From contig OY762940.1 in assembly GCA_963667255.1 (NCBI GenBank), forward strand, positions 1,120,001 to 1,184,000: a DNA stretch of 64,000 nt, in the 5' to 3' direction. A program made the translations under genes and the position numbers. Within the stretch, counting starts at the first letter, position 1. Each line of letters opens with the position of its first letter. Below are positions 1 through 64,000 of the stretch, in pieces. Under the pieces are notes generated by a model. It was not told the origin of the DNA. It did not search any database and saw nothing but the letters and a program-made list of their open reading frames with translations. Origin of the DNA: Candidatus Cloacimonadota bacterium (GTDB lineage Bacteria > Cloacimonadota > Cloacimonadia > G963667145).

Positions 1-285
1 CATGTTCAGACGACCGATGAGCAAATCTTGCCCGCAGGGACAGGATATATTACTGATGTTGGGATGTGTGGCGGACACTTATCGGGAATAGGTGTAAAGA
101 AAGAGATAGTGATACAGAAAGCTATTAGCGGTATGCCGGAGAGATATCATCCTTCGTGGGAAGGTCTGGAGATAAACGCTGTTTTTGTGGAGATAAAAGA
201 CGGGAAGACCGTTAATATTGAGCGAATAAAACGAAAATATGAGCAAGTTAAAAGTAATATCGATTCTGCACCGTCTAAAAACTGA
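1..285 (+). CDS. YmdB/TIGR00282-family metallophosphoesterase, C-terminal part (5' truncated by window)
   Basis: Frame 1 reads HVQTTDEQILPAGTGYITDVGMCG, matching the family motif HTHVxTAD...GTxYITDxGMxG. Confidence 0.85.
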   Translation, partial: HVQTTDEQILPAGTGYITDVGMCGGHLSGIGVKKEIVIQKAISGMPERYHPSWEGLEINAVFVEIKDGKTVNIERIKRKYEQVKSNIDSAPSKN

Positions 286-1096
286 AATAAATGCTGACTT
301 GAAGAAGTTGGGCAGAGTTCCCACTTTGGCTGTGATTTTGGTTGATGGCGATGAAGCCTCTTCTATCTATTCCGAGAGCATCCAAAAAAAAAGTTGGGAA
401 TTGGGTATAAATTGCGAAATTGTTAAATTGCCTTCTTCCGTTTCTCAAAAAGAGTTGGAAGGTGTTCTTATCTCAGCTGGGAATGATAGCGAAATTGACG
501 GGATAATGATTCAGCGACCATTGCCAAAATCTATAAACATTGACTCCATTTGCTCGTATTTGCCGGCAGAGAAAGATGTTGAGGGAATTACCAACGAAAG
601 CTTGGGAAAAATTTTGTCAGGAGATAAAGCTCCCGAGCCTTGCACAGCCAAAGCGGTTTATGAAATTATCAAGCATTATGGGTTGTTGCAATTTGGCAGT
701 AAGATTGCGTTGATGGGCATTTCAACTTTGGTTGGCAAGCCTCTTCTCAATTTGCTGGCTTATCGTGGCGGAGTCGAGATAACGATGATTGACATCAATA
801 CTCCCAATCCTCAAAAATATACCAAGCAAGCAGATTTGCTGGTCGTAGCCATAGGTGACCCCGAGGCAGTGACTTCCGATTATCTCAAAGAAGGTGCTGT
901 GGTGATAGATGTGGGAATTAATCAGGTTTGCAAAAACGGCGAAGAAGTGGTGGTTGGCGATGTTGATTATGAAGATTGCTCACGGGTCGCTTCCGCTATC
1001 ACAGCAGTTCCCGGAGGAGTTGGCAGAGTTACCACTTTATGTATTTTCAAGAATCTTTTGTTTTTGTGTAACGAGAAGAAATTTTCGGTTTTGTAG
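239..1096 (+). CDS. folD: Methylenetetrahydrofolate dehydrogenase (FolD family, divergent)
   Basis: LAVILV, QRPLP, KDVEG, PCTAKAV, VGKPL, VIDVGIN, GDVD and VPGGVG motifs. Confidence 0.9.
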   Translation: MSKLKVISILHRLKTEINADLKKLGRVPTLAVILVDGDEASSIYSESIQKKSWELGINCEIVKLPSSVSQKELEGVLISAGNDSEIDGIMIQRPLPKSINIDSICSYLPAEKDVEGITNESLGKILSGDKAPEPCTAKAVYEIIKHYGLLQFGSKIALMGISTLVGKPLLNLLAYRGGVEITMIDINTPNPQKYTKQADLLVVAIGDPEAVTSDYLKEGAVVIDVGINQVCKNGEEVVVGDVDYEDCSRVASAITAVPGGVGRVTTLCIFKNLLFLCNEKKFSVL

Positions 1097-1105
1097 GTAA
1101 ATCAG

Positions 1106-2446
1106 ATGTCCGCTTATAAAAATGCTCTCGGAGACAGCAATATTAATAGAGCCCTTCTGAATATGTCGATACCAGCGATTGTGGGGATGAGTGTTGTTGC
1201 GACATACAGTATGGTGGATACGATTTTTGTCGGGCATTGCGTTGGACCGCGTGGCATTGCGGGCATTTTCATCGGATTCCCCTATCAAATTTTCATTATG
1301 TCCGTAGCGATGATGTTGGGAGTTGGGGGAGGTTCTATAATTTCCAGAGCCTTGGGAGAGGGCAACATAGACAAAGCATACACTACGCTGAGCACTGTTG
1401 GCATTGGGACTGTTGTCATCGGAGTGTTAATAACCTTAATCAGCTATTTGTTACTCCCTGTATTTTTGAAATTGTCTGGTGCAAAGGGGCTGGTATTTTA
1501 CCACGCCAAGCCATATTTTGCCGTAATGATTTTGGGCACTGTGTTTTTTATGATTTCCTTAGTTGCCAACTCTCTTTTGCGTGCTGAGGGGAAGAGCAAT
1601 GCAGCTATGTGGATACTGGTTATGGCAGCCGGAATGAATATCATCTTGGATTTTTTTCTGATATATTTGTTCAATATGGGAACATTCGGAGCGTCCTTGG
1701 CTACAGTGATAGCCGAAATAACTGCAGTTATTTATGTTGGATTTCACTTTTCCAAACACGGTAGCAGGATACATTTTGAGAAAATGATTTTCAAATGGGA
1801 AATTTTTAAGGAGACACTTGTTCTTGGGTTTTCCTCTTTTATAAATCAGGTAAGTTCCTCTATTTTGTTGGTTGTGCTCAATAACCGTTTGGCTGTTTAC
1901 GGTGGCGGAATTGCCATAGGAATTTTCAGTATTTATCATCGAATGGCAATGCTGATTTGTATGCCTGTTTACGGGCTCGCTCAAGGGATGCAACCTTTGG
2001 CTGGATATCACTTTGGTTCACGAACATTCGATAAGGTCAAAGAGGTTTTTCATAAGGCGACTTTTTGGGCAACGGTAGTCACGACATTGGGATTTGTGAT
2101 TTTGGTTTTTTTCCCGTCTTTTGTCATCAGTATTTTTACCAAGAATGTGGAAATTTTGCCCAAAGGCAGTCACGCTCTAATCCTGTTGAGTTTGGCTTAT
2201 CCTTTGGTAGGCTTCCAGATGATAGGCTCTATGGGGTTTATGGCTATTGGGAAATATCGCCCTGCTTTGATACTCAATACACTCAGACAATTGATTTTCC
2301 TGATTCCCTTTGTTTACCTGTTGGCTCCTTGGCTGGGATTGTTTGGTATTTGGATTTCGTTTCCCATCTCCGATGTTTTGGCTTTTATCGTTACACTTAT
2401 TTTGTATAGACGCTACATTCACAAATTGGAAAAAGAGTATAATTAA
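1106..2446 (+). CDS. MATE family efflux transporter (MepA-like)
   Basis: About 12 TM segments; YSMVDTIFVG, NIILDFFLI and GMQPLAGYHFG motifs. Confidence 0.9.
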   Translation: MSAYKNALGDSNINRALLNMSIPAIVGMSVVATYSMVDTIFVGHCVGPRGIAGIFIGFPYQIFIMSVAMMLGVGGGSIISRALGEGNIDKAYTTLSTVGIGTVVIGVLITLISYLLLPVFLKLSGAKGLVFYHAKPYFAVMILGTVFFMISLVANSLLRAEGKSNAAMWILVMAAGMNIILDFFLIYLFNMGTFGASLATVIAEITAVIYVGFHFSKHGSRIHFEKMIFKWEIFKETLVLGFSSFINQVSSSILLVVLNNRLAVYGGGIAIGIFSIYHRMAMLICMPVYGLAQGMQPLAGYHFGSRTFDKVKEVFHKATFWATVVTTLGFVILVFFPSFVISIFTKNVEILPKGSHALILLSLAYPLVGFQMIGSMGFMAIGKYRPALILNTLRQLIFLIPFVYLLAPWLGLFGIWISFPISDVLAFIVTLILYRRYIHKLEKEYN

Positions 2447-2448
2447 TT

Positions 2449-3183
2449 ATGAATTGTTATTTTATTTCGGACACACACCTCAAGCCTGTGCCTAAAAGCT
2501 CTGACGATAGAGAGCGACAAATTCGAGTTGTGAAATTTTTGGAAAAGATAACAGGAGAAGCCGATTATTTGATAATCGACGGAGACTTTTTCGATTTGTG
2601 GTATGATTGGTCTAATATCGTTCTTTCCGAATTTTTCCCCGTGTATTTTGCGTTAAGACAGTTGGCAAATTCAGGATGCAAAATCAAAATGTTGTCAGGG
2701 AATCACGATTTCTATTTTCGTTTTTTCTTGCAAAAATATCTTGATATAGAAATATTTGCGGACAGTTGTAGCTTGGAAATTGACAACAAGAGGGTTTTTG
2801 TAACTCATGGCGATTCTCATAGTCAAAACGATTTTAGATATAAGATTTATAAATACCTTATTCGTTCCAAAATTTTTGAGATATTTTTTGGCATTGTTCA
2901 TCCGGTTACAGCGATAAAAATCGGCTCTCTTGCTTCGAGAAGTTCTAGAAATAGAAAAACTGATACCAAAAAATTAGAAAGAAAAGAGAACGATTTTTTG
3001 CAATTTGCTGAAAACAAAATAAAAAACGAAAATTTTGATTTGGTTGTAATGGGGCACACTCACAATCCTATTTTAAAAAAAATAGAGAACGGTTTTTATG
3101 CCAATTGTGGAGATTGGCTTACACACAACTCATTTGTTCAGTTAAAAGACGGCAAAGTTTTTTTAGATAGGTTTGAGTTTTGA
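2449..3183 (+). CDS. UDP-2,3-diacylglucosamine diphosphatase (LpxH/YbbF-like metallophosphoesterase)
   Basis: ISDTHL, GDFFDLW, GNHD, THGD, MGHTH and NCGDW motifs. Confidence 0.8.
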   Translation: MNCYFISDTHLKPVPKSSDDRERQIRVVKFLEKITGEADYLIIDGDFFDLWYDWSNIVLSEFFPVYFALRQLANSGCKIKMLSGNHDFYFRFFLQKYLDIEIFADSCSLEIDNKRVFVTHGDSHSQNDFRYKIYKYLIRSKIFEIFFGIVHPVTAIKIGSLASRSSRNRKTDTKKLERKENDFLQFAENKIKNENFDLVVMGHTHNPILKKIENGFYANCGDWLTHNSFVQLKDGKVFLDRFEF

Positions 3184-3242
3184 TAAAAAGCAACGGGATA
3201 TTTGTAAAAGTGAGTAAATGAAATTAATAAAAGGGGATTATT

Positions 3243-4001
3243 GTGGCTAAGTATAATGTTTCTTCGTCGGTTGGAAAGGCTTTTCGTCTATTGGAGTGTA
3301 TAGCCGCCAATCAACCGATGACTGCACCCGAAGTTTCTCAAAAGTTAAAATTTAACAAGACTAATACTTACAGATTGTTATCGACTTTGAGTGAAATTGG
3401 CTATATTTATAAAGGAGACAGAGGATATAATTTAACATTTAAGCTTTTGTCTTTGGGCAGAACTGCTCCGGTGACCAAAGTTATCAAAAATATTGCCGAG
3501 CCTGTTATGGAAAAATTGATGAACTTGGTGCATGAAAATGTGTATCTTACAAGTATGATAGATACAAAGGTATTTGCAATTCATACTATTAGGTCGCCTG
3601 AACACCATCTTATGCTTAATCCCGAGAAAACTTCCGTTTTCCCTATCCATTCTTGTTCTTCAGGAAAATTATTTTTGGCATATTTGCCCAAAGATAAAAG
3701 GGGAAAAATAATGAGCAAATTAAAATTTGAGAAATTAACCGAAACCACTATCACAGACAAAGATAAATTTATTAAAGAGTTGGATAAATGTAAAAAGCAA
3801 GGATATGCTATCGAGAATAGAGAATTTTCGGATGAACTTATAAGCATTAGTGCTCCTATTTTTGGTGTAGAAGATGAAGTGTTGACTTGTTTGTCTGTTT
3901 CTGGTCCGAATATTAGGATTTCGCATGAATTTTTGGAAAGATACTCGGATGATGTTGTTAGATTTGCTGATGAGATTACCAATCATCTTCGTCTAAATTA
4001 A
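3243..4001 (+). CDS. IclR family transcriptional regulator
   Basis: N-terminal HTH (SVGKAFRLLE...TYRLLSTL); effector domain with HSCSSGKLFLA, GYAIENREF, ISAPIF, SVSGP. Confidence 0.9.
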   Translation: MAKYNVSSSVGKAFRLLECIAANQPMTAPEVSQKLKFNKTNTYRLLSTLSEIGYIYKGDRGYNLTFKLLSLGRTAPVTKVIKNIAEPVMEKLMNLVHENVYLTSMIDTKVFAIHTIRSPEHHLMLNPEKTSVFPIHSCSSGKLFLAYLPKDKRGKIMSKLKFEKLTETTITDKDKFIKELDKCKKQGYAIENREFSDELISISAPIFGVEDEVLTCLSVSGPNIRISHEFLERYSDDVVRFADEITNHLRLN

Positions 4002-4026
4002 TTTCTATAAAAAAGGAATATTGTTT

Positions 4027-5283
4027 ATGATAGTTTGTAAATTTGGTGGAACATCTTTGGCAGATGCCGAGAATATAAAGAAAGTTGCTTCTATAATCAA
4101 AAGCGACCCAGAGAGGTCAATGGTGGTTGTTTCAGCTCCGGGGAAAAGATTTGATAGTGATATCAAGGTAACAGATTTGTTATACAGTTTGGCTGCAAAT
4201 AAATCGGAGAAGATTAAATTTGAACAAATTTTGCATGAGATAAAATCGAGATTTGTGCAGATGATAAAAGAGCTTGAAGTTGAAGGTAAATCCGTTTTGA
4301 ATAGTTTGGATATTATTGCCGAAGAAATTTTGCAGGGAGTTAGCCAAGATTTTGTAGCATCTCGTGGGGAGTATCTCAACGCTTTGTTGATTAGTGAATA
4401 TATGGGTTTTAAGTTCGTGGATTCTACGGAATTTGTTCGCCTTTATGATGACGGCAGTATTAATCCCGAAACTTATGAATTGGGGAAGAAAGCTCTGGAT
4501 AAAAAAGTGCCGACCATAGTTCCTGGGTTTTATGGACTGGATAGTGGTGGTCATATTAAAACTTTTTCTAGAGGTGGGTCTGATATTTCAGGTGCAATTT
4601 TGGCTGTTTGCGTTGATGCCGATTTGTATCAAAACTGGACAGATGTTTCAGGTGTGTTGGCTGCCGACCCACGCATCGCACAGTCACCTGCTTTAGTCCC
4701 CGAGATTACCTATGCGGAGTTACGACAGCTTGCATGCTTTGGAGCAAATGTTTTTCATAGTGCGGCGATTGCTCCGGTTGCCAGTGCAGGCATTCCGATA
4801 CAGATAAAAAATACGCTAATTCCTGAGGCGGAAGGCACGACTATTTCCTGTGAACGACAAATTGACAAAATGCCCATTGTCGGTGTTTCTGGTTTGCAAA
4901 ATTTGAAAAGAGTTTGGGTGAACAAAGAGAATTTGAGTCAAAAAAACCTTTCCGAGTTAATTAATGAAATTAGTCATTTCGGGTTTAATCCATTCTTTTC
5001 GCGTTTGGCTACAGATTATGCTTATGTCTATGGGACTTGCCTTGAGAGCAGTTCTCCTGATTCTTTGCAATCCAAATTTAATCTTAGCGAAGAAGAGTTC
5101 AGCGTAGTCGGAATTGTAGGACAAAGATTGTCGTGGGACAGGATTTTACCTATGATTAATTCATTGAAATCTATAGATGTTATAGAGGTGAGCTTCGAGG
5201 CTTTATCTTCTACTGTTATAGTTGTAGTAAAGAATTCTGACTACAAAAAAACTTTGCAGATTTTGGCTAAGTTGATAAATTAA
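4027..5283 (+). CDS. lysC: Aspartate kinase
   Basis: KFGGTS, VVVSAPG, SRGE, TFSRGGSD and WTDVSG motifs; degenerate ACT region; ATG 4027 follows AAGGA. Confidence 0.85.
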   Translation: MIVCKFGGTSLADAENIKKVASIIKSDPERSMVVVSAPGKRFDSDIKVTDLLYSLAANKSEKIKFEQILHEIKSRFVQMIKELEVEGKSVLNSLDIIAEEILQGVSQDFVASRGEYLNALLISEYMGFKFVDSTEFVRLYDDGSINPETYELGKKALDKKVPTIVPGFYGLDSGGHIKTFSRGGSDISGAILAVCVDADLYQNWTDVSGVLAADPRIAQSPALVPEITYAELRQLACFGANVFHSAAIAPVASAGIPIQIKNTLIPEAEGTTISCERQIDKMPIVGVSGLQNLKRVWVNKENLSQKNLSELINEISHFGFNPFFSRLATDYAYVYGTCLESSSPDSLQSKFNLSEEEFSVVGIVGQRLSWDRILPMINSLKSIDVIEVSFEALSSTVIVVVKNSDYKKTLQILAKLIN

Positions 5284-5475
5284 CCCAAAAAAGCCAGTAG
5301 CATAGTTGAAAAATAGAAATATAAAAATCCCCGCAATTTTGTAATAATTTTATTTTACAGTGCGTTGTGAGCTTAAAAAAGATTAAAAATTAATTGACAC
5401 GGACAAAGCTTTTCTTATCTATGCCCGTAGTGACCTGTATATACATAAACTAATTTCAAATAAGGAGAGATATAA

Positions 5476-6405
5476 TTGAGAAAGCGTTGGTTTTTTAGTT
5501 TTGGACATGTTGAGTGGACAAAGAGTTATATTTTTTCTTTTTCTAATAGATTTTTTTTGTTTCTTCTCTTTTTTGTTTCTTTATTTGCTATGCTTCTGTT
5601 ATGGAAAGGTGGTGTGGCTGTCTCTTATTTTAGCAAAGTCTCCAGACAGGACAAATTGGAAAGAGAGAACGAAATTTTGAAGAGCCAATTAGCTAAGTTT
5701 AGTGCAATTATAGATTCGGTTAAGGGAGATCTCAGCGTTATTCAATCTTGGGAAAGTGAAATCCGCAAGCAAAGAAATTTCAAGCCTGTTGATCCCCAAA
5801 TCAGAGAGATGGGTATAGGTGGTGTGCCGACATTAGATAGTGCTACTTCAGAACTTTCTTCAGATTTGAGGTTGGATTGTGCTTTTCTGAAGTTACAACT
5901 TGAGCAATTGACAGCTATGTCGGAGTTGGAGTTTGAGTTGATGGGCGAACTGCGAAAAAACAGTGAGTTTCGCCAAGATATGTATGACTATATGCCCACT
6001 ATCTATCCTGTTTATGGTTATGTTACCAGTCCTTTCGGTTATAGGATTCATCCTATTCTTGGACGGAAAATATTTCACGAGGGTATTGATATAGCCAATA
6101 AAAAAGGAACTTTAGTTCATGCTACGGCTGATGGAGTGGTTTCTGACACCAAATACTCCAGTAGTTTTGGAAACAATATTTTGATTGACCACAAGTATGG
6201 ATTTTCTACCCGTTATGCTCATTTGTCAAAACTATTGGTAAAAGATGGACAAAAGGTAAAAAAAGGCGAAGTTATAGGTTTGATGGGATCTACCGGAAGA
6301 TCTACGGGAACTCATTTGCATTATGAAGTTCGCAGGTATGGTAGCTATAGAGACCCTGAGCCTTATCTTGCTAAGTCTGCAGATTTGGATTTAGCTGTTA
6401 ATTAA
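5476..6405 (+). CDS. M23 family metallopeptidase with N-terminal TM and coiled coil
   Basis: HEGID, YAHL and STGTHLHYEV zinc motifs; AAGGAG RBS before the TTG start. Confidence 0.9.
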   Translation: MRKRWFFSFGHVEWTKSYIFSFSNRFFLFLLFFVSLFAMLLLWKGGVAVSYFSKVSRQDKLERENEILKSQLAKFSAIIDSVKGDLSVIQSWESEIRKQRNFKPVDPQIREMGIGGVPTLDSATSELSSDLRLDCAFLKLQLEQLTAMSELEFELMGELRKNSEFRQDMYDYMPTIYPVYGYVTSPFGYRIHPILGRKIFHEGIDIANKKGTLVHATADGVVSDTKYSSSFGNNILIDHKYGFSTRYAHLSKLLVKDGQKVKKGEVIGLMGSTGRSTGTHLHYEVRRYGSYRDPEPYLAKSADLDLAVN

Positions 6406-6488
6406 GTCCGATTTATTTTACTTCAAAATCCCCATCGACGGTATAGGGATGATTTGGAGTAAATTTTTTTTATAAATTGTTGAATAAA

Positions 6489-6671
6489 ATGAAGAAAAGT
6501 TTTGAAGACGAAGTTAAAAAAATAGACGAAATTGTCCGCCAACTTGAGGAAGAGAATTTGGAATTTGACCAAATTTTGAACTTGTATAAAGAAGGGCAAA
6601 CTTTGATTAAAAGTTGTAAAAAAAGATTGGAAAGTGTAGAAAATATTTTGGTTGAGTTGGATAAGGAGTAG
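6489..6671 (+). CDS. xseB: Exodeoxyribonuclease VII small subunit
   Basis: SFEDEVKKIDEIVRQLE...LYKEG...C..RL pattern; immediately upstream of ispA. Confidence 0.85.
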   Translation: MKKSFEDEVKKIDEIVRQLEEENLEFDQILNLYKEGQTLIKSCKKRLESVENILVELDKE

Positions 6672-6675
6672 TGTT

Positions 6676-7560
6676 GTGTACAAAGCTCTAAAGAAAGACC
6701 TCAAAAAAATACGCGAAAGTGTTAACATTCAGATTGATAGATTTTTGCCGAGAAAAGACGAATATCCGAAGAATATTCATAAGGCTATTAGACATTCGCT
6801 TTTTGCTGGTGGTAAGGGCATTAGAAGTTACATGCTGATTAAAATTTATTCTATCTTCTGTGAAAAGATTGAACCGATAATGCCGTTGGCTGTCGCTTTT
6901 GAAATGTTGCATACTTACACACTTATTCACGACGATTTGCCGTATTTGGACAATGATGATTTTCGCAGGGGAAAACCAACTTGTCATAAACTTTTTGGGG
7001 AAGATGTGGCACTTTTGGCTGGCGACACTTTGCTGATTTATGCTTTCGATATCATTTCACAAATGGAAGTGGATTACAAAATTAAAGCAGGGATATTACA
7101 AAAGTTTTCTGAAATGGCAGGTGCTCGTGGTTTGGTCGGAGGACAATGGGAAGATATCAATTGTGAAGGCAAAACTGTAGATAAAGAGAAATTGGCATAT
7201 ATTCATAACAATAAAACTGCGGGATTTATTAAATTGACTGCAACCTTGGCGTGTCTTTTGGCGGGAGCATCGGAAGAAGATACGGAGTTATTGGATGAGT
7301 ATGCCGGAAATATAGGTTTGGCTTTTCAGATTGTGGATGACATTCTTGATATTGAGGGTTCTTTTCAGGAAAGAGGGAAATCTATAGGCAAAGATATGAA
7401 ATCAAAGAAGATAACTTATCCCGCTCTATACGGATTGCAAGAGTCCAAAGATGAAGTGGAAAAACTTATGACAAGAGCTAAAGAGATTTTGGACAAATAT
7501 CATGATAAGGGTCTGATGTTGCAACGATTTACCGATTATATCTACCTTAGCAAATGGTAA
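6676..7560 (+). CDS. ispA: Geranyltranstransferase / farnesyl diphosphate synthase
   Basis: LIHDDLP..DNDDFRRG, GLAFQIVDDILD and GKSIGKD motifs; GTG 6676 follows AAGGAG. Confidence 0.9.
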   Translation: MYKALKKDLKKIRESVNIQIDRFLPRKDEYPKNIHKAIRHSLFAGGKGIRSYMLIKIYSIFCEKIEPIMPLAVAFEMLHTYTLIHDDLPYLDNDDFRRGKPTCHKLFGEDVALLAGDTLLIYAFDIISQMEVDYKIKAGILQKFSEMAGARGLVGGQWEDINCEGKTVDKEKLAYIHNNKTAGFIKLTATLACLLAGASEEDTELLDEYAGNIGLAFQIVDDILDIEGSFQERGKSIGKDMKSKKITYPALYGLQESKDEVEKLMTRAKEILDKYHDKGLMLQRFTDYIYLSKW

Positions 7561-7991
7561 AAATAAAGTTTAAGTTGTTGAATAAAAACGCTCGTTTGCC
7601 CAAAATAATGAGCAATTTTGCTGCCGGAGCTGACCTTGGTGCGTGTTTGCATAAGCCTTTTGTCCTTGCTCCCGGTTCTGTTGGTCTCATTCCTTGCGGA
7701 TTTGCTATGGCGATTCCCGAAGGTTATGAGGCTCAAATAAGACCTCGCAGTGGTCTTGCCGTTAAGCATTGTATCGGAGTTCTTAATTCTCCCGGGACGA
7801 TAGATGCTGATTACAGAGGCGAAGTGAAAATAATTTTGTTTAATTTTGGTAAGGAAAGTTTTACTGTTAAAAACGGCGATAGAATTGCCCAGATGGTGTT
7901 TCAAAAATTGCCGGAAGTTAAATTTGAGTGTGTGGAAATGCTGGATACAACTGTGAGAGGTGAGGGCGGATTTGGTCACACTAAATTATAA
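7554..7991 (+). CDS. dut: dUTP diphosphatase
   Basis: AGADL, RPRSGLA, GTIDADYRGE and RGEGGFGHT motifs. Confidence 0.97.
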   Translation: MVKIKFKLLNKNARLPKIMSNFAAGADLGACLHKPFVLAPGSVGLIPCGFAMAIPEGYEAQIRPRSGLAVKHCIGVLNSPGTIDADYRGEVKIILFNFGKESFTVKNGDRIAQMVFQKLPEVKFECVEMLDTTVRGEGGFGHTKL

Positions 7992-8011
7992 TTGTTTGTA
8001 AGGAGAGAGTT

Positions 8012-9295
8012 ATGGCATCATTTAGAAAGAGAATTGAGGAAGAGGTAATAAGAATAAAAGATAAAAACGCTGAGATTTTGGCTAATTATAGGGATAAAGA
8101 GGTTTGTAAAGTTACTCCTGCGAATATTTTTGCGGGGATGAGAGGTATTGTTGAGGTTGTTTGCAACACTTCTTATGTTGACCCTGAAAATGGTCTAATG
8201 CTCAAAGGTATTCCTATCGGAGACTTGGCAGATAAATGTGCGGAAGAAATTTTTTATTTATTGTGTACCGGCAAACTTCCTCAAGATGATGAATTACAAA
8301 TGCTGCAAAAGAGTTTGACTTTGCGTTCTTCTGTGCCTCGAGAGGTTTGGAATATTCTATTTGCTTTGCCTGTAAATACTCATCCTATGACGATGTTGAG
8401 TATTGCGGTTTTGATATTGGAAAGAGAATCTATCTTCCGTGAAAAATATGAAGAGGGTTTGCGGAAAAAAGATTTTTGGAAATCAACTCTAGAAGATTCT
8501 ATGGAATTGATAGCGAAAATCCCCAGTATTGCTGCTGCGATTTATAGGATTAGTTACGAAAAAACTGATTTGATTCAAAGTTACGATCCTGACTTGGATT
8601 GGTCTGCTAATTTTGCTGCGATGTTGGGAATTGATACGCCTGACGAGGAAGTTTTTGCTGATTTAATCAGGCTTTACCTTGTTCTCCATTGTGACCACGA
8701 AGGGTGCAATGCCAGTGCTTTTACAGCAAGGATTGTCAACTCTACTTTGTCGGATGTGTATAGAGCTGTTTCTTCAGGTTTAAACGCTTTAGCCGGACCT
8801 TTGCACGGACTGGCAAATCAAAACGCTTTGAAATTTGTTTTGGACATCAAAGACGAATTTGATGGCTGTCCTACCAAAGAGCAGCTGGAAAGATATCTTG
8901 GAGGTTGGTTGGATGCCGGCAAAGTTATCCCGGGATATGGACACGCTGTTTTGCGAAAAACCGATCCGAGATTTACCGAGATTAAAAAATTTGCTGATAA
9001 ATATCTTCCCGATGATGTTCTTATTAAGATTGTTGGTTTAATGAGTGAAGTTGCTCCAATTGTCTTGAAAGAGAAAGGGAAAGCTACTTCTGTGTATCCG
9101 AATGTTGATGCTATCTCCGGAGCGGTTTTATATACGCTTGGCTTGGAGAGATTTGATTATTATACCGTTATTTTTGGAGTTTCGAGGATTTTGGGATTTT
9201 GTGCTCAATTGATTATTGCCCGAGGCGTGAATTCATCTATTATCAGACCAAAGAGTGTGACAAGTGAGATGTTGGAAGAGATGCTCTCAAAATAG
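8012..9295 (+). CDS. gltA: Citrate (Si)-synthase, eukaryote-like type
   Basis: GMRG, HPMT, HCDHEG.NASA, LAGPLHGLANQ, IPGYGHAVLRKTDPR and PNVDAISG motifs. Confidence 0.9.
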   Translation: MASFRKRIEEEVIRIKDKNAEILANYRDKEVCKVTPANIFAGMRGIVEVVCNTSYVDPENGLMLKGIPIGDLADKCAEEIFYLLCTGKLPQDDELQMLQKSLTLRSSVPREVWNILFALPVNTHPMTMLSIAVLILERESIFREKYEEGLRKKDFWKSTLEDSMELIAKIPSIAAAIYRISYEKTDLIQSYDPDLDWSANFAAMLGIDTPDEEVFADLIRLYLVLHCDHEGCNASAFTARIVNSTLSDVYRAVSSGLNALAGPLHGLANQNALKFVLDIKDEFDGCPTKEQLERYLGGWLDAGKVIPGYGHAVLRKTDPRFTEIKKFADKYLPDDVLIKIVGLMSEVAPIVLKEKGKATSVYPNVDAISGAVLYTLGLERFDYYTVIFGVSRILGFCAQLIIARGVNSSIIRPKSVTSEMLEEMLSK

Positions 9296-9321
9296 AATTT
9301 GAGATTTAACGGAGAGTAATT

Positions 9322-10992
9322 ATGAACTCCAATATAGAATGTGATTTTTTGGTGATTGGCTCGGGGATTGCAGGTTTGATGGCGGCTGTTCATTTGAGCA
9401 AGGACAAAACGAATAAAGTTGTTCTTGTTTCCAAAGGCGAATTGTCGGAAAATAATTCTTATTATGCCCAGGGAGGTATAGCAGCTGTTGATGAAAAGAG
9501 AATTGCTTCGGGATTGGACAACTACGAATCTCATTGCCAAGACACTTTAATCTCGGGTGATGGTTTATGCATTGAGGAAGTGGTCAGGGACTGTATCAAA
9601 GGATTTTATTCTTCATCTATCAACTCTCTTTTGGATTTAGGAGTTAATTTTAGCAGAGAAGCAAACGGAGATTTTTTGCTACATCAGGAAGGTGGGCATG
9701 AACGCGAGAGAATTTATTGTGTTGATGACCATACCGGAAGATACATTATAGAAACGCTGGTGGACAGAGTTCAAAAAACCGACAATATTCAGTGTGTTGA
9801 TAACCATATGGCTATCAATTTAATTACACAAAATTATCTGCTCGGGAGCACAAATTTTGAAGATAAGTGCTTGGGTGCTTATGTTTTGAATATTAAGAAC
9901 GACAAAGTTTTTACCATAAAGGCGAAAAAGACTATTTTGGCGACAGGCGGTGCCGGTAGAGTTTTCAAATTCACAAGTAACCCTTCTGCCGCTACCGGAG
10001 ACGGAATTGCTATGGCGTTTAGAGCGGGAGCGAGAATTTCCAATATGGAGTTCATCCAGTTTCACCCGACTGTTTTGTATCAGCCCAAAGTCGAATTTGG
10101 CGAAAGAAGATTTTTGATAACGGAAGCGTTGAGAGGGGAAAATCTCGGTGGAATTTTGACTTTGGCAAAAAATAGTGAGGAAGATTTTGTTTTGTCTTTT
10201 GATAAACGAGGCTCTCATGCGACAAGAGACATAGTTTCCAGAGCAATTGACACCAAGATAAAAGAGCTTGGTTTGGAGCATGTTTGGCTCAACTTGACTA
10301 CAAAAGTTACCGGAAAGGACAAAGAGTTTTTCCAAAAGCATTTCCCTAATATTTATAAAAAATGTGAAGAGAACGGCTACAATTTAGAAAAAGATCCAGT
10401 GCCTGTTGTGCCTGCTGCTCACTATGTGTGCGGAGGTGTGAAGGTTGATGAAAGCGGATTGAGCGATATAAAAAATCTCTATGTTGTGGGTGAGAGTGCT
10501 TGTACAGGGCTAATGGGAGCCAATAGACTTGCTTCCAATTCGTTGCCAGAGGGATGCTATTTTGCTCAAAAAGCGGCAAAACACGCTTTGCAAACTAAGA
10601 ACGAAGATTTGTCTAATTTGTCGATTCCGGATTGGCAAAGCGTAGAGACAAGTAAGAAACTTGATTTGGCAACGATAAATCAGTTTTGGGATGTTACAAG
10701 GGAAGTTATGACCAATCTTTGCGGAATAGAGAGAAATAGGCAGAGGTTGTATTTGTCGGCGGAAATCACAGCTTCTCTGGCGAAATCGGCTCATGATATT
10801 TACAAATTGTTCCCCGCTTCCCTGCAAACTTTGGAACTTCGCAATCTTACTTTGGTGGCTCGACTTATAGCTGCGTGTGCTTTGTCTCGCAACGAATCCC
10901 GAGGGTGTCATTATCGCGGAGATTTTCCGAAGAAAGACGAAAAATTTGAAATGTGCACGGTTATCAAGAAAGATATTTTTCCTCGAATTTAA
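9322..10992 (+). CDS. nadB: L-aspartate oxidase
   Basis: GSGIAG, YAQGGIA, EGGH, QFHPT, AHYVCGG, GANRLASNSL and ESRGCHYR motifs; adjacent to nadA and nadC. Confidence 0.95.
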   Translation: MNSNIECDFLVIGSGIAGLMAAVHLSKDKTNKVVLVSKGELSENNSYYAQGGIAAVDEKRIASGLDNYESHCQDTLISGDGLCIEEVVRDCIKGFYSSSINSLLDLGVNFSREANGDFLLHQEGGHERERIYCVDDHTGRYIIETLVDRVQKTDNIQCVDNHMAINLITQNYLLGSTNFEDKCLGAYVLNIKNDKVFTIKAKKTILATGGAGRVFKFTSNPSAATGDGIAMAFRAGARISNMEFIQFHPTVLYQPKVEFGERRFLITEALRGENLGGILTLAKNSEEDFVLSFDKRGSHATRDIVSRAIDTKIKELGLEHVWLNLTTKVTGKDKEFFQKHFPNIYKKCEENGYNLEKDPVPVVPAAHYVCGGVKVDESGLSDIKNLYVVGESACTGLMGANRLASNSLPEGCYFAQKAAKHALQTKNEDLSNLSIPDWQSVETSKKLDLATINQFWDVTREVMTNLCGIERNRQRLYLSAEITASLAKSAHDIYKLFPASLQTLELRNLTLVARLIAACALSRNESRGCHYRGDFPKKDEKFEMCTVIKKDIFPRI

Positions 10993-11001
10993 AGTGATAT
11001 T

Positions 11002-11901
11002 ATGTCGATTTTAAAAGAAATAAACGAATTAAAAAAAAACAAAAACGCCATAGTTTTGGCACATAATTATCAGCCTGAAGAAATTTATCAGGTTGCCGAT
11101 TTTGTTGGAGATAGCTTGGAATTGGCAAAGGTCGCCAGCGAAGTTGTTGCCGATATTATTGTTTTTTGTGGTGTGCGATTTATGGCTGAAACTGCTAAGA
11201 TTTTAAATCCCAGGAAAAAAGTTTTGCTGCCGGCTGCGAATGCCGGATGTCAGATGGCTGATATGGTAAATGCGGAGAAAGTTCGAGAGCTACGCGAGAA
11301 ATTCCCGAATGCTATAGTGGCGTGCTATGTAAATACTACCGCTGAAACGAAAACCGAGTGTGATGTTTGTGTGACCAGTGCTAATGCTGTGAAAGTCATA
11401 AATTCATTAACGCAAAATCAGATTATTTTTGTTCCTGACAAAAATTTGGGTTCGTTCGTAGCAAAAAACAGCAAGAAAGAGATTATTTTAGCAGATGGAT
11501 ATTGCTATGTTCACGATTGCATTTCTATTGAGGATGTGGAAATTGTGAGAGAGCAGTATCCCGATGCTCCGATTTTGATTCATCCGGAGTCCAAACGAGA
11601 AGTTGTGGATATGTGCGACTATGTGTGCTCTACTTCTCAGATGATTTCTGTTTCCAAGGAGATAGATGCACAGACTATTGTTGTGGGAACGGAGGTGGGA
11701 ATGTTGGCTAAACTGAGGCAAGAAGTTCCTGAGAAAATTTTTGTTCCTCTGAAGTCTAATGCTCTATGTAGTGACATGAAGTTGACGACTTTAGAGATGG
11801 TTAGAGATTGTTTGGCGTTTGAAAAAAACGAGATTATTTTAGATAAAGAAGTTATGGAAAAGGCAAAGGTTTGCATTGATAGAATGCTTCTTTTGAGTTA
11901 A
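11002..11901 (+). CDS. nadA: Quinolinate synthase
   Basis: LAHNYQ, GDSLEL, FCGVRFMAET, AGCQMA, CYVN, CYVH, HPE and CSDMK motifs. Confidence 0.96.
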   Translation: MSILKEINELKKNKNAIVLAHNYQPEEIYQVADFVGDSLELAKVASEVVADIIVFCGVRFMAETAKILNPRKKVLLPAANAGCQMADMVNAEKVRELREKFPNAIVACYVNTTAETKTECDVCVTSANAVKVINSLTQNQIIFVPDKNLGSFVAKNSKKEIILADGYCYVHDCISIEDVEIVREQYPDAPILIHPESKREVVDMCDYVCSTSQMISVSKEIDAQTIVVGTEVGMLAKLRQEVPEKIFVPLKSNALCSDMKLTTLEMVRDCLAFEKNEIILDKEVMEKAKVCIDRMLLLS

Positions 11902-11913
11902 TATTTTTGGGAA

Positions 11914-12849
11914 ATGGATAGATTAAAAAGAGTTAACGAAGTTTATCAACAGGGGAAAAATCTCAATTTTGATAATCCGGAGTATCGTCGGCAGGTCGGA
12001 GAATTTATCAACACAGCATTGAGAGAGGATATTGGTTTCGGCGATATTACTACGCAGACCGTTATTCCGCCCGACTTGGAGATGAATGCTGTTATTGGTT
12101 GCAAAGAGGACGGGATTTTTTGTGGTGAGCAGGAGCTTAAATTTTTATACGAATCTAAAGGGATTGATACTAATTTTTTGGTGCATGACGGGCACAACAT
12201 TAAGAAAGGTCAGCGATTAGTGGAATTGTCCGGATTGGTGCAATCGTTACTCTCTTTGGAGAGAGTTGGTTTGAATGTCGTGCGGAGAATGTCGGGAATC
12301 GCTACAACTACTTCCAAATTCGTTAATCTTTTGCAGGGCTCAGGAGCGATGATAGCTGCCACACGAAAAGTAGTTACATGTGAACTAATGGAAAAGCGAG
12401 CAGTTTATGTGGGTGGTGGACTTACGCATCGCATAGGTCTTGACAAGCACATTATGATTAAGGATTGTCATTTGGATATATTGCGGAGATTTCAGGGCAA
12501 TGAAGCTATTCAATCAGTGATACAATTGTGTGAAAATGTGGAAGTTCCCGTGGAAATTGAGGTGGAAAATTTGGAAGATGGCTTCTTGGTAGCCGAGACT
12601 TTTGCGAATAGTGATTATGAGGGGATTCCTATTATTATGCTGGATAATATGAAACCGGAACAGATGTCATATTTTGTGCAAAAATTGAGAGATAAATCGC
12701 TCTATGACAAGATAATTTTGGAAGCGTCCGGAGGCGTAAATTTGAATAATTTGGCTGAATATGGTGCGTGTGGTGTAGATGTAATCTCAACTTCCGGCGT
12801 TACAGAGGGAGCTTTTAGTTTAGACTTAAATCAGAAGATAGAGGGATGA
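11914..12849 (+). CDS. nadC: Nicotinate-nucleotide diphosphorylase (carboxylating)
   Basis: EDIGFGDITT, ER..LN...MSGIAT, TRK, HRIGL, EIEVE, MLDNM and EASGG motifs. Confidence 0.92.
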   Translation: MDRLKRVNEVYQQGKNLNFDNPEYRRQVGEFINTALREDIGFGDITTQTVIPPDLEMNAVIGCKEDGIFCGEQELKFLYESKGIDTNFLVHDGHNIKKGQRLVELSGLVQSLLSLERVGLNVVRRMSGIATTTSKFVNLLQGSGAMIAATRKVVTCELMEKRAVYVGGGLTHRIGLDKHIMIKDCHLDILRRFQGNEAIQSVIQLCENVEVPVEIEVENLEDGFLVAETFANSDYEGIPIIMLDNMKPEQMSYFVQKLRDKSLYDKIILEASGGVNLNNLAEYGACGVDVISTSGVTEGAFSLDLNQKIEG

Positions 12850-12885
12850 TATTGGAGTTCAAACACAAATCTAAAATATACAAAG

Positions 12886-14889
12886 CTAATTATCAAACCA
12901 AATCTTTTCTTGCTCGAATGCTTGAGCAAAAAGCATTTCATCGCCGAAAATAACGGTTGCTCCCTGCAGTTCTGATAGTTGTAGCATTGTTGTTTTTCTC
13001 GGCTGATAGACCATATCCATCACAACTTGTTCAGGTCTGAATTTTGCTACTAAACTTTTGTTTTCGTTCATTCCCACGCTGGTTGCGTTGATAACCACAT
13101 CAAAATTAACACAATTTTTTTCGGCTTCTTCGAGGGTGCAAGAGGTAAAATCGCCGATATTGGATAGCTCATCATTTTTTTGCAATGACCTTGCGGCTAT
13201 AGTGACCTTGGCGTTTTCTTTTAATAGCCCGAATAGAGCAGCTTTGGCAGCACCACCATTCCCGAGAAGCAAAACTTTCTTACCAGCAAGAGAACAATTA
13301 TAGGAGAGAGGTTTAATCGCTCCGATATAGTCGGTATTAAATCCGAGCAATTTCCCTTTTTCGTTTTTGAGGGTGTTGACGGCACCGATTTTTTGAGCGG
13401 TTTCATCCAATTTATTTAGTAAGGGCAAAACCTCTTGTTTAAAAGGCATTGTTATAGCCACACCTTTCCATCCATACGATTTGAAATTAGCCAAAAATTC
13501 TTCGAGTTCAGGTCCGCTGTCGATAGGGAAATTTACAAAACAGGCGTTGATTTGCTTGCTCAAGAATTGCTGATTGTGGTAGGCTCGAGAAAAGCTCTTC
13601 TCAATATTTTTGCCGATAAGCCCGTAAACACAGGTATTTTCGTTGGTGTTCAAGACTCCATACATATCGGTGAGAGTGCTCAAATCTATCTGTCCCGGAG
13701 CGACAGCTTTCCCAGTTGGTAAAAAAGAGTAGGTGAAAGGCGAGCCGTACTTTAGGGAAAGAATTCGCGAAAATTCCCCTTTGACTCCCATGCCGAAAGC
13801 AATAAGGTTGGGAAATTTCTTCAAGGCATTAAAGAGCAAAAAGTTGTCATTTATGTTGTTTATCAAAGTTGCAACTTTTAGGTAAGGAGTTCCCAAAATC
13901 TCCATTTTAGAGATGATTTCCACTATATTTTTAGGCGTCTCTGCAAAATTGTGATAAGATAAAACGATTTTTGAGTTCAATTCGCTGAAATCCAAATCTT
14001 TGCCCAAATCGTATTCAATATCGATAAATTCAAACCCAAGTTTGTCAATTTGCAAAATAGCTTTCTTGTATTCTTCTTCCGTAAGATTGGCTTTTCCGCC
14101 TTGTTTAACGGTTCTCAGGGTTGCTATAACGCCTCTTTTGTTCCAAGTGTCTAAATTATTGGGAATTTCGTTCAGATAGTCCAAGCGAAACTCCGCCAAA
14201 TAATGCAAACTCCTGATGTAATCTATCTCTTTTTTGGCATTTTGGACATCAGATTTGCTAACACAAACACAAATTTTTGGCAGGTAAACAGAGGAAAGAG
14301 GCTTTTTTCTTTTCGGTGTAATCTTTTTGCATAAAGCCAACAACTCATGAGCTTTTTCGCGTAGTTCCTGCAAAGAGCCGTAGTTTTCCACTATGTGGTT
14401 GCAATTTGTGATAAGAGCGTTGTTCTTTTGCGAGTTTATTCTAGAGAGAAGAGAGCTGTTTTTGATTTGCAGTCTCTGAATTTGCAAGTCCACAGAGGTT
14501 TCGACATTCACATCCAAGTCAAAACAATCGCTGATGTTGCGAGAAAAAACAGGCGGGATTTCCACGAAAATCAAATCTTCTTCTTGTTTCTTTATAATGT
14601 CTTCGATTGTTGCCAAAATCACGGGATGAGTAATCTCGTTTAGCTTATTTAGTTTTTCGCTATCCGAAAATGCTAACTTGCTCAAAGAATTTTTGTCTAT
14701 TTCGTTATCACAATTCAATATCGATTCGAAAAACTCTTTGACCAAATCGTCTTTGACCAGGGGTAAAATTTGGTGTCCGACTTCATCGGCATAAACTATT
14801 TTGCAGTCCAGTTCTTCCAAGAATTTGCAGAGCGACGACTTCCCGCAACCTATTGTTCCAGTGATGGCGACTAAGGTTTTTTGTTTCAT
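12886..14889 (-). CDS. coaE-aroD-aroE: Trifunctional fusion: dephospho-CoA kinase + type I 3-dehydroquinate dehydratase + shikimate dehydrogenase
   Basis: CoaE: ITGTIGCGKS, ADEVGH, LNEITHP. AroD: EFRLDYL, ATLR..QGG, DIE, SYHNF, KVA, MG..G.FSR, APGQ. AroE: YGLIG, TMPFK, GAVNT, NTDYIG, GNGGAA, NATSVGM, DMVY.P. Confidence 0.9.
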   Translation of the reverse strand: MKQKTLVAITGTIGCGKSSLCKFLEELDCKIVYADEVGHQILPLVKDDLVKEFFESILNCDNEIDKNSLSKLAFSDSEKLNKLNEITHPVILATIEDIIKKQEEDLIFVEIPPVFSRNISDCFDLDVNVETSVDLQIQRLQIKNSSLLSRINSQKNNALITNCNHIVENYGSLQELREKAHELLALCKKITPKRKKPLSSVYLPKICVCVSKSDVQNAKKEIDYIRSLHYLAEFRLDYLNEIPNNLDTWNKRGVIATLRTVKQGGKANLTEEEYKKAILQIDKLGFEFIDIEYDLGKDLDFSELNSKIVLSYHNFAETPKNIVEIISKMEILGTPYLKVATLINNINDNFLLFNALKKFPNLIAFGMGVKGEFSRILSLKYGSPFTYSFLPTGKAVAPGQIDLSTLTDMYGVLNTNENTCVYGLIGKNIEKSFSRAYHNQQFLSKQINACFVNFPIDSGPELEEFLANFKSYGWKGVAITMPFKQEVLPLLNKLDETAQKIGAVNTLKNEKGKLLGFNTDYIGAIKPLSYNCSLAGKKVLLLGNGGAAKAALFGLLKENAKVTIAARSLQKNDELSNIGDFTSCTLEEAEKNCVNFDVVINATSVGMNENKSLVAKFRPEQVVMDMVYQPRKTTMLQLSELQGATVIFGDEMLFAQAFEQEKIWFDN

Positions 14890-15242
14890 AAGTATTTTTT
14901 GATTTCTCCGATTATTTGTGCAAATTCAAAATAGTTTTTTTGTTTTTCTAATCTTTCGACAAGTTGTGCAATCTTTCTTCTGTTTCCTATCAAAATGGCG
15001 TTGCTCCTCTCAATCTTGCCACATACACACATCTTGTGAGCGGCGACATCCATGCCGATTGCCAGAGCCTCTTGTTTCATTATATTAACGCTACCGCACA
15101 GGAGATTGTCAAGCCGGATATTCAGAGGCAACATTTTGTCCGCCATCACTTCGATGCCCGCCGAACTGCATCCGATTTCGTTCAAAAAATTCTTTGCTTC
15201 GCTGGTATTTTGCGGAGTTAGTTTACTTGATTTGATAGACAA
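14886..15242 (-). CDS. Stand-alone protein resembling the N-terminal extension of long-form dihydropteroate synthases
   Basis: IGCSSAGIEVMADK...NIMKQEALAIGMDVA...AILIG pattern; no pterin-binding TIM barrel follows. Confidence 0.6.
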   Translation of the reverse strand: MSIKSSKLTPQNTSEAKNFLNEIGCSSAGIEVMADKMLPLNIRLDNLLCGSVNIMKQEALAIGMDVAAHKMCVCGKIERSNAILIGNRRKIAQLVERLEKQKNYFEFAQIIGEIKKYL

Positions 15243-15921
15243 AAGTGATAAATCCCGTTTGATTTTGTTCGCCCAAAATTGGGTTGAATTTCCATTGAGC
15301 GAAAGCCTCTCTGCTTGCTTTTTCCAGCAGAGGATTGGCTCTTTTTATAATGACGATATTGGAGACAGTTCCTTGCGGAGAGAGGGAAAAACGAAGTTTG
15401 ACTTTGGCATTTTTTTGTAGTCCGTCAGGATATTTAGGCAAAACTTTGCTCACAATTTTTCGGCTGACGACTTCACCTTCCAATTGAAAATCTTGCTCAT
15501 TTTCGCTTTTCTTTAGCTCTTCCGAAAATTGCTCAAAAAAATCTTGGTTGTCCGGCAAATTGTTGTTTTGGCTGAGAGTGGGAGACTTCGGCTCGGGATT
15601 TAGATTATTGATGGAGTTGCCGATTTTTTCTTGCGTAATCACTTTATTTTTAACAACAATTTTTTCGGGCGAGGAGGTAATCTTTTTGTCCAAAGATTTG
15701 GTTATACTTTTGGGTAAATTGATTTTTTTGGGAACATAGCGATTATCCAAACCTTTTTTAACGCTCTTCTGTCCACTTGCATCAGAGGAAAAAATCCCCA
15801 CAATTTGAATTGTGGGAGGAATTTTATTCAGAACGGTATCGTAACTCAAAACCAAAAATATTGCCACAAAAAACAAGTGTGTCGCAACGGAAATCAAAAA
15901 ACTCAATCGCTTGTCGTTCAT
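15223..15921 (-). CDS. tonB: Energy transducer TonB
   Basis: N-terminal TM with SVATH, K/P-rich linker, C-terminal PKYP...G.V...QWKFNP domain. Confidence 0.85.
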   Translation of the reverse strand: MNDKRLSFLISVATHLFFVAIFLVLSYDTVLNKIPPTIQIVGIFSSDASGQKSVKKGLDNRYVPKKINLPKSITKSLDKKITSSPEKIVVKNKVITQEKIGNSINNLNPEPKSPTLSQNNNLPDNQDFFEQFSEELKKSENEQDFQLEGEVVSRKIVSKVLPKYPDGLQKNAKVKLRFSLSPQGTVSNIVIIKRANPLLEKASREAFAQWKFNPILGEQNQTGFITFVYQIK

Positions 15922-15930
15922 AACAAAAGT

Positions 15931-16335
15931 TTATTTTAAATCAACTCCGCGAGTGGCAAGGCAGAACTTGGTTGCTCCGGACAATTTGGCGACATCCATA
16001 ACTTTGACTATTTTTTGAAACTCCAAACTCTTATCCGCTTGCACCACGATAATTTTCCCTGGTTGTGAGTTGTCCAATTTCTCTTTGAGTAACCCCGGCA
16101 AATCGTCCAAATCTATCTGATTTTGGTCTAAATAAACTTGACCTTCGTGATTGATGCTGATGAAGATATTGTTTGTGTAGTCGCTTTGACTACTTGAAGC
16201 GTCCGGCAAATTGACCTTGATGCCCGAATAAGTGATGAAACTCGACGAGACAAGGATAAAAATCAGCAGAAGCATAATAATGTCGGTAAACGAAATCAAA
16301 GCTATGGAACTAATTCTTTTTTTCTTCAAAATCAT
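15931..16335 (-). CDS. exbD: Biopolymer transporter ExbD/TolR
   Basis: FTDIIMLLLIF, VNLP and ADK...VKVMD motifs. Confidence 0.88.
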   Translation of the reverse strand: MILKKKRISSIALISFTDIIMLLLIFILVSSSFITYSGIKVNLPDASSSQSDYTNNIFISINHEGQVYLDQNQIDLDDLPGLLKEKLDNSQPGKIIVVQADKSLEFQKIVKVMDVAKLSGATKFCLATRGVDLK

Positions 16336-16337
16336 GG

Positions 16338-16940
16338 TTAATTAAATTTCCCGATTATCATATTTGCTTTTTGTTGTAAATCAACAGCTTCGTAGTCGAG
16401 TTTGTCCAAGAGCAAATTGTAAAAACTCAAGGCAACGATACCGACGACCAAACCGGCAACCGTGGTAATTAGTGCTTCCCAAATACCTCCTGCCAAAAGA
16501 GAGATGTCAACGCCTCCAGCAGTTTGTTGGATTTTCATAAACACTTTTATCATTCCCAAAACAGTGCCCATAAAACCGAACAAAGGTCCTACGGCTGCAA
16601 TTGTGGAGAGACTTCCTAACCCTTTTTCCATAGTGAGGATTTCGCGTTGCACACAGGAAGAGATTGTTTGTTCCACATTTTCGTTTCCCATATTTGACAA
16701 AACTCCAGCATAGACTCTGGAGATGGGAATTGAATCGACAGCTTCGCACAATTGGTTAGCTCTGTTGAGGTCTTTCTCTTGTATCACTTTGCCAAACTCC
16801 AATAAGAAATCTTCTTTCTCTTTTCTGTTCTTTTTAAGGCTTAAGAATTTTTCGATAATAATAGCCAAAGCGATGATGGAAAGCATTGCCAAAATTATCA
16901 TAATGTAGCCGCCTTTGACGGCGATAGACAGATAGCTCAT
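16338..16940 (-). CDS. exbB: MotA/TolQ/ExbB proton channel protein
   Basis: LSTIAAVGPLFGFMGTVLGMI and LAGGIWEALITT.AGL motifs. Confidence 0.9.
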   Translation of the reverse strand: MSYLSIAVKGGYIMIILAMLSIIALAIIIEKFLSLKKNRKEKEDFLLEFGKVIQEKDLNRANQLCEAVDSIPISRVYAGVLSNMGNENVEQTISSCVQREILTMEKGLGSLSTIAAVGPLFGFMGTVLGMIKVFMKIQQTAGGVDISLLAGGIWEALITTVAGLVVGIVALSFYNLLLDKLDYEAVDLQQKANMIIGKFN

Positions 16941-16954
16941 TTGTTCCTCTCGTT

Positions 16955-18415
16955 TTATTTATCAAATATTTTCGTCATTTCTCTATCGGGAGTTTTGCCT
17001 GACAAAGAAACAACAATAATTACAATGGAGGCGATAATAAATCCGGGCAATAATTCGTATAAATCAAAAAGACCACCGCTTAAATTTTTCCAAATGATGA
17101 TGGTCGCTCCTCCGCTTATCATTCCCCCAATGGCAGCATAGCGAGTCATTCTTTTCCAAAAGAGGCTAAATAAAAGCACCGGTCCGAAGGCTGCTCCAAA
17201 GCCTGCCCAAGCATAAGAAACTAAGCCGAGAACCGAAGAGTTTTGATTGGAAGCAATAATTCCCGCTAACACGGCAACGGCTACAACAGTAATTCTGCTG
17301 ACATAAACCAACTCTTTTTCGCTGACATCTCTTTTGGTAAAAAACTTGTAAAAATCTTCGGTAAAAGAAGAGGCTACTACGATGAGTTGAGAATCGGCGG
17401 TGCTCATCACGGCAGCAAGAATGGCAGCGAGCATTATTCCGGCAACAAGCGGATGGAAGAAAACTTCGATTAAGAGCATAAAAACTTTTTCGGAGTCGAA
17501 GCCCGCAGGAACGGCTGTAGAGTGAGTGTAAGCATAGCCGATAAGCCCTATCAAAGTGGCGGCTGCAAGACTGACAACAGTCCACGAAACTGCAATAACT
17601 CTGGCTGGACGGACATCTTCTTCTGATTTCAGCCCCATAAATCTGGTGAGAATATGCGGTTGCCCGAAATAGCCAAGCCCCCAAGCCATGGAAGATAAGA
17701 TTGTCAGTAGCGAAAGATTTTCTGAGGCTCCAAACTCTCTGAAAATCGATAAATGGTCGCTTATCAAAGAAAAATTGCTGGAAAATATTTTGTATCCAAA
17801 AATACAGACGAAGCAGATGGAAAACAGCATCAAGAGTCCTTGGAAAAAATCTGTCCAAGACACAGCCAAAAATCCGCCCAAAAAGGTATAGCTGATGATA
17901 ACCACTACGGAAATGAGCAGGGAGTAAATGTAGGGAATGCTGAAAACGGTGTTGAAAAGTTTGGCTCCGGCGACAAATCCCGAGGAGGTATAAATTACAA
18001 AAAAGATAATGATGAAAGCACCAGATAGGAAACGAAGAGTTTTGGATTTATCTTGAAATCTGACTTCCAAATATTCGGAAATTGTCAGAGAATCGTCGGC
18101 TGATTCGGTAAATCTACGAAGTCTTTTAGCAACGAATTTCCAGTTGCACCAAGTGCCGATAGCAAGACCTAAAGCCATCCAAAAAGCTCCGGCAAGTCCG
18201 AAAGCATAAGCTGCTCCGGGCAGTCCCATCAAAAGCCAACCGCTCATATCCGAAGCACAAGCCGACAGAGCTCCAACCCAAGGACCAAGCGACCTACCGC
18301 CCAAAACATAATCGGACAAACTTTCTGTTTTGCGATAAAAGTGCAAACCGATGAACAGCATAAACACGAAATACAAAGTAAAGGTCAAATAAATACTTCC
18401 GTTATTGACAAACAT
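16955..18415 (-). CDS. putP: Sodium/proline symporter
   Basis: DYVLGGR, ASDMSGWLLMGLPG, GYFGQPHIL, AAVMSTADSQL and LYELLPGF motifs; start moved to ATG 18415 after AAGGAG. Confidence 0.95.
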   Translation of the reverse strand: MFVNNGSIYLTFTLYFVFMLFIGLHFYRKTESLSDYVLGGRSLGPWVGALSACASDMSGWLLMGLPGAAYAFGLAGAFWMALGLAIGTWCNWKFVAKRLRRFTESADDSLTISEYLEVRFQDKSKTLRFLSGAFIIIFFVIYTSSGFVAGAKLFNTVFSIPYIYSLLISVVVIISYTFLGGFLAVSWTDFFQGLLMLFSICFVCIFGYKIFSSNFSLISDHLSIFREFGASENLSLLTILSSMAWGLGYFGQPHILTRFMGLKSEEDVRPARVIAVSWTVVSLAAATLIGLIGYAYTHSTAVPAGFDSEKVFMLLIEVFFHPLVAGIMLAAILAAVMSTADSQLIVVASSFTEDFYKFFTKRDVSEKELVYVSRITVVAVAVLAGIIASNQNSSVLGLVSYAWAGFGAAFGPVLLFSLFWKRMTRYAAIGGMISGGATIIIWKNLSGGLFDLYELLPGFIIASIVIIVVSLSGKTPDREMTKIFDK

Positions 18416-18605
18416 TAATTCACTCCTTATAAAAAACAAATTAGGATTCTCACAATGTGTAATAATCACGATAAGTCAGTATTTTGTAACTTATTTTATT
18501 GTCAAATCTAAAAAATTAATCTTTGTTCATTCTTTGAAAGGGGAAACGAGCCAAAAAAACTTCTTTTGTTATAAGGTTGTTAAGATAGCTACTTTTCCCA
18601 TCCAT

Positions 18606-18655
18606 CCTCATTCCAGCGAAAGCGGTAATCCAGTCGGGACAAGGTAGGGACATTA
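18606..18655. repeat. Degenerate palindromic REP/dRS3-like repeat (copy 1)
   Basis: cctcattccagcgaaagcggtaatccagt followed by cgggacaaggtagggacatta; similar to 61206-61256 and 61363-61389. Confidence 0.6.
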
Positions 18656-18721
18656 GCACTAGCTTCTTTATAAAAAACGAGTTAAGAACGGGCATGAGGA
18701 TTAGAGGAGCAGGGAACTTAA

Positions 18722-18964
18722 ACAACAATTCCGTCAGACCCCAATCAACTAAGGCTGGACAACGATTTGGCAAGGGGCTATGTGGATTATTTGGGGGATA
18801 ATAACCTTGATAGAACAGGGAAGAAGAAGGGCAATGATACGAGTATGGCAACGCCAAAGAGAGTGGCACAACCTACTGCTCAAACTCCTGTGCAAAACTT
18901 GGCTCCACAGCCAAAGCCCGAAGAAGAAGAGGAAACAGCAAGAGACGACACAAACGGATTTTGA
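18722..18964 (+). pseudogene. Probable orphan 3' gene remnant
   Basis: 80-codon open frame with no convincing start or RBS, ending in a P/Q/E-rich tail (PQPKPEEEEETARDDTNGF). Confidence 0.35.
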
Positions 18965-19079
18965 GAAAAGTCTTGACTTTCTCCTCGAAAAGAATGTTTT
19001 GGGTTTGTTTTAAAGGCAAAACTCTTGACAATTATCCTCACAATCGCCCATTGGATTGTAGTGGGCATAGGAGGAAACG

Positions 19080-19130
19080 ATGGCAAAGGAAAAGTCCTCT
19101 TGGTTGACCACGGTAAAACCACAAAATTGA
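19080..19130 (+). CDS. Candidate 16-aa leader ORF (MAKEKSSWLTTVKPQN)
   Basis: AGGAGG RBS just upstream of the ATG; hairpin gcccatt/agtgggc just upstream; stop abuts the RBS of the next gene. Confidence 0.35.
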   Translation: MAKEKSSWLTTVKPQN

Positions 19131-19143
19131 GGGGAAACACGAA

Positions 19144-19794
19144 ATGAAAGCTATCTTGATATCGCTTGTTGAGAGCATCTTTGCTAATCCTGCAAACTAT
19201 GGAATATTTCTTCTTTGTTGTATAGTTTTAACCGCTATTGTAACTATTAAGATTAAAGGGTTTTTGAATAAATGCAAAAATTCTAACAAAAAGTTTGGTA
19301 ATATAGATAAAAGCTTTGTTAATGTTAATGAAAAGATGGATTCTTTTGGTGGGAAGCTTGATGCTATAGGTGCAAGTTTGATGAATTTATGCACTGCATT
19401 ACACGAAAAAAAAGTGGTTGTAAAGAATTATACTCCCCAAGCTTTAATTCAGTCAAGTAGCCCCATTAATTTAACAGAAAACGGTATTAAATTTGTAGAA
19501 AAAAGCGGGGCTAAAACTGCTTATTTGTCTATGAAGCAAGAGTTAACCGATAAAGTCCTTAGCAATGCTCCTTACAAAAATTATTTAGACTTTGAACAAG
19601 CGTGTTTAAGGGCAATTGATAACACTCAAAGAGAAGAATTGAACGAGCCTAAAAACTACATATATGAAAATCCTGTTACTAATGGTATTGCTGTTACTAT
19701 CTATGACATTGTTAAAATGATAGGAATTATGCTCAGAAATGACATCTTAAAAGAACATAAAGATATTGTTACCAGTTCGTTAAAAAAGAAATAA
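19144..19794 (+). CDS. Hypothetical protein with N-terminal TM helix, coiled coil and SPxxLTxxG-containing C-terminal domain
   Basis: 216-aa ORF; hydrophobic segment at about aa 19-37; GAGGGG RBS. Confidence 0.75.
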   Translation: MKAILISLVESIFANPANYGIFLLCCIVLTAIVTIKIKGFLNKCKNSNKKFGNIDKSFVNVNEKMDSFGGKLDAIGASLMNLCTALHEKKVVVKNYTPQALIQSSSPINLTENGIKFVEKSGAKTAYLSMKQELTDKVLSNAPYKNYLDFEQACLRAIDNTQREELNEPKNYIYENPVTNGIAVTIYDIVKMIGIMLRNDILKEHKDIVTSSLKKK

Positions 19795-19808
19795 TTTTGG
19801 AGTAAGTT

Positions 19809-20282
19809 ATGGGAAAGAAAATTGATGCTGTAGCTATTGCTAAATGGTTTTTGTGCAATATTGATTTGGCAAGTGGAGATTTAATAACTCATTTAAAGTT
19901 GCAAAAATTAGTTTACTATGCTCAAGCGTGGTATTTGGCTCTCAACGACAAAGAGTTGTTTCCCGAAGAAATAGAAGCGTGGGCTCACGGTCCGGTTGTT
20001 CCTTGTATTTTCCAAGCATTTAAAGGGAATGGATTTGACCCTATTCCTTGCCCAAGTGATTGCCCTGTTTTCGATAAGGAAATAACCTCACATCTTAGCG
20101 AAATACTGGATGTCTATGGTATTTATGAAGCAAAATATTTGGAAAGATTAACTCATCAAGAAGCTCCTTGGCTGCTTGCAAGAGGGAATTTACCTATTGA
20201 GGTTTCTTCTCACAATATTATTTCCAAAGAGAGTATGAAAGATTTTTACAAAAAAATGAACGAAGAAAACAAGAGTGCATAG
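19809..20282 (+). CDS. Panacea-domain antitoxin (PanA/SocA/DUF4065/GepA)
   Basis: ITHLKLQKLVYYAQ, LF.EEIEAWAHGPVVP, LERLTHQEAPW and ISKESMKDFY motifs. Confidence 0.92.
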   Translation: MGKKIDAVAIAKWFLCNIDLASGDLITHLKLQKLVYYAQAWYLALNDKELFPEEIEAWAHGPVVPCIFQAFKGNGFDPIPCPSDCPVFDKEITSHLSEILDVYGIYEAKYLERLTHQEAPWLLARGNLPIEVSSHNIISKESMKDFYKKMNEENKSA

Positions 20283-20706
20283 GATAAATGCAAAGGTAAA
20301 TAACGAGAACAAAAAAGCCTTTTATGATACATCTATAAAACCAAAAGAAGATTTCCCCAATGTTAGCTTAAAATATTTTAATGATGGGTTTGAGTGTTTT
20401 AGTGAATGGGGAAAGAAAGAGTTAAAGGGGCTTACATCTTTTATAAAAAAACTAAGAAATTCGACTTGGCAAAAGATATTTAACTCTGGTGGCAAGTGTA
20501 GTAAAAACAGTAAGAATGGTTTTGCCTTAACTACTCACAAAGGCAGCAATATTATCAAGAGGCTTTCTGGGAAATTGGCTTATATAGAAAAAAAAGAAAT
20601 TATTTTTTTTGAACTTAGAACGAGTGGGAAAGCGAGAGTTCACGGATTTAAACAAGGGGAAACATTCTTTTTAATTCTTCTCGATAGAAATCACAAACTC
20701 TATTAA
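20275..20706 (+). CDS. Putative type II toxin, RelE/ParE-like (MAG6450-like family)
   Basis: Basic 143-aa ORF overlapping the antitoxin stop; C-terminal FELR..GKARVHGF....FFLILLD.NH. Confidence 0.65.
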   Translation: MHRINAKVNNENKKAFYDTSIKPKEDFPNVSLKYFNDGFECFSEWGKKELKGLTSFIKKLRNSTWQKIFNSGGKCSKNSKNGFALTTHKGSNIIKRLSGKLAYIEKKEIIFFELRTSGKARVHGFKQGETFFLILLDRNHKLY

Positions 20707-21428
20707 TAAATTCTTGTAAAAACAGTAATAGTATAGCCTCCTTTGTAGCCTTCTTTGGGAGGGAATACAGCTTTGGTAACAAGCCTGTCTTTCGATTGTT
20801 CAATGATGGGGTCGCAAATATCTCCATCGTAAACTAACATCTTTTCGCTATAAGAATATGGAACTCTGTATGGGTCTGTGGAAACTTGGCTTGTCCCATC
20901 TAAGTAAAATGCTTCTGTTTGATTTTTGTGATAGTCTTGACCTGTCTTGTAATGATTGTATAGGTCAAACTTAGTCTTCCAAGTCCCAACCATATAGTCA
21001 TCTTTATTCAGATAGCAGGTAGCCTTGATGTAGTATGTTCTCTCTAAATCGTCATACTTTTCTTTGGTTATTCTGTAAGCGAATTTGTCGCCTTTTCCTG
21101 CGAGCAGGAGATTGATTTCTTTTTCGATAAACGATGTAACTTTGCCGTTCTTTTCGGCATCGTAGGTGGTAACACTACCAGAGACCTCGACTCCTCTGTC
21201 GATGAGAGTCTTGCCAATGAGCATTCGCACTACTTTGTCGTAGGCTTCGTTCTTGGTTTCGCCCTCTTGCAAATGATAGGTGGCTTCTTGGACTGTCTCG
21301 TGGTAGATTGACTTCTGATATTTGAACTCTACTGGGTCTCTGAAATAGTAGTCTCTTGGGTGCCACATAGCAAGCAAAGAAGTGAATATGAGTGTGAGCA
21401 AGATGAGTAGAGATATTAGCTTTTTCAT
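20703..21428 (-). CDS. Secreted hypothetical protein
   Basis: Signal peptide MKKLISLLILLTLIFTSLLA; AGGAG RBS before ATG 21428. Confidence 0.75.
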   Translation of the reverse strand: MKKLISLLILLTLIFTSLLAMWHPRDYYFRDPVEFKYQKSIYHETVQEATYHLQEGETKNEAYDKVVRMLIGKTLIDRGVEVSGSVTTYDAEKNGKVTSFIEKEINLLLAGKGDKFAYRITKEKYDDLERTYYIKATCYLNKDDYMVGTWKTKFDLYNHYKTGQDYHKNQTEAFYLDGTSQVSTDPYRVPYSYSEKMLVYDGDICDPIIEQSKDRLVTKAVFPPKEGYKGGYTITVFTRIY

Positions 21429-21606
21429 TTTACTTGGTCTCCTTTTTTGATTTATTTGAGTTTTCGGGGCATAGGTTGTCAAGAAATTTTAATCTTGTTG
21501 TTTTTATGCAAAAATTCCTTCTTTCAAATAAAAGTTGTTGACACCTGACACGATTTAATAAGTTTCAAACAAAATTTTATAGATATGTTTAACGAAAGGG
21601 GTGTAA

Positions 21607-22317
21607 ATGAACTCATCGCAAATTTTGGCTAAAATGCAAGGTATAGATGATAAGATTAGCGATTTGCTTAAAAAGTCCGCACATCTGCCGGAACAGCTCA
21701 AAGGTCTGCAAGATAAGAAGAGCGAGACAGGAACGGCGTTGGATGAACTTGTTGAGCAAATAAAAAAGTGCAAGGAGTCGCAAAGCTTGTTGGAGCTGGA
21801 AGTGCAGACTAACAAGAACTTGGTCGAGAAATACAAAGAGCAACTTAACTCTATATCTAACAACAAGGAATACAAGGCTTTAAATAGTGAAATAACGCTA
21901 ATTAAAAGCAAAAATGTGCAACTTGATGAAAAAGAGCTCGGTTTGATGGAAGAAGAGAAGTTATTGAATGAGCAGAAGAGAGTTGCCGAAGAGAACAATA
22001 TATCTGCAAAAAAAGCTCTCGAAGAGGGTGAGGCTACTATCAAGGTGCAGATTGACGAAGTGAACAAGCAGATAGAAGCTGAAAAGTCCGAGAGGAATGC
22101 ACTTGCCGGAAAATTGCCGACCTCCCTTGTAAAACAATATGTTCTCTTGATAAAGAAGAAGAATCGTAAAGCTGTTGCTTTTGCTTATAAAGACGCTTGC
22201 AGTGAATGTGGCTTTCGTTTGCGTCCACAATTGCTCTTGGAGCTTGATACTTGCAGTGAGCCGAAAGTGTGTGAGAATTGTGGCAGGTTTTTGATTAAAT
22301 TGGAAGAAAATAAATAA
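21607..22317 (+). CDS. Coiled-coil C4-type zinc-ribbon protein (DUF164/CT398-like)
   Basis: Long coiled coil with NNKEYKAL..EI; CSEC and CENCGRFL; lies upstream of rnpB. Confidence 0.9.
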   Translation: MNSSQILAKMQGIDDKISDLLKKSAHLPEQLKGLQDKKSETGTALDELVEQIKKCKESQSLLELEVQTNKNLVEKYKEQLNSISNNKEYKALNSEITLIKSKNVQLDEKELGLMEEEKLLNEQKRVAEENNISAKKALEEGEATIKVQIDEVNKQIEAEKSERNALAGKLPTSLVKQYVLLIKKKNRKAVAFAYKDACSECGFRLRPQLLLELDTCSEPKVCENCGRFLIKLEENK

Positions 22318-22330
22318 AGATATATTTTTG

Positions 22331-22750
22331 AGGAGAGGATAACATCTCTGCCGAAGTCGATTTTGTTGGCTTCGAAGGAAAGTCCGAACACCGCAGAGCA
22401 GATTGCTTCTTAATACGGAAGTCTTGGCAACAAGGAATAATCCAACAGAAAGATACTCCAAGCACCTATTTTAGCTTTCAAATTTGTAGAAAATAGGTAT
22501 ATTAAAAAGGCTAAAATAGGTGCTTGATAAGGTGAAATGGTGGTGTAAGAGATCACCGGCACGGAGCGTGAGCCTCGTGGACAGGGAGTTTCAATCGGTG
22601 CAATGCCAAATAGGGGACTGATAGGTTGCTCGCCTTGCTAAGGTCTCGGGTAGGCAGCAAGAGTCGGTTAGTGATAATCGACCGAGATAAATAGAGATAG
22701 TTTGGCTGTTTAGTAGGTCAAAGACAGAATTCGGCTTAATATCTTCTCCT
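22331..22750 (+). ncRNA. rnpB: RNase P RNA (bacterial type A-like)
   Basis: GAAGGAAAGTCCGAA and ACAGAATTCGGCTTA form P4; CAACAGAAAG, AAGGTGAAATGGTGGTGTAAGAG and GGGTAGG elements; terminal P1 aggagaggat/atcttctcct. Confidence 0.95.
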
Positions 22751-22774
22751 TAAAATAATCAAAAGAATGTTGTT

Positions 22775-24484
22775 ATGAAATCTTCGTGGATATTGGCTGA
22801 AAACAAAGAAAATGAATCTTTGCTCGCGGAACTTGAACGGGAGCTGTCTTGTAGTAGCCGTTTTGCACAAATTTTGCTTAATTTGGATTTGAACTCTTTG
22901 CAAGAAGCAAAATCTTTTTTATCTCCTGAAATTGGAGATTTGTTAAATCCTTTTTCTTTTAAACAGATGACAAAAGCTGTCGAATTGGTGGTAAAAGCAA
23001 TTAAGAGAAAGCGAAAAATCATTATCTACGGTGATTTTGACGCTGATGGCATCACTTCGGTAACTGTTCTTTACAGGGGCTTGCGAGAGCTGGGTGCGGA
23101 TATTGACTTTTTTATTCCTGACAGGCTGAAAGATGGTTACGGGCTTAGCATGAGATGTGCGGAGAGGATTTTAGAAGAGCCTCCTTATTTGTTGATAACG
23201 GTCGATTGTGGCATCTCTGCTGCTGATGTGGTGGACAAGCTGAAGGCGGAAAGCGTCAAAGTCATTATCACAGACCACCATTTACCACAGGGCAAGATTC
23301 CGTCCGCTGATGCCGTGCTAAATCCGCAATTGGAAGACAGCGGTTATGCATGCAAATATCTGGCAGGAGTGGGAGTTGCTTTCAAATTGTTAAGCGGAGT
23401 TTGCAGTTTGCTGGAGGTTGACCCTAATCGTTATCTTTATCCGAATTTGATTTTTGTCTGCTTGGGGACTGTGGCAGATATTGTGCCTTTGACAGAGGAG
23501 AACAGGACACTGGTCAGATTGGGTATTTTGTCTATAAAAAATCGCTTTAACAAGGGACTTACTGCTCTGATAAAGTCGGGAGGTCTGAATCCCGATAGGC
23601 TTACTTCGGGGAATGTGGTGTTCAATGTTGCTCCGAAAATCAACGCTGCCGGTCGTATGGGCGATGTGAAACAGGCGGTAAACCTTTTCCTTAGTGAAGA
23701 TGAAAACGAAATCAATTCCATCGTTACTGAGTTGGAGGAGTTAAATTCGCTTCGTCGCAATCAGCAGGACGAAATTTTCGAGCTGGCTTGTCAGCAGATA
23801 GAGGAAAAATATTCAGATTTCGATAAAATGCAAACTCTAATAGTCGGAGACCCCAGTTGGCATGTGGGGATTATCGGGATAGTAGCTTCCAAGTTGGTGG
23901 AGACTTTCAATCGTCCGGCGATTGTTTATGGCGAGGAAGGTGGCAAATTACGCGGTTCAGCCAGAAGTGTCCCCGGGTTTAACATGGTAAAAGCCATTGA
24001 GAGTGGCAAAGATTTGTTGATAGCTTACGGTGGTCATAAGTATGCGGCGGGCATCAGTTTGTTGCAGGAATATTTGCCGAGATTTGAAGAGAGGGTGCAA
24101 AACTATTGTAAGGAAAATTTGACTGAAGAGATGGTGCAGCCGACATTTAGGGTGGATATGGAGCTTGATTTTGCGGAGATTGACAACGATTTCGTAAAGT
24201 TTCTAACCAAACTCTCGCCTTTTGGTCCTGGCAACCATAAACCTGTGTTTTTGTCCAAAGGTCTGAAGATAGCCAATAGTCCGCGAATTGTTGGGGCTAA
24301 TCATTTGCAGGTCAGGCTGACAAACGGGGAAAACGAGATTAACTTCATCGGCTTTGGTTTGGGCGACTATCAGAAGCAACTAAAATACGATTCCACATTG
24401 GATATAATTTACGCTTTGGATTTCAATTTTTGGCAATCCAGAGTTTATATACAAGGCTTTCTAAAAGATATTGATGTCTATTAA
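22775..24484 (+). CDS. recJ: Single-stranded-DNA-specific exonuclease RecJ
   Basis: YGDFDADG, TVDCG, TDHH, GTVAD, PKINAAGR, GSARS, GGH..AAG and PFGPGN motifs. Confidence 0.96.
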   Translation: MKSSWILAENKENESLLAELERELSCSSRFAQILLNLDLNSLQEAKSFLSPEIGDLLNPFSFKQMTKAVELVVKAIKRKRKIIIYGDFDADGITSVTVLYRGLRELGADIDFFIPDRLKDGYGLSMRCAERILEEPPYLLITVDCGISAADVVDKLKAESVKVIITDHHLPQGKIPSADAVLNPQLEDSGYACKYLAGVGVAFKLLSGVCSLLEVDPNRYLYPNLIFVCLGTVADIVPLTEENRTLVRLGILSIKNRFNKGLTALIKSGGLNPDRLTSGNVVFNVAPKINAAGRMGDVKQAVNLFLSEDENEINSIVTELEELNSLRRNQQDEIFELACQQIEEKYSDFDKMQTLIVGDPSWHVGIIGIVASKLVETFNRPAIVYGEEGGKLRGSARSVPGFNMVKAIESGKDLLIAYGGHKYAAGISLLQEYLPRFEERVQNYCKENLTEEMVQPTFRVDMELDFAEIDNDFVKFLTKLSPFGPGNHKPVFLSKGLKIANSPRIVGANHLQVRLTNGENEINFIGFGLGDYQKQLKYDSTLDIIYALDFNFWQSRVYIQGFLKDIDVY

Positions 24485-25946
24485 AAAACTTCCAACCTAT
24501 TGCTTGCCGATAATTTCGGCGATTTTATTGGCACTCGCTCGAATGGATGTCGGGTGCGGTTTCTTCTGCTTTTTCTGTTTAATTCCGTTGTTTTATTGGC
24601 TCGGCTCGGACAAGATAAACCTATGGCGAGGTTCGTTTTTATTCAGTATTTTCTTCAACGGGATTTACATTTATTGGATAGCTTATGTCACTTTTTGGGG
24701 ATACATCGGGATTGTCTTATTTTTCGTTTTGTATTTCCTAATCGTATTTTATTTAGTCAGAAAGTGTTGGCAATATTTCCCGAAAATCAAATTTCTTTCT
24801 TTCGCTGTTTTTTGGATAACCTTGGAATTTTATATGAATTACACGGAAATTGCTTTCCCGTGGATGTCGCTCGGCTATTCATTATCCGCTTATCTGTATC
24901 TAATCCAGTTGGTTTCTCTTGGCGGAATGAGTATTTTGTCTTTTCTGATAATCGCCATCAATTACAGTCTGTTTGTTTATTCTAAAACAAAAGATAAGAG
25001 ATTTTTGCTTTGCTCTGTGTTGATTTTATTGGTTTGGGCGATTTTCGGGTTTTACCTTTTGAACTCGGTAAAATTACGGAAGGCAGACAAAAAAATCGCA
25101 ATCTTGCAACCGAACATCTCTTTAGAGGTCAAGCACAGCATAGACGCTACACCGAGGATGCTCAAGGTTTATAACGAAGAGTTTAATTTGTTGAAAGGCA
25201 AGAAGATAGGTTTGCTTTTGTTGCCAGAGAGTGCCCTTATGGATTTTCCTCTTCACAACAAAAATTTGTATGACAAAATTTCCAAGTTGAGTAAGACAGT
25301 GAATGCCAATCTGTTTTTGGGATTTTTGGATTATCAGGTTACGGCGGAGAGAGTTAAGTATTTCAATTCTTGTTCGCAAGTTGATTCGACGGACAAATTT
25401 TACCCGAAGTATAGCAAAACCGTGCTTGTTCCGCTTGGCGAGAGGATTCCTTATTTGGATATTTTTCCGTTTTTGTGGAGTCTAAATTTGGGGCAAGCTA
25501 ATTGGGAATATGGAGAAGGAGCAAAGTTTTATTCGCTTGATGGTTATTCGTTTTCGCCAGTGATTTGCTATGAAATTGCTTTCCCAAAAGTGCTAAAAAA
25601 ACTTGCCAAAGCTGATTTTGTTGTGAATTTGACCAACGATGCTTGGTTTCGCAAATCAGTGGGTGCGACTCAACATATGCAGATGGCTGTTTTTCGGGCG
25701 ATAGAGATCAGAAAGTCTATTTATCGCTGTGCCAATACGGGGTATTCTGTTGTGGTTTTGCCAACGGGAAGAATTTTGGAAAAGCTACCGCTTTTTGAGA
25801 AAGGCATTATAATTAGTGATTTGTATATCAGCGATAGCAGTTCGCTCTATTCGACAATAAATTACGAATGGATATTTGTTGCCTTGAGTTTGATTTTTGT
25901 GGTGGCTGTTTTAGTGAAAAGGGAAAATGATATAGGAAATACTTAG
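24474..25946 (+). CDS. lnt: Apolipoprotein N-acyltransferase
   Basis: TM-rich N-terminus with FPW; nitrilase triad regions LPESA, K..LVPLGE and ICYE; TNDAWF. Confidence 0.93.
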   Translation: MSIKKLPTYCLPIISAILLALARMDVGCGFFCFFCLIPLFYWLGSDKINLWRGSFLFSIFFNGIYIYWIAYVTFWGYIGIVLFFVLYFLIVFYLVRKCWQYFPKIKFLSFAVFWITLEFYMNYTEIAFPWMSLGYSLSAYLYLIQLVSLGGMSILSFLIIAINYSLFVYSKTKDKRFLLCSVLILLVWAIFGFYLLNSVKLRKADKKIAILQPNISLEVKHSIDATPRMLKVYNEEFNLLKGKKIGLLLLPESALMDFPLHNKNLYDKISKLSKTVNANLFLGFLDYQVTAERVKYFNSCSQVDSTDKFYPKYSKTVLVPLGERIPYLDIFPFLWSLNLGQANWEYGEGAKFYSLDGYSFSPVICYEIAFPKVLKKLAKADFVVNLTNDAWFRKSVGATQHMQMAVFRAIEIRKSIYRCANTGYSVVVLPTGRILEKLPLFEKGIIISDLYISDSSSLYSTINYEWIFVALSLIFVVAVLVKRENDIGNT

Positions 25947-25957
25947 GAGAGTAGAGA

Positions 25958-26371
25958 ATGACAAGAGAAGAAGTGCTTCAGATGATTAAAGATTACCCTT
26001 ATGCGACTCTGGGGACTGTGGATGAACAAGGGCGACCTCGTTTGAGACCGATGTTGATTACTCCGGCTGATGACAATTTTCTGTTGTGGAGTTCTACGCA
26101 TATCGAGAGCGGTAAATACAAAGAGATGAAGAATAACCCAAATGTTGAGCTTTTGTTTTGGGACAAAGCTACTGGGACTGAGATTAGAGTTTCCGCTATC
26201 GCTGATGTGAGTGGTGGCGAAAACAAAAAGTCGAAAATGTTCAAAATCAATCCAAAGATTGAGAACTGTTTTGGCAGAGTGAACAACCCGATTTTTGTTC
26301 ATCTTGAGTTCAAGCCGACAAGCGTAAGATACAAATACAAAGGTTTCTGTGGTTATACGGAAGTTTTGTAG
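25958..26371 (+). CDS. Pyridoxamine 5'-phosphate oxidase family (FMN-binding split barrel) protein
   Basis: ATLGTVDEQGRPRLRPM...K..EMKNNPNVEL pattern. Confidence 0.8.
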   Translation: MTREEVLQMIKDYPYATLGTVDEQGRPRLRPMLITPADDNFLLWSSTHIESGKYKEMKNNPNVELLFWDKATGTEIRVSAIADVSGGENKKSKMFKINPKIENCFGRVNNPIFVHLEFKPTSVRYKYKGFCGYTEVL

Positions 26372-26395
26372 AAGAAATTTTATTGGGAGAGTTTT

Positions 26396-26743
26396 GTGAT
26401 AATTACTAAAATTTCCTGCGATGATGCGGGAAACTCTTTTTTTGAAGATGTCGAGATTGACATTATGGATAAGGGTCAAATTGGCAAATTGTCGCAAGAT
26501 TTTCCTGTGAAATCGTTGGTGTTCCGCGAGAACGAGCCGGGTTACGATTATGATTGGCATACGGCTCCGCGACGACAGTATATCGTTATTTTGGAGGGAG
26601 CTATCTCTATCGAGGTAACTTCAGGCGAGATTAGAGAGTTTCATCAGGGCGATGTTTTCATAGTTGCGGATACCACTGGAAAAGGTCATAAGTCCAAGTC
26701 TATTGACGGGAAAGCGAGAAAATCTTTGTTTATCCCGTTTTGA
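26396..26743 (+). CDS. Cupin-domain protein
   Basis: DWHTAPRRQY..ILEG and GDVF...DTTGKGH motifs. Confidence 0.75.
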   Translation: MIITKISCDDAGNSFFEDVEIDIMDKGQIGKLSQDFPVKSLVFRENEPGYDYDWHTAPRRQYIVILEGAISIEVTSGEIREFHQGDVFIVADTTGKGHKSKSIDGKARKSLFIPF

Positions 26744-26810
26744 CAAAAAAGATTGACCGAGAAATGTGAAAATGAACAGATTAGTTCGATGAGAAATAAA
26801 GGGAAATTGA

Positions 26811-27404
26811 ATGGAAAATTTTATCAAGCAATTGGCGAGTGAATCTCCCGTTCCGGGTGGAGGTGCTGCGGGCTGTGTTTTTGGTGCGATAGGCTCTGCC
26901 GCTGCACAGATGGTGCTAAATTTGACAAAAGGCAAGAAGAAATATGCACAGTTTGAGGAAGCAAATTCCGATGCTTTGCAAGAATTGGAGTGTTTGAGCA
27001 ACGAGTTTCTGTATCTAAAGGGAATTGATGAGCAAGCGTTCGGATTGGTAAGCAAAGTGTGCTCTCTGCCCAAAGGGGAAGAACGGGACAAAGAGTTGCA
27101 AAATGCTTTGCAGACTGCTATTCAACCTCCATATTCCGCTTTGGAAATTTCTTTGAGAGGATTGGAGGTTTTGCAAGGACTGGTAAACACCACGAATGTT
27201 AATTTGATAAGTGATTTGGCAGTTGCCTGTGCAGGGCTGGAGAGTGCCGCCAAGAGTTGTTATTACAATGTGATGATAAACATAAAGTATATAAAAGACG
27301 GCGAATTTTGCAGTTTTTGGTCGGGCAAAGCCAAAGGTTGTTATGACGAAGCTTTAGCAAAAGTTGCTTTGATTGAAAAAGAGATTTTACAAAAAATCTG
27401 TTAG
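26811..27404 (+). CDS. Cyclodeaminase/cyclohydrolase family protein (FTCD_C, FchA-like)
   Basis: LASESPVPGGG, LTKGKKKY, D..AF, NLISD and NVMIN motifs. Confidence 0.88.
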   Translation: MENFIKQLASESPVPGGGAAGCVFGAIGSAAAQMVLNLTKGKKKYAQFEEANSDALQELECLSNEFLYLKGIDEQAFGLVSKVCSLPKGEERDKELQNALQTAIQPPYSALEISLRGLEVLQGLVNTTNVNLISDLAVACAGLESAAKSCYYNVMINIKYIKDGEFCSFWSGKAKGCYDEALAKVALIEKEILQKIC

Positions 27405-27421
27405 TTCTAAAGAGGTAAATT

Positions 27422-28384
27422 ATGTATACTATTTTGACCGGAGGTGCCGGATTTATTGGGGCGAATATTCTGCGAGAGCTCAATAATAGAGGCGAAGAGA
27501 ACATTATAGTAGTGGATAATTTGGAGAAGAGCCAAAAGTGGAACAATTTGGTTGGGTGTAAATTTGAGAACTATTTTAACAAGCACGAATTTTACGACTT
27601 GGTTGCTGACGATTTTCACTATTTTGGCAAGATTAAGCAGGTAATTCACATGGGTGCTTGCTCGGCGACTACGGAAGAGAATATGGACTACCTAATGGAC
27701 AACAATCTCCATTATTCTCAACTTATGTTTAATCTCGCTACCGAACACAACGCTGTTTTTATTTACGCCTCGTCTGCTGCTACCTACGGAGATGGAGCGT
27801 TGGGGTTTGAAGATGATGCAAAACTGGCAACTCTGCGACCGATAAACAGGTATGGATTTTCCAAACATCTTTTTGATTTGTGGCTCGATAAAAACGATTT
27901 TTGGTCAAAAGCTATTGGATTGAAGTTTTTTAATGTGTTTGGACCTTTTGAATATCACAAAGGTTCTATGGTCTCTATGGCTTATCGTGGTTATCAGCAA
28001 ATTTTGGATTCGGGCAAAATCAAACTTTTTGCTTCCAACAGACCTGATTACGAAGACGGCGGACAAAAGAGGGATTTTGTGTATGTGAAAGATTGTGCTA
28101 GAGTTGTCTGCGATTTTCTGCAGGTCAAGGGAATAGGCGGTTTGTATAATATGGGGACAGGATTTGCACACTCTTGGAACGAACTTGCCGGAGCAATCTT
28201 TAGTGCTATGGGTCAAGAGAAGAAAATCAAGTATATTCCGATGCCGGAGAACTTATTGGGAAGCTACCAGTATTTTACCAAAGCCAATATGAATAAGCTA
28301 AGAACTGTCTTTCCCGATTTCCAAGCCACGCCTTTGCAAGAAGCAGTAAGAGACTATGTGGTTAATTATTTACGAAAAAATTGA
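27422..28384 (+). CDS. hldD: ADP-L-glycero-D-manno-heptose 6-epimerase
   Basis: TGGAGFIG, HMGACSATT, YASSAATYG, YGFSK, FFNVFGPFEYHKG.M.S and YQYFTKA motifs. Confidence 0.95.
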   Translation: MYTILTGGAGFIGANILRELNNRGEENIIVVDNLEKSQKWNNLVGCKFENYFNKHEFYDLVADDFHYFGKIKQVIHMGACSATTEENMDYLMDNNLHYSQLMFNLATEHNAVFIYASSAATYGDGALGFEDDAKLATLRPINRYGFSKHLFDLWLDKNDFWSKAIGLKFFNVFGPFEYHKGSMVSMAYRGYQQILDSGKIKLFASNRPDYEDGGQKRDFVYVKDCARVVCDFLQVKGIGGLYNMGTGFAHSWNELAGAIFSAMGQEKKIKYIPMPENLLGSYQYFTKANMNKLRTVFPDFQATPLQEAVRDYVVNYLRKN

Positions 28385-28506
28385 GATGTTTACGAACATT
28401 TTTACTAAATACGCAAAGGAGCCTCATCGGGTTATCCCCGATTATATCTAAATTTTTCGCCTTAAATATGTTATTTATTGGTAATAGTAAAGTTTAAGGA
28501 GAAAAA

Positions 28507-29886
28507 GTGAAAATAATACCTGAACCGTTTAAAATCAAAATGGTTGAACCTATTTCCTTGATTAGTCGTGAATTAAGGGAAAAGTATCTTGTTGAAGCGG
28601 GATATAACCCGTTTTCTTTGAAAGCCGAGCATGTTTTTATAGATTTATTGACCGACAGTGGCACTGGTGCTATGAGTGACAGGCAATGGTCGGGATTGAT
28701 GCTTGGTGATGAGTCTTATGCTGGCAGCCGTAATTTTTATCATTTGCAAGAGGCTGCACAAGACACTTTCGGCTATGAATACATCATTCCCACACATCAG
28801 GGAAGAGGAGCTGAACAGATTTTATTTCCGCAATTGTTGAAGAAAAAAGGAGACTTTTTTATCAGCAATATGCATTTCGATACCACCAAGGCTCATGTAG
28901 AACTTTGCGGAGGAGTTGCACTTAACACCATAACTCCCAAGGCTTTCGATACAGATGCTTACGACGATTGGAAAGGCAATTTCGATTTGGATAAATTGGA
29001 GAGCATAATTTCCGAGAAAGGTGCGGAAAATATTTCTGCTATCATCATCACCATCACTTGCAACTCCAGTGGTGGTCAGCCTGTTTCTATGGACAATATC
29101 AAAAGTGTGAGTAAATTGGCAAAAAAGAACAATATCGTTGTGATTTTCGATTCTGCTCGATTTGCAGAGAACGCCTATTTTATCAAAGAGAGAGACCTAA
29201 ATTACAAAAACAGCTCGATTACGGACATAGTCAAGGAGATGTATTCCTACGGAGATTGCCTCACTTGTTCGGCTAAAAAGGACGCTATAGTGAATATGGG
29301 TGGACTTATCGCCATCAAAGAGGACAGCGAACTTTATGATGCTTGCAGGTCATATCTCGTGCCGATGGAGGGTTTCCCGACTTATGGCGGTCTTAATGGC
29401 AGAGATATGGAGGCTTTGGCGATAGGTCTGCGAGAGGGCGTTAATTACGACTATCTGCATTACCGCATCGGTCAGGTCAAATTTTTGGGCGATTTGCTGA
29501 GAGAGGCTGGAGTTCCCATTCAGTATCCGACCGGAGGTCATGCCGTTTTCGTAGATTGTGCCAAGATTTGTCCTCATATTCCTTTTGACCAATTTCCCGC
29601 TCAAGCTGTGTGTAACGCAGTCTATCTGGAAGGAGGAGTGCGACCAGTGGAAATCGGTTCGTTTTTGCTTGGCAGAGACCCTATCACCAGAGAAAATCTG
29701 CAATCCGATTTGGAGCTTATGAGACTTACCATTCCGCGTAGAGTCTATACGGACAACCATATGCGGTATATAGCACAAACCGTGATAGAGGTCGCAAATA
29801 ATGCTAAAAAATTGAAAGGTTTTGAATTTGAGTATGAGCCCAAAGTGCTGAGACATTTTACCGCACGACTGAAACCGATAGTTTAA
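28507..29886 (+). CDS. tnaA: Tryptophanase (tryptophan indole-lyase)
   Basis: [26 protein letters not shown] (PLP lysine), GGHAV; VEIGS and LRHF favour tryptophanase over tyrosine phenol-lyase (MERG, LRFF). Confidence 0.9.
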
Positions 29887-29899
29887 TTTTTTGAATATA

Positions 29900-29950
29900 A
29901 AAGTTTGCTCATTTGATTTGAGAAAATCTGTGAGCAAACTTTGTTTTATT
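29900..29950 (+). terminator. Rho-independent terminator after tnaA
   Basis: Inverted repeat aaagtttgctca/tgagcaaacttt followed by a T-rich tract. Confidence 0.65.
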
Positions 29951-30056
29951 TAGAGCAAGGAATAGAAACTATTTGACAATTATAACGACATTTCCCTTTT
30001 TACGACAGTATTGCTTTCGAGGAAACAATATTTTTTTAAGGAGAGATTGTAAGAGT

Positions 30057-30794
30057 ATGTCAGGACATAATAAATGGAGCTCTATCAAGCATAAGAAGGG
30101 AGCTGCCGATATAAAGAGAGCCAAACTTTTTACTAAGCTTATTAAGGAAATCACTGTTGCTGCTCGTCAAGGTGGTGGCGATGAATCTGCCAATCCGAGA
30201 CTGAGAACGGCAATATCTACCGCCAAAGTCGCAAATATGCCTACCAATAATATAGAAAAGGCTATTAAGCGAGGCACCGGCGAAACCGAAGGCGTTAACT
30301 ACGAAGAGATTACTTACGAAGGTTATGGACAAGCCGGAGTGGCTATCATTGTTGAGTGCCTCACGGACAATCGCAAGAGGTCTGTTGCCGAGGTAAGACA
30401 TATATTCTCCAAATATGGTGGAAACTTAGCGGAGAGTGGAGCTGTTTCTTGGGTTTTTGATTCCAAAGGGGAGATTACGGTTAAAAGCGATTTGGGCGAA
30501 GACGATTTTATGCTGAAGGCTTTGGATTGCGGTGCGGAGGATGTGGAGTTTGACGATGGAGAGTATTTGGTTTATACCGACTCCAAAGAGTTGCATGTGG
30601 TTGCGGACGCTTTGAGTTCCGAGGGTTTTGATGTGGTAAAATTTGAGTTGACCAAAATCCCGAAAAATACCGTAAATGCGGACGATGTTGCTGAGAAACT
30701 CTTGAACCTTATTGATATGTTGGAAGATTGTGATGATGTGCAGAAAGTTTATGCAAATTTTGAAATCTCGGACGAAGTTTTAGAAAAATTATAA
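30057..30794 (+). CDS. yebC: YebC/PmpR family protein
   Basis: MSGHNKWSSIKHKK, NPRLR, YEGYG and DDVQKVYAN motifs; start moved to ATG 30057. Confidence 0.95.
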   Translation: MSGHNKWSSIKHKKGAADIKRAKLFTKLIKEITVAARQGGGDESANPRLRTAISTAKVANMPTNNIEKAIKRGTGETEGVNYEEITYEGYGQAGVAIIVECLTDNRKRSVAEVRHIFSKYGGNLAESGAVSWVFDSKGEITVKSDLGEDDFMLKALDCGAEDVEFDDGEYLVYTDSKELHVVADALSSEGFDVVKFELTKIPKNTVNADDVAEKLLNLIDMLEDCDDVQKVYANFEISDEVLEKL

Positions 30795-30817
30795 AAAAAG
30801 AAAAAAATAGTTGATAA

Positions 30818-32657
<1,840 letters not shown>

Positions 32658-32661
<4 letters not shown>

Positions 32662-33047
32662 TAAGTAAAAAAAAAATTTCCGACCAAGAGTTTGAACAAT
32701 TATTGGACGAACTTGCTTCTTACAAAAATGAGAAGGAAAAGTTACGGAATATTTTGGGACAGATTGGTGGTAGAACTGGTAATTTTTCCAAGGTAATAAC
32801 GGTTATTTTTGTTTCTTTGGTCATAGTTCTCTTTTTGGTGGATTTATATAGGAATATTTTCTATTTTGACAATTGGTCTAGCGTTCTGACGGTTGAGATA
32901 GGCTTGTTTTTGGTTTCTATCAAACTGATTTGGATGATGCATTTGCAGAGTAAAGTCAGTCATTTTCAATTTTGGATTCTCAATGCTATCGAGTTTAAGG
33001 TGAATAGAATTTCAAAAAAAATCAATGAATTGGAGCGAAAGCTTTAG
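32658..33047 (+). CDS. Hypothetical membrane protein (2 TM)
   Basis: 129-aa ORF overlapping the atpC stop (ATGA); two hydrophobic segments. Confidence 0.7.
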
Positions 33048-33078
33048 AGATGCATTCTTTTTATAAGGAGAATAATTA

Positions 33079-34698
33079 ATGAAAAAAGGTAAATTTAGAT
33101 TTACTATAGTAGTTTTGGTGGTTTTGGCGATTGTTTACTATTTGTTGCCATTGGTTTTCCCAGCTACTTCCGGAAGTGGTTTTACTTCCAAAAAACTCAA
33201 TCTCGGTTTGGATTTGCAAGGTGGTATGAGAATTGTTTTGGGGGTTGATGACAAAGATTTGAACCTTACACAAGAGCAAAAAAATCATGTTGTTGAGACC
33301 TCTTTGGAGATTATTCGCAATCGTGTGGACGAGTTTGGTGTTACCGAACCGTCTATTCAGAGAGTTGGGGATAATCGCATTGCGGTGAGTTTGCCGGGTG
33401 TCAAAGATTTTAAGAGAGCTGAAAAGCTTATTGGCAAGACCGCATTGCTTGAGTTTCAAATCCTTGGCGAAACCGAAGAACTGTCTGGGATTATCAAAGA
33501 GATTGATGAATATTTGCAAAAGAACAATAAGAAATTTCCATATTTGACTGAAAAGTTGGCAAAGAGCGATGAGGATATTTCCGAGTCTGTTTTGGATGAT
33601 GAAAAAGATAAATCTAAGGCAAAGAAAGATAAATATTCTAAGTTGTTCACATCATTGGTTAATTACAACGGAAACAGTAGTCTTGTGATTCTTCAGGAAA
33701 ATTTGGAGTTGTTTAAGAAGCTATTGAGTGAAAAGAAAATAAAGGCGATTTTGCCTCAAGAGTATAGTTTTAATTTGGGCAAAACTCAATACGATGAAAA
33801 TGAGATTGCTCTCTACACTCCATTGTTCTTCTTGCAAAAGAAAGTTCAATTGTCCGGCAAATATCTTAAATCTGCCGATGTTAAAGTTGGACAAGATGTA
33901 GGCGGTATTCAAACTAATTCGCCTTATGTTTCTTTGGAGTTTGACGCTGAAGGTGCAAAGAAATTCGCCAACATAACAGCTGACAATCTGCACAAACGAC
34001 TTGCGATTGTGTTGGATGGAGTTGTTTATATGGCTCCGACTATCAATTCGCGAATAGTGGACGGCAAAGCCAGTATTACAGGAAGTATGAGTATGGAAGA
34101 GGTGCAAAACCTTGTTATTGTGTTGCGTGCCGGTAATTTGCCTGCTCCTGTTACTATTTTGGAACGCCGTTCCGTTGGACCTACATTGGGTGCTGACAGC
34201 ATTAAAGCTGGGTTGCTTGCCGGTCTTTTGGGATTGGCAGTTATTCTTCTTTTTATGGTTTTCTACTATCGCTTGTCAGGCATCTTGTCTATTGTTGCTG
34301 TTGTTGCCAATATTCTTTTCATTTTGGCAGCTCTGACTATGTTTTCCGCCACTCTCACTATGCCGGGTATTGCTGGTATCGTGCTTACCATAGGTATGGC
34401 TGTGGATGGATGCGTGCTTATTTTTGAGAGGATTAGAGAGGAGTTGGATTTGGAACGCAGTGTTTCCGCTTCTATTTCCGCAGGATTTCAAAAAGCTTTT
34501 TGGATTATTATGGATGCAAATATCACTACTCTTATCACTGCTGCTGTTTTGTATAAATTTGGAAGTGGTCCTATCAGAGGTTTTGCCGTTACTCTGTCTA
34601 TTGGAATAGTTGGTTCGCTTTTCTCCACTTTGATATTGGTTAAGCTCTTTTTTGAAAAATTTATTCAGAATAAAAATTTGAAAAAGCTTAGTATTTAA
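33079..34698 (+). CDS. secD: Protein translocase subunit SecD
   Basis: LGLDLQGG, IRNRVDEFGVTEP, LAIVLDG, VGPTLG, GMAVD and DANITT motifs. Confidence 0.97.
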   Translation: MKKGKFRFTIVVLVVLAIVYYLLPLVFPATSGSGFTSKKLNLGLDLQGGMRIVLGVDDKDLNLTQEQKNHVVETSLEIIRNRVDEFGVTEPSIQRVGDNRIAVSLPGVKDFKRAEKLIGKTALLEFQILGETEELSGIIKEIDEYLQKNNKKFPYLTEKLAKSDEDISESVLDDEKDKSKAKKDKYSKLFTSLVNYNGNSSLVILQENLELFKKLLSEKKIKAILPQEYSFNLGKTQYDENEIALYTPLFFLQKKVQLSGKYLKSADVKVGQDVGGIQTNSPYVSLEFDAEGAKKFANITADNLHKRLAIVLDGVVYMAPTINSRIVDGKASITGSMSMEEVQNLVIVLRAGNLPAPVTILERRSVGPTLGADSIKAGLLAGLLGLAVILLFMVFYYRLSGILSIVAVVANILFILAALTMFSATLTMPGIAGIVLTIGMAVDGCVLIFERIREELDLERSVSASISAGFQKAFWIIMDANITTLITAAVLYKFGSGPIRGFAVTLSIGIVGSLFSTLILVKLFFEKFIQNKNLKKLSI

Positions 34699-34709
34699 GG
34701 ATATAGATT

Positions 34710-35642
34710 ATGAGATTATTTAAAAATTCTAAAATAGATTTTGTAGGCAGAAGAAGAATGATGTTTGCTTTGTCTGCCTTGTTGATAATAGCCAGTGTTG
34801 TTTCTTTGATAGTGAAAGGCGGTCCCAGCTACGGAATAGACTTTACAGGTGGAGTAGCTATGGAGGTCAATCTTAGTTCCGGCGATGATAACTCTTTGAC
34901 TCTCAAAGATGTTAGAGACGCTTTTTCGGGTAGCAAATACGAAAATGTTCGTTTGCAACAACTTGCTATGCAAAAAGATAAAAACATATTTTTGCTTTCA
35001 GTGCAAATTCCCGACGGTGAGAACGCTGTTGATATTGAAAACGATATTGTTGCCATCCTGAAAGAGAAATTGCCTGAATATTCCAAGAGCGAAGATTTGG
35101 TCCGAAGTTCCGAAACAGTTGGTCCTCAGATAGGGGATGAGTTGAAGGGCAAGGCTCTTAAAGCTATTCTGTATGCTTTGATTGGGATTATCATTTATAT
35201 TTGGTGGAGATTCAAGAAATTTACTTACGGAGCTGCTGCTGTTATCGCTTTGGCTCACGATGTTTTTATTACCATCGGAGTTTTCTCTTTTTTAAATTTG
35301 GAATTTAGCTTGGAGATAGTTGCCGCTTTGCTTACTTTGGTTGGTTACTCTCTCAACGACACCATCGTGGTGTTTGCCCGCATTAGAGAGGATTTGAAGA
35401 AAAATTCTCGTATGCTATTTCCTGATATCGTAAATTTTAGCATCAATGAGACTCTGAGTCGGACTGTTATCACTTCGCTTACCACTTTTTTGGTGGTGTT
35501 GTCCTTGTATCTATTTGGTGGCACGGTTATTCACGACTTTTCATTCGCCATCTTAGTTGGGGTAATTATCGGTACTTATTCTTCTATTTTCGTTGCCAGT
35601 CCTATTTTGGTTGAAGTCTATTTGAAGAAGAAAAAGAAGTAA
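34710..35642 (+). CDS. secF: Protein translocase subunit SecF
   Basis: GIDFTGG, VGPQIG, HDV, GYSLNDTIV, RTVITS and GTYSSIF motifs. Confidence 0.97.
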   Translation: MRLFKNSKIDFVGRRRMMFALSALLIIASVVSLIVKGGPSYGIDFTGGVAMEVNLSSGDDNSLTLKDVRDAFSGSKYENVRLQQLAMQKDKNIFLLSVQIPDGENAVDIENDIVAILKEKLPEYSKSEDLVRSSETVGPQIGDELKGKALKAILYALIGIIIYIWWRFKKFTYGAAAVIALAHDVFITIGVFSFLNLEFSLEIVAALLTLVGYSLNDTIVVFARIREDLKKNSRMLFPDIVNFSINETLSRTVITSLTTFLVVLSLYLFGGTVIHDFSFAILVGVIIGTYSSIFVASPILVEVYLKKKKK

Positions 35643-35644
35643 TT

Positions 35645-37117
35645 TTGTCGGATGTAAAGTTGAACAAAATTAGAGCGATTTTTTTAGTAATTTTGGTTTT
35701 TCCATATTTACTTTTGGGGGTAGATTCCGAGAATTTGGATTTACCCTCTGTTACTATTGAGGGCAAAGATAAATTGCAACAAAAGGACGAATTTCGTTTT
35801 GATGACGATTTGTCCGAGCAGTGGCAAATAGAGGGAGATGTCAATTTTGATGCTGAACTCCAGAGCCTTGAACTTTTCCCCGATATAGACAGCTCTGCTA
35901 CCAATGCCAAGCAAGGCTTTTTGGATTTGTGGCTTGGCTATGGGCATCGTCTGAATTTTAAGGGTGTTTATCATCATCCTATAAAAAAAATCTTAAATTT
36001 TGAATTTGAATCTCAAAACTATTTGTATGACGACGATTGGCATAGTTTTAGGCAATCTTTTTTGTGGACACCGTATTTGGACAAATCAAGGCTTAACTTC
36101 AAAGCAGATAGACTGGATGCCAAAGCAAATTCGCTCACTACCGATATTACCAAAGGCGAACTCAATTTTGATTTAGCAGTTACAGACAGCACATTGCAAG
36201 GTGTTGGCTTAGCTTTTGTTTTTGAAAATATCAATCAGAATTACTATGGCAATTCCCTGACTAAAGATTATGTGAATTTCTGCGTTACACCAAGAGGGGC
36301 ATATCGAGATATTGCCATTACGGCTGACTTTTTCTATTACAACAAAAATTTTAATGCGGAACTGGATGCCAGAAAAGAGTTTAACAAATGGGGCTTTTAT
36401 AACATTGATTTGTGGCTTGGATTGGCGAGCGATAATTTTATGCCGTCTGTTGTTTTCTCTGCGTTGTATTTTTTGCCGAGGAAAATTTATCTTTCTATAG
36501 AGAATAATCCGAGTGTTTCCAAGCTGACTTATTTGGATGTGTTTGCGGAAAATTACGCTCAAAATGCAGATTACGATTTGCAACAAGAGGTAACGCCCCT
36601 TGATTTTACCTTGAAATTGGGCTACAAAAGGTATTTGGTTGTTAGTAACAATCTGAGTTACAAGATGAGCCATATCTATTACAATCAAGGGAAATCGGAC
36701 AAAGATTATATTGCTAAAGACGGGGATTTTTTGGTTAACTGTTCCGGACTAACTTCTGAATATAATTACAAAAATTTCGGCTTGTCGGCTTCTTATAGTA
36801 GAGCGATTGTGATAAATAGAAGCAAAGATTATATCCCTTATGAGCCGGGCGGAGTTGCCAAGATTTCCGTTTCGCATACTCAATTTGAAAAATTTATTTC
36901 TACGGTTATTTTTGAAGTTGATAATTTTATCAAAAATGATGTGGGTGAAAAAATTGATGATAAATTGAACCTGAATTTTGAGCAAGTTTGGAAATACTCC
37001 AGTCAACTTAGCTTTAACTTGAATTTCGTTAATTTATTGGACAATAAACTGAATAAATACTCGGGCTATCCTGACAAAGGTGTGCAGGTTTACGGGGGAG
37101 TTAAGTGGTATTTTTGA
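35645..37117 (+). CDS. Putative outer-membrane beta-barrel protein
   Basis: Signal-like N-terminus, alternating aromatic beta-strand pattern, NLLD near the C-terminus and terminal GVKWYF. Confidence 0.6.
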   Translation: MSDVKLNKIRAIFLVILVFPYLLLGVDSENLDLPSVTIEGKDKLQQKDEFRFDDDLSEQWQIEGDVNFDAELQSLELFPDIDSSATNAKQGFLDLWLGYGHRLNFKGVYHHPIKKILNFEFESQNYLYDDDWHSFRQSFLWTPYLDKSRLNFKADRLDAKANSLTTDITKGELNFDLAVTDSTLQGVGLAFVFENINQNYYGNSLTKDYVNFCVTPRGAYRDIAITADFFYYNKNFNAELDARKEFNKWGFYNIDLWLGLASDNFMPSVVFSALYFLPRKIYLSIENNPSVSKLTYLDVFAENYAQNADYDLQQEVTPLDFTLKLGYKRYLVVSNNLSYKMSHIYYNQGKSDKDYIAKDGDFLVNCSGLTSEYNYKNFGLSASYSRAIVINRSKDYIPYEPGGVAKISVSHTQFEKFISTVIFEVDNFIKNDVGEKIDDKLNLNFEQVWKYSSQLSFNLNFVNLLDNKLNKYSGYPDKGVQVYGGVKWYF

Positions 37118-37139
37118 TGTTTTGCGGGGAATGTGAATA

Positions 37140-38555
37140 GTGAAAGTTACTATAGGCTTGGAAGTTCATACCCAGTTATTGACCAAAAGCAAGGCGTTTT
37201 GTGGCTGTTCTACGGAGTTTGGTCGCGAGCCCAATTCTAACACATGCCAAGTTTGTCTCGGGATGCCGGGTGCTCTTCCCAAGGTTAACAAGAAATTGAT
37301 AGATAATGCGATTATTTTGGGGCTTAGCCTCGGATGCAAGATAGATAATAAGGTGCAGTTTGCCCGAAAAAACTACTTTTATCCTGACTTGGCGAAAGGC
37401 TACCAAATCAGTCAGAGCAATAAGCCGATTTGTTCGGAAGGGTTTTTGACTTTGGACAGCGGGAGAACTATTGGCATAGAGAGGATTCATATGGAGGAGG
37501 ACACCGCCAAGAGTATGCACGATTCTTCTTATGTGCCTTCCGGTCGCAGTTATTTGGATTACAATAGAGCGGGAGTTCCGCTTTTGGAGATAGTTTCTAA
37601 GCCCGATATGCATTCGGGAGAAGAGGCTTACGAGTATTTGCACAAACTGAAACAAATCCTTATTTACTTGGGAATTTCCGATGGCAATATGGCTCAAGGC
37701 TCGCTTCGGTGTGATGTAAACATCTCTATCAGTGATACGGAAGAGCTCGGGACCAAGGTGGAAATCAAGAATTTGAACTCGTTTAAAAATGTGCAAAAAG
37801 CTATCGAAATCGAAGCAGATATTCAAAAAGAGGCTTTGAAAAGCGGCGAAAGAATTTTGCAAGCGACCAAAACTCTAAATCCTGCTACGATGAATTTGTC
37901 CATTATGCGGATTAAAGAGGGCAGTAGTGATTACCGCTATTTTAACGAGCCAGATATTCCGCTGATTGTCGTCCCTGATGAGCATATAGAAAATCTCAAG
38001 AACCATTTGGTTGAGTTGCCTGATGCCAAGCGGAAGCGATTCGTTGAGCAATACAACATTACTATGCAGGACGCTGTTGTTCTTACGGAGACGGAGCATA
38101 TCGCTTCTTACTATGAAACTGCTTGTCTGACTGGGGACGCCAAAACGGTCTCCAATCTGATACAAGCTGAACTTTTGGCTTTTTTGAACAAAGAGGAACT
38201 CGAAATTCAAGACTGTTTGATTACAGCCGAGATGATGGGGGAGCTGGCGAAATTGGTCTCTTCGGGAGAGCTTAGTTCCAAAATGGCGAAAAATGTTTTT
38301 GCCGAATTGGTGGAAAATCCTCGTTCTCCCAAGAAAATTGTTTCCGAATTGGGGCTTGTGCAGATTTCCGATGAGAAGATTATCACGGGGATGATTGAGA
38401 AAATTTTTACTGCCAATCCAGAACAGTTGCAACAATATCGTTCGGGGAAAGATAAGTTATTTGGTTTTTTTGTCGGTCAGTTGATGAAAGTCTCTCAAGG
38501 GCAAGTTAACCCCAATATTGCCAATAGTTTGCTGGTAAAGCTCCTAAAGAATTAG
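37140..38555 (+). CDS. gatB: Asp-tRNA(Asn)/Glu-tRNA(Gln) amidotransferase subunit B
   Basis: IGLEVH, RKNYFYPDL, HMEEDTAK, NRAGVPL.EIV, LRCDVN and DYRYF motifs. Confidence 0.97.
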   Translation: MKVTIGLEVHTQLLTKSKAFCGCSTEFGREPNSNTCQVCLGMPGALPKVNKKLIDNAIILGLSLGCKIDNKVQFARKNYFYPDLAKGYQISQSNKPICSEGFLTLDSGRTIGIERIHMEEDTAKSMHDSSYVPSGRSYLDYNRAGVPLLEIVSKPDMHSGEEAYEYLHKLKQILIYLGISDGNMAQGSLRCDVNISISDTEELGTKVEIKNLNSFKNVQKAIEIEADIQKEALKSGERILQATKTLNPATMNLSIMRIKEGSSDYRYFNEPDIPLIVVPDEHIENLKNHLVELPDAKRKRFVEQYNITMQDAVVLTETEHIASYYETACLTGDAKTVSNLIQAELLAFLNKEELEIQDCLITAEMMGELAKLVSSGELSSKMAKNVFAELVENPRSPKKIVSELGLVQISDEKIITGMIEKIFTANPEQLQQYRSGKDKLFGFFVGQLMKVSQGQVNPNIANSLLVKLLKN

Positions 38556-38556
38556 A

Positions 38557-39792
38557 ATGCATTTCAGCTTAATAATTGTCCTACTTATTGCAGATTATCT
38601 TTTTGATTTGGTTTGCGATATCTCCACTTTGAAGTGCCTTGATAAGCCTATGCCTACGGAATTTTCCGATGTTTTTGATGAGGAGAAATACGCCAAAAGT
38701 CAGCAATATGCCAAAGCACAAACCAAGTTTGGCATTTGTAAAAGTAGCATAACTTTGTTGCTTTATCTCCTCTTTTTGTCATTCAATGGCTTTTCTTATC
38801 TCGATAATTTTGTCAGAGGGTTTGGATTTGGCAATGTTTTTTCCGGCTCTGTATTCATTGGGCTTGTCATACTTGTTTTGACCGTTTTCAGTTTGCCCTT
38901 TGATGTCTATTTCACTTTCGTTTTGGAGTCAAAATTCGGTTTCAATAAAACCTCTGTCGGAACTTTTGTTTTGGATAAAATCAAAGGAGTTACAATTTCT
39001 CTGATTTTAGTTTGTTGCATCTTTTCTCTGATAGTCTATATTTTCAATGCGTTCGGCACTATGGCTTGGGTTTATACTTGGATTGCTTTGATAATTTTGG
39101 GATTGTTTTTGAGTTTCGTTGCTCCTGTGGTGATTTTGCCCTTGTTCAATAAATTTGTTCCTCTACCTGATGGGGAACTGAAAGACGCTATCTCCGACTA
39201 TATGCAAAGGCAAAAGTTTAAGATTTCTGGTTTGTTCTCCATAGACGGCTCAAAACGCTCTACGAAAGCGAACGCCTTTTTTACGGGATTTGGGAAAACG
39301 AAACGGATTGCTTTGTATGACACTTTAATCGAAAAAATGAAGACTTCGGAAATTGTTGCGGTTTTGGCTCATGAAGTCGGACATTGTGTGAATGGGCATG
39401 TAAAGAAAGGGCTTATTACCAGTTTTTTGACTACCGGATTTATGCTTTTTTTGTTCTCGTTTTTTGTAAATAACGCCAATCTTTATGCCGATTTTGGTGT
39501 GAGCGAGAGTAGCACTTACATTGGAATGATTTTGTTTAGCCTTATTTTTACTCCGGTATCCACGATTATTGATATATTCTCAGCTTATTTTTCTCGGAAA
39601 CATGAATATGAAGCGGACGAATACAGTGCTAAAACGACTGATGGCGGAACAAGTTTGATTTCCGCCTTGAAGGAGTTGTCGTTCAGCAACTTGAGCAACT
39701 TGACACCTTCTCCGCTCAGAGTTTTCATCAGTTACTCTCATCCGCCTGTTTTGGATAGGATTAGAGCACTAAGGGAAATAGGGAAAGATTAG
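38557..39792 (+). CDS. M48 family metallopeptidase (Ste24-like)
   Basis: DGSKRS, NAFFTG, AHEVGH, SRKHEYEAD and YSHPP motifs. Confidence 0.93.
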   Translation: MHFSLIIVLLIADYLFDLVCDISTLKCLDKPMPTEFSDVFDEEKYAKSQQYAKAQTKFGICKSSITLLLYLLFLSFNGFSYLDNFVRGFGFGNVFSGSVFIGLVILVLTVFSLPFDVYFTFVLESKFGFNKTSVGTFVLDKIKGVTISLILVCCIFSLIVYIFNAFGTMAWVYTWIALIILGLFLSFVAPVVILPLFNKFVPLPDGELKDAISDYMQRQKFKISGLFSIDGSKRSTKANAFFTGFGKTKRIALYDTLIEKMKTSEIVAVLAHEVGHCVNGHVKKGLITSFLTTGFMLFLFSFFVNNANLYADFGVSESSTYIGMILFSLIFTPVSTIIDIFSAYFSRKHEYEADEYSAKTTDGGTSLISALKELSFSNLSNLTPSPLRVFISYSHPPVLDRIRALREIGKD

Positions 39793-39798
39793 ATTTTT

Positions 39799-40170
39799 TC
39801 AATTCTTATTCAGATATTTTTCCATCTCGTCTTGAAATTGGTGAAAATATTTTTGGGAATTTTCTTTTATGGAATTACTCATCTTTTCATAGGTTTCTAT
39901 GTATTTTAAGGCAAATGGAGTAAGCGTGCTGCCACCTCGTTCTATGCCACCTTTACTTGCAAAAAGCAGTTTCTTTCCAGTAACTGATTCTACTCGTCTT
40001 ATCATTTTGTTTGCTTTTGAATAGGATAAGTTCATGCTCTCCGCAGCTTGTTTCAAGGAGTTGTGTTCGATGACAGCCTTTAGTAGCCAAACGATGCCGA
40101 TTCCCATAAACCGTTTCCGCTCATCGTCTAACAAAAACAGTTTTATCTCCAATTCGTGATTGTTTTTCAT
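39799..40170 (-). CDS. ModE-type winged-helix transcriptional regulator (DNA-binding domain only)
   Basis: FMGIG...LLKAV....SL.QAA..M..SYSKA...GG..GG..LT pattern. Confidence 0.8.
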   Translation of the reverse strand: MKNNHELEIKLFLLDDERKRFMGIGIVWLLKAVIEHNSLKQAAESMNLSYSKANKMIRRVESVTGKKLLFASKGGIERGGSTLTPFALKYIETYEKMSNSIKENSQKYFHQFQDEMEKYLNKN

Positions 40171-40358
40171 ATCGTCCTCGATATTTTTGTAGAAAAGTAT
40201 CGTTTCCGTGTCAAACTCTTTTAAAGATTAATTTTCTTCTTGGCATCTTGGATAAATTAAATTTTCAAATTTGCACCAACTTTGAGACTGTATCTTTCCA
40301 CATATCAAAAAAATATCCTTGACACAAAAATCCTTAATTTTTTACTTATTAATTATAA

Positions 40359-40468
40359 TTAATTTTCAGGGATAGGTGCAATTCCATACCGGCGGTAAAG
40401 CCCGCGAGCGAAAGCAGATTTGGTGATAATTCCAAAGCCGACAGTAAAGTCTGGATGAAAGAAAATTA
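40359..40468 (+). promoter_or_regulatory. FMN riboswitch (RFN element)
   Basis: TTCAGGGATAGGTGCAATTCCATACCGGCGGT, AGCCCGCGA, GATTTGGTG..ATTCCAAAGCCGACAGTAAAGTCTGGATGAAAGAA directly upstream of ribD. Confidence 0.97.
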
Positions 40469-40491
40469 TTAAAGATATTTTTATTTATTTT

Positions 40492-40531
40492 AATCCCTGT
40501 AAAGTCATATTTGCAGGGATTTTTATTTTTT
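40492..40531 (+). terminator. Intrinsic terminator forming the riboswitch expression platform
   Basis: Hairpin aatccctgtaaa/tttgcagggatt plus T tract between the aptamer and ribD. Confidence 0.8.
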
Positions 40532-40541
40532 AAGGTTTTTT

Positions 40542-41636
40542 ATGGAAGATATATTTTATATGAAAAAAGCTCTTTCTCTTGCTAAAAAAGGCAAAGGAAA
40601 AGTTGAACCGAACCCAATGGTAGGAGTGGTAATTGTCAAAAATGGAAAAATAATTGGTGAAGGTTGGCATCAAAAATATGGCTTTGCTCATGCGGAAGTA
40701 AATGCCATAAATAATGCAACTGAAAGTTTGGGAAATTCTACCATGTATGTAAATTTAGAACCTTGCTCACATTTTGGCAAAACTCCTCCATGTGCAGATT
40801 TAATTATCCAAAAAAAAATAAAAAGAGTTGTGATTGGAATGGTAGACCCCAACGAAAAAGTAAAAGGACAAGGAATTGCAAAATTGAAAAAAGCTGGAAT
40901 TGAGGTGGTATGCGGAGTTTTGGAAAAAGAAGCCCAAAAATTAAACGAAGTTTTCCTAAAAAACATAAACCAAAAATTGCCCTTTATTACCTTAAAATCG
41001 GCGATGAGTTTGGACGGAAAAATAGCCTGTGAAAACGGAAATTCTAAGTGGATTTCTAATGAAAAATCAAGAAATTATGTTCACAAATTACGAAGAGAAA
41101 ATGATGCTATAATGGTAGGAATAAACACCGTTTTAAAGGATAATCCGCAACTTACTTGCCGAATAAAAAATGGCAGAAATCCTATAAGAATAGTGGTGGA
41201 TAGCTTGGGGAAAATTCCTTTGGAAAGCAATATCGTCCAAACTGCCAAAGAAATAAAAACCATTTTAGCTTGTAGTGATAAAATTGAAATAAACAAAGAA
41301 GAAATCTTAAATGAGAAAGGCTTAATCATTTTAAAAACCACAAGTAAAAATGGCAAAGTAAATTTAAAAAACTTACTTGAAAAATTGTATGAATTAGGAA
41401 TTTGTAGCATATTAGTGGAAGGTGGAGCTACTTTAAATCATTCTTTACTTAAAGAAAAGTTAATTGACAAATTTTTATTTTTCGTCTGTCCGCTGATTAT
41501 CGGAGGCAAAAATGCTCCCTCTCCTATTGCAGGAGCAAGTGCAAAAGATATTCCTCAAGCAAGCAAATTAGAAGATATTTCCTATAAAAAATTTAAAGAA
41601 GATTTGCTAATTACAGCTTATTTAAAAAAGGATTAA
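40542..41636 (+). CDS. ribD: Riboflavin biosynthesis deaminase/reductase RibD
   Basis: PNPMVG, HAE, LEPCSH..TPPC, SLDGKIA and VEGG motifs. Confidence 0.97.
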   Translation: MEDIFYMKKALSLAKKGKGKVEPNPMVGVVIVKNGKIIGEGWHQKYGFAHAEVNAINNATESLGNSTMYVNLEPCSHFGKTPPCADLIIQKKIKRVVIGMVDPNEKVKGQGIAKLKKAGIEVVCGVLEKEAQKLNEVFLKNINQKLPFITLKSAMSLDGKIACENGNSKWISNEKSRNYVHKLRRENDAIMVGINTVLKDNPQLTCRIKNGRNPIRIVVDSLGKIPLESNIVQTAKEIKTILACSDKIEINKEEILNEKGLIILKTTSKNGKVNLKNLLEKLYELGICSILVEGGATLNHSLLKEKLIDKFLFFVCPLIIGGKNAPSPIAGASAKDIPQASKLEDISYKKFKEDLLITAYLKKD

Positions 41637-41640
41637 AAAA

Positions 41641-42276
41641 ATGTTCACGGGAATAGTGGAAGAAATCGGAATCATAAAAAATATCTCTCTTGTTTCCAAC
41701 GAAATTGCCATTTTTTGTAGGAAAGTAGTAGAAGAGATAAAACTTGGCGACAGCATCGCCGTAAATGGAATTTGCCTAAGTGTAAAATATTTTGAAAGAA
41801 ATTTTTTTATTGCTGATGTAATGCCAGAAACTTTCCGAAAAACTAACCTAAATCAACTAAAAAATAATGATAAAGTAAATTTGGAAAGAGCTTTAAAAAT
41901 CAATGAGCGAATAAACGGGCATTTAGTAAGCGGACATATTGACGGCACGGGAATTTTGCTCTCCAAAAAAGAAGAAAAAAATGCTATTTGGCTATCCATA
42001 GAAGCAGATAAGGAGATTTTGAAATACATTGTTTTCAAGGGTTCGGTAGCTTTAGACGGAGTAAGTCTGACAATAGCTTATGTTGATGAGAAAATTTTTA
42101 AAGTAAGTTTAATTCCCATAACTTACAGCGAAACTATTTTCAAAGACAAAAAATTGAACGATAAAATAAATATTGAATGCGATATTCTGGGAAAATATGT
42201 GGAAAAGTTCGTTTTGGGGGAGAGAAACGAAAATTTAATAAATAAAGATTTTTTAAGCCAAAACGGCTTTTTTTAA
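41641..42276 (+). CDS. ribE: Riboflavin synthase (alpha chain)
   Basis: MFTGI, SIAVNGICL, VNLERAL, GHLVSGHID and GSVALDGVSLT motifs. Confidence 0.97.
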   Translation: MFTGIVEEIGIIKNISLVSNEIAIFCRKVVEEIKLGDSIAVNGICLSVKYFERNFFIADVMPETFRKTNLNQLKNNDKVNLERALKINERINGHLVSGHIDGTGILLSKKEEKNAIWLSIEADKEILKYIVFKGSVALDGVSLTIAYVDEKIFKVSLIPITYSETIFKDKKLNDKINIECDILGKYVEKFVLGERNENLINKDFLSQNGFF

Positions 42277-42285
42277 AGAGGATTT

Positions 42286-43479
42286 ATGTTGAAATTTAAT
42301 ACTATTGAGGAAGCAATAAACGATTTGAAAATCGGTAAAATGATAATTGTGATTGATGATGAGAATCGCGAAAATGAAGGAGATTTGATAGTCTCGGCAG
42401 AAAAAATCACTCCCGAACATATCAACTTTATGGCAAGTTTCGCCAAAGGGTTGATTTGTGCTCCTATCTCCAGCGAAATTGCTTTTAAGCTGAATCTGAG
42501 TCATATGGTGGAAAACAACCAAGACAGCTTCAAAACCGCTTTTACCATTTCCATAGATTATAAGGAGTCCACCACGGGAATATCGGCACATGAAAGAGCA
42601 AAAACTATTCAAATGTTGGCAGATGTAAATGCTCAAGCAAACGATTTTGTCCGTCCCGGTCATATTTTTCCACTTATTGCCAAAAAAGAGGGAGTGTTGA
42701 AAAGAGCAGGACACACCGAAGCTGCTGTTGATTTATTGAGATTTGCAGGCTTATGCCCAGCGGGAGCTATTTGCGAAATTATGAAAGATGACGGGCATAT
42801 GGCAAGAACTTTAGATTTGATGGATTTTGCCAAAAAACACAGCTTCAAAATTATTACTATAGCGGATTTGATAAAATACAGAATGGCAAGAGAAAACAAT
42901 ATTTTAAGAGAAACGGAGGCGAATCTTCCTACCAAATTCGGAGATTTTAAAATTATCGGCTTTGAAAATAAAATTTCCAAAGAACATCATCTTGCTTTGA
43001 TAAAGGGAGATATAAACACAGACAAGCCTGTTTTGGTGAGGGTTCATTCCGAGTGTCTCACTGGTGATACTTTCGGCTCTTTAAGGTGCGACTGCCAAGA
43101 TCAATTGCAAACCTCTATGAAGATGATAAACGAAGAGGGAGTAGGAGTTGTACTATATTTGCGGCAAGAAGGAAGAGGCATCGGCATAATAAACAAGATA
43201 AAAGCCTATTCGTTGCAAGATGCGGGAATGGACACTGTGGAAGCCAACATCAAACTCGGTTTTCCTGCTGATTTGAGAGATTACGGAAGTGGAGCTCAAA
43301 TATTAGCCGAATTGGGTTTGAAAAAAATTAAATTGCTTACCAACAATCCGCAAAAAGTTATTGGCTTAAGTGGTTATGGAATAGAAATTGTGGAGACCGT
43401 TCCTCTTAAAATCCCAGAAACTCCAAACAATTGCAAATATTTACAGACCAAAAAAGAAAAAATGGGACATCTTTTATAA
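42286..43479 (+). CDS. ribBA: Bifunctional DHBP synthase / GTP cyclohydrolase II
   Basis: [39 protein letters not shown] and QEGRGIG motifs. Confidence 0.97.
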
Positions 43480-43499
43480 TAATCTCAAAGGAGAAAAAA

Positions 43500-43967
43500 A
43501 TGAATAATATCAAAATAAACGAGGGCTTTCTTAAGGCGAAGGATTTTACTTTTGCCATAGTTTTAAGCAGATTTAACGAATTTATCGGGAATAAACTTCT
43601 AGGCGGAGCAATCGATGCTTTGGTTCGTCATGATGCAAAAAAAGAGAATATTCAAGTTTTTTGGGTTCCGGGAGCTTACGAAATCCCTCTTGTTGCTCAA
43701 AAAGTAGCTAACAAATTTGATGCGGTAATTTGCTTGGGAGCTGTTATCAGAGGAGCGACTCCTCATTTTGATTATGTTGCCGCAGAGGTAAGCAAAGGAA
43801 TTGCCAAGGTCTCTTTGGATAGCGGAAAACCAATTGTTTTTGGAGTTTTGACGGTTGACAATTTAGAGCAAGCGATAGAGCGAGCAGGAACAAAATCTGG
43901 AAACAAGGGTTTTGATGCAGCAATTTCTGCCATTGAGATGGTAAATTTGTTAAAGAATATCGGGTAA
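43500..43967 (+). CDS. ribH: 6,7-dimethyl-8-ribityllumazine synthase
   Basis: [23 protein letters not shown] and QAIERAG.K.GNKG motifs; ATG 43500 follows AAGGAG. Confidence 0.97.
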
Positions 43968-44070
43968 AAAAATATGAGAAAATTTACGCCACAAATAAGA
44001 CTTGATATATTAGTCAAAATCTCCGAATGTGGTTTTGTATTTTAAGAAACGAGATTTTTAAGGGGATTTT

Positions 44071-45243
44071 ATGAAATTTATAGAGCCTGATTTGGTTGTA
44101 AAGTTGATAGACGAGTATGAGTTGTCGCCGCTATCGGTGGAGACCGTTTCGTTGAGTGAGGCTTTGGATAGAACTTTGGCGGAAGATGTGGTATCGCCAT
44201 TTGATCAGCCCGCTTATGACAAGGCTTTGAAAGACGGCTATGCTTACAGAAGCACCGATTTTTTGCCCAAAATAGTGGCTGTGCAAAAAGCCGGAGAAGG
44301 TTTGGAGCGGAAATACGCAGAAGGCGAATGTGTCAAAATTATGACAGGTGCGGTTGTGCCCAAAGATTTTGATTTATTAGTGCCTGTGGAAGATGTGCAG
44401 ATTGACGGCAATAAGTTGGTGGTGAAAGGGGAAGTTGCCAATAATATTTGTTATCAGGGCGAATATGTGAAAAATGGCGAGACGATTTTGCATTCGGGGC
44501 AAAAAATTTTTCCTCAAACCATTGGGATTTTGGCATCTGTAGGCAAGAGAGAGATTAAGGTTTATAAAAATCCCAGAGTTGGTATTTTGGTGACCGGCGA
44601 TGAGTTGGTGGAAGATTTTAGCGATTTGGCAAGTGGCAAGAAGTTCGATAGCAACAGCCCTATGTTGGCGGCTCAGGTGCGAAATTTGGGTGCTATTCCT
44701 GTGGAATACAGAGTAGTTAGCGACGATTTGTCTGCGACTGTGGATGCTATTAAAAAAGCGGTTTCGGAGTGCGATTTGGTGCTTTCTTCGGGCGGTGCAT
44801 CTATGGGCGATTTTGATTATATTCCCAAGGCGTTGCAAGAGTTGGGAGCGAAATTTATTTTCCAAAAAATGAAGTTTAAGCCCGGGAAGCCGACTTTTTT
44901 TTCCGAAGTGATGGGCAAGCCGTATTTTGCTTTACCTGGTAATCAGGTTTCCAGTTTTGTGGTTTTTCATTTGTTTGCTTCACGACTGATTAGGAGATTT
45001 CTTGGTTTATCTCCAAATTCCCTTATACTCGATTTGCCAATGGCGAAAGAGTTTGTCCGCACCAAAGATTTGGACAGACAGGAATATCGACCTGCCAAGA
45101 TAGTTGAGGGGAAAATTGAAGTTTGCAATTTCGTAAATTCTGGTCATTTGTTGTCTTTGAACGAAATTGATGGCTTGGTGGAGTTGAGGATAGAGCAGAA
45201 TATTTTACTTGCAGATTCGATACAAAAGATTTATTTGTTGTGA
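44071..45243 (+). CDS. moeA: Molybdopterin molybdotransferase MoeA
   Basis: DGYA, IMTGA, TGDEL, DSN, SGGASMGDFD, KPGKP and LPGN motifs. Confidence 0.92.
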   Translation: MKFIEPDLVVKLIDEYELSPLSVETVSLSEALDRTLAEDVVSPFDQPAYDKALKDGYAYRSTDFLPKIVAVQKAGEGLERKYAEGECVKIMTGAVVPKDFDLLVPVEDVQIDGNKLVVKGEVANNICYQGEYVKNGETILHSGQKIFPQTIGILASVGKREIKVYKNPRVGILVTGDELVEDFSDLASGKKFDSNSPMLAAQVRNLGAIPVEYRVVSDDLSATVDAIKKAVSECDLVLSSGGASMGDFDYIPKALQELGAKFIFQKMKFKPGKPTFFSEVMGKPYFALPGNQVSSFVVFHLFASRLIRRFLGLSPNSLILDLPMAKEFVRTKDLDRQEYRPAKIVEGKIEVCNFVNSGHLLSLNEIDGLVELRIEQNILLADSIQKIYLL

Positions 45244-45372
45244 ATTATTTTTTGATTTTTCGGACAGATTAAAAGACGAGCGAGAAAGGGGAATTAATAA
45301 TGCACACTAATACAAATTTCCCGCCGATAATTTATTGACTAATAAAGCCTTCGTTCATTTCTTTGAGAGCGT

Positions 45373-46107
45373 ATGAAAATCAACGAAATTTTGAATAATC
45401 TAAATAATTTTGCTCCTTGGGAGTCGGCATCGCATTGGGATAATGTGGGGCTTTTGATTGGTAGAGTTGATAGGGATGTGGCTAAGGCTGTTGTTTGTTT
45501 GGATATAGACGAAACGGTGGTCGATTTGGCGGTTGAAGTTGGTGCAAATTTGATAGTTTCTCATCATCCTTTATTTATTTCTCCTTTGAAATCCATTCGC
45601 AACGAGCTTTATCTGCGAATTATAGAAAATAAGATTAATGTGATTTGTGCTCACACCAATTTGGATATAGCCGAAAAGGGAATAAATTACAGATTAGCAA
45701 ATTTGCTGGAATTGACCGAAATAAGCCACATTAGTGAAACAGAAGAGTTCGGACTAATAGGCAAAATTCCCGAAACGGCAATTGCTGATTTTGCAGAATT
45801 TGTGAAGGAGAGGTTGCAGGCTCCGTTTGTGAAGCTCTATGCGTTGCAGGACAAGGTGCGAACTGTGGCTGTTTGTGGCGGTAATGGCAGTCATCTGTTG
45901 CCTCTTTTAGAAGGGAAAGCTGACATTTTGGTCTCGGCGGATTTTAAATATCATCAGATTATAGACAGTAAAATTTCCATTCTCGATGTAGGTCACTATT
46001 GGAGCGAGAGAGTTGCTATTGAGATTTTACAGACGGAATTAAATAAAATGAACATTGAGTGCTTTGTGCCGGATAGACACAAAATACAGCAATTAGAGGT
46101 AATATGA
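45373..46107 (+). CDS. Nif3-like dinuclear metal centre protein
   Basis: WDNVGL, SHHP, HTNLD, D.KYH and D.GHY.SE motifs. Confidence 0.92.
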   Translation: MKINEILNNLNNFAPWESASHWDNVGLLIGRVDRDVAKAVVCLDIDETVVDLAVEVGANLIVSHHPLFISPLKSIRNELYLRIIENKINVICAHTNLDIAEKGINYRLANLLELTEISHISETEEFGLIGKIPETAIADFAEFVKERLQAPFVKLYALQDKVRTVAVCGGNGSHLLPLLEGKADILVSADFKYHQIIDSKISILDVGHYWSERVAIEILQTELNKMNIECFVPDRHKIQQLEVI

Positions 46108-46391
46108 AAGTAATTTTCAAAGATGTCTCCAAGGGTGTCGTGGACTCACGGGCTATCATCGAGATATGCGAGGGCGTGTATATAAACGAGGTTTCTATTT
46201 TGCGAAAGGACGGTCATTTGCAGGTGGAATTTCCTCAAAAATCTTTCAAAGGGAAAGACGGCAAAATGCATTGGATGGATATTCTCACCTTTCGTGATGA
46301 GGACAAAAAAACCTTGTTTCAGATGGAGATTTTGCAACTTCACGACCAATGGCGAAAGAAGAACAAAAAAGTGCTGATTTATGAATCTTAA
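46104..46391 (+). CDS. Small SpoVG-like protein
   Basis: A.I......I..V.I....G.L.V.FPQ......DG....DI pattern resembles SpoVG; ATGA overlap with the upstream gene. Confidence 0.5.
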   Translation: MKVIFKDVSKGVVDSRAIIEICEGVYINEVSILRKDGHLQVEFPQKSFKGKDGKMHWMDILTFRDEDKKTLFQMEILQLHDQWRKKNKKVLIYES

Positions 46392-47568
46392 ACTCGTTGT
46401 TTTTGACGATTCGGACAATCGATATCTTTCTCCGTTCAGCTCTTCGCGTGGTGTTTCCTCATTGCGGCATGGGTGCTTTACGCAAGGGCAGAAAATAGTA
46501 AAATTGTTTGAGGATTTTGCGGAGTTTGAAAATTGTCAAAAGCTGAATGAGTTGAAATTATCAGCAGGGGAATATTTGTTTGTAAATTCTGGTGCAAAGC
46601 TGGACACTGATGTGTTGGAGGAGATAAAATCGCTGGTGGCTGATAGCTCATTGGTTGAGAAATTATCTGGAAGAGTTGTTGCCATTAGGGTTAAGATTCC
46701 CGAAAGTTTTACCTACGAAAGACTCAAAGACTGTAGTGATGTTAAATATTGTGAAGGTGCTTTGTTCCAGCATTGGTGGGAGTTGGTAGCTGATAACGGG
46801 AAGCTGATTGACGAAGATTTCAAGTTAGTTTACGATAGAGCCGATAGCTTTAGCATTCCCAATCAATTTGTGACGATGCTCAATCCTTACAGCGTTTGGC
46901 TTGGCAAAGATGTTACCATCGACCCAGGAGCAGTGATAGATGCCCGAGATGGAGCGGTTGTTATCGAAGATGGTGCTAAAATTGGCAGTCAGGCAGTTGT
47001 GCAAGGACCTTGCTATATTGGGGGAAATTCCCTGATAAATCCTTTTGCTCATCTGAAAAACGGGACGACAATCGGCAATTTTTGTAAAATCGGGGGCGAG
47101 GTTGATGGAGCGATTATTGACGATTTTTCCAATAAACAGCACTACGGATTTATTGGCGAGAGTTACATCGGTTCTTGGGTAAACTTGGGTGCAGGGACGA
47201 CTTGTTCCGATTTGAAGAACAACTATTCGCAGGTAAAATCTTTCTCTTTTGGGCAAGACAAAATTAATACCAAGAGGCAGTTTTTGGGTTGTGTTATCGG
47301 TGATTACACCAAATTGGGAATAGGCTCCATGATAAACACCGGAGCGTATATCGGCACGGCTTGTTGTCTTTTTGGGACGAAGTTGATTGAGGGCAAAATT
47401 GATGATTTTAGATTTGGCACTGTGGAGAGCGTTTCCCTTTATGAAATAGACAAGTTCTTTGCATCGCTGAAGATTATGATGGCTCGAAGAGGGAAGGAAA
47501 TAACCTCCGAGGAAAAGAAAAATTTGGAAAATATTTATAAAAAAGAGTTAAAATTTTATGGCTGTTAA
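46381..47568 (+). CDS. Alternative GlmU-like sugar nucleotidyltransferase/acetyltransferase
   Basis: Hexapeptide repeats; KIGGEV, SNKQHYGFIG, WVNLGAGT..SDLKNNY and RQFLG motifs. Confidence 0.85.
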   Translation: MNLKLVVFDDSDNRYLSPFSSSRGVSSLRHGCFTQGQKIVKLFEDFAEFENCQKLNELKLSAGEYLFVNSGAKLDTDVLEEIKSLVADSSLVEKLSGRVVAIRVKIPESFTYERLKDCSDVKYCEGALFQHWWELVADNGKLIDEDFKLVYDRADSFSIPNQFVTMLNPYSVWLGKDVTIDPGAVIDARDGAVVIEDGAKIGSQAVVQGPCYIGGNSLINPFAHLKNGTTIGNFCKIGGEVDGAIIDDFSNKQHYGFIGESYIGSWVNLGAGTTCSDLKNNYSQVKSFSFGQDKINTKRQFLGCVIGDYTKLGIGSMINTGAYIGTACCLFGTKLIEGKIDDFRFGTVESVSLYEIDKFFASLKIMMARRGKEITSEEKKNLENIYKKELKFYGC

Positions 47569-48349
47569 AATTACATTTAGAACCGGCAGACAACAGTTTT
47601 ATCATTCACCAGAGTTTGATATTTCGCCTTTGCAACGCGTGATTGTCAATTTGGAATACGGTTACGATATTGCTACGGTGGTTTCTGTCGGAGAAGAGTT
47701 TGCAGTAGAGGAAGAGTATAAGAAGATATTGCGGGTTGCTGATGAAAAGGATTTGGCAAAGTTGCACGCTCTGAAAGACGAGGAGAAGAAAGCCGAAGAG
47801 ATTTACAATAAGACAATTACGCATCACTCCATCGAGATGAATCTTTTTTATGGTGTTCAGCAATTCGACGGTAAGAAGATGCTATTTTTGTTTACTTCCG
47901 AGGGGCGAGTCGATTTTAGAGAGTTTGCCAAAGAGTTGGCGACGATTTTTGGGAAGCGAATAGAGTTTATTCAGATTTCTTCACGAGATAGGACAAAAAA
48001 TATGGGTGGAATAGGCTCGTGTGGTCGCCCTTATTGTTGTCATGGACATCTTGAAAAATTCCAGCCAATTTCCGTTAAAATGGTTAAGCAACAAAATCTT
48101 TCCGGCAATTTGTCGCAAATATCAGGACCTTGCGGGCGACTTTTGTGTTGTTTGGATTACGAAAAAGAGATTTATCAGGAATACCCGAAAATCGGCTCGA
48201 AAATCAGATATAAGGGCGAAAATTATCTAATCAACTTCAACGATATTTCCAAAGAAGTTGTGCATTTGATTGGATTAAAAGAGGGTCAAGCACCTTTGGA
48301 ATTGCCTTTGGAGATAGTTAAAAAGTTCATAGGAAATCAAGAAGAATGA
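47558..48349 (+). CDS. PSP1-domain protein (YaaT/RicT family)
   Basis: RVDFRE, GGIGSCGRPYCC, QNLS and SGPCGRLLCCL motifs. Confidence 0.92.
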   Translation: MAVKITFRTGRQQFYHSPEFDISPLQRVIVNLEYGYDIATVVSVGEEFAVEEEYKKILRVADEKDLAKLHALKDEEKKAEEIYNKTITHHSIEMNLFYGVQQFDGKKMLFLFTSEGRVDFREFAKELATIFGKRIEFIQISSRDRTKNMGGIGSCGRPYCCHGHLEKFQPISVKMVKQQNLSGNLSQISGPCGRLLCCLDYEKEIYQEYPKIGSKIRYKGENYLINFNDISKEVVHLIGLKEGQAPLELPLEIVKKFIGNQEE

Positions 48350-50208
48350 TTTTATCTGCCGGCGATTTGTGTGTCGGCTATTCCGATAAAGAACTCTTGA
48401 CCGGCGTATCGTTTATGATACAAGATGCCGATAAAATCGGCGTAATTGGCGATAACGGTTGTGGGAAATCCTCTTTATTTTCCGCTATCTTGGACGGAAG
48501 AACGCTGCTAAAAGGGAAAGTCGACAAAAAATCCAATCTCAAAATTGCTGTTCTTGAGCAACAATTTCAGGGTAATCACAATGTTTCTGTTTGGGAATTT
48601 GTTGCTGGAGTTGGCAAAGAGCTTTACGACTTGGAGCGGGAAATTCATCAACTTACGCAAAAATTGGCTGTTGAGAAAAATTATGAAGAGATTCACCAAC
48701 TGGCGAATTTGCAAGAGAAGTTTGAAGCGTTGGGTGGATTTGTCTTGGATTCCAAAATTAAGTCCGTTCTTGTTCATCTGAATTTCAATGAGGAGAGTTG
48801 GGATTTGCCCTTAAGAAGTTTGAGCGGAGGTCAACTCGCCCGTTTACAATTGGCAAAAGTTCTTTTGTCCGATTTTGACTTGCTTCTTTTGGACGAACCG
48901 ACCAACCATCTTGATTTCGTGATGATATCTTGGCTTGAGAAGTATCTGACCAACTTGAGAAAGCCTTATATGGTGATTTCGCACAACAGAGGTTTTCTCG
49001 ATAAAGTTACCACTAAGCTTTTTCATCTGCATCACAAGAGGCTTAGGATTTATAACGGGAATTTTAACCATTTTCAAGAAGAGTTTGCTCTGCTGTGCGG
49101 TCAGCAAAAGAAAAGATACAATCTTCAGCAAAAAGAGATATCCAAAACCAAAGATTTTATTGCTCGCAATATGGCAGGACAAAAGACCAAGCAGGCAGCT
49201 TCCCGCCTGAAGACTTTGAACAAAATGGAAATTTTGGAAAAGCCACAAGAAGAAAGAGGTATGCTTCTCGCTTTTAACGGGACAATGCGAACGGGCGAGA
49301 AAGTAATTGAATGTCTCAATTTGTCTGTCGGCTATCAGGATAAAGTTGTGGTTGGGGACATCAATCTTTTGCTTTCCTGTGGAGATAGAGTAGCTTTAAT
49401 TGGTAAAAATGGCTGTGGGAAATCGACATTTTTGTCAACGATATGTGGTAAGTTGCCACTTCTCTCTGGCGAAGTGAAGCAAGGCAGCAATCTGAAAATC
49501 GGATACTTTGAACAAAGCAACTACGATTTCCCGCTTGAGCAGACTGTTTTGCAAAGCATTTGGGACTTGATGCCCGGTGAGCCGATTGGCAAGCCTTTGT
49601 CATATTTGGCAGCTTATGAGTTCATTGGGGACGATGTTGAACGGAAAATTTCCACCTTGAGCGGAGGAGAGAAATCCAGATTGCATCTTGCCAGACTTAT
49701 CTTGCAAAATCCCAATTTTCTTGTTTTGGATGAGCCGACCAATCACTTGGATTTGAAGATGATTTTAGCGTTGGAGAACGCTTTGTCTGCTTATAAAGGC
49801 AGTTTGCTTTTTGTGTGCCATGACAAATATTTTGTAGATAAATTGGCGACGAAATTTTGGATTTTTTCCGACAATACTATCAAAGAGAGTTTGGATTGCG
49901 ACTACGAGAATTTTGTTTATGAAAAGAGAAAAAAAACAAAAAAAGAGATAGAAAAGCCGAAAAATCAACGAGTAAATCCGCATAAATTGCAAGCAATGGA
50001 ACAGGAAATATTCGAGATTGAGGAGAGGTTGGACAGTGTTAGAAATGAGCTTGAAGATAACTATGCTCTATTGTCCGACAAGAAGGTCTATCAAAACAAA
50101 GAGTTGTTGGAAAATCTTCACAATAAAATTGCAGAGCAGAAGCTGATTGCGAAAAGTCTTGAAAAGAGTTTGGAAGAGAAAGAAACGGTTTATTTGAAAT
50201 TGTGTTGA
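48346..50208 (+). CDS. ABC-F family ATP-binding protein
   Basis: Two ABC domains (GDNGCGKS/LSGGQ/LDEPTNHLD and GKNGCGKS/LSGGE/LDEPTNHLD), no TM segments, C-terminal coiled coil. Confidence 0.93.
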   Translation: MILSAGDLCVGYSDKELLTGVSFMIQDADKIGVIGDNGCGKSSLFSAILDGRTLLKGKVDKKSNLKIAVLEQQFQGNHNVSVWEFVAGVGKELYDLEREIHQLTQKLAVEKNYEEIHQLANLQEKFEALGGFVLDSKIKSVLVHLNFNEESWDLPLRSLSGGQLARLQLAKVLLSDFDLLLLDEPTNHLDFVMISWLEKYLTNLRKPYMVISHNRGFLDKVTTKLFHLHHKRLRIYNGNFNHFQEEFALLCGQQKKRYNLQQKEISKTKDFIARNMAGQKTKQAASRLKTLNKMEILEKPQEERGMLLAFNGTMRTGEKVIECLNLSVGYQDKVVVGDINLLLSCGDRVALIGKNGCGKSTFLSTICGKLPLLSGEVKQGSNLKIGYFEQSNYDFPLEQTVLQSIWDLMPGEPIGKPLSYLAAYEFIGDDVERKISTLSGGEKSRLHLARLILQNPNFLVLDEPTNHLDLKMILALENALSAYKGSLLFVCHDKYFVDKLATKFWIFSDNTIKESLDCDYENFVYEKRKKTKKEIEKPKNQRVNPHKLQAMEQEIFEIEERLDSVRNELEDNYALLSDKKVYQNKELLENLHNKIAEQKLIAKSLEKSLEEKETVYLKLC

Positions 50209-51053
50209 TTTTCGCTGTAAAAGACTAAAAAGCTGTAGGTCAATTTTATTATTTTGTTCAGAGTCTTGGGACTGCAATTTTCAGGTGTGTCGTAGATAGT
50301 GTGATGGTATTTATACGGCCAACCGATTACAGCGATAGTCGGCACTCCCAGAGAGATAAAGGGGAGATGATCGTCATATATCCATGAACCTTCGTTTGTG
50401 CTCAGCTTTCCCCTTTTCCAAAAAATATTGTTAATCTCAGGGAAAGAGGATTTAACGAATTTTTCTTGAGGAAATTCTTGTTTTTTCCCTGCTATCATAT
50501 CTAATAAGATTACCAAATTATAAGTATTTACAGATATTTTGTTGCAAAAATTTTTCGAGCCTAACGCCCAGTATTCTGATGAGTTATTATCGCCTTGGTC
50601 TTCCAAATCGAAGAAAGCAAAGTCCAAACCGATTTTGGTAGTGTAGCTGGAGTTCGCTTTGGCGATGGAGAGCAATGCGGCAACTCCGCTAGCTCCATCG
50701 TTTGCTCCCAATACTGGAAGATGAGCAGTCTTTTTGTCGTCGTCAGCTGTATATCTAGAGTCATAGTGAGTGCAGAGCAAGATTCTTTCTTGAATTTCCG
50801 GATTTAGTCTCGCTACAATATTTACGCCGATTTGGGCTTTATTCCGCAAAATTGTAAAAAAAGTGTCTTCCCTGATTTTGATACTGGGGAGAGCACTCAG
50901 ATTACTGACGATGTATTGTCTAGTTCTGGCTATAGCTTTGGAATTTGGCACACGAGGACCGAATTTTGAGATATCCTCAAGATAACCAAAAGCGTTGGGG
51001 AAAGCCTCAACACACCAAAAAACTATGCAGAAAACAACTATTTTTTTTTTCAT
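50190..51053 (-). CDS. M28 family peptidase (glutaminyl cyclase-like), secreted
   Basis: Signal peptide; GPRVPNS, HYDSR, GANDGASG, FDLED, LDMI, DDHLPF and HHT.YD motifs. Confidence 0.88.
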   Translation of the reverse strand: MKKKIVVFCIVFWCVEAFPNAFGYLEDISKFGPRVPNSKAIARTRQYIVSNLSALPSIKIREDTFFTILRNKAQIGVNIVARLNPEIQERILLCTHYDSRYTADDDKKTAHLPVLGANDGASGVAALLSIAKANSSYTTKIGLDFAFFDLEDQGDNNSSEYWALGSKNFCNKISVNTYNLVILLDMIAGKKQEFPQEKFVKSSFPEINNIFWKRGKLSTNEGSWIYDDHLPFISLGVPTIAVIGWPYKYHHTIYDTPENCSPKTLNKIIKLTYSFLVFYSENQHNFK

Positions 51054-51110
51054 ATTCTTCTAAAACTATTGACAACAGGTTTTTTTCATAGATTGTGTAA
51101 AGAGAAAATT

Positions 51111-54100
51111 ATGAAAAGTATTCTTGATAAAATTGCCGAATCGTCTTTGATAAAAGAGTTTTTATCTTTGCCCGAGAGAACGGTTTTTGGGACTAATTGT
51201 GCGTTAGACATAGCTTTGCGGTTATATTTTTTGAGTGTAGATAAGAAGAAAAAAGTTCTTTTTATCAGTTCAGATATTGCAAAAATTCAGGAGATTATTT
51301 CCGATATCAACAAAATTCAAAGCGATTTTGCCCATTTTTTACCAGATTTTGATTTGTTGCCTTATGAGGGCAGGTCTTCGTCTTTGGGCGTTTTGGAACA
51401 AAGAATTGTGGTTTTGGATAGTTTTTTCTCTAATAAATCTGGAGTTTATTGTCTCTCGCCGTCTGCGGCTTTACGCAATTTGCCTAAAAAAAGCAAATTT
51501 ACCTCTATCAAGTTGCAAGTTGGGGAAGAGATTTCCCAAGAGGTTTTGAGCGAAAAATTGATAGGATTGGGATATTGCAAAAGCTATCAAGTGTATAATG
51601 GTGGAGAGTTTGCAACTCGAGGAGAAATTTTCGACATTTGTATCCCGGGAGAGGAATCCGGAGTGCGAATAGAGTATGAATACGATACGATTTCCAAAAT
51701 TCGCTATTTTGATTTGCAAACGCAGTTAACAACCATAGAACTCAAGCTGATAAGGATTTTGCCTGCAAGAGAGTTTTCCTTATTTGAGGCTGTCCCCACG
51801 AGTGACAAACTTGGTGACAAGATAAAAGAGTTTGGCTATTATCATGGAATTGAGAACGATTTGTCAGGGATTTTCTCTGTTGAAGCTATGATAGAAAAGC
51901 AGAATGTCCTAATCTTTTTGGACGATTTGGATTTGTCGTCTGTTCATGCGGAGTTGGTAAAAGAGGCTGATTTGGCTATGCAAGAGGCAGAGAGACCTTT
52001 GGTAGAATTTTGGGATATTTTTGTCAAAGATGATGTGTTAAACTCCGTTTTGCAATCGACCTACTTTCTTAGCAATATCTACGATTCTGAAAAAGAATTT
52101 TTGCCCTCGCCTATGCAAGTTGGGATGAATTTTCAGGGGAATTTGGAACTTTTGCGTTTGGAGATAAAAAATCTTTCCGATAGTGGTCATGCCATAGTTT
52201 TGCAGGCAGATAACAAGGCTCAAATCAAGAGAGTTAAGAAAATTTTGAATAACGAATTTGAAATTTCTTATAATCTCGGTGTTTTTTCTACAGGTTTTTC
52301 GTTAGAGGATGTGCAACTTTCCGTTTTTACTGACCATCAGATTTTTAACCGCTATATCTCTAAACAAAACTCTTTTAAAGGCAATCCCACAATAAAGAAA
52401 GCGGAGACTTTGCAACAAGGCGAATATTTGGTTCATTCCGACTATGGGATTGGAATTTACGGGGGATTAAAAACCACTGTAGTTGATGGGAAAACCATTG
52501 AATGCTTGGTGTTGTATTATCAAGGCGGAGATGCAATTTACTTGCCGTCATACGCTTTGGATAAGGTGTCCAAATTCGTGGCTGCTGAGGGAATAGAGGT
52601 CAAGCAAGACAAAATCGGCTCGAAGCGATGGCAAAATACTAAACTCAAGGTCAAAGAGCAGATTAAGGTGGTTGCTAAAGATTTGGTTGATTTTTATGCC
52701 AAGAGGTCTAAAGAAAGAGGGATTCCTTTTTTGCCAGATAATGAGTTGCAGGAGAGTATGGAGAATGAATTTTTGTATGAGCCGACCAGAGACCAAGCGG
52801 AGGCGATTTGTCAGATAAAAAAGGATATGGAGTCGGACAAACCGATGGAACGGCTTTTGTGCGGAGATGTGGGCTATGGCAAGACTGAGGTCGCCGTCAG
52901 GGCTGCTTTCAAAGCGGTTTCTTCTTCGTATCAGGTTGCTGTTTTGTCGCCGACTACGCTACTTTGCGAGCAATTGTTCACCGTGTTTTCGCAGAGACTC
53001 GCTATGTATCCAGTCAGAATAAAAATGTTGAGCAGATTTGTGAAAAAAAGCGAGCAAAAGAAAACAGTGTCTGAACTGGCAGAAGGTAAAGTGGACATTG
53101 TAATTGGCACGCACAGATTGTTGTCTTCCGATATAAATTTCTCCAAATTGGGCTTGTTGATTATCGATGAGGAGCACAGATTTGGAGTGAGGGCGAAGGA
53201 GAAATTGCGAAAGTTGAGAAGAAACATCGACACTCTCTATATGTCGGCAACTCCTATCCCGCGAACGCTGAATATGGCTTTGAGCGGTGTAAAAGACATA
53301 AGTTTGATTTTGTCCGGTCCAAAATACCGATTGCCAGTGAAGACGGTTGTTAGCTACTATCAGAAAAATTTATTGAAACATGCTATACAGAAAGAGGTGA
53401 ATAGAGGCGGTCAGGTTTTCTTTGTGCACAATAGAGTCGAGAGTATTGGCAAGGAGTTGGAGAAACTTCAGGAATTGCTGCCGAATGTGAGTATGAAAGC
53501 TGCTCATGGGCAGATGAAAGAGACGGAGTTGGAGGAGATAATTCTCGATTTTTACCACAACAAATTTTCCGTTTTGGTTTGCACGGGCATTATTGAGAAT
53601 GGGATTGATATCGCCAATGCAAATACGATGATAGTGAATCGAGCCGATTTATTTGGGCTATCGAGTTTGTATCAGCTTCGTGGTCGCGTAGGCAGGAGTT
53701 CCCAGAGAGCGTATTGTTATTATTTGCTGCCCAAGCATTCCGATTTGCACCAGTATAAGAGGCTACAATCCTTGTCCGAGCAGGGAAGCAACGGTTATAA
53801 GGTGGCGATGTTGGACATGCAAATTAGGGGAGTTGGTTCGATGGTCGGCACGGGGCAATCTGGCAATATTGCTCAGATAGGTTTCAACTATTATAACAAT
53901 TTGCTACGAGATGCCATAACCAATATGGGCGAAAAAGAGCATTACAAGGTCAAAGAGGTTGATGTCAACTTGGATGGAGAGTTTTATATTCCTGCTGATT
54001 ATATCGCCGATGCGGAGTTGAGATTGGAGATTTATTCCCGAATGCTTAATTTCAAATCCAAGACCGATTTTGACCAGTTGGTTTTCGAGTTGGAGGACAG

Positions 54101-54383
54101 GTTCGGAGCCATAGGCGTCAACACTTTGTCAACCATTGCGTATTACACCATCAGTGTCTTGGCAAAAAAAGCAGGTATCAAAAAGGTTGAACATTTCAAA
54201 AAGAGATTTCTTCTAACTTTTGCTATCGTTCCACAGCAAGCGAAACTAAGAGATTTGATGACCAGCAAGTATCAAGTGGAGTTTGACCTCTCGCAAAATT
54301 TTCAACTAAAGGTCATAATCGGGGAGAAACAGGATTTGGCGAAGATGGTGGAGATTATGGTGTTGATAGATGAATCAAATTAG
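51111..54383 (+). CDS. mfd: Transcription-repair coupling factor
   Basis: VH..YGIG (CarD-like), GDVGYGKT, DEEHRFGV, SATPIPRT, QLRGRVGR and TRCF C-terminal domain. Confidence 0.96.
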   Translation: MKSILDKIAESSLIKEFLSLPERTVFGTNCALDIALRLYFLSVDKKKKVLFISSDIAKIQEIISDINKIQSDFAHFLPDFDLLPYEGRSSSLGVLEQRIVVLDSFFSNKSGVYCLSPSAALRNLPKKSKFTSIKLQVGEEISQEVLSEKLIGLGYCKSYQVYNGGEFATRGEIFDICIPGEESGVRIEYEYDTISKIRYFDLQTQLTTIELKLIRILPAREFSLFEAVPTSDKLGDKIKEFGYYHGIENDLSGIFSVEAMIEKQNVLIFLDDLDLSSVHAELVKEADLAMQEAERPLVEFWDIFVKDDVLNSVLQSTYFLSNIYDSEKEFLPSPMQVGMNFQGNLELLRLEIKNLSDSGHAIVLQADNKAQIKRVKKILNNEFEISYNLGVFSTGFSLEDVQLSVFTDHQIFNRYISKQNSFKGNPTIKKAETLQQGEYLVHSDYGIGIYGGLKTTVVDGKTIECLVLYYQGGDAIYLPSYALDKVSKFVAAEGIEVKQDKIGSKRWQNTKLKVKEQIKVVAKDLVDFYAKRSKERGIPFLPDNELQESMENEFLYEPTRDQAEAICQIKKDMESDKPMERLLCGDVGYGKTEVAVRAAFKAVSSSYQVAVLSPTTLLCEQLFTVFSQRLAMYPVRIKMLSRFVKKSEQKKTVSELAEGKVDIVIGTHRLLSSDINFSKLGLLIIDEEHRFGVRAKEKLRKLRRNIDTLYMSATPIPRTLNMALSGVKDISLILSGPKYRLPVKTVVSYYQKNLLKHAIQKEVNRGGQVFFVHNRVESIGKELEKLQELLPNVSMKAAHGQMKETELEEIILDFYHNKFSVLVCTGIIENGIDIANANTMIVNRADLFGLSSLYQLRGRVGRSSQRAYCYYLLPKHSDLHQYKRLQSLSEQGSNGYKVAMLDMQIRGVGSMVGTGQSGNIAQIGFNYYNNLLRDAITNMGEKEHYKVKEVDVNLDGEFYIPADYIADAELRLEIYSRMLNFKSKTDFDQLVFELEDRFGAIGVNTLSTIAYYTISVLAKKAGIKKVEHFKKRFLLTFAIVPQQAKLRDLMTSKYQVEFDLSQNFQLKVIIGEKQDLAKMVEIMVLIDESN

Positions 54384-55460
54384 CTGGCAACCTTCGTTTG
54401 TCACAATCACATCATCTTCCACTCTGATGCCGAATTGTTCTTGCCAAAAATAGAGACCGGGCTCAACCGTAATAACCATTCCTTTTGCAAGCGGAATATC
54501 AGGCAGGCTATAGTCGTGAGCCTCCAAGCCCAGATGATGAGAAACTCCATGCATATAATAGGCGGGCAATTGCTCCTCTGTGGAAATTATATTCAATTTG
54601 GCTAAGCCCTCAAAAAGAGTTTTTTTGCATATATTGTTCAGTTCTTTCAAAGTTATTCCTGATTTTATGTTTTTGATAACCTCTTTTTGAGCATTGACAA
54701 CAAGATTCAAAGCGTTTTCTTGTAGGGCAGACGGCTTAAGGAAAAAGGTTCGGGAAACATCCGCACAATAATTGTTGGACTTTGCTCCGACATCGAAGAG
54801 AACACTATTTTTGAGCGTGCCGTTATAGTTCTCTTTATGCAAGACGCACGAGCTTTCGTCGCAAGCGATTATAGAGGGGAAAGCAAGTTCCGAGACATTT
54901 TTTTTCGCGAGAAAATAGTCAAATTCGCTTTTCAAATCCAGTTCAGTGACATTGGGTTTTAGGAACTTCTCCAAATGTCCAAGAGCTTGCTTGGTAATAA
55001 AGTTGGCTTTCCTGATATTTTCCAATTCGGAGTCGTCTTTTACCATTCGCAGAGGTGCCAATTTCAGAGCTAAATTGCATATATTGACCTTGGTTAATTT
55101 TTTTTTCAGAAGATTGTTTGTTTGCACAAGATGTTCGATTTTGGGGGATTGAAGAGAGAGGTTTAAATCTGTATAGATGCTTTCAACTTTCAGTTTTCTT
55201 AGTATTCCAAGGATATTTTTGCTCTCTTCCGCTTTGCCATCTTCGTAACTTGGTGTGATTTTTCCCGTCCAAATTGCTTCTAATCGCGTTCTATGGGTAA
55301 TGAAGTAAACGACTTCAGTTTTGGAAACAAGTAAAAAATCAGCCTCTTGGAATCCCAAATATAACAAATTGGCATTGTCGCAAACTAAAGCAACTTCTTT
55401 TTCCGTCAGGCTATTTTGAAGATTGTGGACTCTTTTGATGTTACTCGAAAAGGTCTTCAT
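54375..55460 (-). CDS. Xaa-Pro aminopeptidase (M24B)
   Basis: DVGA...YCADVSRT, HGVSHHLGL.AHD, TVEPGLY and GIRVEDD motifs. Confidence 0.9.
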   Translation of the reverse strand: MKTFSSNIKRVHNLQNSLTEKEVALVCDNANLLYLGFQEADFLLVSKTEVVYFITHRTRLEAIWTGKITPSYEDGKAEESKNILGILRKLKVESIYTDLNLSLQSPKIEHLVQTNNLLKKKLTKVNICNLALKLAPLRMVKDDSELENIRKANFITKQALGHLEKFLKPNVTELDLKSEFDYFLAKKNVSELAFPSIIACDESSCVLHKENYNGTLKNSVLFDVGAKSNNYCADVSRTFFLKPSALQENALNLVVNAQKEVIKNIKSGITLKELNNICKKTLFEGLAKLNIISTEEQLPAYYMHGVSHHLGLEAHDYSLPDIPLAKGMVITVEPGLYFWQEQFGIRVEDDVIVTNEGCQLI

Positions 55461-56052
55461 AATTTACTTTGTCATCATCGGATTTGGAAGATGAGCCGGA
55501 ACTTTTGCTATTTAGGTTACCAAGACTGACATCCAAATCGATTTGCCCACCCATTTCCACATCTTTGCCTGCTGCTGGCACGGACGAAAGAACAATGTTT
55601 TTGTCCATTTTTTGATTATAATATTTGGAAATTTTCCCGACTTTTAGTCCGAGAGCGTTCAGTTGCTCTTTGACCAACTCTAAATCTGTGCCACTCAACA
55701 GCGGAACTTTGATGAGTTTAGCCCCTTTGCTGATGACAACATCGATAGTGCGAAATCTTTTTACCAAAGAGCTGTCTTTTGGATTTTGTTCGATAACACA
55801 CCCTTCAGGATAGGCACTGCTATACTCTCTTTTCAAATCTTGTATGTAGAGTTTGTTATCTTTGCAGATGTCAGTAGCTCGTGAGTAGGTGAGCCCTACC
55901 AATTGCGGAACTCTAACCTCTTTCCCGTGATCGACCACCAACTTCATAACGATATCGGTGGAGAATAAGCCCAAGAAGAAGAGGACAATAACAATGCCGG
56001 CTACAAGGAAAGCGGCAACAATTTTTTTAATAAGTTTCTTTCTATTTTCCAC
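55441..56052 (-). CDS. Membrane-anchored PASTA-domain protein
   Basis: N-terminal TM followed by two PASTA repeats (VPQLVG...VIEQNP...VISKG; VPLLSG...VSLG). Confidence 0.88.
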   Translation of the reverse strand: MENRKKLIKKIVAAFLVAGIVIVLFFLGLFSTDIVMKLVVDHGKEVRVPQLVGLTYSRATDICKDNKLYIQDLKREYSSAYPEGCVIEQNPKDSSLVKRFRTIDVVISKGAKLIKVPLLSGTDLELVKEQLNALGLKVGKISKYYNQKMDKNIVLSSVPAAGKDVEMGGQIDLDVSLGNLNSKSSGSSSKSDDDKVNYEDLFE

Positions 56053-56072
56053 AGCACAAATTTCCTATTTTT

Positions 56073-58283
56073 TTATGATCTTTTTACTCTTTTTTCAATA
56101 TGCCTTATCGCACCCATTTTTTCCAGCTCTTGCGTAGCATTATTAAGGGCTTGAGGAGTATCGCCTATCACAAACAAAGAGATTTCCAAATCGTGATCTT
56201 TACGCAACTTGCTGCTCGTCTTTTCCACTATTAAATCAAATTTCGCCATAACAGAAAGAATGTCGATTAAAATATTGTTTTTATTCTTACAAACTATCCT
56301 GAGCCGGCTTTTTTGACCCTTTTTGTTTTTCTGTCCTCCGGAATAATCCCACTCAACGGCAATAAACCTTTCGGGAGATTGCTCTTTCATCAATAAAAAA
56401 TTTGGTTCGTGGCAATCTTTGCGATGAATAATTATCCCTCTACCTTTGGTCACAAAGCCGATAATCTCTTCGTCCGGCACAGGCGAACAACATCCGGCAT
56501 ATCTTATCATCAGATTTTTTTGCCCGTCCACCATCACGCCACTTACGACTTCTACTTTTACTTCCTTCTTCTTATCAGCTAATTTTTTGGTATTTTCCGG
56601 AATATTTGCTGTCAGTTTTTCGAGAACTTGTTGGAAAATAATGTTACCTTGTCCTAATCCTGCGTAAAAATCTTGAGCGTTGGAGATATGAAATTTTTTG
56701 GCTAAATCGACAATCTCTTGTTCAGAATTGAATTTTAGATGATATTTTCGGCATTTTTTTATAAAAATCTCTTTCCCCAGTTCTATAGCATCTTCCAGCC
56801 GTCTTTTCTTGATGTAGGAGCGGATTTTGGAGCGAGCTTTTGAGGTTTTGACAAACCTCAGCCAGTTTTCGCTTATATTGATTTTGTTGGAGGTTTCCAC
56901 TTCGACTTTGTCGCCAGTATCCAATTCTGTTTTCAGAGGCTTGATGACACCGTTGATTTTCCCGCTGACACAGCAAGAGCCGACTTGCGAGTGGATGGCG
57001 AACGCAAAATCCAAAATGGAAGAGCCTTGAGGGAGCTCGACTAAGTCTCCCTGTGGAGTCATCACGATGATAATTTCGGGATACAAATCCATTTGCAGGT
57101 TGTCCAAAAAGTCCTCACTCTCCAACTCAATATTGTTCATCAAAAATTGTCGAACAAACCCTATTTGCGATTCAAAATCTTGGTTCACTCCATGAGAAGC
57201 CAATTTTCCCAAATTTTTATTGGAATAGTTCATATTTTCTTTGTATCTCCAGTGAGCGGCAACGCCTTCTTCAGCGAATTTGTCCATTGTGTGAGTGCGG
57301 ATTTGGACTTCCAATTTCTTATTCTCGGGACCAATCACAACAGTGTGCAGAGATTGATAGCCGTTGGGTTTTGGACTCGCTATGTAGTCTTTGACTTTGT
57401 TTAGTGGTTTGTAAACCGCATGTAAGGCACCGAAAGCGTAGTAGCATTCTTCTTGAGTGTTGACTAATATTCTTATGGCGTTCAAGTCCAAAATTTCTTC
57501 GTAAGGCACGCCTCTGACATTGTGTTTCCTAAAAATGCTGTAAAAATGTTTGCTTCTGGCGAGAACTTTTGCCTCTATTTTGTATTTGGTTAATTGATTT
57601 TTTATTTGGGCACAGACAACATCGTTCAGAAATTTGTCTCTTTGCTCTTTTTTCAGTTGCACCAAGCTGGCAATTCTTTTGTAAGCTTTGGGATGCAAAA
57701 TTTTTAAGCAACGGTCTTCCAATTCGTTTTTTATGGAGGACAAACCAAATCTATTTGCCAAAGGGGCATAAATAGATAGAGTGGACTGGGCAATTTTTTT
57801 TTGCTTGGACTCGGACAAGTATTTGATGGTTCTGATATTGTGGAGTCTGTCCGCCAATTTTATCAAGATAACTCTGATGTCTTTCGTGATGGAAATCAAT
57901 AGTTTACGGAAATTTTCGGCTTGTTTTTCCATTTGAGAAGAATCTTTGAAATGGAAATCGGAGATTTTGGTTACGCCTTCCACCAAGTTGGCAACTCTTT
58001 CGCCGAAAATTTCTTTAACATCAGAAAAGTCGTATTTGGTGTCTTCGATAACATCGTGCAATATGCCAGCGATAAGCACCGAGGTATCCATATTGAGTTC
58101 GGCGAGGATATAGGCTGTGTTCAGGGGATGAATTATATAGTCATCTCCCGAGCTCCTTTTTTGTCCTTCATGGGCTTTAGTGGCGAAATCAACAGCCTTT
58201 TTTAGCAAATCTAAATCTACTTTTGCAGATAGCTTTTCTAAATTCACCCAAAAATTTTCGGGTGTTATTTCGATATACTTCAT
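56073..58283 (-). CDS. relA: Bifunctional (p)ppGpp synthetase/hydrolase (long RSH, Rel)
   Basis: HEGQKR.SG, LHDVIED, KLADRLHN, YAPLA.R.G, KPNGYQSLH, TGS (DFAFAIHS), CC.PVP and ACT domain. Confidence 0.95.
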   Translation of the reverse strand: MKYIEITPENFWVNLEKLSAKVDLDLLKKAVDFATKAHEGQKRSSGDDYIIHPLNTAYILAELNMDTSVLIAGILHDVIEDTKYDFSDVKEIFGERVANLVEGVTKISDFHFKDSSQMEKQAENFRKLLISITKDIRVILIKLADRLHNIRTIKYLSESKQKKIAQSTLSIYAPLANRFGLSSIKNELEDRCLKILHPKAYKRIASLVQLKKEQRDKFLNDVVCAQIKNQLTKYKIEAKVLARSKHFYSIFRKHNVRGVPYEEILDLNAIRILVNTQEECYYAFGALHAVYKPLNKVKDYIASPKPNGYQSLHTVVIGPENKKLEVQIRTHTMDKFAEEGVAAHWRYKENMNYSNKNLGKLASHGVNQDFESQIGFVRQFLMNNIELESEDFLDNLQMDLYPEIIIVMTPQGDLVELPQGSSILDFAFAIHSQVGSCCVSGKINGVIKPLKTELDTGDKVEVETSNKINISENWLRFVKTSKARSKIRSYIKKRRLEDAIELGKEIFIKKCRKYHLKFNSEQEIVDLAKKFHISNAQDFYAGLGQGNIIFQQVLEKLTANIPENTKKLADKKKEVKVEVVSGVMVDGQKNLMIRYAGCCSPVPDEEIIGFVTKGRGIIIHRKDCHEPNFLLMKEQSPERFIAVEWDYSGGQKNKKGQKSRLRIVCKNKNNILIDILSVMAKFDLIVEKTSSKLRKDHDLEISLFVIGDTPQALNNATQELEKMGAIRHIEKRVKRS

Positions 58284-59366
58284 CTAACTGATTTTTGATT
58301 TCAAGAGGTTTGAAAAAATCTTGATTAGCAGTCTGTAATTCATCAGCATATTGGTGTAAGCGACATTTGCCAACGGGCAGAAACAATTGATATCTTTTAT
58401 CTCTTTTCTGATTTTATCGGCTTTTCCCGAAAACCAAATGTCCGAAAATTTTTCTTTTGTTACATTTCCGATATTTTGTGCTTTCATACAGCAAAACCAA
58501 ACATCGCCGTTGGGAGCAAGTTGCATAGAGGCAATCCCCGCATAGCAATCGTAAACTTTCGTCTCATCCGCCAAGATTTTTTTTACCATTTCGTAGTAGA
58601 GCAATCTGAAACATTGGGTGATTTTGTTAAATCCGTGATAGGTGTCGGTTTTGATTTTGTGGATGAGCAAATCGACAGCCGAGGCGTAATTCCATGGGGC
58701 AGGGGAGATTTGGCTAGTTAGCGTGTCCAGTTCGACTCTATTTTCGGCTATTTCCGTTAGATATGCGTCAGGTTGCATATCCATAAGAGTTTGGCTCACG
58801 AATGCAAAATTTTGCGAATTAAATCGGGAGATGACTGTGTGAATGCCCACATTCAAATTTTTGCAGGTGTTTTTAACCTCTTTCAAACCTTGGAAAGTGA
58901 GCAAAGCTTTGTTGTAAGCACCGTTTACACCTCTGATGATGTCGTCTTGTTTGCCGATTTCATCTATGGACAAATTTATGTTTATTTGGGTTTTTTTGCA
59001 ATACTGACAGATTTGTTTGGTAAGTGGAGCGATTTTTTCGTGTAGCAATCCATTTGTAGGGATGTTGATGATTGCCGGCTTGGAGATGTCGTATATTATT
59101 TTGATTATCTCAAACAACTCTTTTCGCAAAAAAGGCTCGCCACCCGATAGAGTTATCCAATAAGGAGATTTACCGACTTGCTTGAAAAATCGTTTATACT
59201 CTTCCAAACTCAACTCTTTCGATTTTTTGTAGTAAATCCCGCAAGTTTTACATCGTGAGTTGCATTTGTAGCTTAGGCTGATGGTGTAGTTGATGGGTAA
59301 AATCCTCGGCCAGCCGAATTTTCGTTGCAGTTTATAAATAAAAGTTTTGAGCAAAACGATTAACAT
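58284..59366 (-). CDS. Radical SAM protein with SPASM/twitch-like C-terminus
   Basis: CNSRCKTC, SGGEPFL, TNG, CYAG...GDVWFCC and CFCP motifs. Confidence 0.9.
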   Translation of the reverse strand: MLIVLLKTFIYKLQRKFGWPRILPINYTISLSYKCNSRCKTCGIYYKKSKELSLEEYKRFFKQVGKSPYWITLSGGEPFLRKELFEIIKIIYDISKPAIINIPTNGLLHEKIAPLTKQICQYCKKTQININLSIDEIGKQDDIIRGVNGAYNKALLTFQGLKEVKNTCKNLNVGIHTVISRFNSQNFAFVSQTLMDMQPDAYLTEIAENRVELDTLTSQISPAPWNYASAVDLLIHKIKTDTYHGFNKITQCFRLLYYEMVKKILADETKVYDCYAGIASMQLAPNGDVWFCCMKAQNIGNVTKEKFSDIWFSGKADKIRKEIKDINCFCPLANVAYTNMLMNYRLLIKIFSNLLKSKIS

Positions 59367-59377
59367 TGAAATATCCT

Positions 59378-60277
59378 CTATTTAGTTTTTAGGTTTTTGG
59401 TTGATTTAGCTATCTCCCAGATTGTTGGGTTTTGCTTGGTGAGAGTGAATTTGATTTTTGCTACCATTCGGTAATAAATTTCCAATAAGATAGTTAGGCA
59501 AATCTTGTGAAACGACAGCGGGTGTTTTATTAATTGCTTGAGAAAGAGCTTGATGAGCAGTAAGCTATTCCCCGATGCGACTTGGTATTCCCAATATTTT
59601 GCGAGCCATTGATGCCCGATGGCAATCCTGACTCTTTGGATTTTGTAATCGTGAAAATTTTCCGGTCCCTTGTTGTGGATAATGGCTTCGGGCAGATAAA
59701 TTTTCATCAAACCTTTCTCTTTGATTTTTTGCTCGATGGACGCTTCATCGACTGCACTTTCCGTGGGAATAGAATCGAATAAGTGTCTGAAAGCAATCAT
59801 TTCTCCCAGTTTTGGGGAAACAAGAGCCATCTCGTGATGCATCTCCCACAGCGTGTGCACACAAAATCCAATCAAAGATTTGCGACTGTTAATCGGCACA
59901 GGACGACCGCCACTTGCTCCGATTTTTTCGTTTTCAAATGCGGAAATCAATATCTCCACAACATTGTCCTCGGGGATGACATCGGCGGAACTAATCAGGC
60001 AATTGTCGGCAGTGGCTTTTTGCAAAAAGAGGTTGATTGCGGAAGATTTCCCTTCTCTCTCTTTTTGCTTGATGAGAGAAACGATGGGGAATTGCTCTAT
60101 GAGTTTTTCCACGATATCGTCAGTATTGTCGTGGCAAGCTGAAGAAACAACAATGATTTCTTTGATTTGCACTTTGTCCAATTTCTGATTTAGAAAAGCA
60201 AAGATAAGGTTTTCGATGTTAGCCTCTTCGTTGTAGGCGATTATCCCGATGCTGACTTCCAAAAGATTTTTATTCAT
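59378..60277 (-). CDS. Glycosyltransferase family 2
   Basis: IIAYNEEANI, DNTD, GKSSAIN, SAD, VDE and QRVR motifs. Confidence 0.88.
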   Translation of the reverse strand: MNKNLLEVSIGIIAYNEEANIENLIFAFLNQKLDKVQIKEIIVVSSACHDNTDDIVEKLIEQFPIVSLIKQKEREGKSSAINLFLQKATADNCLISSADVIPEDNVVEILISAFENEKIGASGGRPVPINSRKSLIGFCVHTLWEMHHEMALVSPKLGEMIAFRHLFDSIPTESAVDEASIEQKIKEKGLMKIYLPEAIIHNKGPENFHDYKIQRVRIAIGHQWLAKYWEYQVASGNSLLLIKLFLKQLIKHPLSFHKICLTILLEIYYRMVAKIKFTLTKQNPTIWEIAKSTKNLKTK

Positions 60278-61082
60278 AAAAAATTCCTGCACCAATTGTC
60301 TTCGCTTCTGCTTTCATAAAAATAGTGTTGTTGAGAATGGAAATATTCAACTCTCCGCCTTCCGCATGGACGGTCATTTCGGAGTTTGTCAGGTTGAGGG
60401 AATTGGCAATAAAAGCACTGGCACAGCATCCTGTGCCGCAAGCCAAAGTGTGCCCGGCACCGCGTTCCCAAGTGAAAACACTGATATTCTTTTTGTCTGA
60501 AATTTCGACAAAATTCACATTAATTCCCTCGGGGAAAAGTTCCAACTTCTCGATAGTGCTACCGTATTTTTCCACTAACTCTTTTCCGTTTGGAGCGAAG
60601 ATGACACCTTGCGGAACGCCGACTTGAGCAAGATAGAGATTGAATTTATTGTCCAAAATGGGATAGTTCCAAATATTCTTCCAAGGAGAATAAGTTTCTC
60701 TCAAAAGCGGGACTCCCATCTCAATTTTTACTTGAGAGGATATCTCGTTTTTATCGCCAAAGAGTTCGATTTTTTTTTGTCCGTCGTCAGTCAAAACGGT
60801 AAAAATATTTTCTGTTACCAAGCCTTGGTCGTAGATAAATTTGCCGAAGCACCTGAGTCCATTGCCGCACATAGCTGCGTATGAGCCGTCAGTGTTTAGA
60901 TAGTCCATCTTGAGTTGGCTTTGCTCGGTTTTGCGTAATAGAATAAGTCCGTCGCCTCCTATTCCGAAACGACGGTCACATATTTTTTTGGCTAATAGGC
61001 TGGGATTTGTTATCTTTTTTTCTAAATCCTCGATAACAACGAAGTCGTTGCCAAGCCCAACCATTTTGGTAAAATTTATCAC
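60270..61082 (-). CDS. dapF: Diaminopimelate epimerase
   Basis: GLGNDF, GIGGDG, MCGNGLRC, FPEGINVNF and ERGAGHTLACGTG motifs. Confidence 0.96.
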   Translation of the reverse strand: MINFTKMVGLGNDFVVIEDLEKKITNPSLLAKKICDRRFGIGGDGLILLRKTEQSQLKMDYLNTDGSYAAMCGNGLRCFGKFIYDQGLVTENIFTVLTDDGQKKIELFGDKNEISSQVKIEMGVPLLRETYSPWKNIWNYPILDNKFNLYLAQVGVPQGVIFAPNGKELVEKYGSTIEKLELFPEGINVNFVEISDKKNISVFTWERGAGHTLACGTGCCASAFIANSLNLTNSEMTVHAEGGELNISILNNTIFMKAEAKTIGAGIFYE

Positions 61083-61152
61083 TTTCCCTCGCTAAAAATT
61101 ATGTGCAAGGAATTGTGCTTGTCGATATTGTCAAATATTTTAGGTTGGGATT

Positions 61153-61389
61153 GTTCAGAGTTTAGCACTTCGACTTGCTGTGCAGTCGTTTGAGCCTCTG
61201 TTCCACCTCATTCCCGCGAAGGCGGGAACCCAGTTGGGGGAGCGGACAGGGACATACTTACCGAAAATAAGCAGTTCCTTGGTGGCGTGGTGGTAAAACT
61301 CTGAACGCTAATCTGACCACTAAAATAAAGCTAATCTTTGAGACTGCATTTTAGTGGTCAGGTCCAGTCGGGTCAGGGCAGGGAAATTA
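61153..61389. repeat. Composite inverted-repeat / multi-hairpin intergenic element containing a dRS3/REP-like palindrome
   Basis: gttcagagttt/aaactctgaac outer arms; ttcccgc-gaag-gcgggaa hairpin; perfect 14-bp ctgaccactaaaat/attttagtggtcag inverted repeat. Confidence 0.7.
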
Positions 61390-61488
61390 TCCATTGTAAC
61401 TGTCATTTTCCAATTGCATTTATGCTGTTTTCATTTGACAGAGTTGTAAACAAAAAAAACTCTCCTACAATAAAAAGAGGTTAACGAT

Positions 61489-61761
61489 ATGAAAAAGAAA
61501 CTTGTTCTACTGGGAGTTTTGCTCATCGGAGTGCTTGTGGTTTTCGCTATCTTGGACGATAGGATTAAGATTTCAGTTCTCTCTGTTTTGTTCGTTTTTG
61601 TTTTGTATTACATCAATAAAAATCGTAAATCGTGGTTTGACACAGATGTCTCTAAAATCAAGAAAATCAAGAACAAGCTGAAGTTGGAAGCTGCGTTTTA
61701 CCTAAATATAATTTTTTCGATAGCCTACATTGTGGGTTTGAGTGCCATTTTGACAAGATAG
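61489..61761 (+). CDS. Small hypothetical membrane protein (3 TM)
   Basis: 90-aa hydrophobic ORF with GAGG RBS. Confidence 0.65.
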   Translation: MKKKLVLLGVLLIGVLVVFAILDDRIKISVLSVLFVFVLYYINKNRKSWFDTDVSKIKKIKNKLKLEAAFYLNIIFSIAYIVGLSAILTR

Positions 61762-61773
61762 GAGAGTTTTTAG

Positions 61774-62988
61774 ATGTTTAAATTGAAGTGTGTGAATTGC
61801 GGTCGTGAGTTTGCCAAAGGCGAGGTTGAGTATCTTTGCCCGACATGCGAGGCATCCAATGTCGAGGGACAACCGACTAAGGGGATTTTGAAGGTCATTT
61901 ACGATTACTCCAAGATTGACAAAAATTTTGAGAAATTGAAGAAGAACAGTTTTCTTGATTTGCTCCCGATAGATTCAGCCGATAGTTTCCCCAATTTGCG
62001 AGTTGGCAAGACGCCGATGTATAAATACAATAACTTGCCCAAGTATGGCGATTTGGATTTTAATCTGTTCATCAAGGACGAGGGCGTAAATCCGACTTTT
62101 TCTTTCAAAGATAGGGCTTCCTACATCGTTAGTGCTTATGCCAAGGAGAACGGGAAAGAGGTGATTGTTGCTGCTTCGACAGGTAATGCAGGTTCATCTT
62201 TAGCTGGGATTTGTGCGAGCCAAGGTCAAAAAGCCGTGATAATGGTGCCTACTGCTGCACCTATCGCCAAGCTCACTCAAGTGATGATGTATGGGGCGAA
62301 ACTCGTGCCGGTTGATGGGATTTACGATGATGCTTTCGCTTTGTCTATCGCTGCCAGCAAGAAATTCGGTTGGTATAATCGCAATACCGCTTACAATCCG
62401 CACACAGTTGAGGGCAAGAAGACGGTCTCTTTTGAAATTTATGACCAAATCAGAGCCGTTGACTTGGTTTTCGTCTCTGCCGGAGACGGTTGTATTGCCG
62501 GTGGAGTTTTCAAAGGTTTTGAGGACTTGCTCAAGGTTGGCATTATCAAGAAAGTCCCCAAGATTGTGGTGGTGCAGTCGGAGAAAAGTGCCAACATCTA
62601 CAACAACTACAAAACTGACGCTTTCACATGCGTTAGTGCTACGACTTTGGCGGATTCTATCTCCGTGGATGTTCCTGCCAACTATTATATGATGAAGCAG
62701 TTTTTGAGCGACTACGACAGCGATTGCATTACAGTGAGTGATGAAAAGATTTTGGAAGCCAGTCTCACCTTGAGCCAAAATACGGGAATATTCTCCGAGC
62801 CTGCCGCTGCGTGTGCTTTTGCGGGAATGTTGAAATATTCTCAAGAGGGTAATATTCCGAGTGGAAGCAACGCTTGTGTTCTTCTCACGGGAAGCGGTTT
62901 GAAAGATTTGGCGTCCGTTCGCGAGATTGTGAAAATGCCGAAAGCTATATCACCCAACGAGAAGTCGTTGGATAACATCTCTTTATAA
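61774..62988 (+). CDS. thrC: Threonine synthase (fold-type II PLP enzyme)
   Basis: N-terminal CxxC..CxxC; NPTFSFKDR, ASTGNAGSS, EGKKT, ADSISV, EPAAA and LTGSGLKD motifs. Confidence 0.85.
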   Translation: MFKLKCVNCGREFAKGEVEYLCPTCEASNVEGQPTKGILKVIYDYSKIDKNFEKLKKNSFLDLLPIDSADSFPNLRVGKTPMYKYNNLPKYGDLDFNLFIKDEGVNPTFSFKDRASYIVSAYAKENGKEVIVAASTGNAGSSLAGICASQGQKAVIMVPTAAPIAKLTQVMMYGAKLVPVDGIYDDAFALSIAASKKFGWYNRNTAYNPHTVEGKKTVSFEIYDQIRAVDLVFVSAGDGCIAGGVFKGFEDLLKVGIIKKVPKIVVVQSEKSANIYNNYKTDAFTCVSATTLADSISVDVPANYYMMKQFLSDYDSDCITVSDEKILEASLTLSQNTGIFSEPAAACAFAGMLKYSQEGNIPSGSNACVLLTGSGLKDLASVREIVKMPKAISPNEKSLDNISL

Positions 62989-63007
62989 TTTTGCAAAATT
63001 TATATTT

Positions 63008-63781
63008 ATGTCAAAAAAAATAAAACGCAAGAAAGGGTTTTTGCAGGAATGGATTGAAGCCATTTTGTTTGCTTTGGTCGTTGCGATGATTATTCGCAAT
63101 TACACATTCCAAAACTTCAAGATTCCTTCCGGCTCGATGGAAAAAAGTCTTTTGGTCGGGGATTATCTTATTGCGAATAAATTGAAGTTTTATTTTGATG
63201 AACCCAAAAGATTTGATATCGTCACTTTTCGCAATCCTGCACAAGCTGATGAGCCCGGCTTGCCATGCACACAGAACGAGTTTAGGGACACCAGACGAGA
63301 CTATCTCAAAATTTATCCGCCTTTGTATTGGGACAAAAAAGATTGGTTCTATTTCGGGATTGACAAGATAACTTTTTTGGGGATTTGCTACTACGCTCGG
63401 GCGAATTTGGTGAAGAGAGTGATAGGGATGTCGGGCGACACTGTGGAGATAAAAGACAGGGTTACTTACATCAATGGGCAAGAGATTGCCGAGCCATTTG
63501 TGAACAATATTTTATCCCAAATTTTGCCTCGCTACACTGGAATTGACCAGCTGGATATTTTTTGGGGAGATGAGTTTATGGGGTCGATTGATAATTTTGG
63601 ACCGGTCGTCGTTCCTGACGGGAAATATTTTGTGATGGGAGACAATCGGCAAAACAGTTTTGACAGTAGATTTTGGGGATTTTTGGATAGAGACGACATC
63701 AACGGAACACCTTATTTGATTTTGTTTTCCGTTGGCGAAAATGGTCTGAGAAGCGGAAGATTTTTCAAAAGAATAAGATAG
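63008..63781 (+). CDS. lepB: Signal peptidase I
   Basis: IPSGSME, VKRVIG..GD and GDNRQNSFDSRFWG motifs. Confidence 0.95.
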   Translation: MSKKIKRKKGFLQEWIEAILFALVVAMIIRNYTFQNFKIPSGSMEKSLLVGDYLIANKLKFYFDEPKRFDIVTFRNPAQADEPGLPCTQNEFRDTRRDYLKIYPPLYWDKKDWFYFGIDKITFLGICYYARANLVKRVIGMSGDTVEIKDRVTYINGQEIAEPFVNNILSQILPRYTGIDQLDIFWGDEFMGSIDNFGPVVVPDGKYFVMGDNRQNSFDSRFWGFLDRDDINGTPYLILFSVGENGLRSGRFFKRIR

Positions 63782-63798
63782 TTTTAAGGAGATAAGTA

Positions 63799-64000
63799 GT
63801 GGCAAAGACAGCAATAAATCCAACGAGAGAGCAAAATTATCCGCTGTGGTATCAAGAGGTGATAAAGGCTGCTGATATGGCGGAGAGCAGTTCTGTTAGG
63901 GGTTGCATGGTTATCAAGCCTTGGGGATATGCTATTTGGGAAAATATTCGCAAAGCCTTGGACAAAGAGTTCAAGCGAACTGGTCACAAAAATGCGTATT
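63799..64000 (+). CDS. proS: Proline--tRNA ligase, archaeal/eukaryote type (3' truncated by window)
   Basis: Not in the ORF track. GTG after AAGGAG reads [48 protein letters not shown]. Confidence 0.92.

Follow-up and report, generated by a model that had tools for sequence, protein, structure and literature searches.

Do the three closely spaced genes at 19144-20706 of the window (the whole 64,000-nt stretch of DNA analysed here) encode a toxin–antitoxin system with a membrane-anchored third component, or a two-gene module lying beside a gene that acts on its own? The original prediction proposed the former: a Panacea antitoxin and a RelE-like toxin, controlled by the product of the first gene in an architecture not described before. 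The host genome is a single contig of 1.59 Mb, and the part of it that bears on this question contains the following features:

18521-21501, no strand assigned: insertion of about 2.98 kb, between putP and a zinc-ribbon gene
18605-18640, plus strand: REP-like hairpin repeat, in a degenerate copy towards the insertion's left end
19069-19130, plus strand: tuf-like start, a ribosome-binding site and first codons resembling those of tuf-like genes
19144-19794, plus strand: gene 1, ORF of 216 aa
19809-20282, plus strand: gene 2 (panA), ORF of 157 aa
20275-20706, plus strand: gene 3 (panT), ORF of 143 aa with a GTG start
20703-21428, minus strand: gene 4, 241 aa, with a signal-peptide-like N-terminus and a genome-like G+C content of 40%

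The names putP and REP-like are those that we assume from reading the sequence, and the name tuf (EF-Tu) for the likeness at 19069-19130 is presumed from the N-terminal sequence. Genes 1 to 3 had been described as close-packed, AT-rich and on the same strand. Their coordinates and motifs, the 14-nt gap between genes 1 and 2 (with a GGAG ribosome-binding motif inside), the 8-nt overlap of genes 2 and 3 and the low G+C content were all confirmed. The G+C content is 31%, 36.5% and 32% for genes 1, 2 and 3, respectively, versus 39.3% for the genome, which ranks them at the 8th, 19th and 10th percentile among 1445 long ORFs (spurious ones included). It had also been claimed that no terminator is visible between the genes; for genes 1 and 2 this held, the gap being free of terminator-like sites in a promoter and terminator scan. 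The scan gave three terminator-like matches (two of them within genes 1 and 2) versus 1.7 ± 1.6 in shuffled sequence, and 10 promoter-like matches versus 9.7. Both counts are at chance level, so that a shared transcript of genes 1 to 3 is, from the sequence, only plausible. Positions 17500-22500 were found on a single contig with zero differences in three of the four sequencing runs compared; these runs come from one study and are possibly the assembly's own source, so that the agreement demonstrates self-consistency of the assembly only.

Two things were absent from the earlier description: the convergent gene 4 and the insertion that spans the whole block. The gene block is flanked by housekeeping genes, and putP and the zinc-ribbon gene are joined directly in all five same-genus genomes. 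The alignment to the closest relative (G001) stops at 18520 and restarts at 21502, and this genome has about 152 nt at the site instead of 2.98 kb. The view that genes 2 and 3 lie on accessory DNA was thereby upheld, as all of genes 1 to 3 are in an insertion that is missing at this site from five of five same-genus genomes. The insertion consists of the REP-like hairpin (a motif with 14 copies genome-wide, the one at 18605-18640 included), genes 1 to 3 and gene 4. Integrases, transposases and target-site duplications were looked for in the insertion and its surroundings and none was seen, and an RNA-family search gave no match inside the insertion. Elsewhere in the window, a class A RNase P RNA lies at 22332-22753, and a 667-aa ORF at 12886-14889 (minus strand) reads as an apparent fusion of dephospho-CoA kinase, type I dehydroquinase and shikimate dehydrogenase.

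Gene 4 is convergent to gene 3 and overlaps it by 4 nt. It matched no Pfam, NCBIfam or PADLOC family, and no full-length match was present in the 231 other genomes of the phylum, in which two weak partial matches were seen (E about 8e-4). Gene 4 belongs to the insertion and not to the toxin–antitoxin pair. At the other end of the block, the sequence at 19069-19130 is identical to two tuf-like starts of the genome at 25 of 26 and 24 of 25 nt (blastn E 7e-4 and 2e-3). It opens a 16-codon ORF (19080-19130) that ends 13 nt 5' of gene 1. This tuf-like start may be a chance likeness or captured sequence.

Gene 2 had been read as a Panacea antitoxin, and the assignment is secured by a match to PF13274 (Panacea/DUF4065) of 63.2 bits, over the cut-off of 25.7. 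The 157-aa protein (pI 5.3) is a stand-alone Panacea, with no extra N-terminal domain, and is 36-55% identical to 58 Panacea proteins sited 5' of gene-3 relatives. We rejected an assignment to SocAB, a type VI toxin–antitoxin system: gene 2 scored 68 bits against the SocA equivalog NF047745, far under the cut-off of 190, and its partner is a MAG6450-family protein, not SocB.

Gene 3 encodes a basic protein (pI 10) that matched NCBIfam family MAG6450 (NF046006) with 42.6 bits, over the cut-off of 40. The name 'MAG6450' occurs in two Mycoplasma papers of the open-access literature. Within the phylum the family exceeds its cut-off in one of 232 genomes, the host genome; three weak matches in the phylum all adjoin Panacea, and all are without gene 1. 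Gene 3 had been called RelE-like, yet it has no RelE/ParE match in Pfam, and the description stands by virtue of the family assignment and the fold predicted by the model. This model (pLDDT 82) predicts a RelE/BECR fold, with a helix packed on a four-stranded antiparallel sheet. It aligned with RelE 2khe over 84 residues (VIA Z 7.8, rmsd 2.5), and all but one of the 15 best VIA rows (Z 5.7-7.8) were toxins of the RelE/HigB/YoeB/YafQ type. Foldseek placed RelE 1wmi on top (probability 0.99, E 0.019), with nearly all other rows belonging to the RelE superfamily. The scores are modest, with Z under 8 and no Foldseek row at E<=0.001.

In a sequence alignment (not a superposition) of 120 gene-3 relatives, R115, R121 and H123 are present in all 120 and H140 in 119. 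Residues 41-142 match the C-terminal part of PADLOC NsnC (E 2.4e-7), and this match is common to 119 of the 120 relatives. NsnC's C-terminal domain is described as a YafQ-like BECR RNase whose triad is H-R-H (PMC12065111, which, like PMC8832971 and PMC10440598, is cited throughout from the parts accessible to us). The RelE/ParE fold also covers gyrase inhibitors (PMC10440598). From the model, gene 3 is predicted to be a ribonuclease toxin.

To see how gene 3 is placed elsewhere, we collected 90 loci with relatives of it, comprising 10 viral loci and the best 80 of 93 metagenomic ones, and dropped 16 duplicates. Among the 74 distinct relatives that remained, Panacea lies directly 5' in 68; in the other six, the contig ends within 100 nt upstream. 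The Panacea–MAG6450 pair is thus strictly coupled, in the order antitoxin–toxin, across many unrelated contigs that are without gene 1. A locus search of the viral contigs with gene 3 alone gave no match. On two of the viral contigs (L083 and L085), as well as in locus L143, pairs sit directly 3' of genes that we take, from their sequence, to be endolysin-like; for the two viral contigs this is a typical site of phage cargo. A co-oriented upstream ORF is present in 33 pair loci, at a distance of more than 50 nt in 31 of them versus 14 nt here. This gap is unusually tight, and the pair may therefore depend on the promoter of gene 1 at the present locus.

The pair itself turned out to be known. 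The database search with gene 3 returned 192 matches (itself included), and one homologue, WP_133014904.1 (E 7.9e-22), is assigned to toxin cluster T1 by Kurata et al. 2022 (PMC8832971, Dataset S1). The Panacea–MAG6450 pair has therefore already been catalogued, as PanA with PanT cluster T1, and the architecture cannot be called undescribed as far as the pair is concerned. The pair of Mycoplasma agalactiae is likewise listed under T1 (PMC8832971), and NetFlax (Ernits et al. 2023, PMC10440598) has the T1 pair of C. cadaveris as 'Panacea : D3'. For node D3, the RelE fold or the link to NsnC may already be on record in the dataset of the latter paper. T1 is among the commonest Panacea partners, with about 217 of 1268 rows, a number inferred from where T2 starts (PMC8832971). 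In the accessible part of the same paper, Table 1 describes none of its ten pairs as RelE-like and holds no validated T1 pair.

Three T1 toxins have been tested in Escherichia coli (PMC8832971; outcomes as labelled in the Fig. 1 legend, from 12 of the 13 'toxic' entries). One was toxic and was not rescued by PanA, and two were non-toxic. Neutralisation is thus unproven across cluster T1. These outcomes lend some weight to a different reading of the pair, as a conditional anti-phage or proteolysis-type module in which PanA is a sensor or a protease adaptor like SocA, or in which the toxin stays latent until a trigger arrives, with gene 1 unrelated in either case. The gene-3 family resembles the Menshen effector domain, 10 of its members are on viral contigs, and SocA is a Panacea protein that serves as a protease adaptor (PMC8832971). 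However, validated PanA proteins neutralise without ClpXP or Lon, and stable antitoxin–toxin complexes were obtained for five other PanAT pairs (PMC8832971); gene 2 is far under the SocA equivalog cut-off, and the E. coli outcomes may reflect the foreign host. We consider such a module unlikely.

We turn to gene 1, for which the original prediction gave one transmembrane helix, a coiled coil and a soluble domain of no named family. This description was supported in each part. The protein has a single hydrophobic stretch at about residues 19-40, with a Kyte-Doolittle peak of 2.36 (19-residue window). In the model (pLDDT 92), a continuous helix spans residues 16-88 and is followed by five helices; the long helix is predicted to form a coiled coil, and the helical domain of about 110 aa opens with S-P-x-x-L-T-x-x-G. 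No match was obtained among the Pfam, NCBIfam, PADLOC and PHROG families, nor by Foldseek against PDB and BFVD at E<=0.001, nor by tblastn against 50,697 annotated phage records. The VIA rows for gene 1 span residues 14-91 (the long helix) only, so the C-terminal domain was barely probed by them. The Atlas gave 30 unnamed clusters (best 0.93) with a recognition of 2042, under the 2300 mark and hence weak; the nearest named cluster, at 0.88, is a lead only. A profile of the family matched influenza HA2 chains in PDB with up to 33 bits (E 3e-7). We rejected this likeness as a coincidence of helical pattern, because two weak stretches (9.9 and 22.0 bits) add up to the score and no HA2 is among the fold matches listed.

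An unindexed search of 50%-identity representatives yielded 75 relatives of gene 1 at E<=0.001, with 22-37% identity. A word-indexed homologue search returned only gene 1 itself when started from the single sequence and only four proteins when started from the alignment. The N-terminal hydrophobic stretch is present in 55 of 70 aligned members, S106, P107 and R198 are invariant, and no Pfam or NCBIfam family is common to more than two of the 70. The family has solitary members in Patescibacteria and Bacteroidota, among other groups, as well as on phage contigs. Gene 1 is therefore a member of a widespread unnamed family that is usually solitary. Two relatives of about 280 aa (L181:1189-2031 and L182:398-1228) have an extra C-terminal part and lie, together with NUDIX and TIM-barrel genes, in conserved gene strings of Patescibacteria; shorter relatives in L178 and L179 lie in similar strings. 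An identical relative is found on two viral contigs (L033 and L035:2773-3324), 5' of ORFs that we presume, from their sequence, to be GroEL-like and small-terminase-like.

Whether gene 1 is linked to the pair was addressed from both sides. Gene-1 loci were drawn from a search of the phylum, from profile-confirmed motif scans and from profile searches of 401 + 401 genomes, of which 12 and 6, respectively, contained a match. The phylum profile gave 17 genome hits, of which 14, all in other genomes and with matches to the N-terminal helix only (E>=2.5e-5), were dropped. Candidates from the motif scans were kept at profile E<1e-8, which left 2 of the 8 viral ones and 16 of the 45 genomic ones (6 and 29 dropped). 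After removal of five duplicates, 34 distinct loci outside the host genome remained, in 31-33 clusters; 33 have at least 600 nt downstream and 17 have only about 1.5 kb of flank. One motif and a profile were used to draw these loci, which cover only part of a diverse family. Panacea or MAG6450 was the adjacent gene in none of the 34, as judged by profiles on all ORFs, and a Pfam search of their 117 nearest neighbours likewise placed neither of them next to a gene-1 relative. Conversely, none of the 43 Panacea–MAG6450 loci with at least 800 nt upstream contained a match to the gene-1 profile. The corresponding one-sided 95% upper bounds are 6.7% (0/43; 17-34 sequence clusters) and 8.4% (0/34; 31-33 clusters), both somewhat optimistic because kin are not independent. 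The genes 5' of the 43 pairs are mutually unrelated, save for near-duplicates and one pair of transposase-like ORFs. The neighbours of gene-1 relatives are mixed, with housekeeping genes in many of the 34 loci; by raw count, 11 of the 34 lie on a phage contig or have a gene for IS1595, an integrase, a DNA methylase, Fic, Mu-F or Panacea nearby.

One gene-1 locus of the 34 has Panacea within 3 kb. This is L069, a Kaiserbacteria contig on which positions 530-4019 hold two Panacea genes and two gene-1 relatives in tandem, along with an unassigned ORF of 162 aa, the Panacea genes being 0.7 and 1.5 kb 5' of the tandem copies. Both gene-1 copies and the gene that comes next are each preceded by a promoter-like repeat containing a TATACT hexamer, and the whole looks like an array of separate accessory genes. 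Three other genomes contain both a gene-1 relative and Panacea, 245 kb apart in the same-genus genome G005 and on different contigs in G232 and G236. In G005 the closest relative of gene 1 (35%) is solitary, beside hrcA (Pfam-supported) and with a hairpin of its own behind it. The Panacea gene of G005 is partnered by a 115-aa protein whose C-terminal half is hydrophobic, as in membrane PanT toxins. One 300-bp repeat (86-88% identical) flanks both this pair and the solo gene-1 relative (L004:1474-2315 and L036:3438-3753), which also have a palindromic repeat in common. The separation by 245 kb and the common flanking repeat indicate that, in the host genus, both kinds of gene arrive as separate cargo.

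These results bear directly on the proposal of a membrane sensor or third component. We took it as a lineage-specific three-part system, in which gene 1, as membrane tether or sensor, would hold the PanA–toxin complex or set it free, for example upon phage-induced membrane stress. The 14-nt gap, the common strand, the low G+C content of all three genes within one insertion and the presence of both families in the L069 array are consistent with it, and Panacea has been hypothesised to be a sensor domain (PMC10440598). However, all of this comes down to adjacency, and co-occurrence was 0/43 and 0/34, and a single example of the arrangement is known. The gene-1 copies of L069 have promoter-like repeats of their own and lie 3' of different Panacea genes. 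Moreover, third genes beside PanAT pairs are confined to small fractions of genomes and were judged to have no general role, in the accessible part of PMC8832971. With homologues of gene 1 not enriched beside Panacea in the loci compared, an outcome that the original prediction had itself named as refuting it, and solitary in other genomes, we regard the proposal as very improbable. The same very low probability attaches to its mechanistic form, a newly formed module in which membrane-anchored gene 1 would tether or gate the antitoxin and a membrane signal such as phage DNA injection would release a Menshen-like RNase. A role for gene 1 as a second toxin, one that acts on the membrane and is neutralised by the PanA of the pair (toxin–antitoxin–toxin), is scarcely credible: several of the PanT toxins that have been validated are membrane proteins, and one has a coiled coil, and a toxin-first order exists (PMC8832971), but 33 of the 34 gene-1 loci have no conserved partner and often lie between housekeeping genes, something not possible for a toxin in need of an antitoxin.

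We conclude that the pair is, with high probability, a horizontally acquired Panacea–T1 pair, likely a two-protein type II system, and that gene 1 likely travels in the same 3-kb insertion as a passenger independent of the pair. The solitary state of the gene-1 family in other genomes suggests that gene 1 is a chance neighbour in a recent insertion. In such a pair, the toxin, with its predicted RelE/BECR fold and its invariant Arg and His, would cleave RNA, mRNA at or close to the ribosome being the most likely target, and translation would stop. By analogy with other stand-alone PanA proteins, the acidic gene 2 product would bind the basic toxin and keep it inactive. Loss or displacement of PanA, for example through phage infection or loss of the DNA, would then free the RNase, and the role of the pair might be phage defence or retention of the inserted DNA. 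Gene 1 would act without the pair, as a membrane anchor carrying a coiled-coil stalk and a head, both probably cytoplasmic because basic residues follow the helix. It is probably co-transcribed with the pair, for no other reason than that the latter came to lie 14 nt behind it. Our best, weakly supported guess is that gene 1, by itself, provides an accessory function typical of mobile DNA, phage exclusion being one example.

The outcome is modest: a further Panacea–T1 pair, together with a clear negative result for the third component that had been proposed. It may have some use beyond this locus. The predicted RelE/BECR fold of T1/MAG6450 and the likeness to Menshen single out R115, R121, H123 and H140 as specific residues and provide a phage-defence rationale. 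Gene 1 belongs to a large family of membrane-anchored proteins that has no name and for which we found no curated profile and no solved fold. If it were true that gene 1 controls the pair, it would supply the activating cue that has been proposed for Panacea domains.

Finally, we compared the locus with known systems. A third close-spaced gene beside a toxin–antitoxin pair is also found in mazEFG, in toxin–antitoxin–chaperone systems, in paaR-paaA-parE and among the PanAT 'accessory proteins'. The first three are defined by a third gene that is conserved across genomes, whereas gene 1 is not. The accessory rows of PanAT (about 50 of the 63 in PMC8832971) are mostly enzymes, transposases and integrases, and were compared with gene 1 by description only. 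No three-gene Panacea system with a membrane protein was found in the open-access literature, and genes 1, 2 and 4 had no PADLOC match. Through the profile match described above, gene 3 is like the C-terminal effector of Menshen NsnC (PB-BECR1; PMC12065111). Unlike Menshen, the locus has no NsnA (ParB-DUF262), no NsnB (ABC ATPase) and no inactive-PIN domain, and matches NsnC only in part. Gene 3 is like RelE, YoeB, YafQ and HigB in its predicted fold and in being basic with Arg and His residues conserved in the C-terminal strands. It is unlike RelE/ParE toxins in its low identity to them (7-15%), in being about 50 residues longer, in an invariant C-x-x-E-W motif and in having a Panacea partner in place of RelB, YefM or HigA.

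As to PanAT itself, the T1 rows carry no domain prediction in the accessible part of PMC8832971, whereas the model of gene 3 gives a RelE/BECR fold. Dataset S1 of that paper, in the part accessible to us, covers two Cloacimonadota genomes and lists no PanA for them. The present locus differs from T1 in the tightly spaced membrane-protein gene 5' of the pair, which was not seen in the 43 other loci. It is like T1 (PMC8832971, PMC10440598) in having a stand-alone Panacea gene directly 5' of a MAG6450-family gene, with the antitoxin first and an 8-nt overlap, and in being patchy, horizontally spread and present on phage contigs as well.
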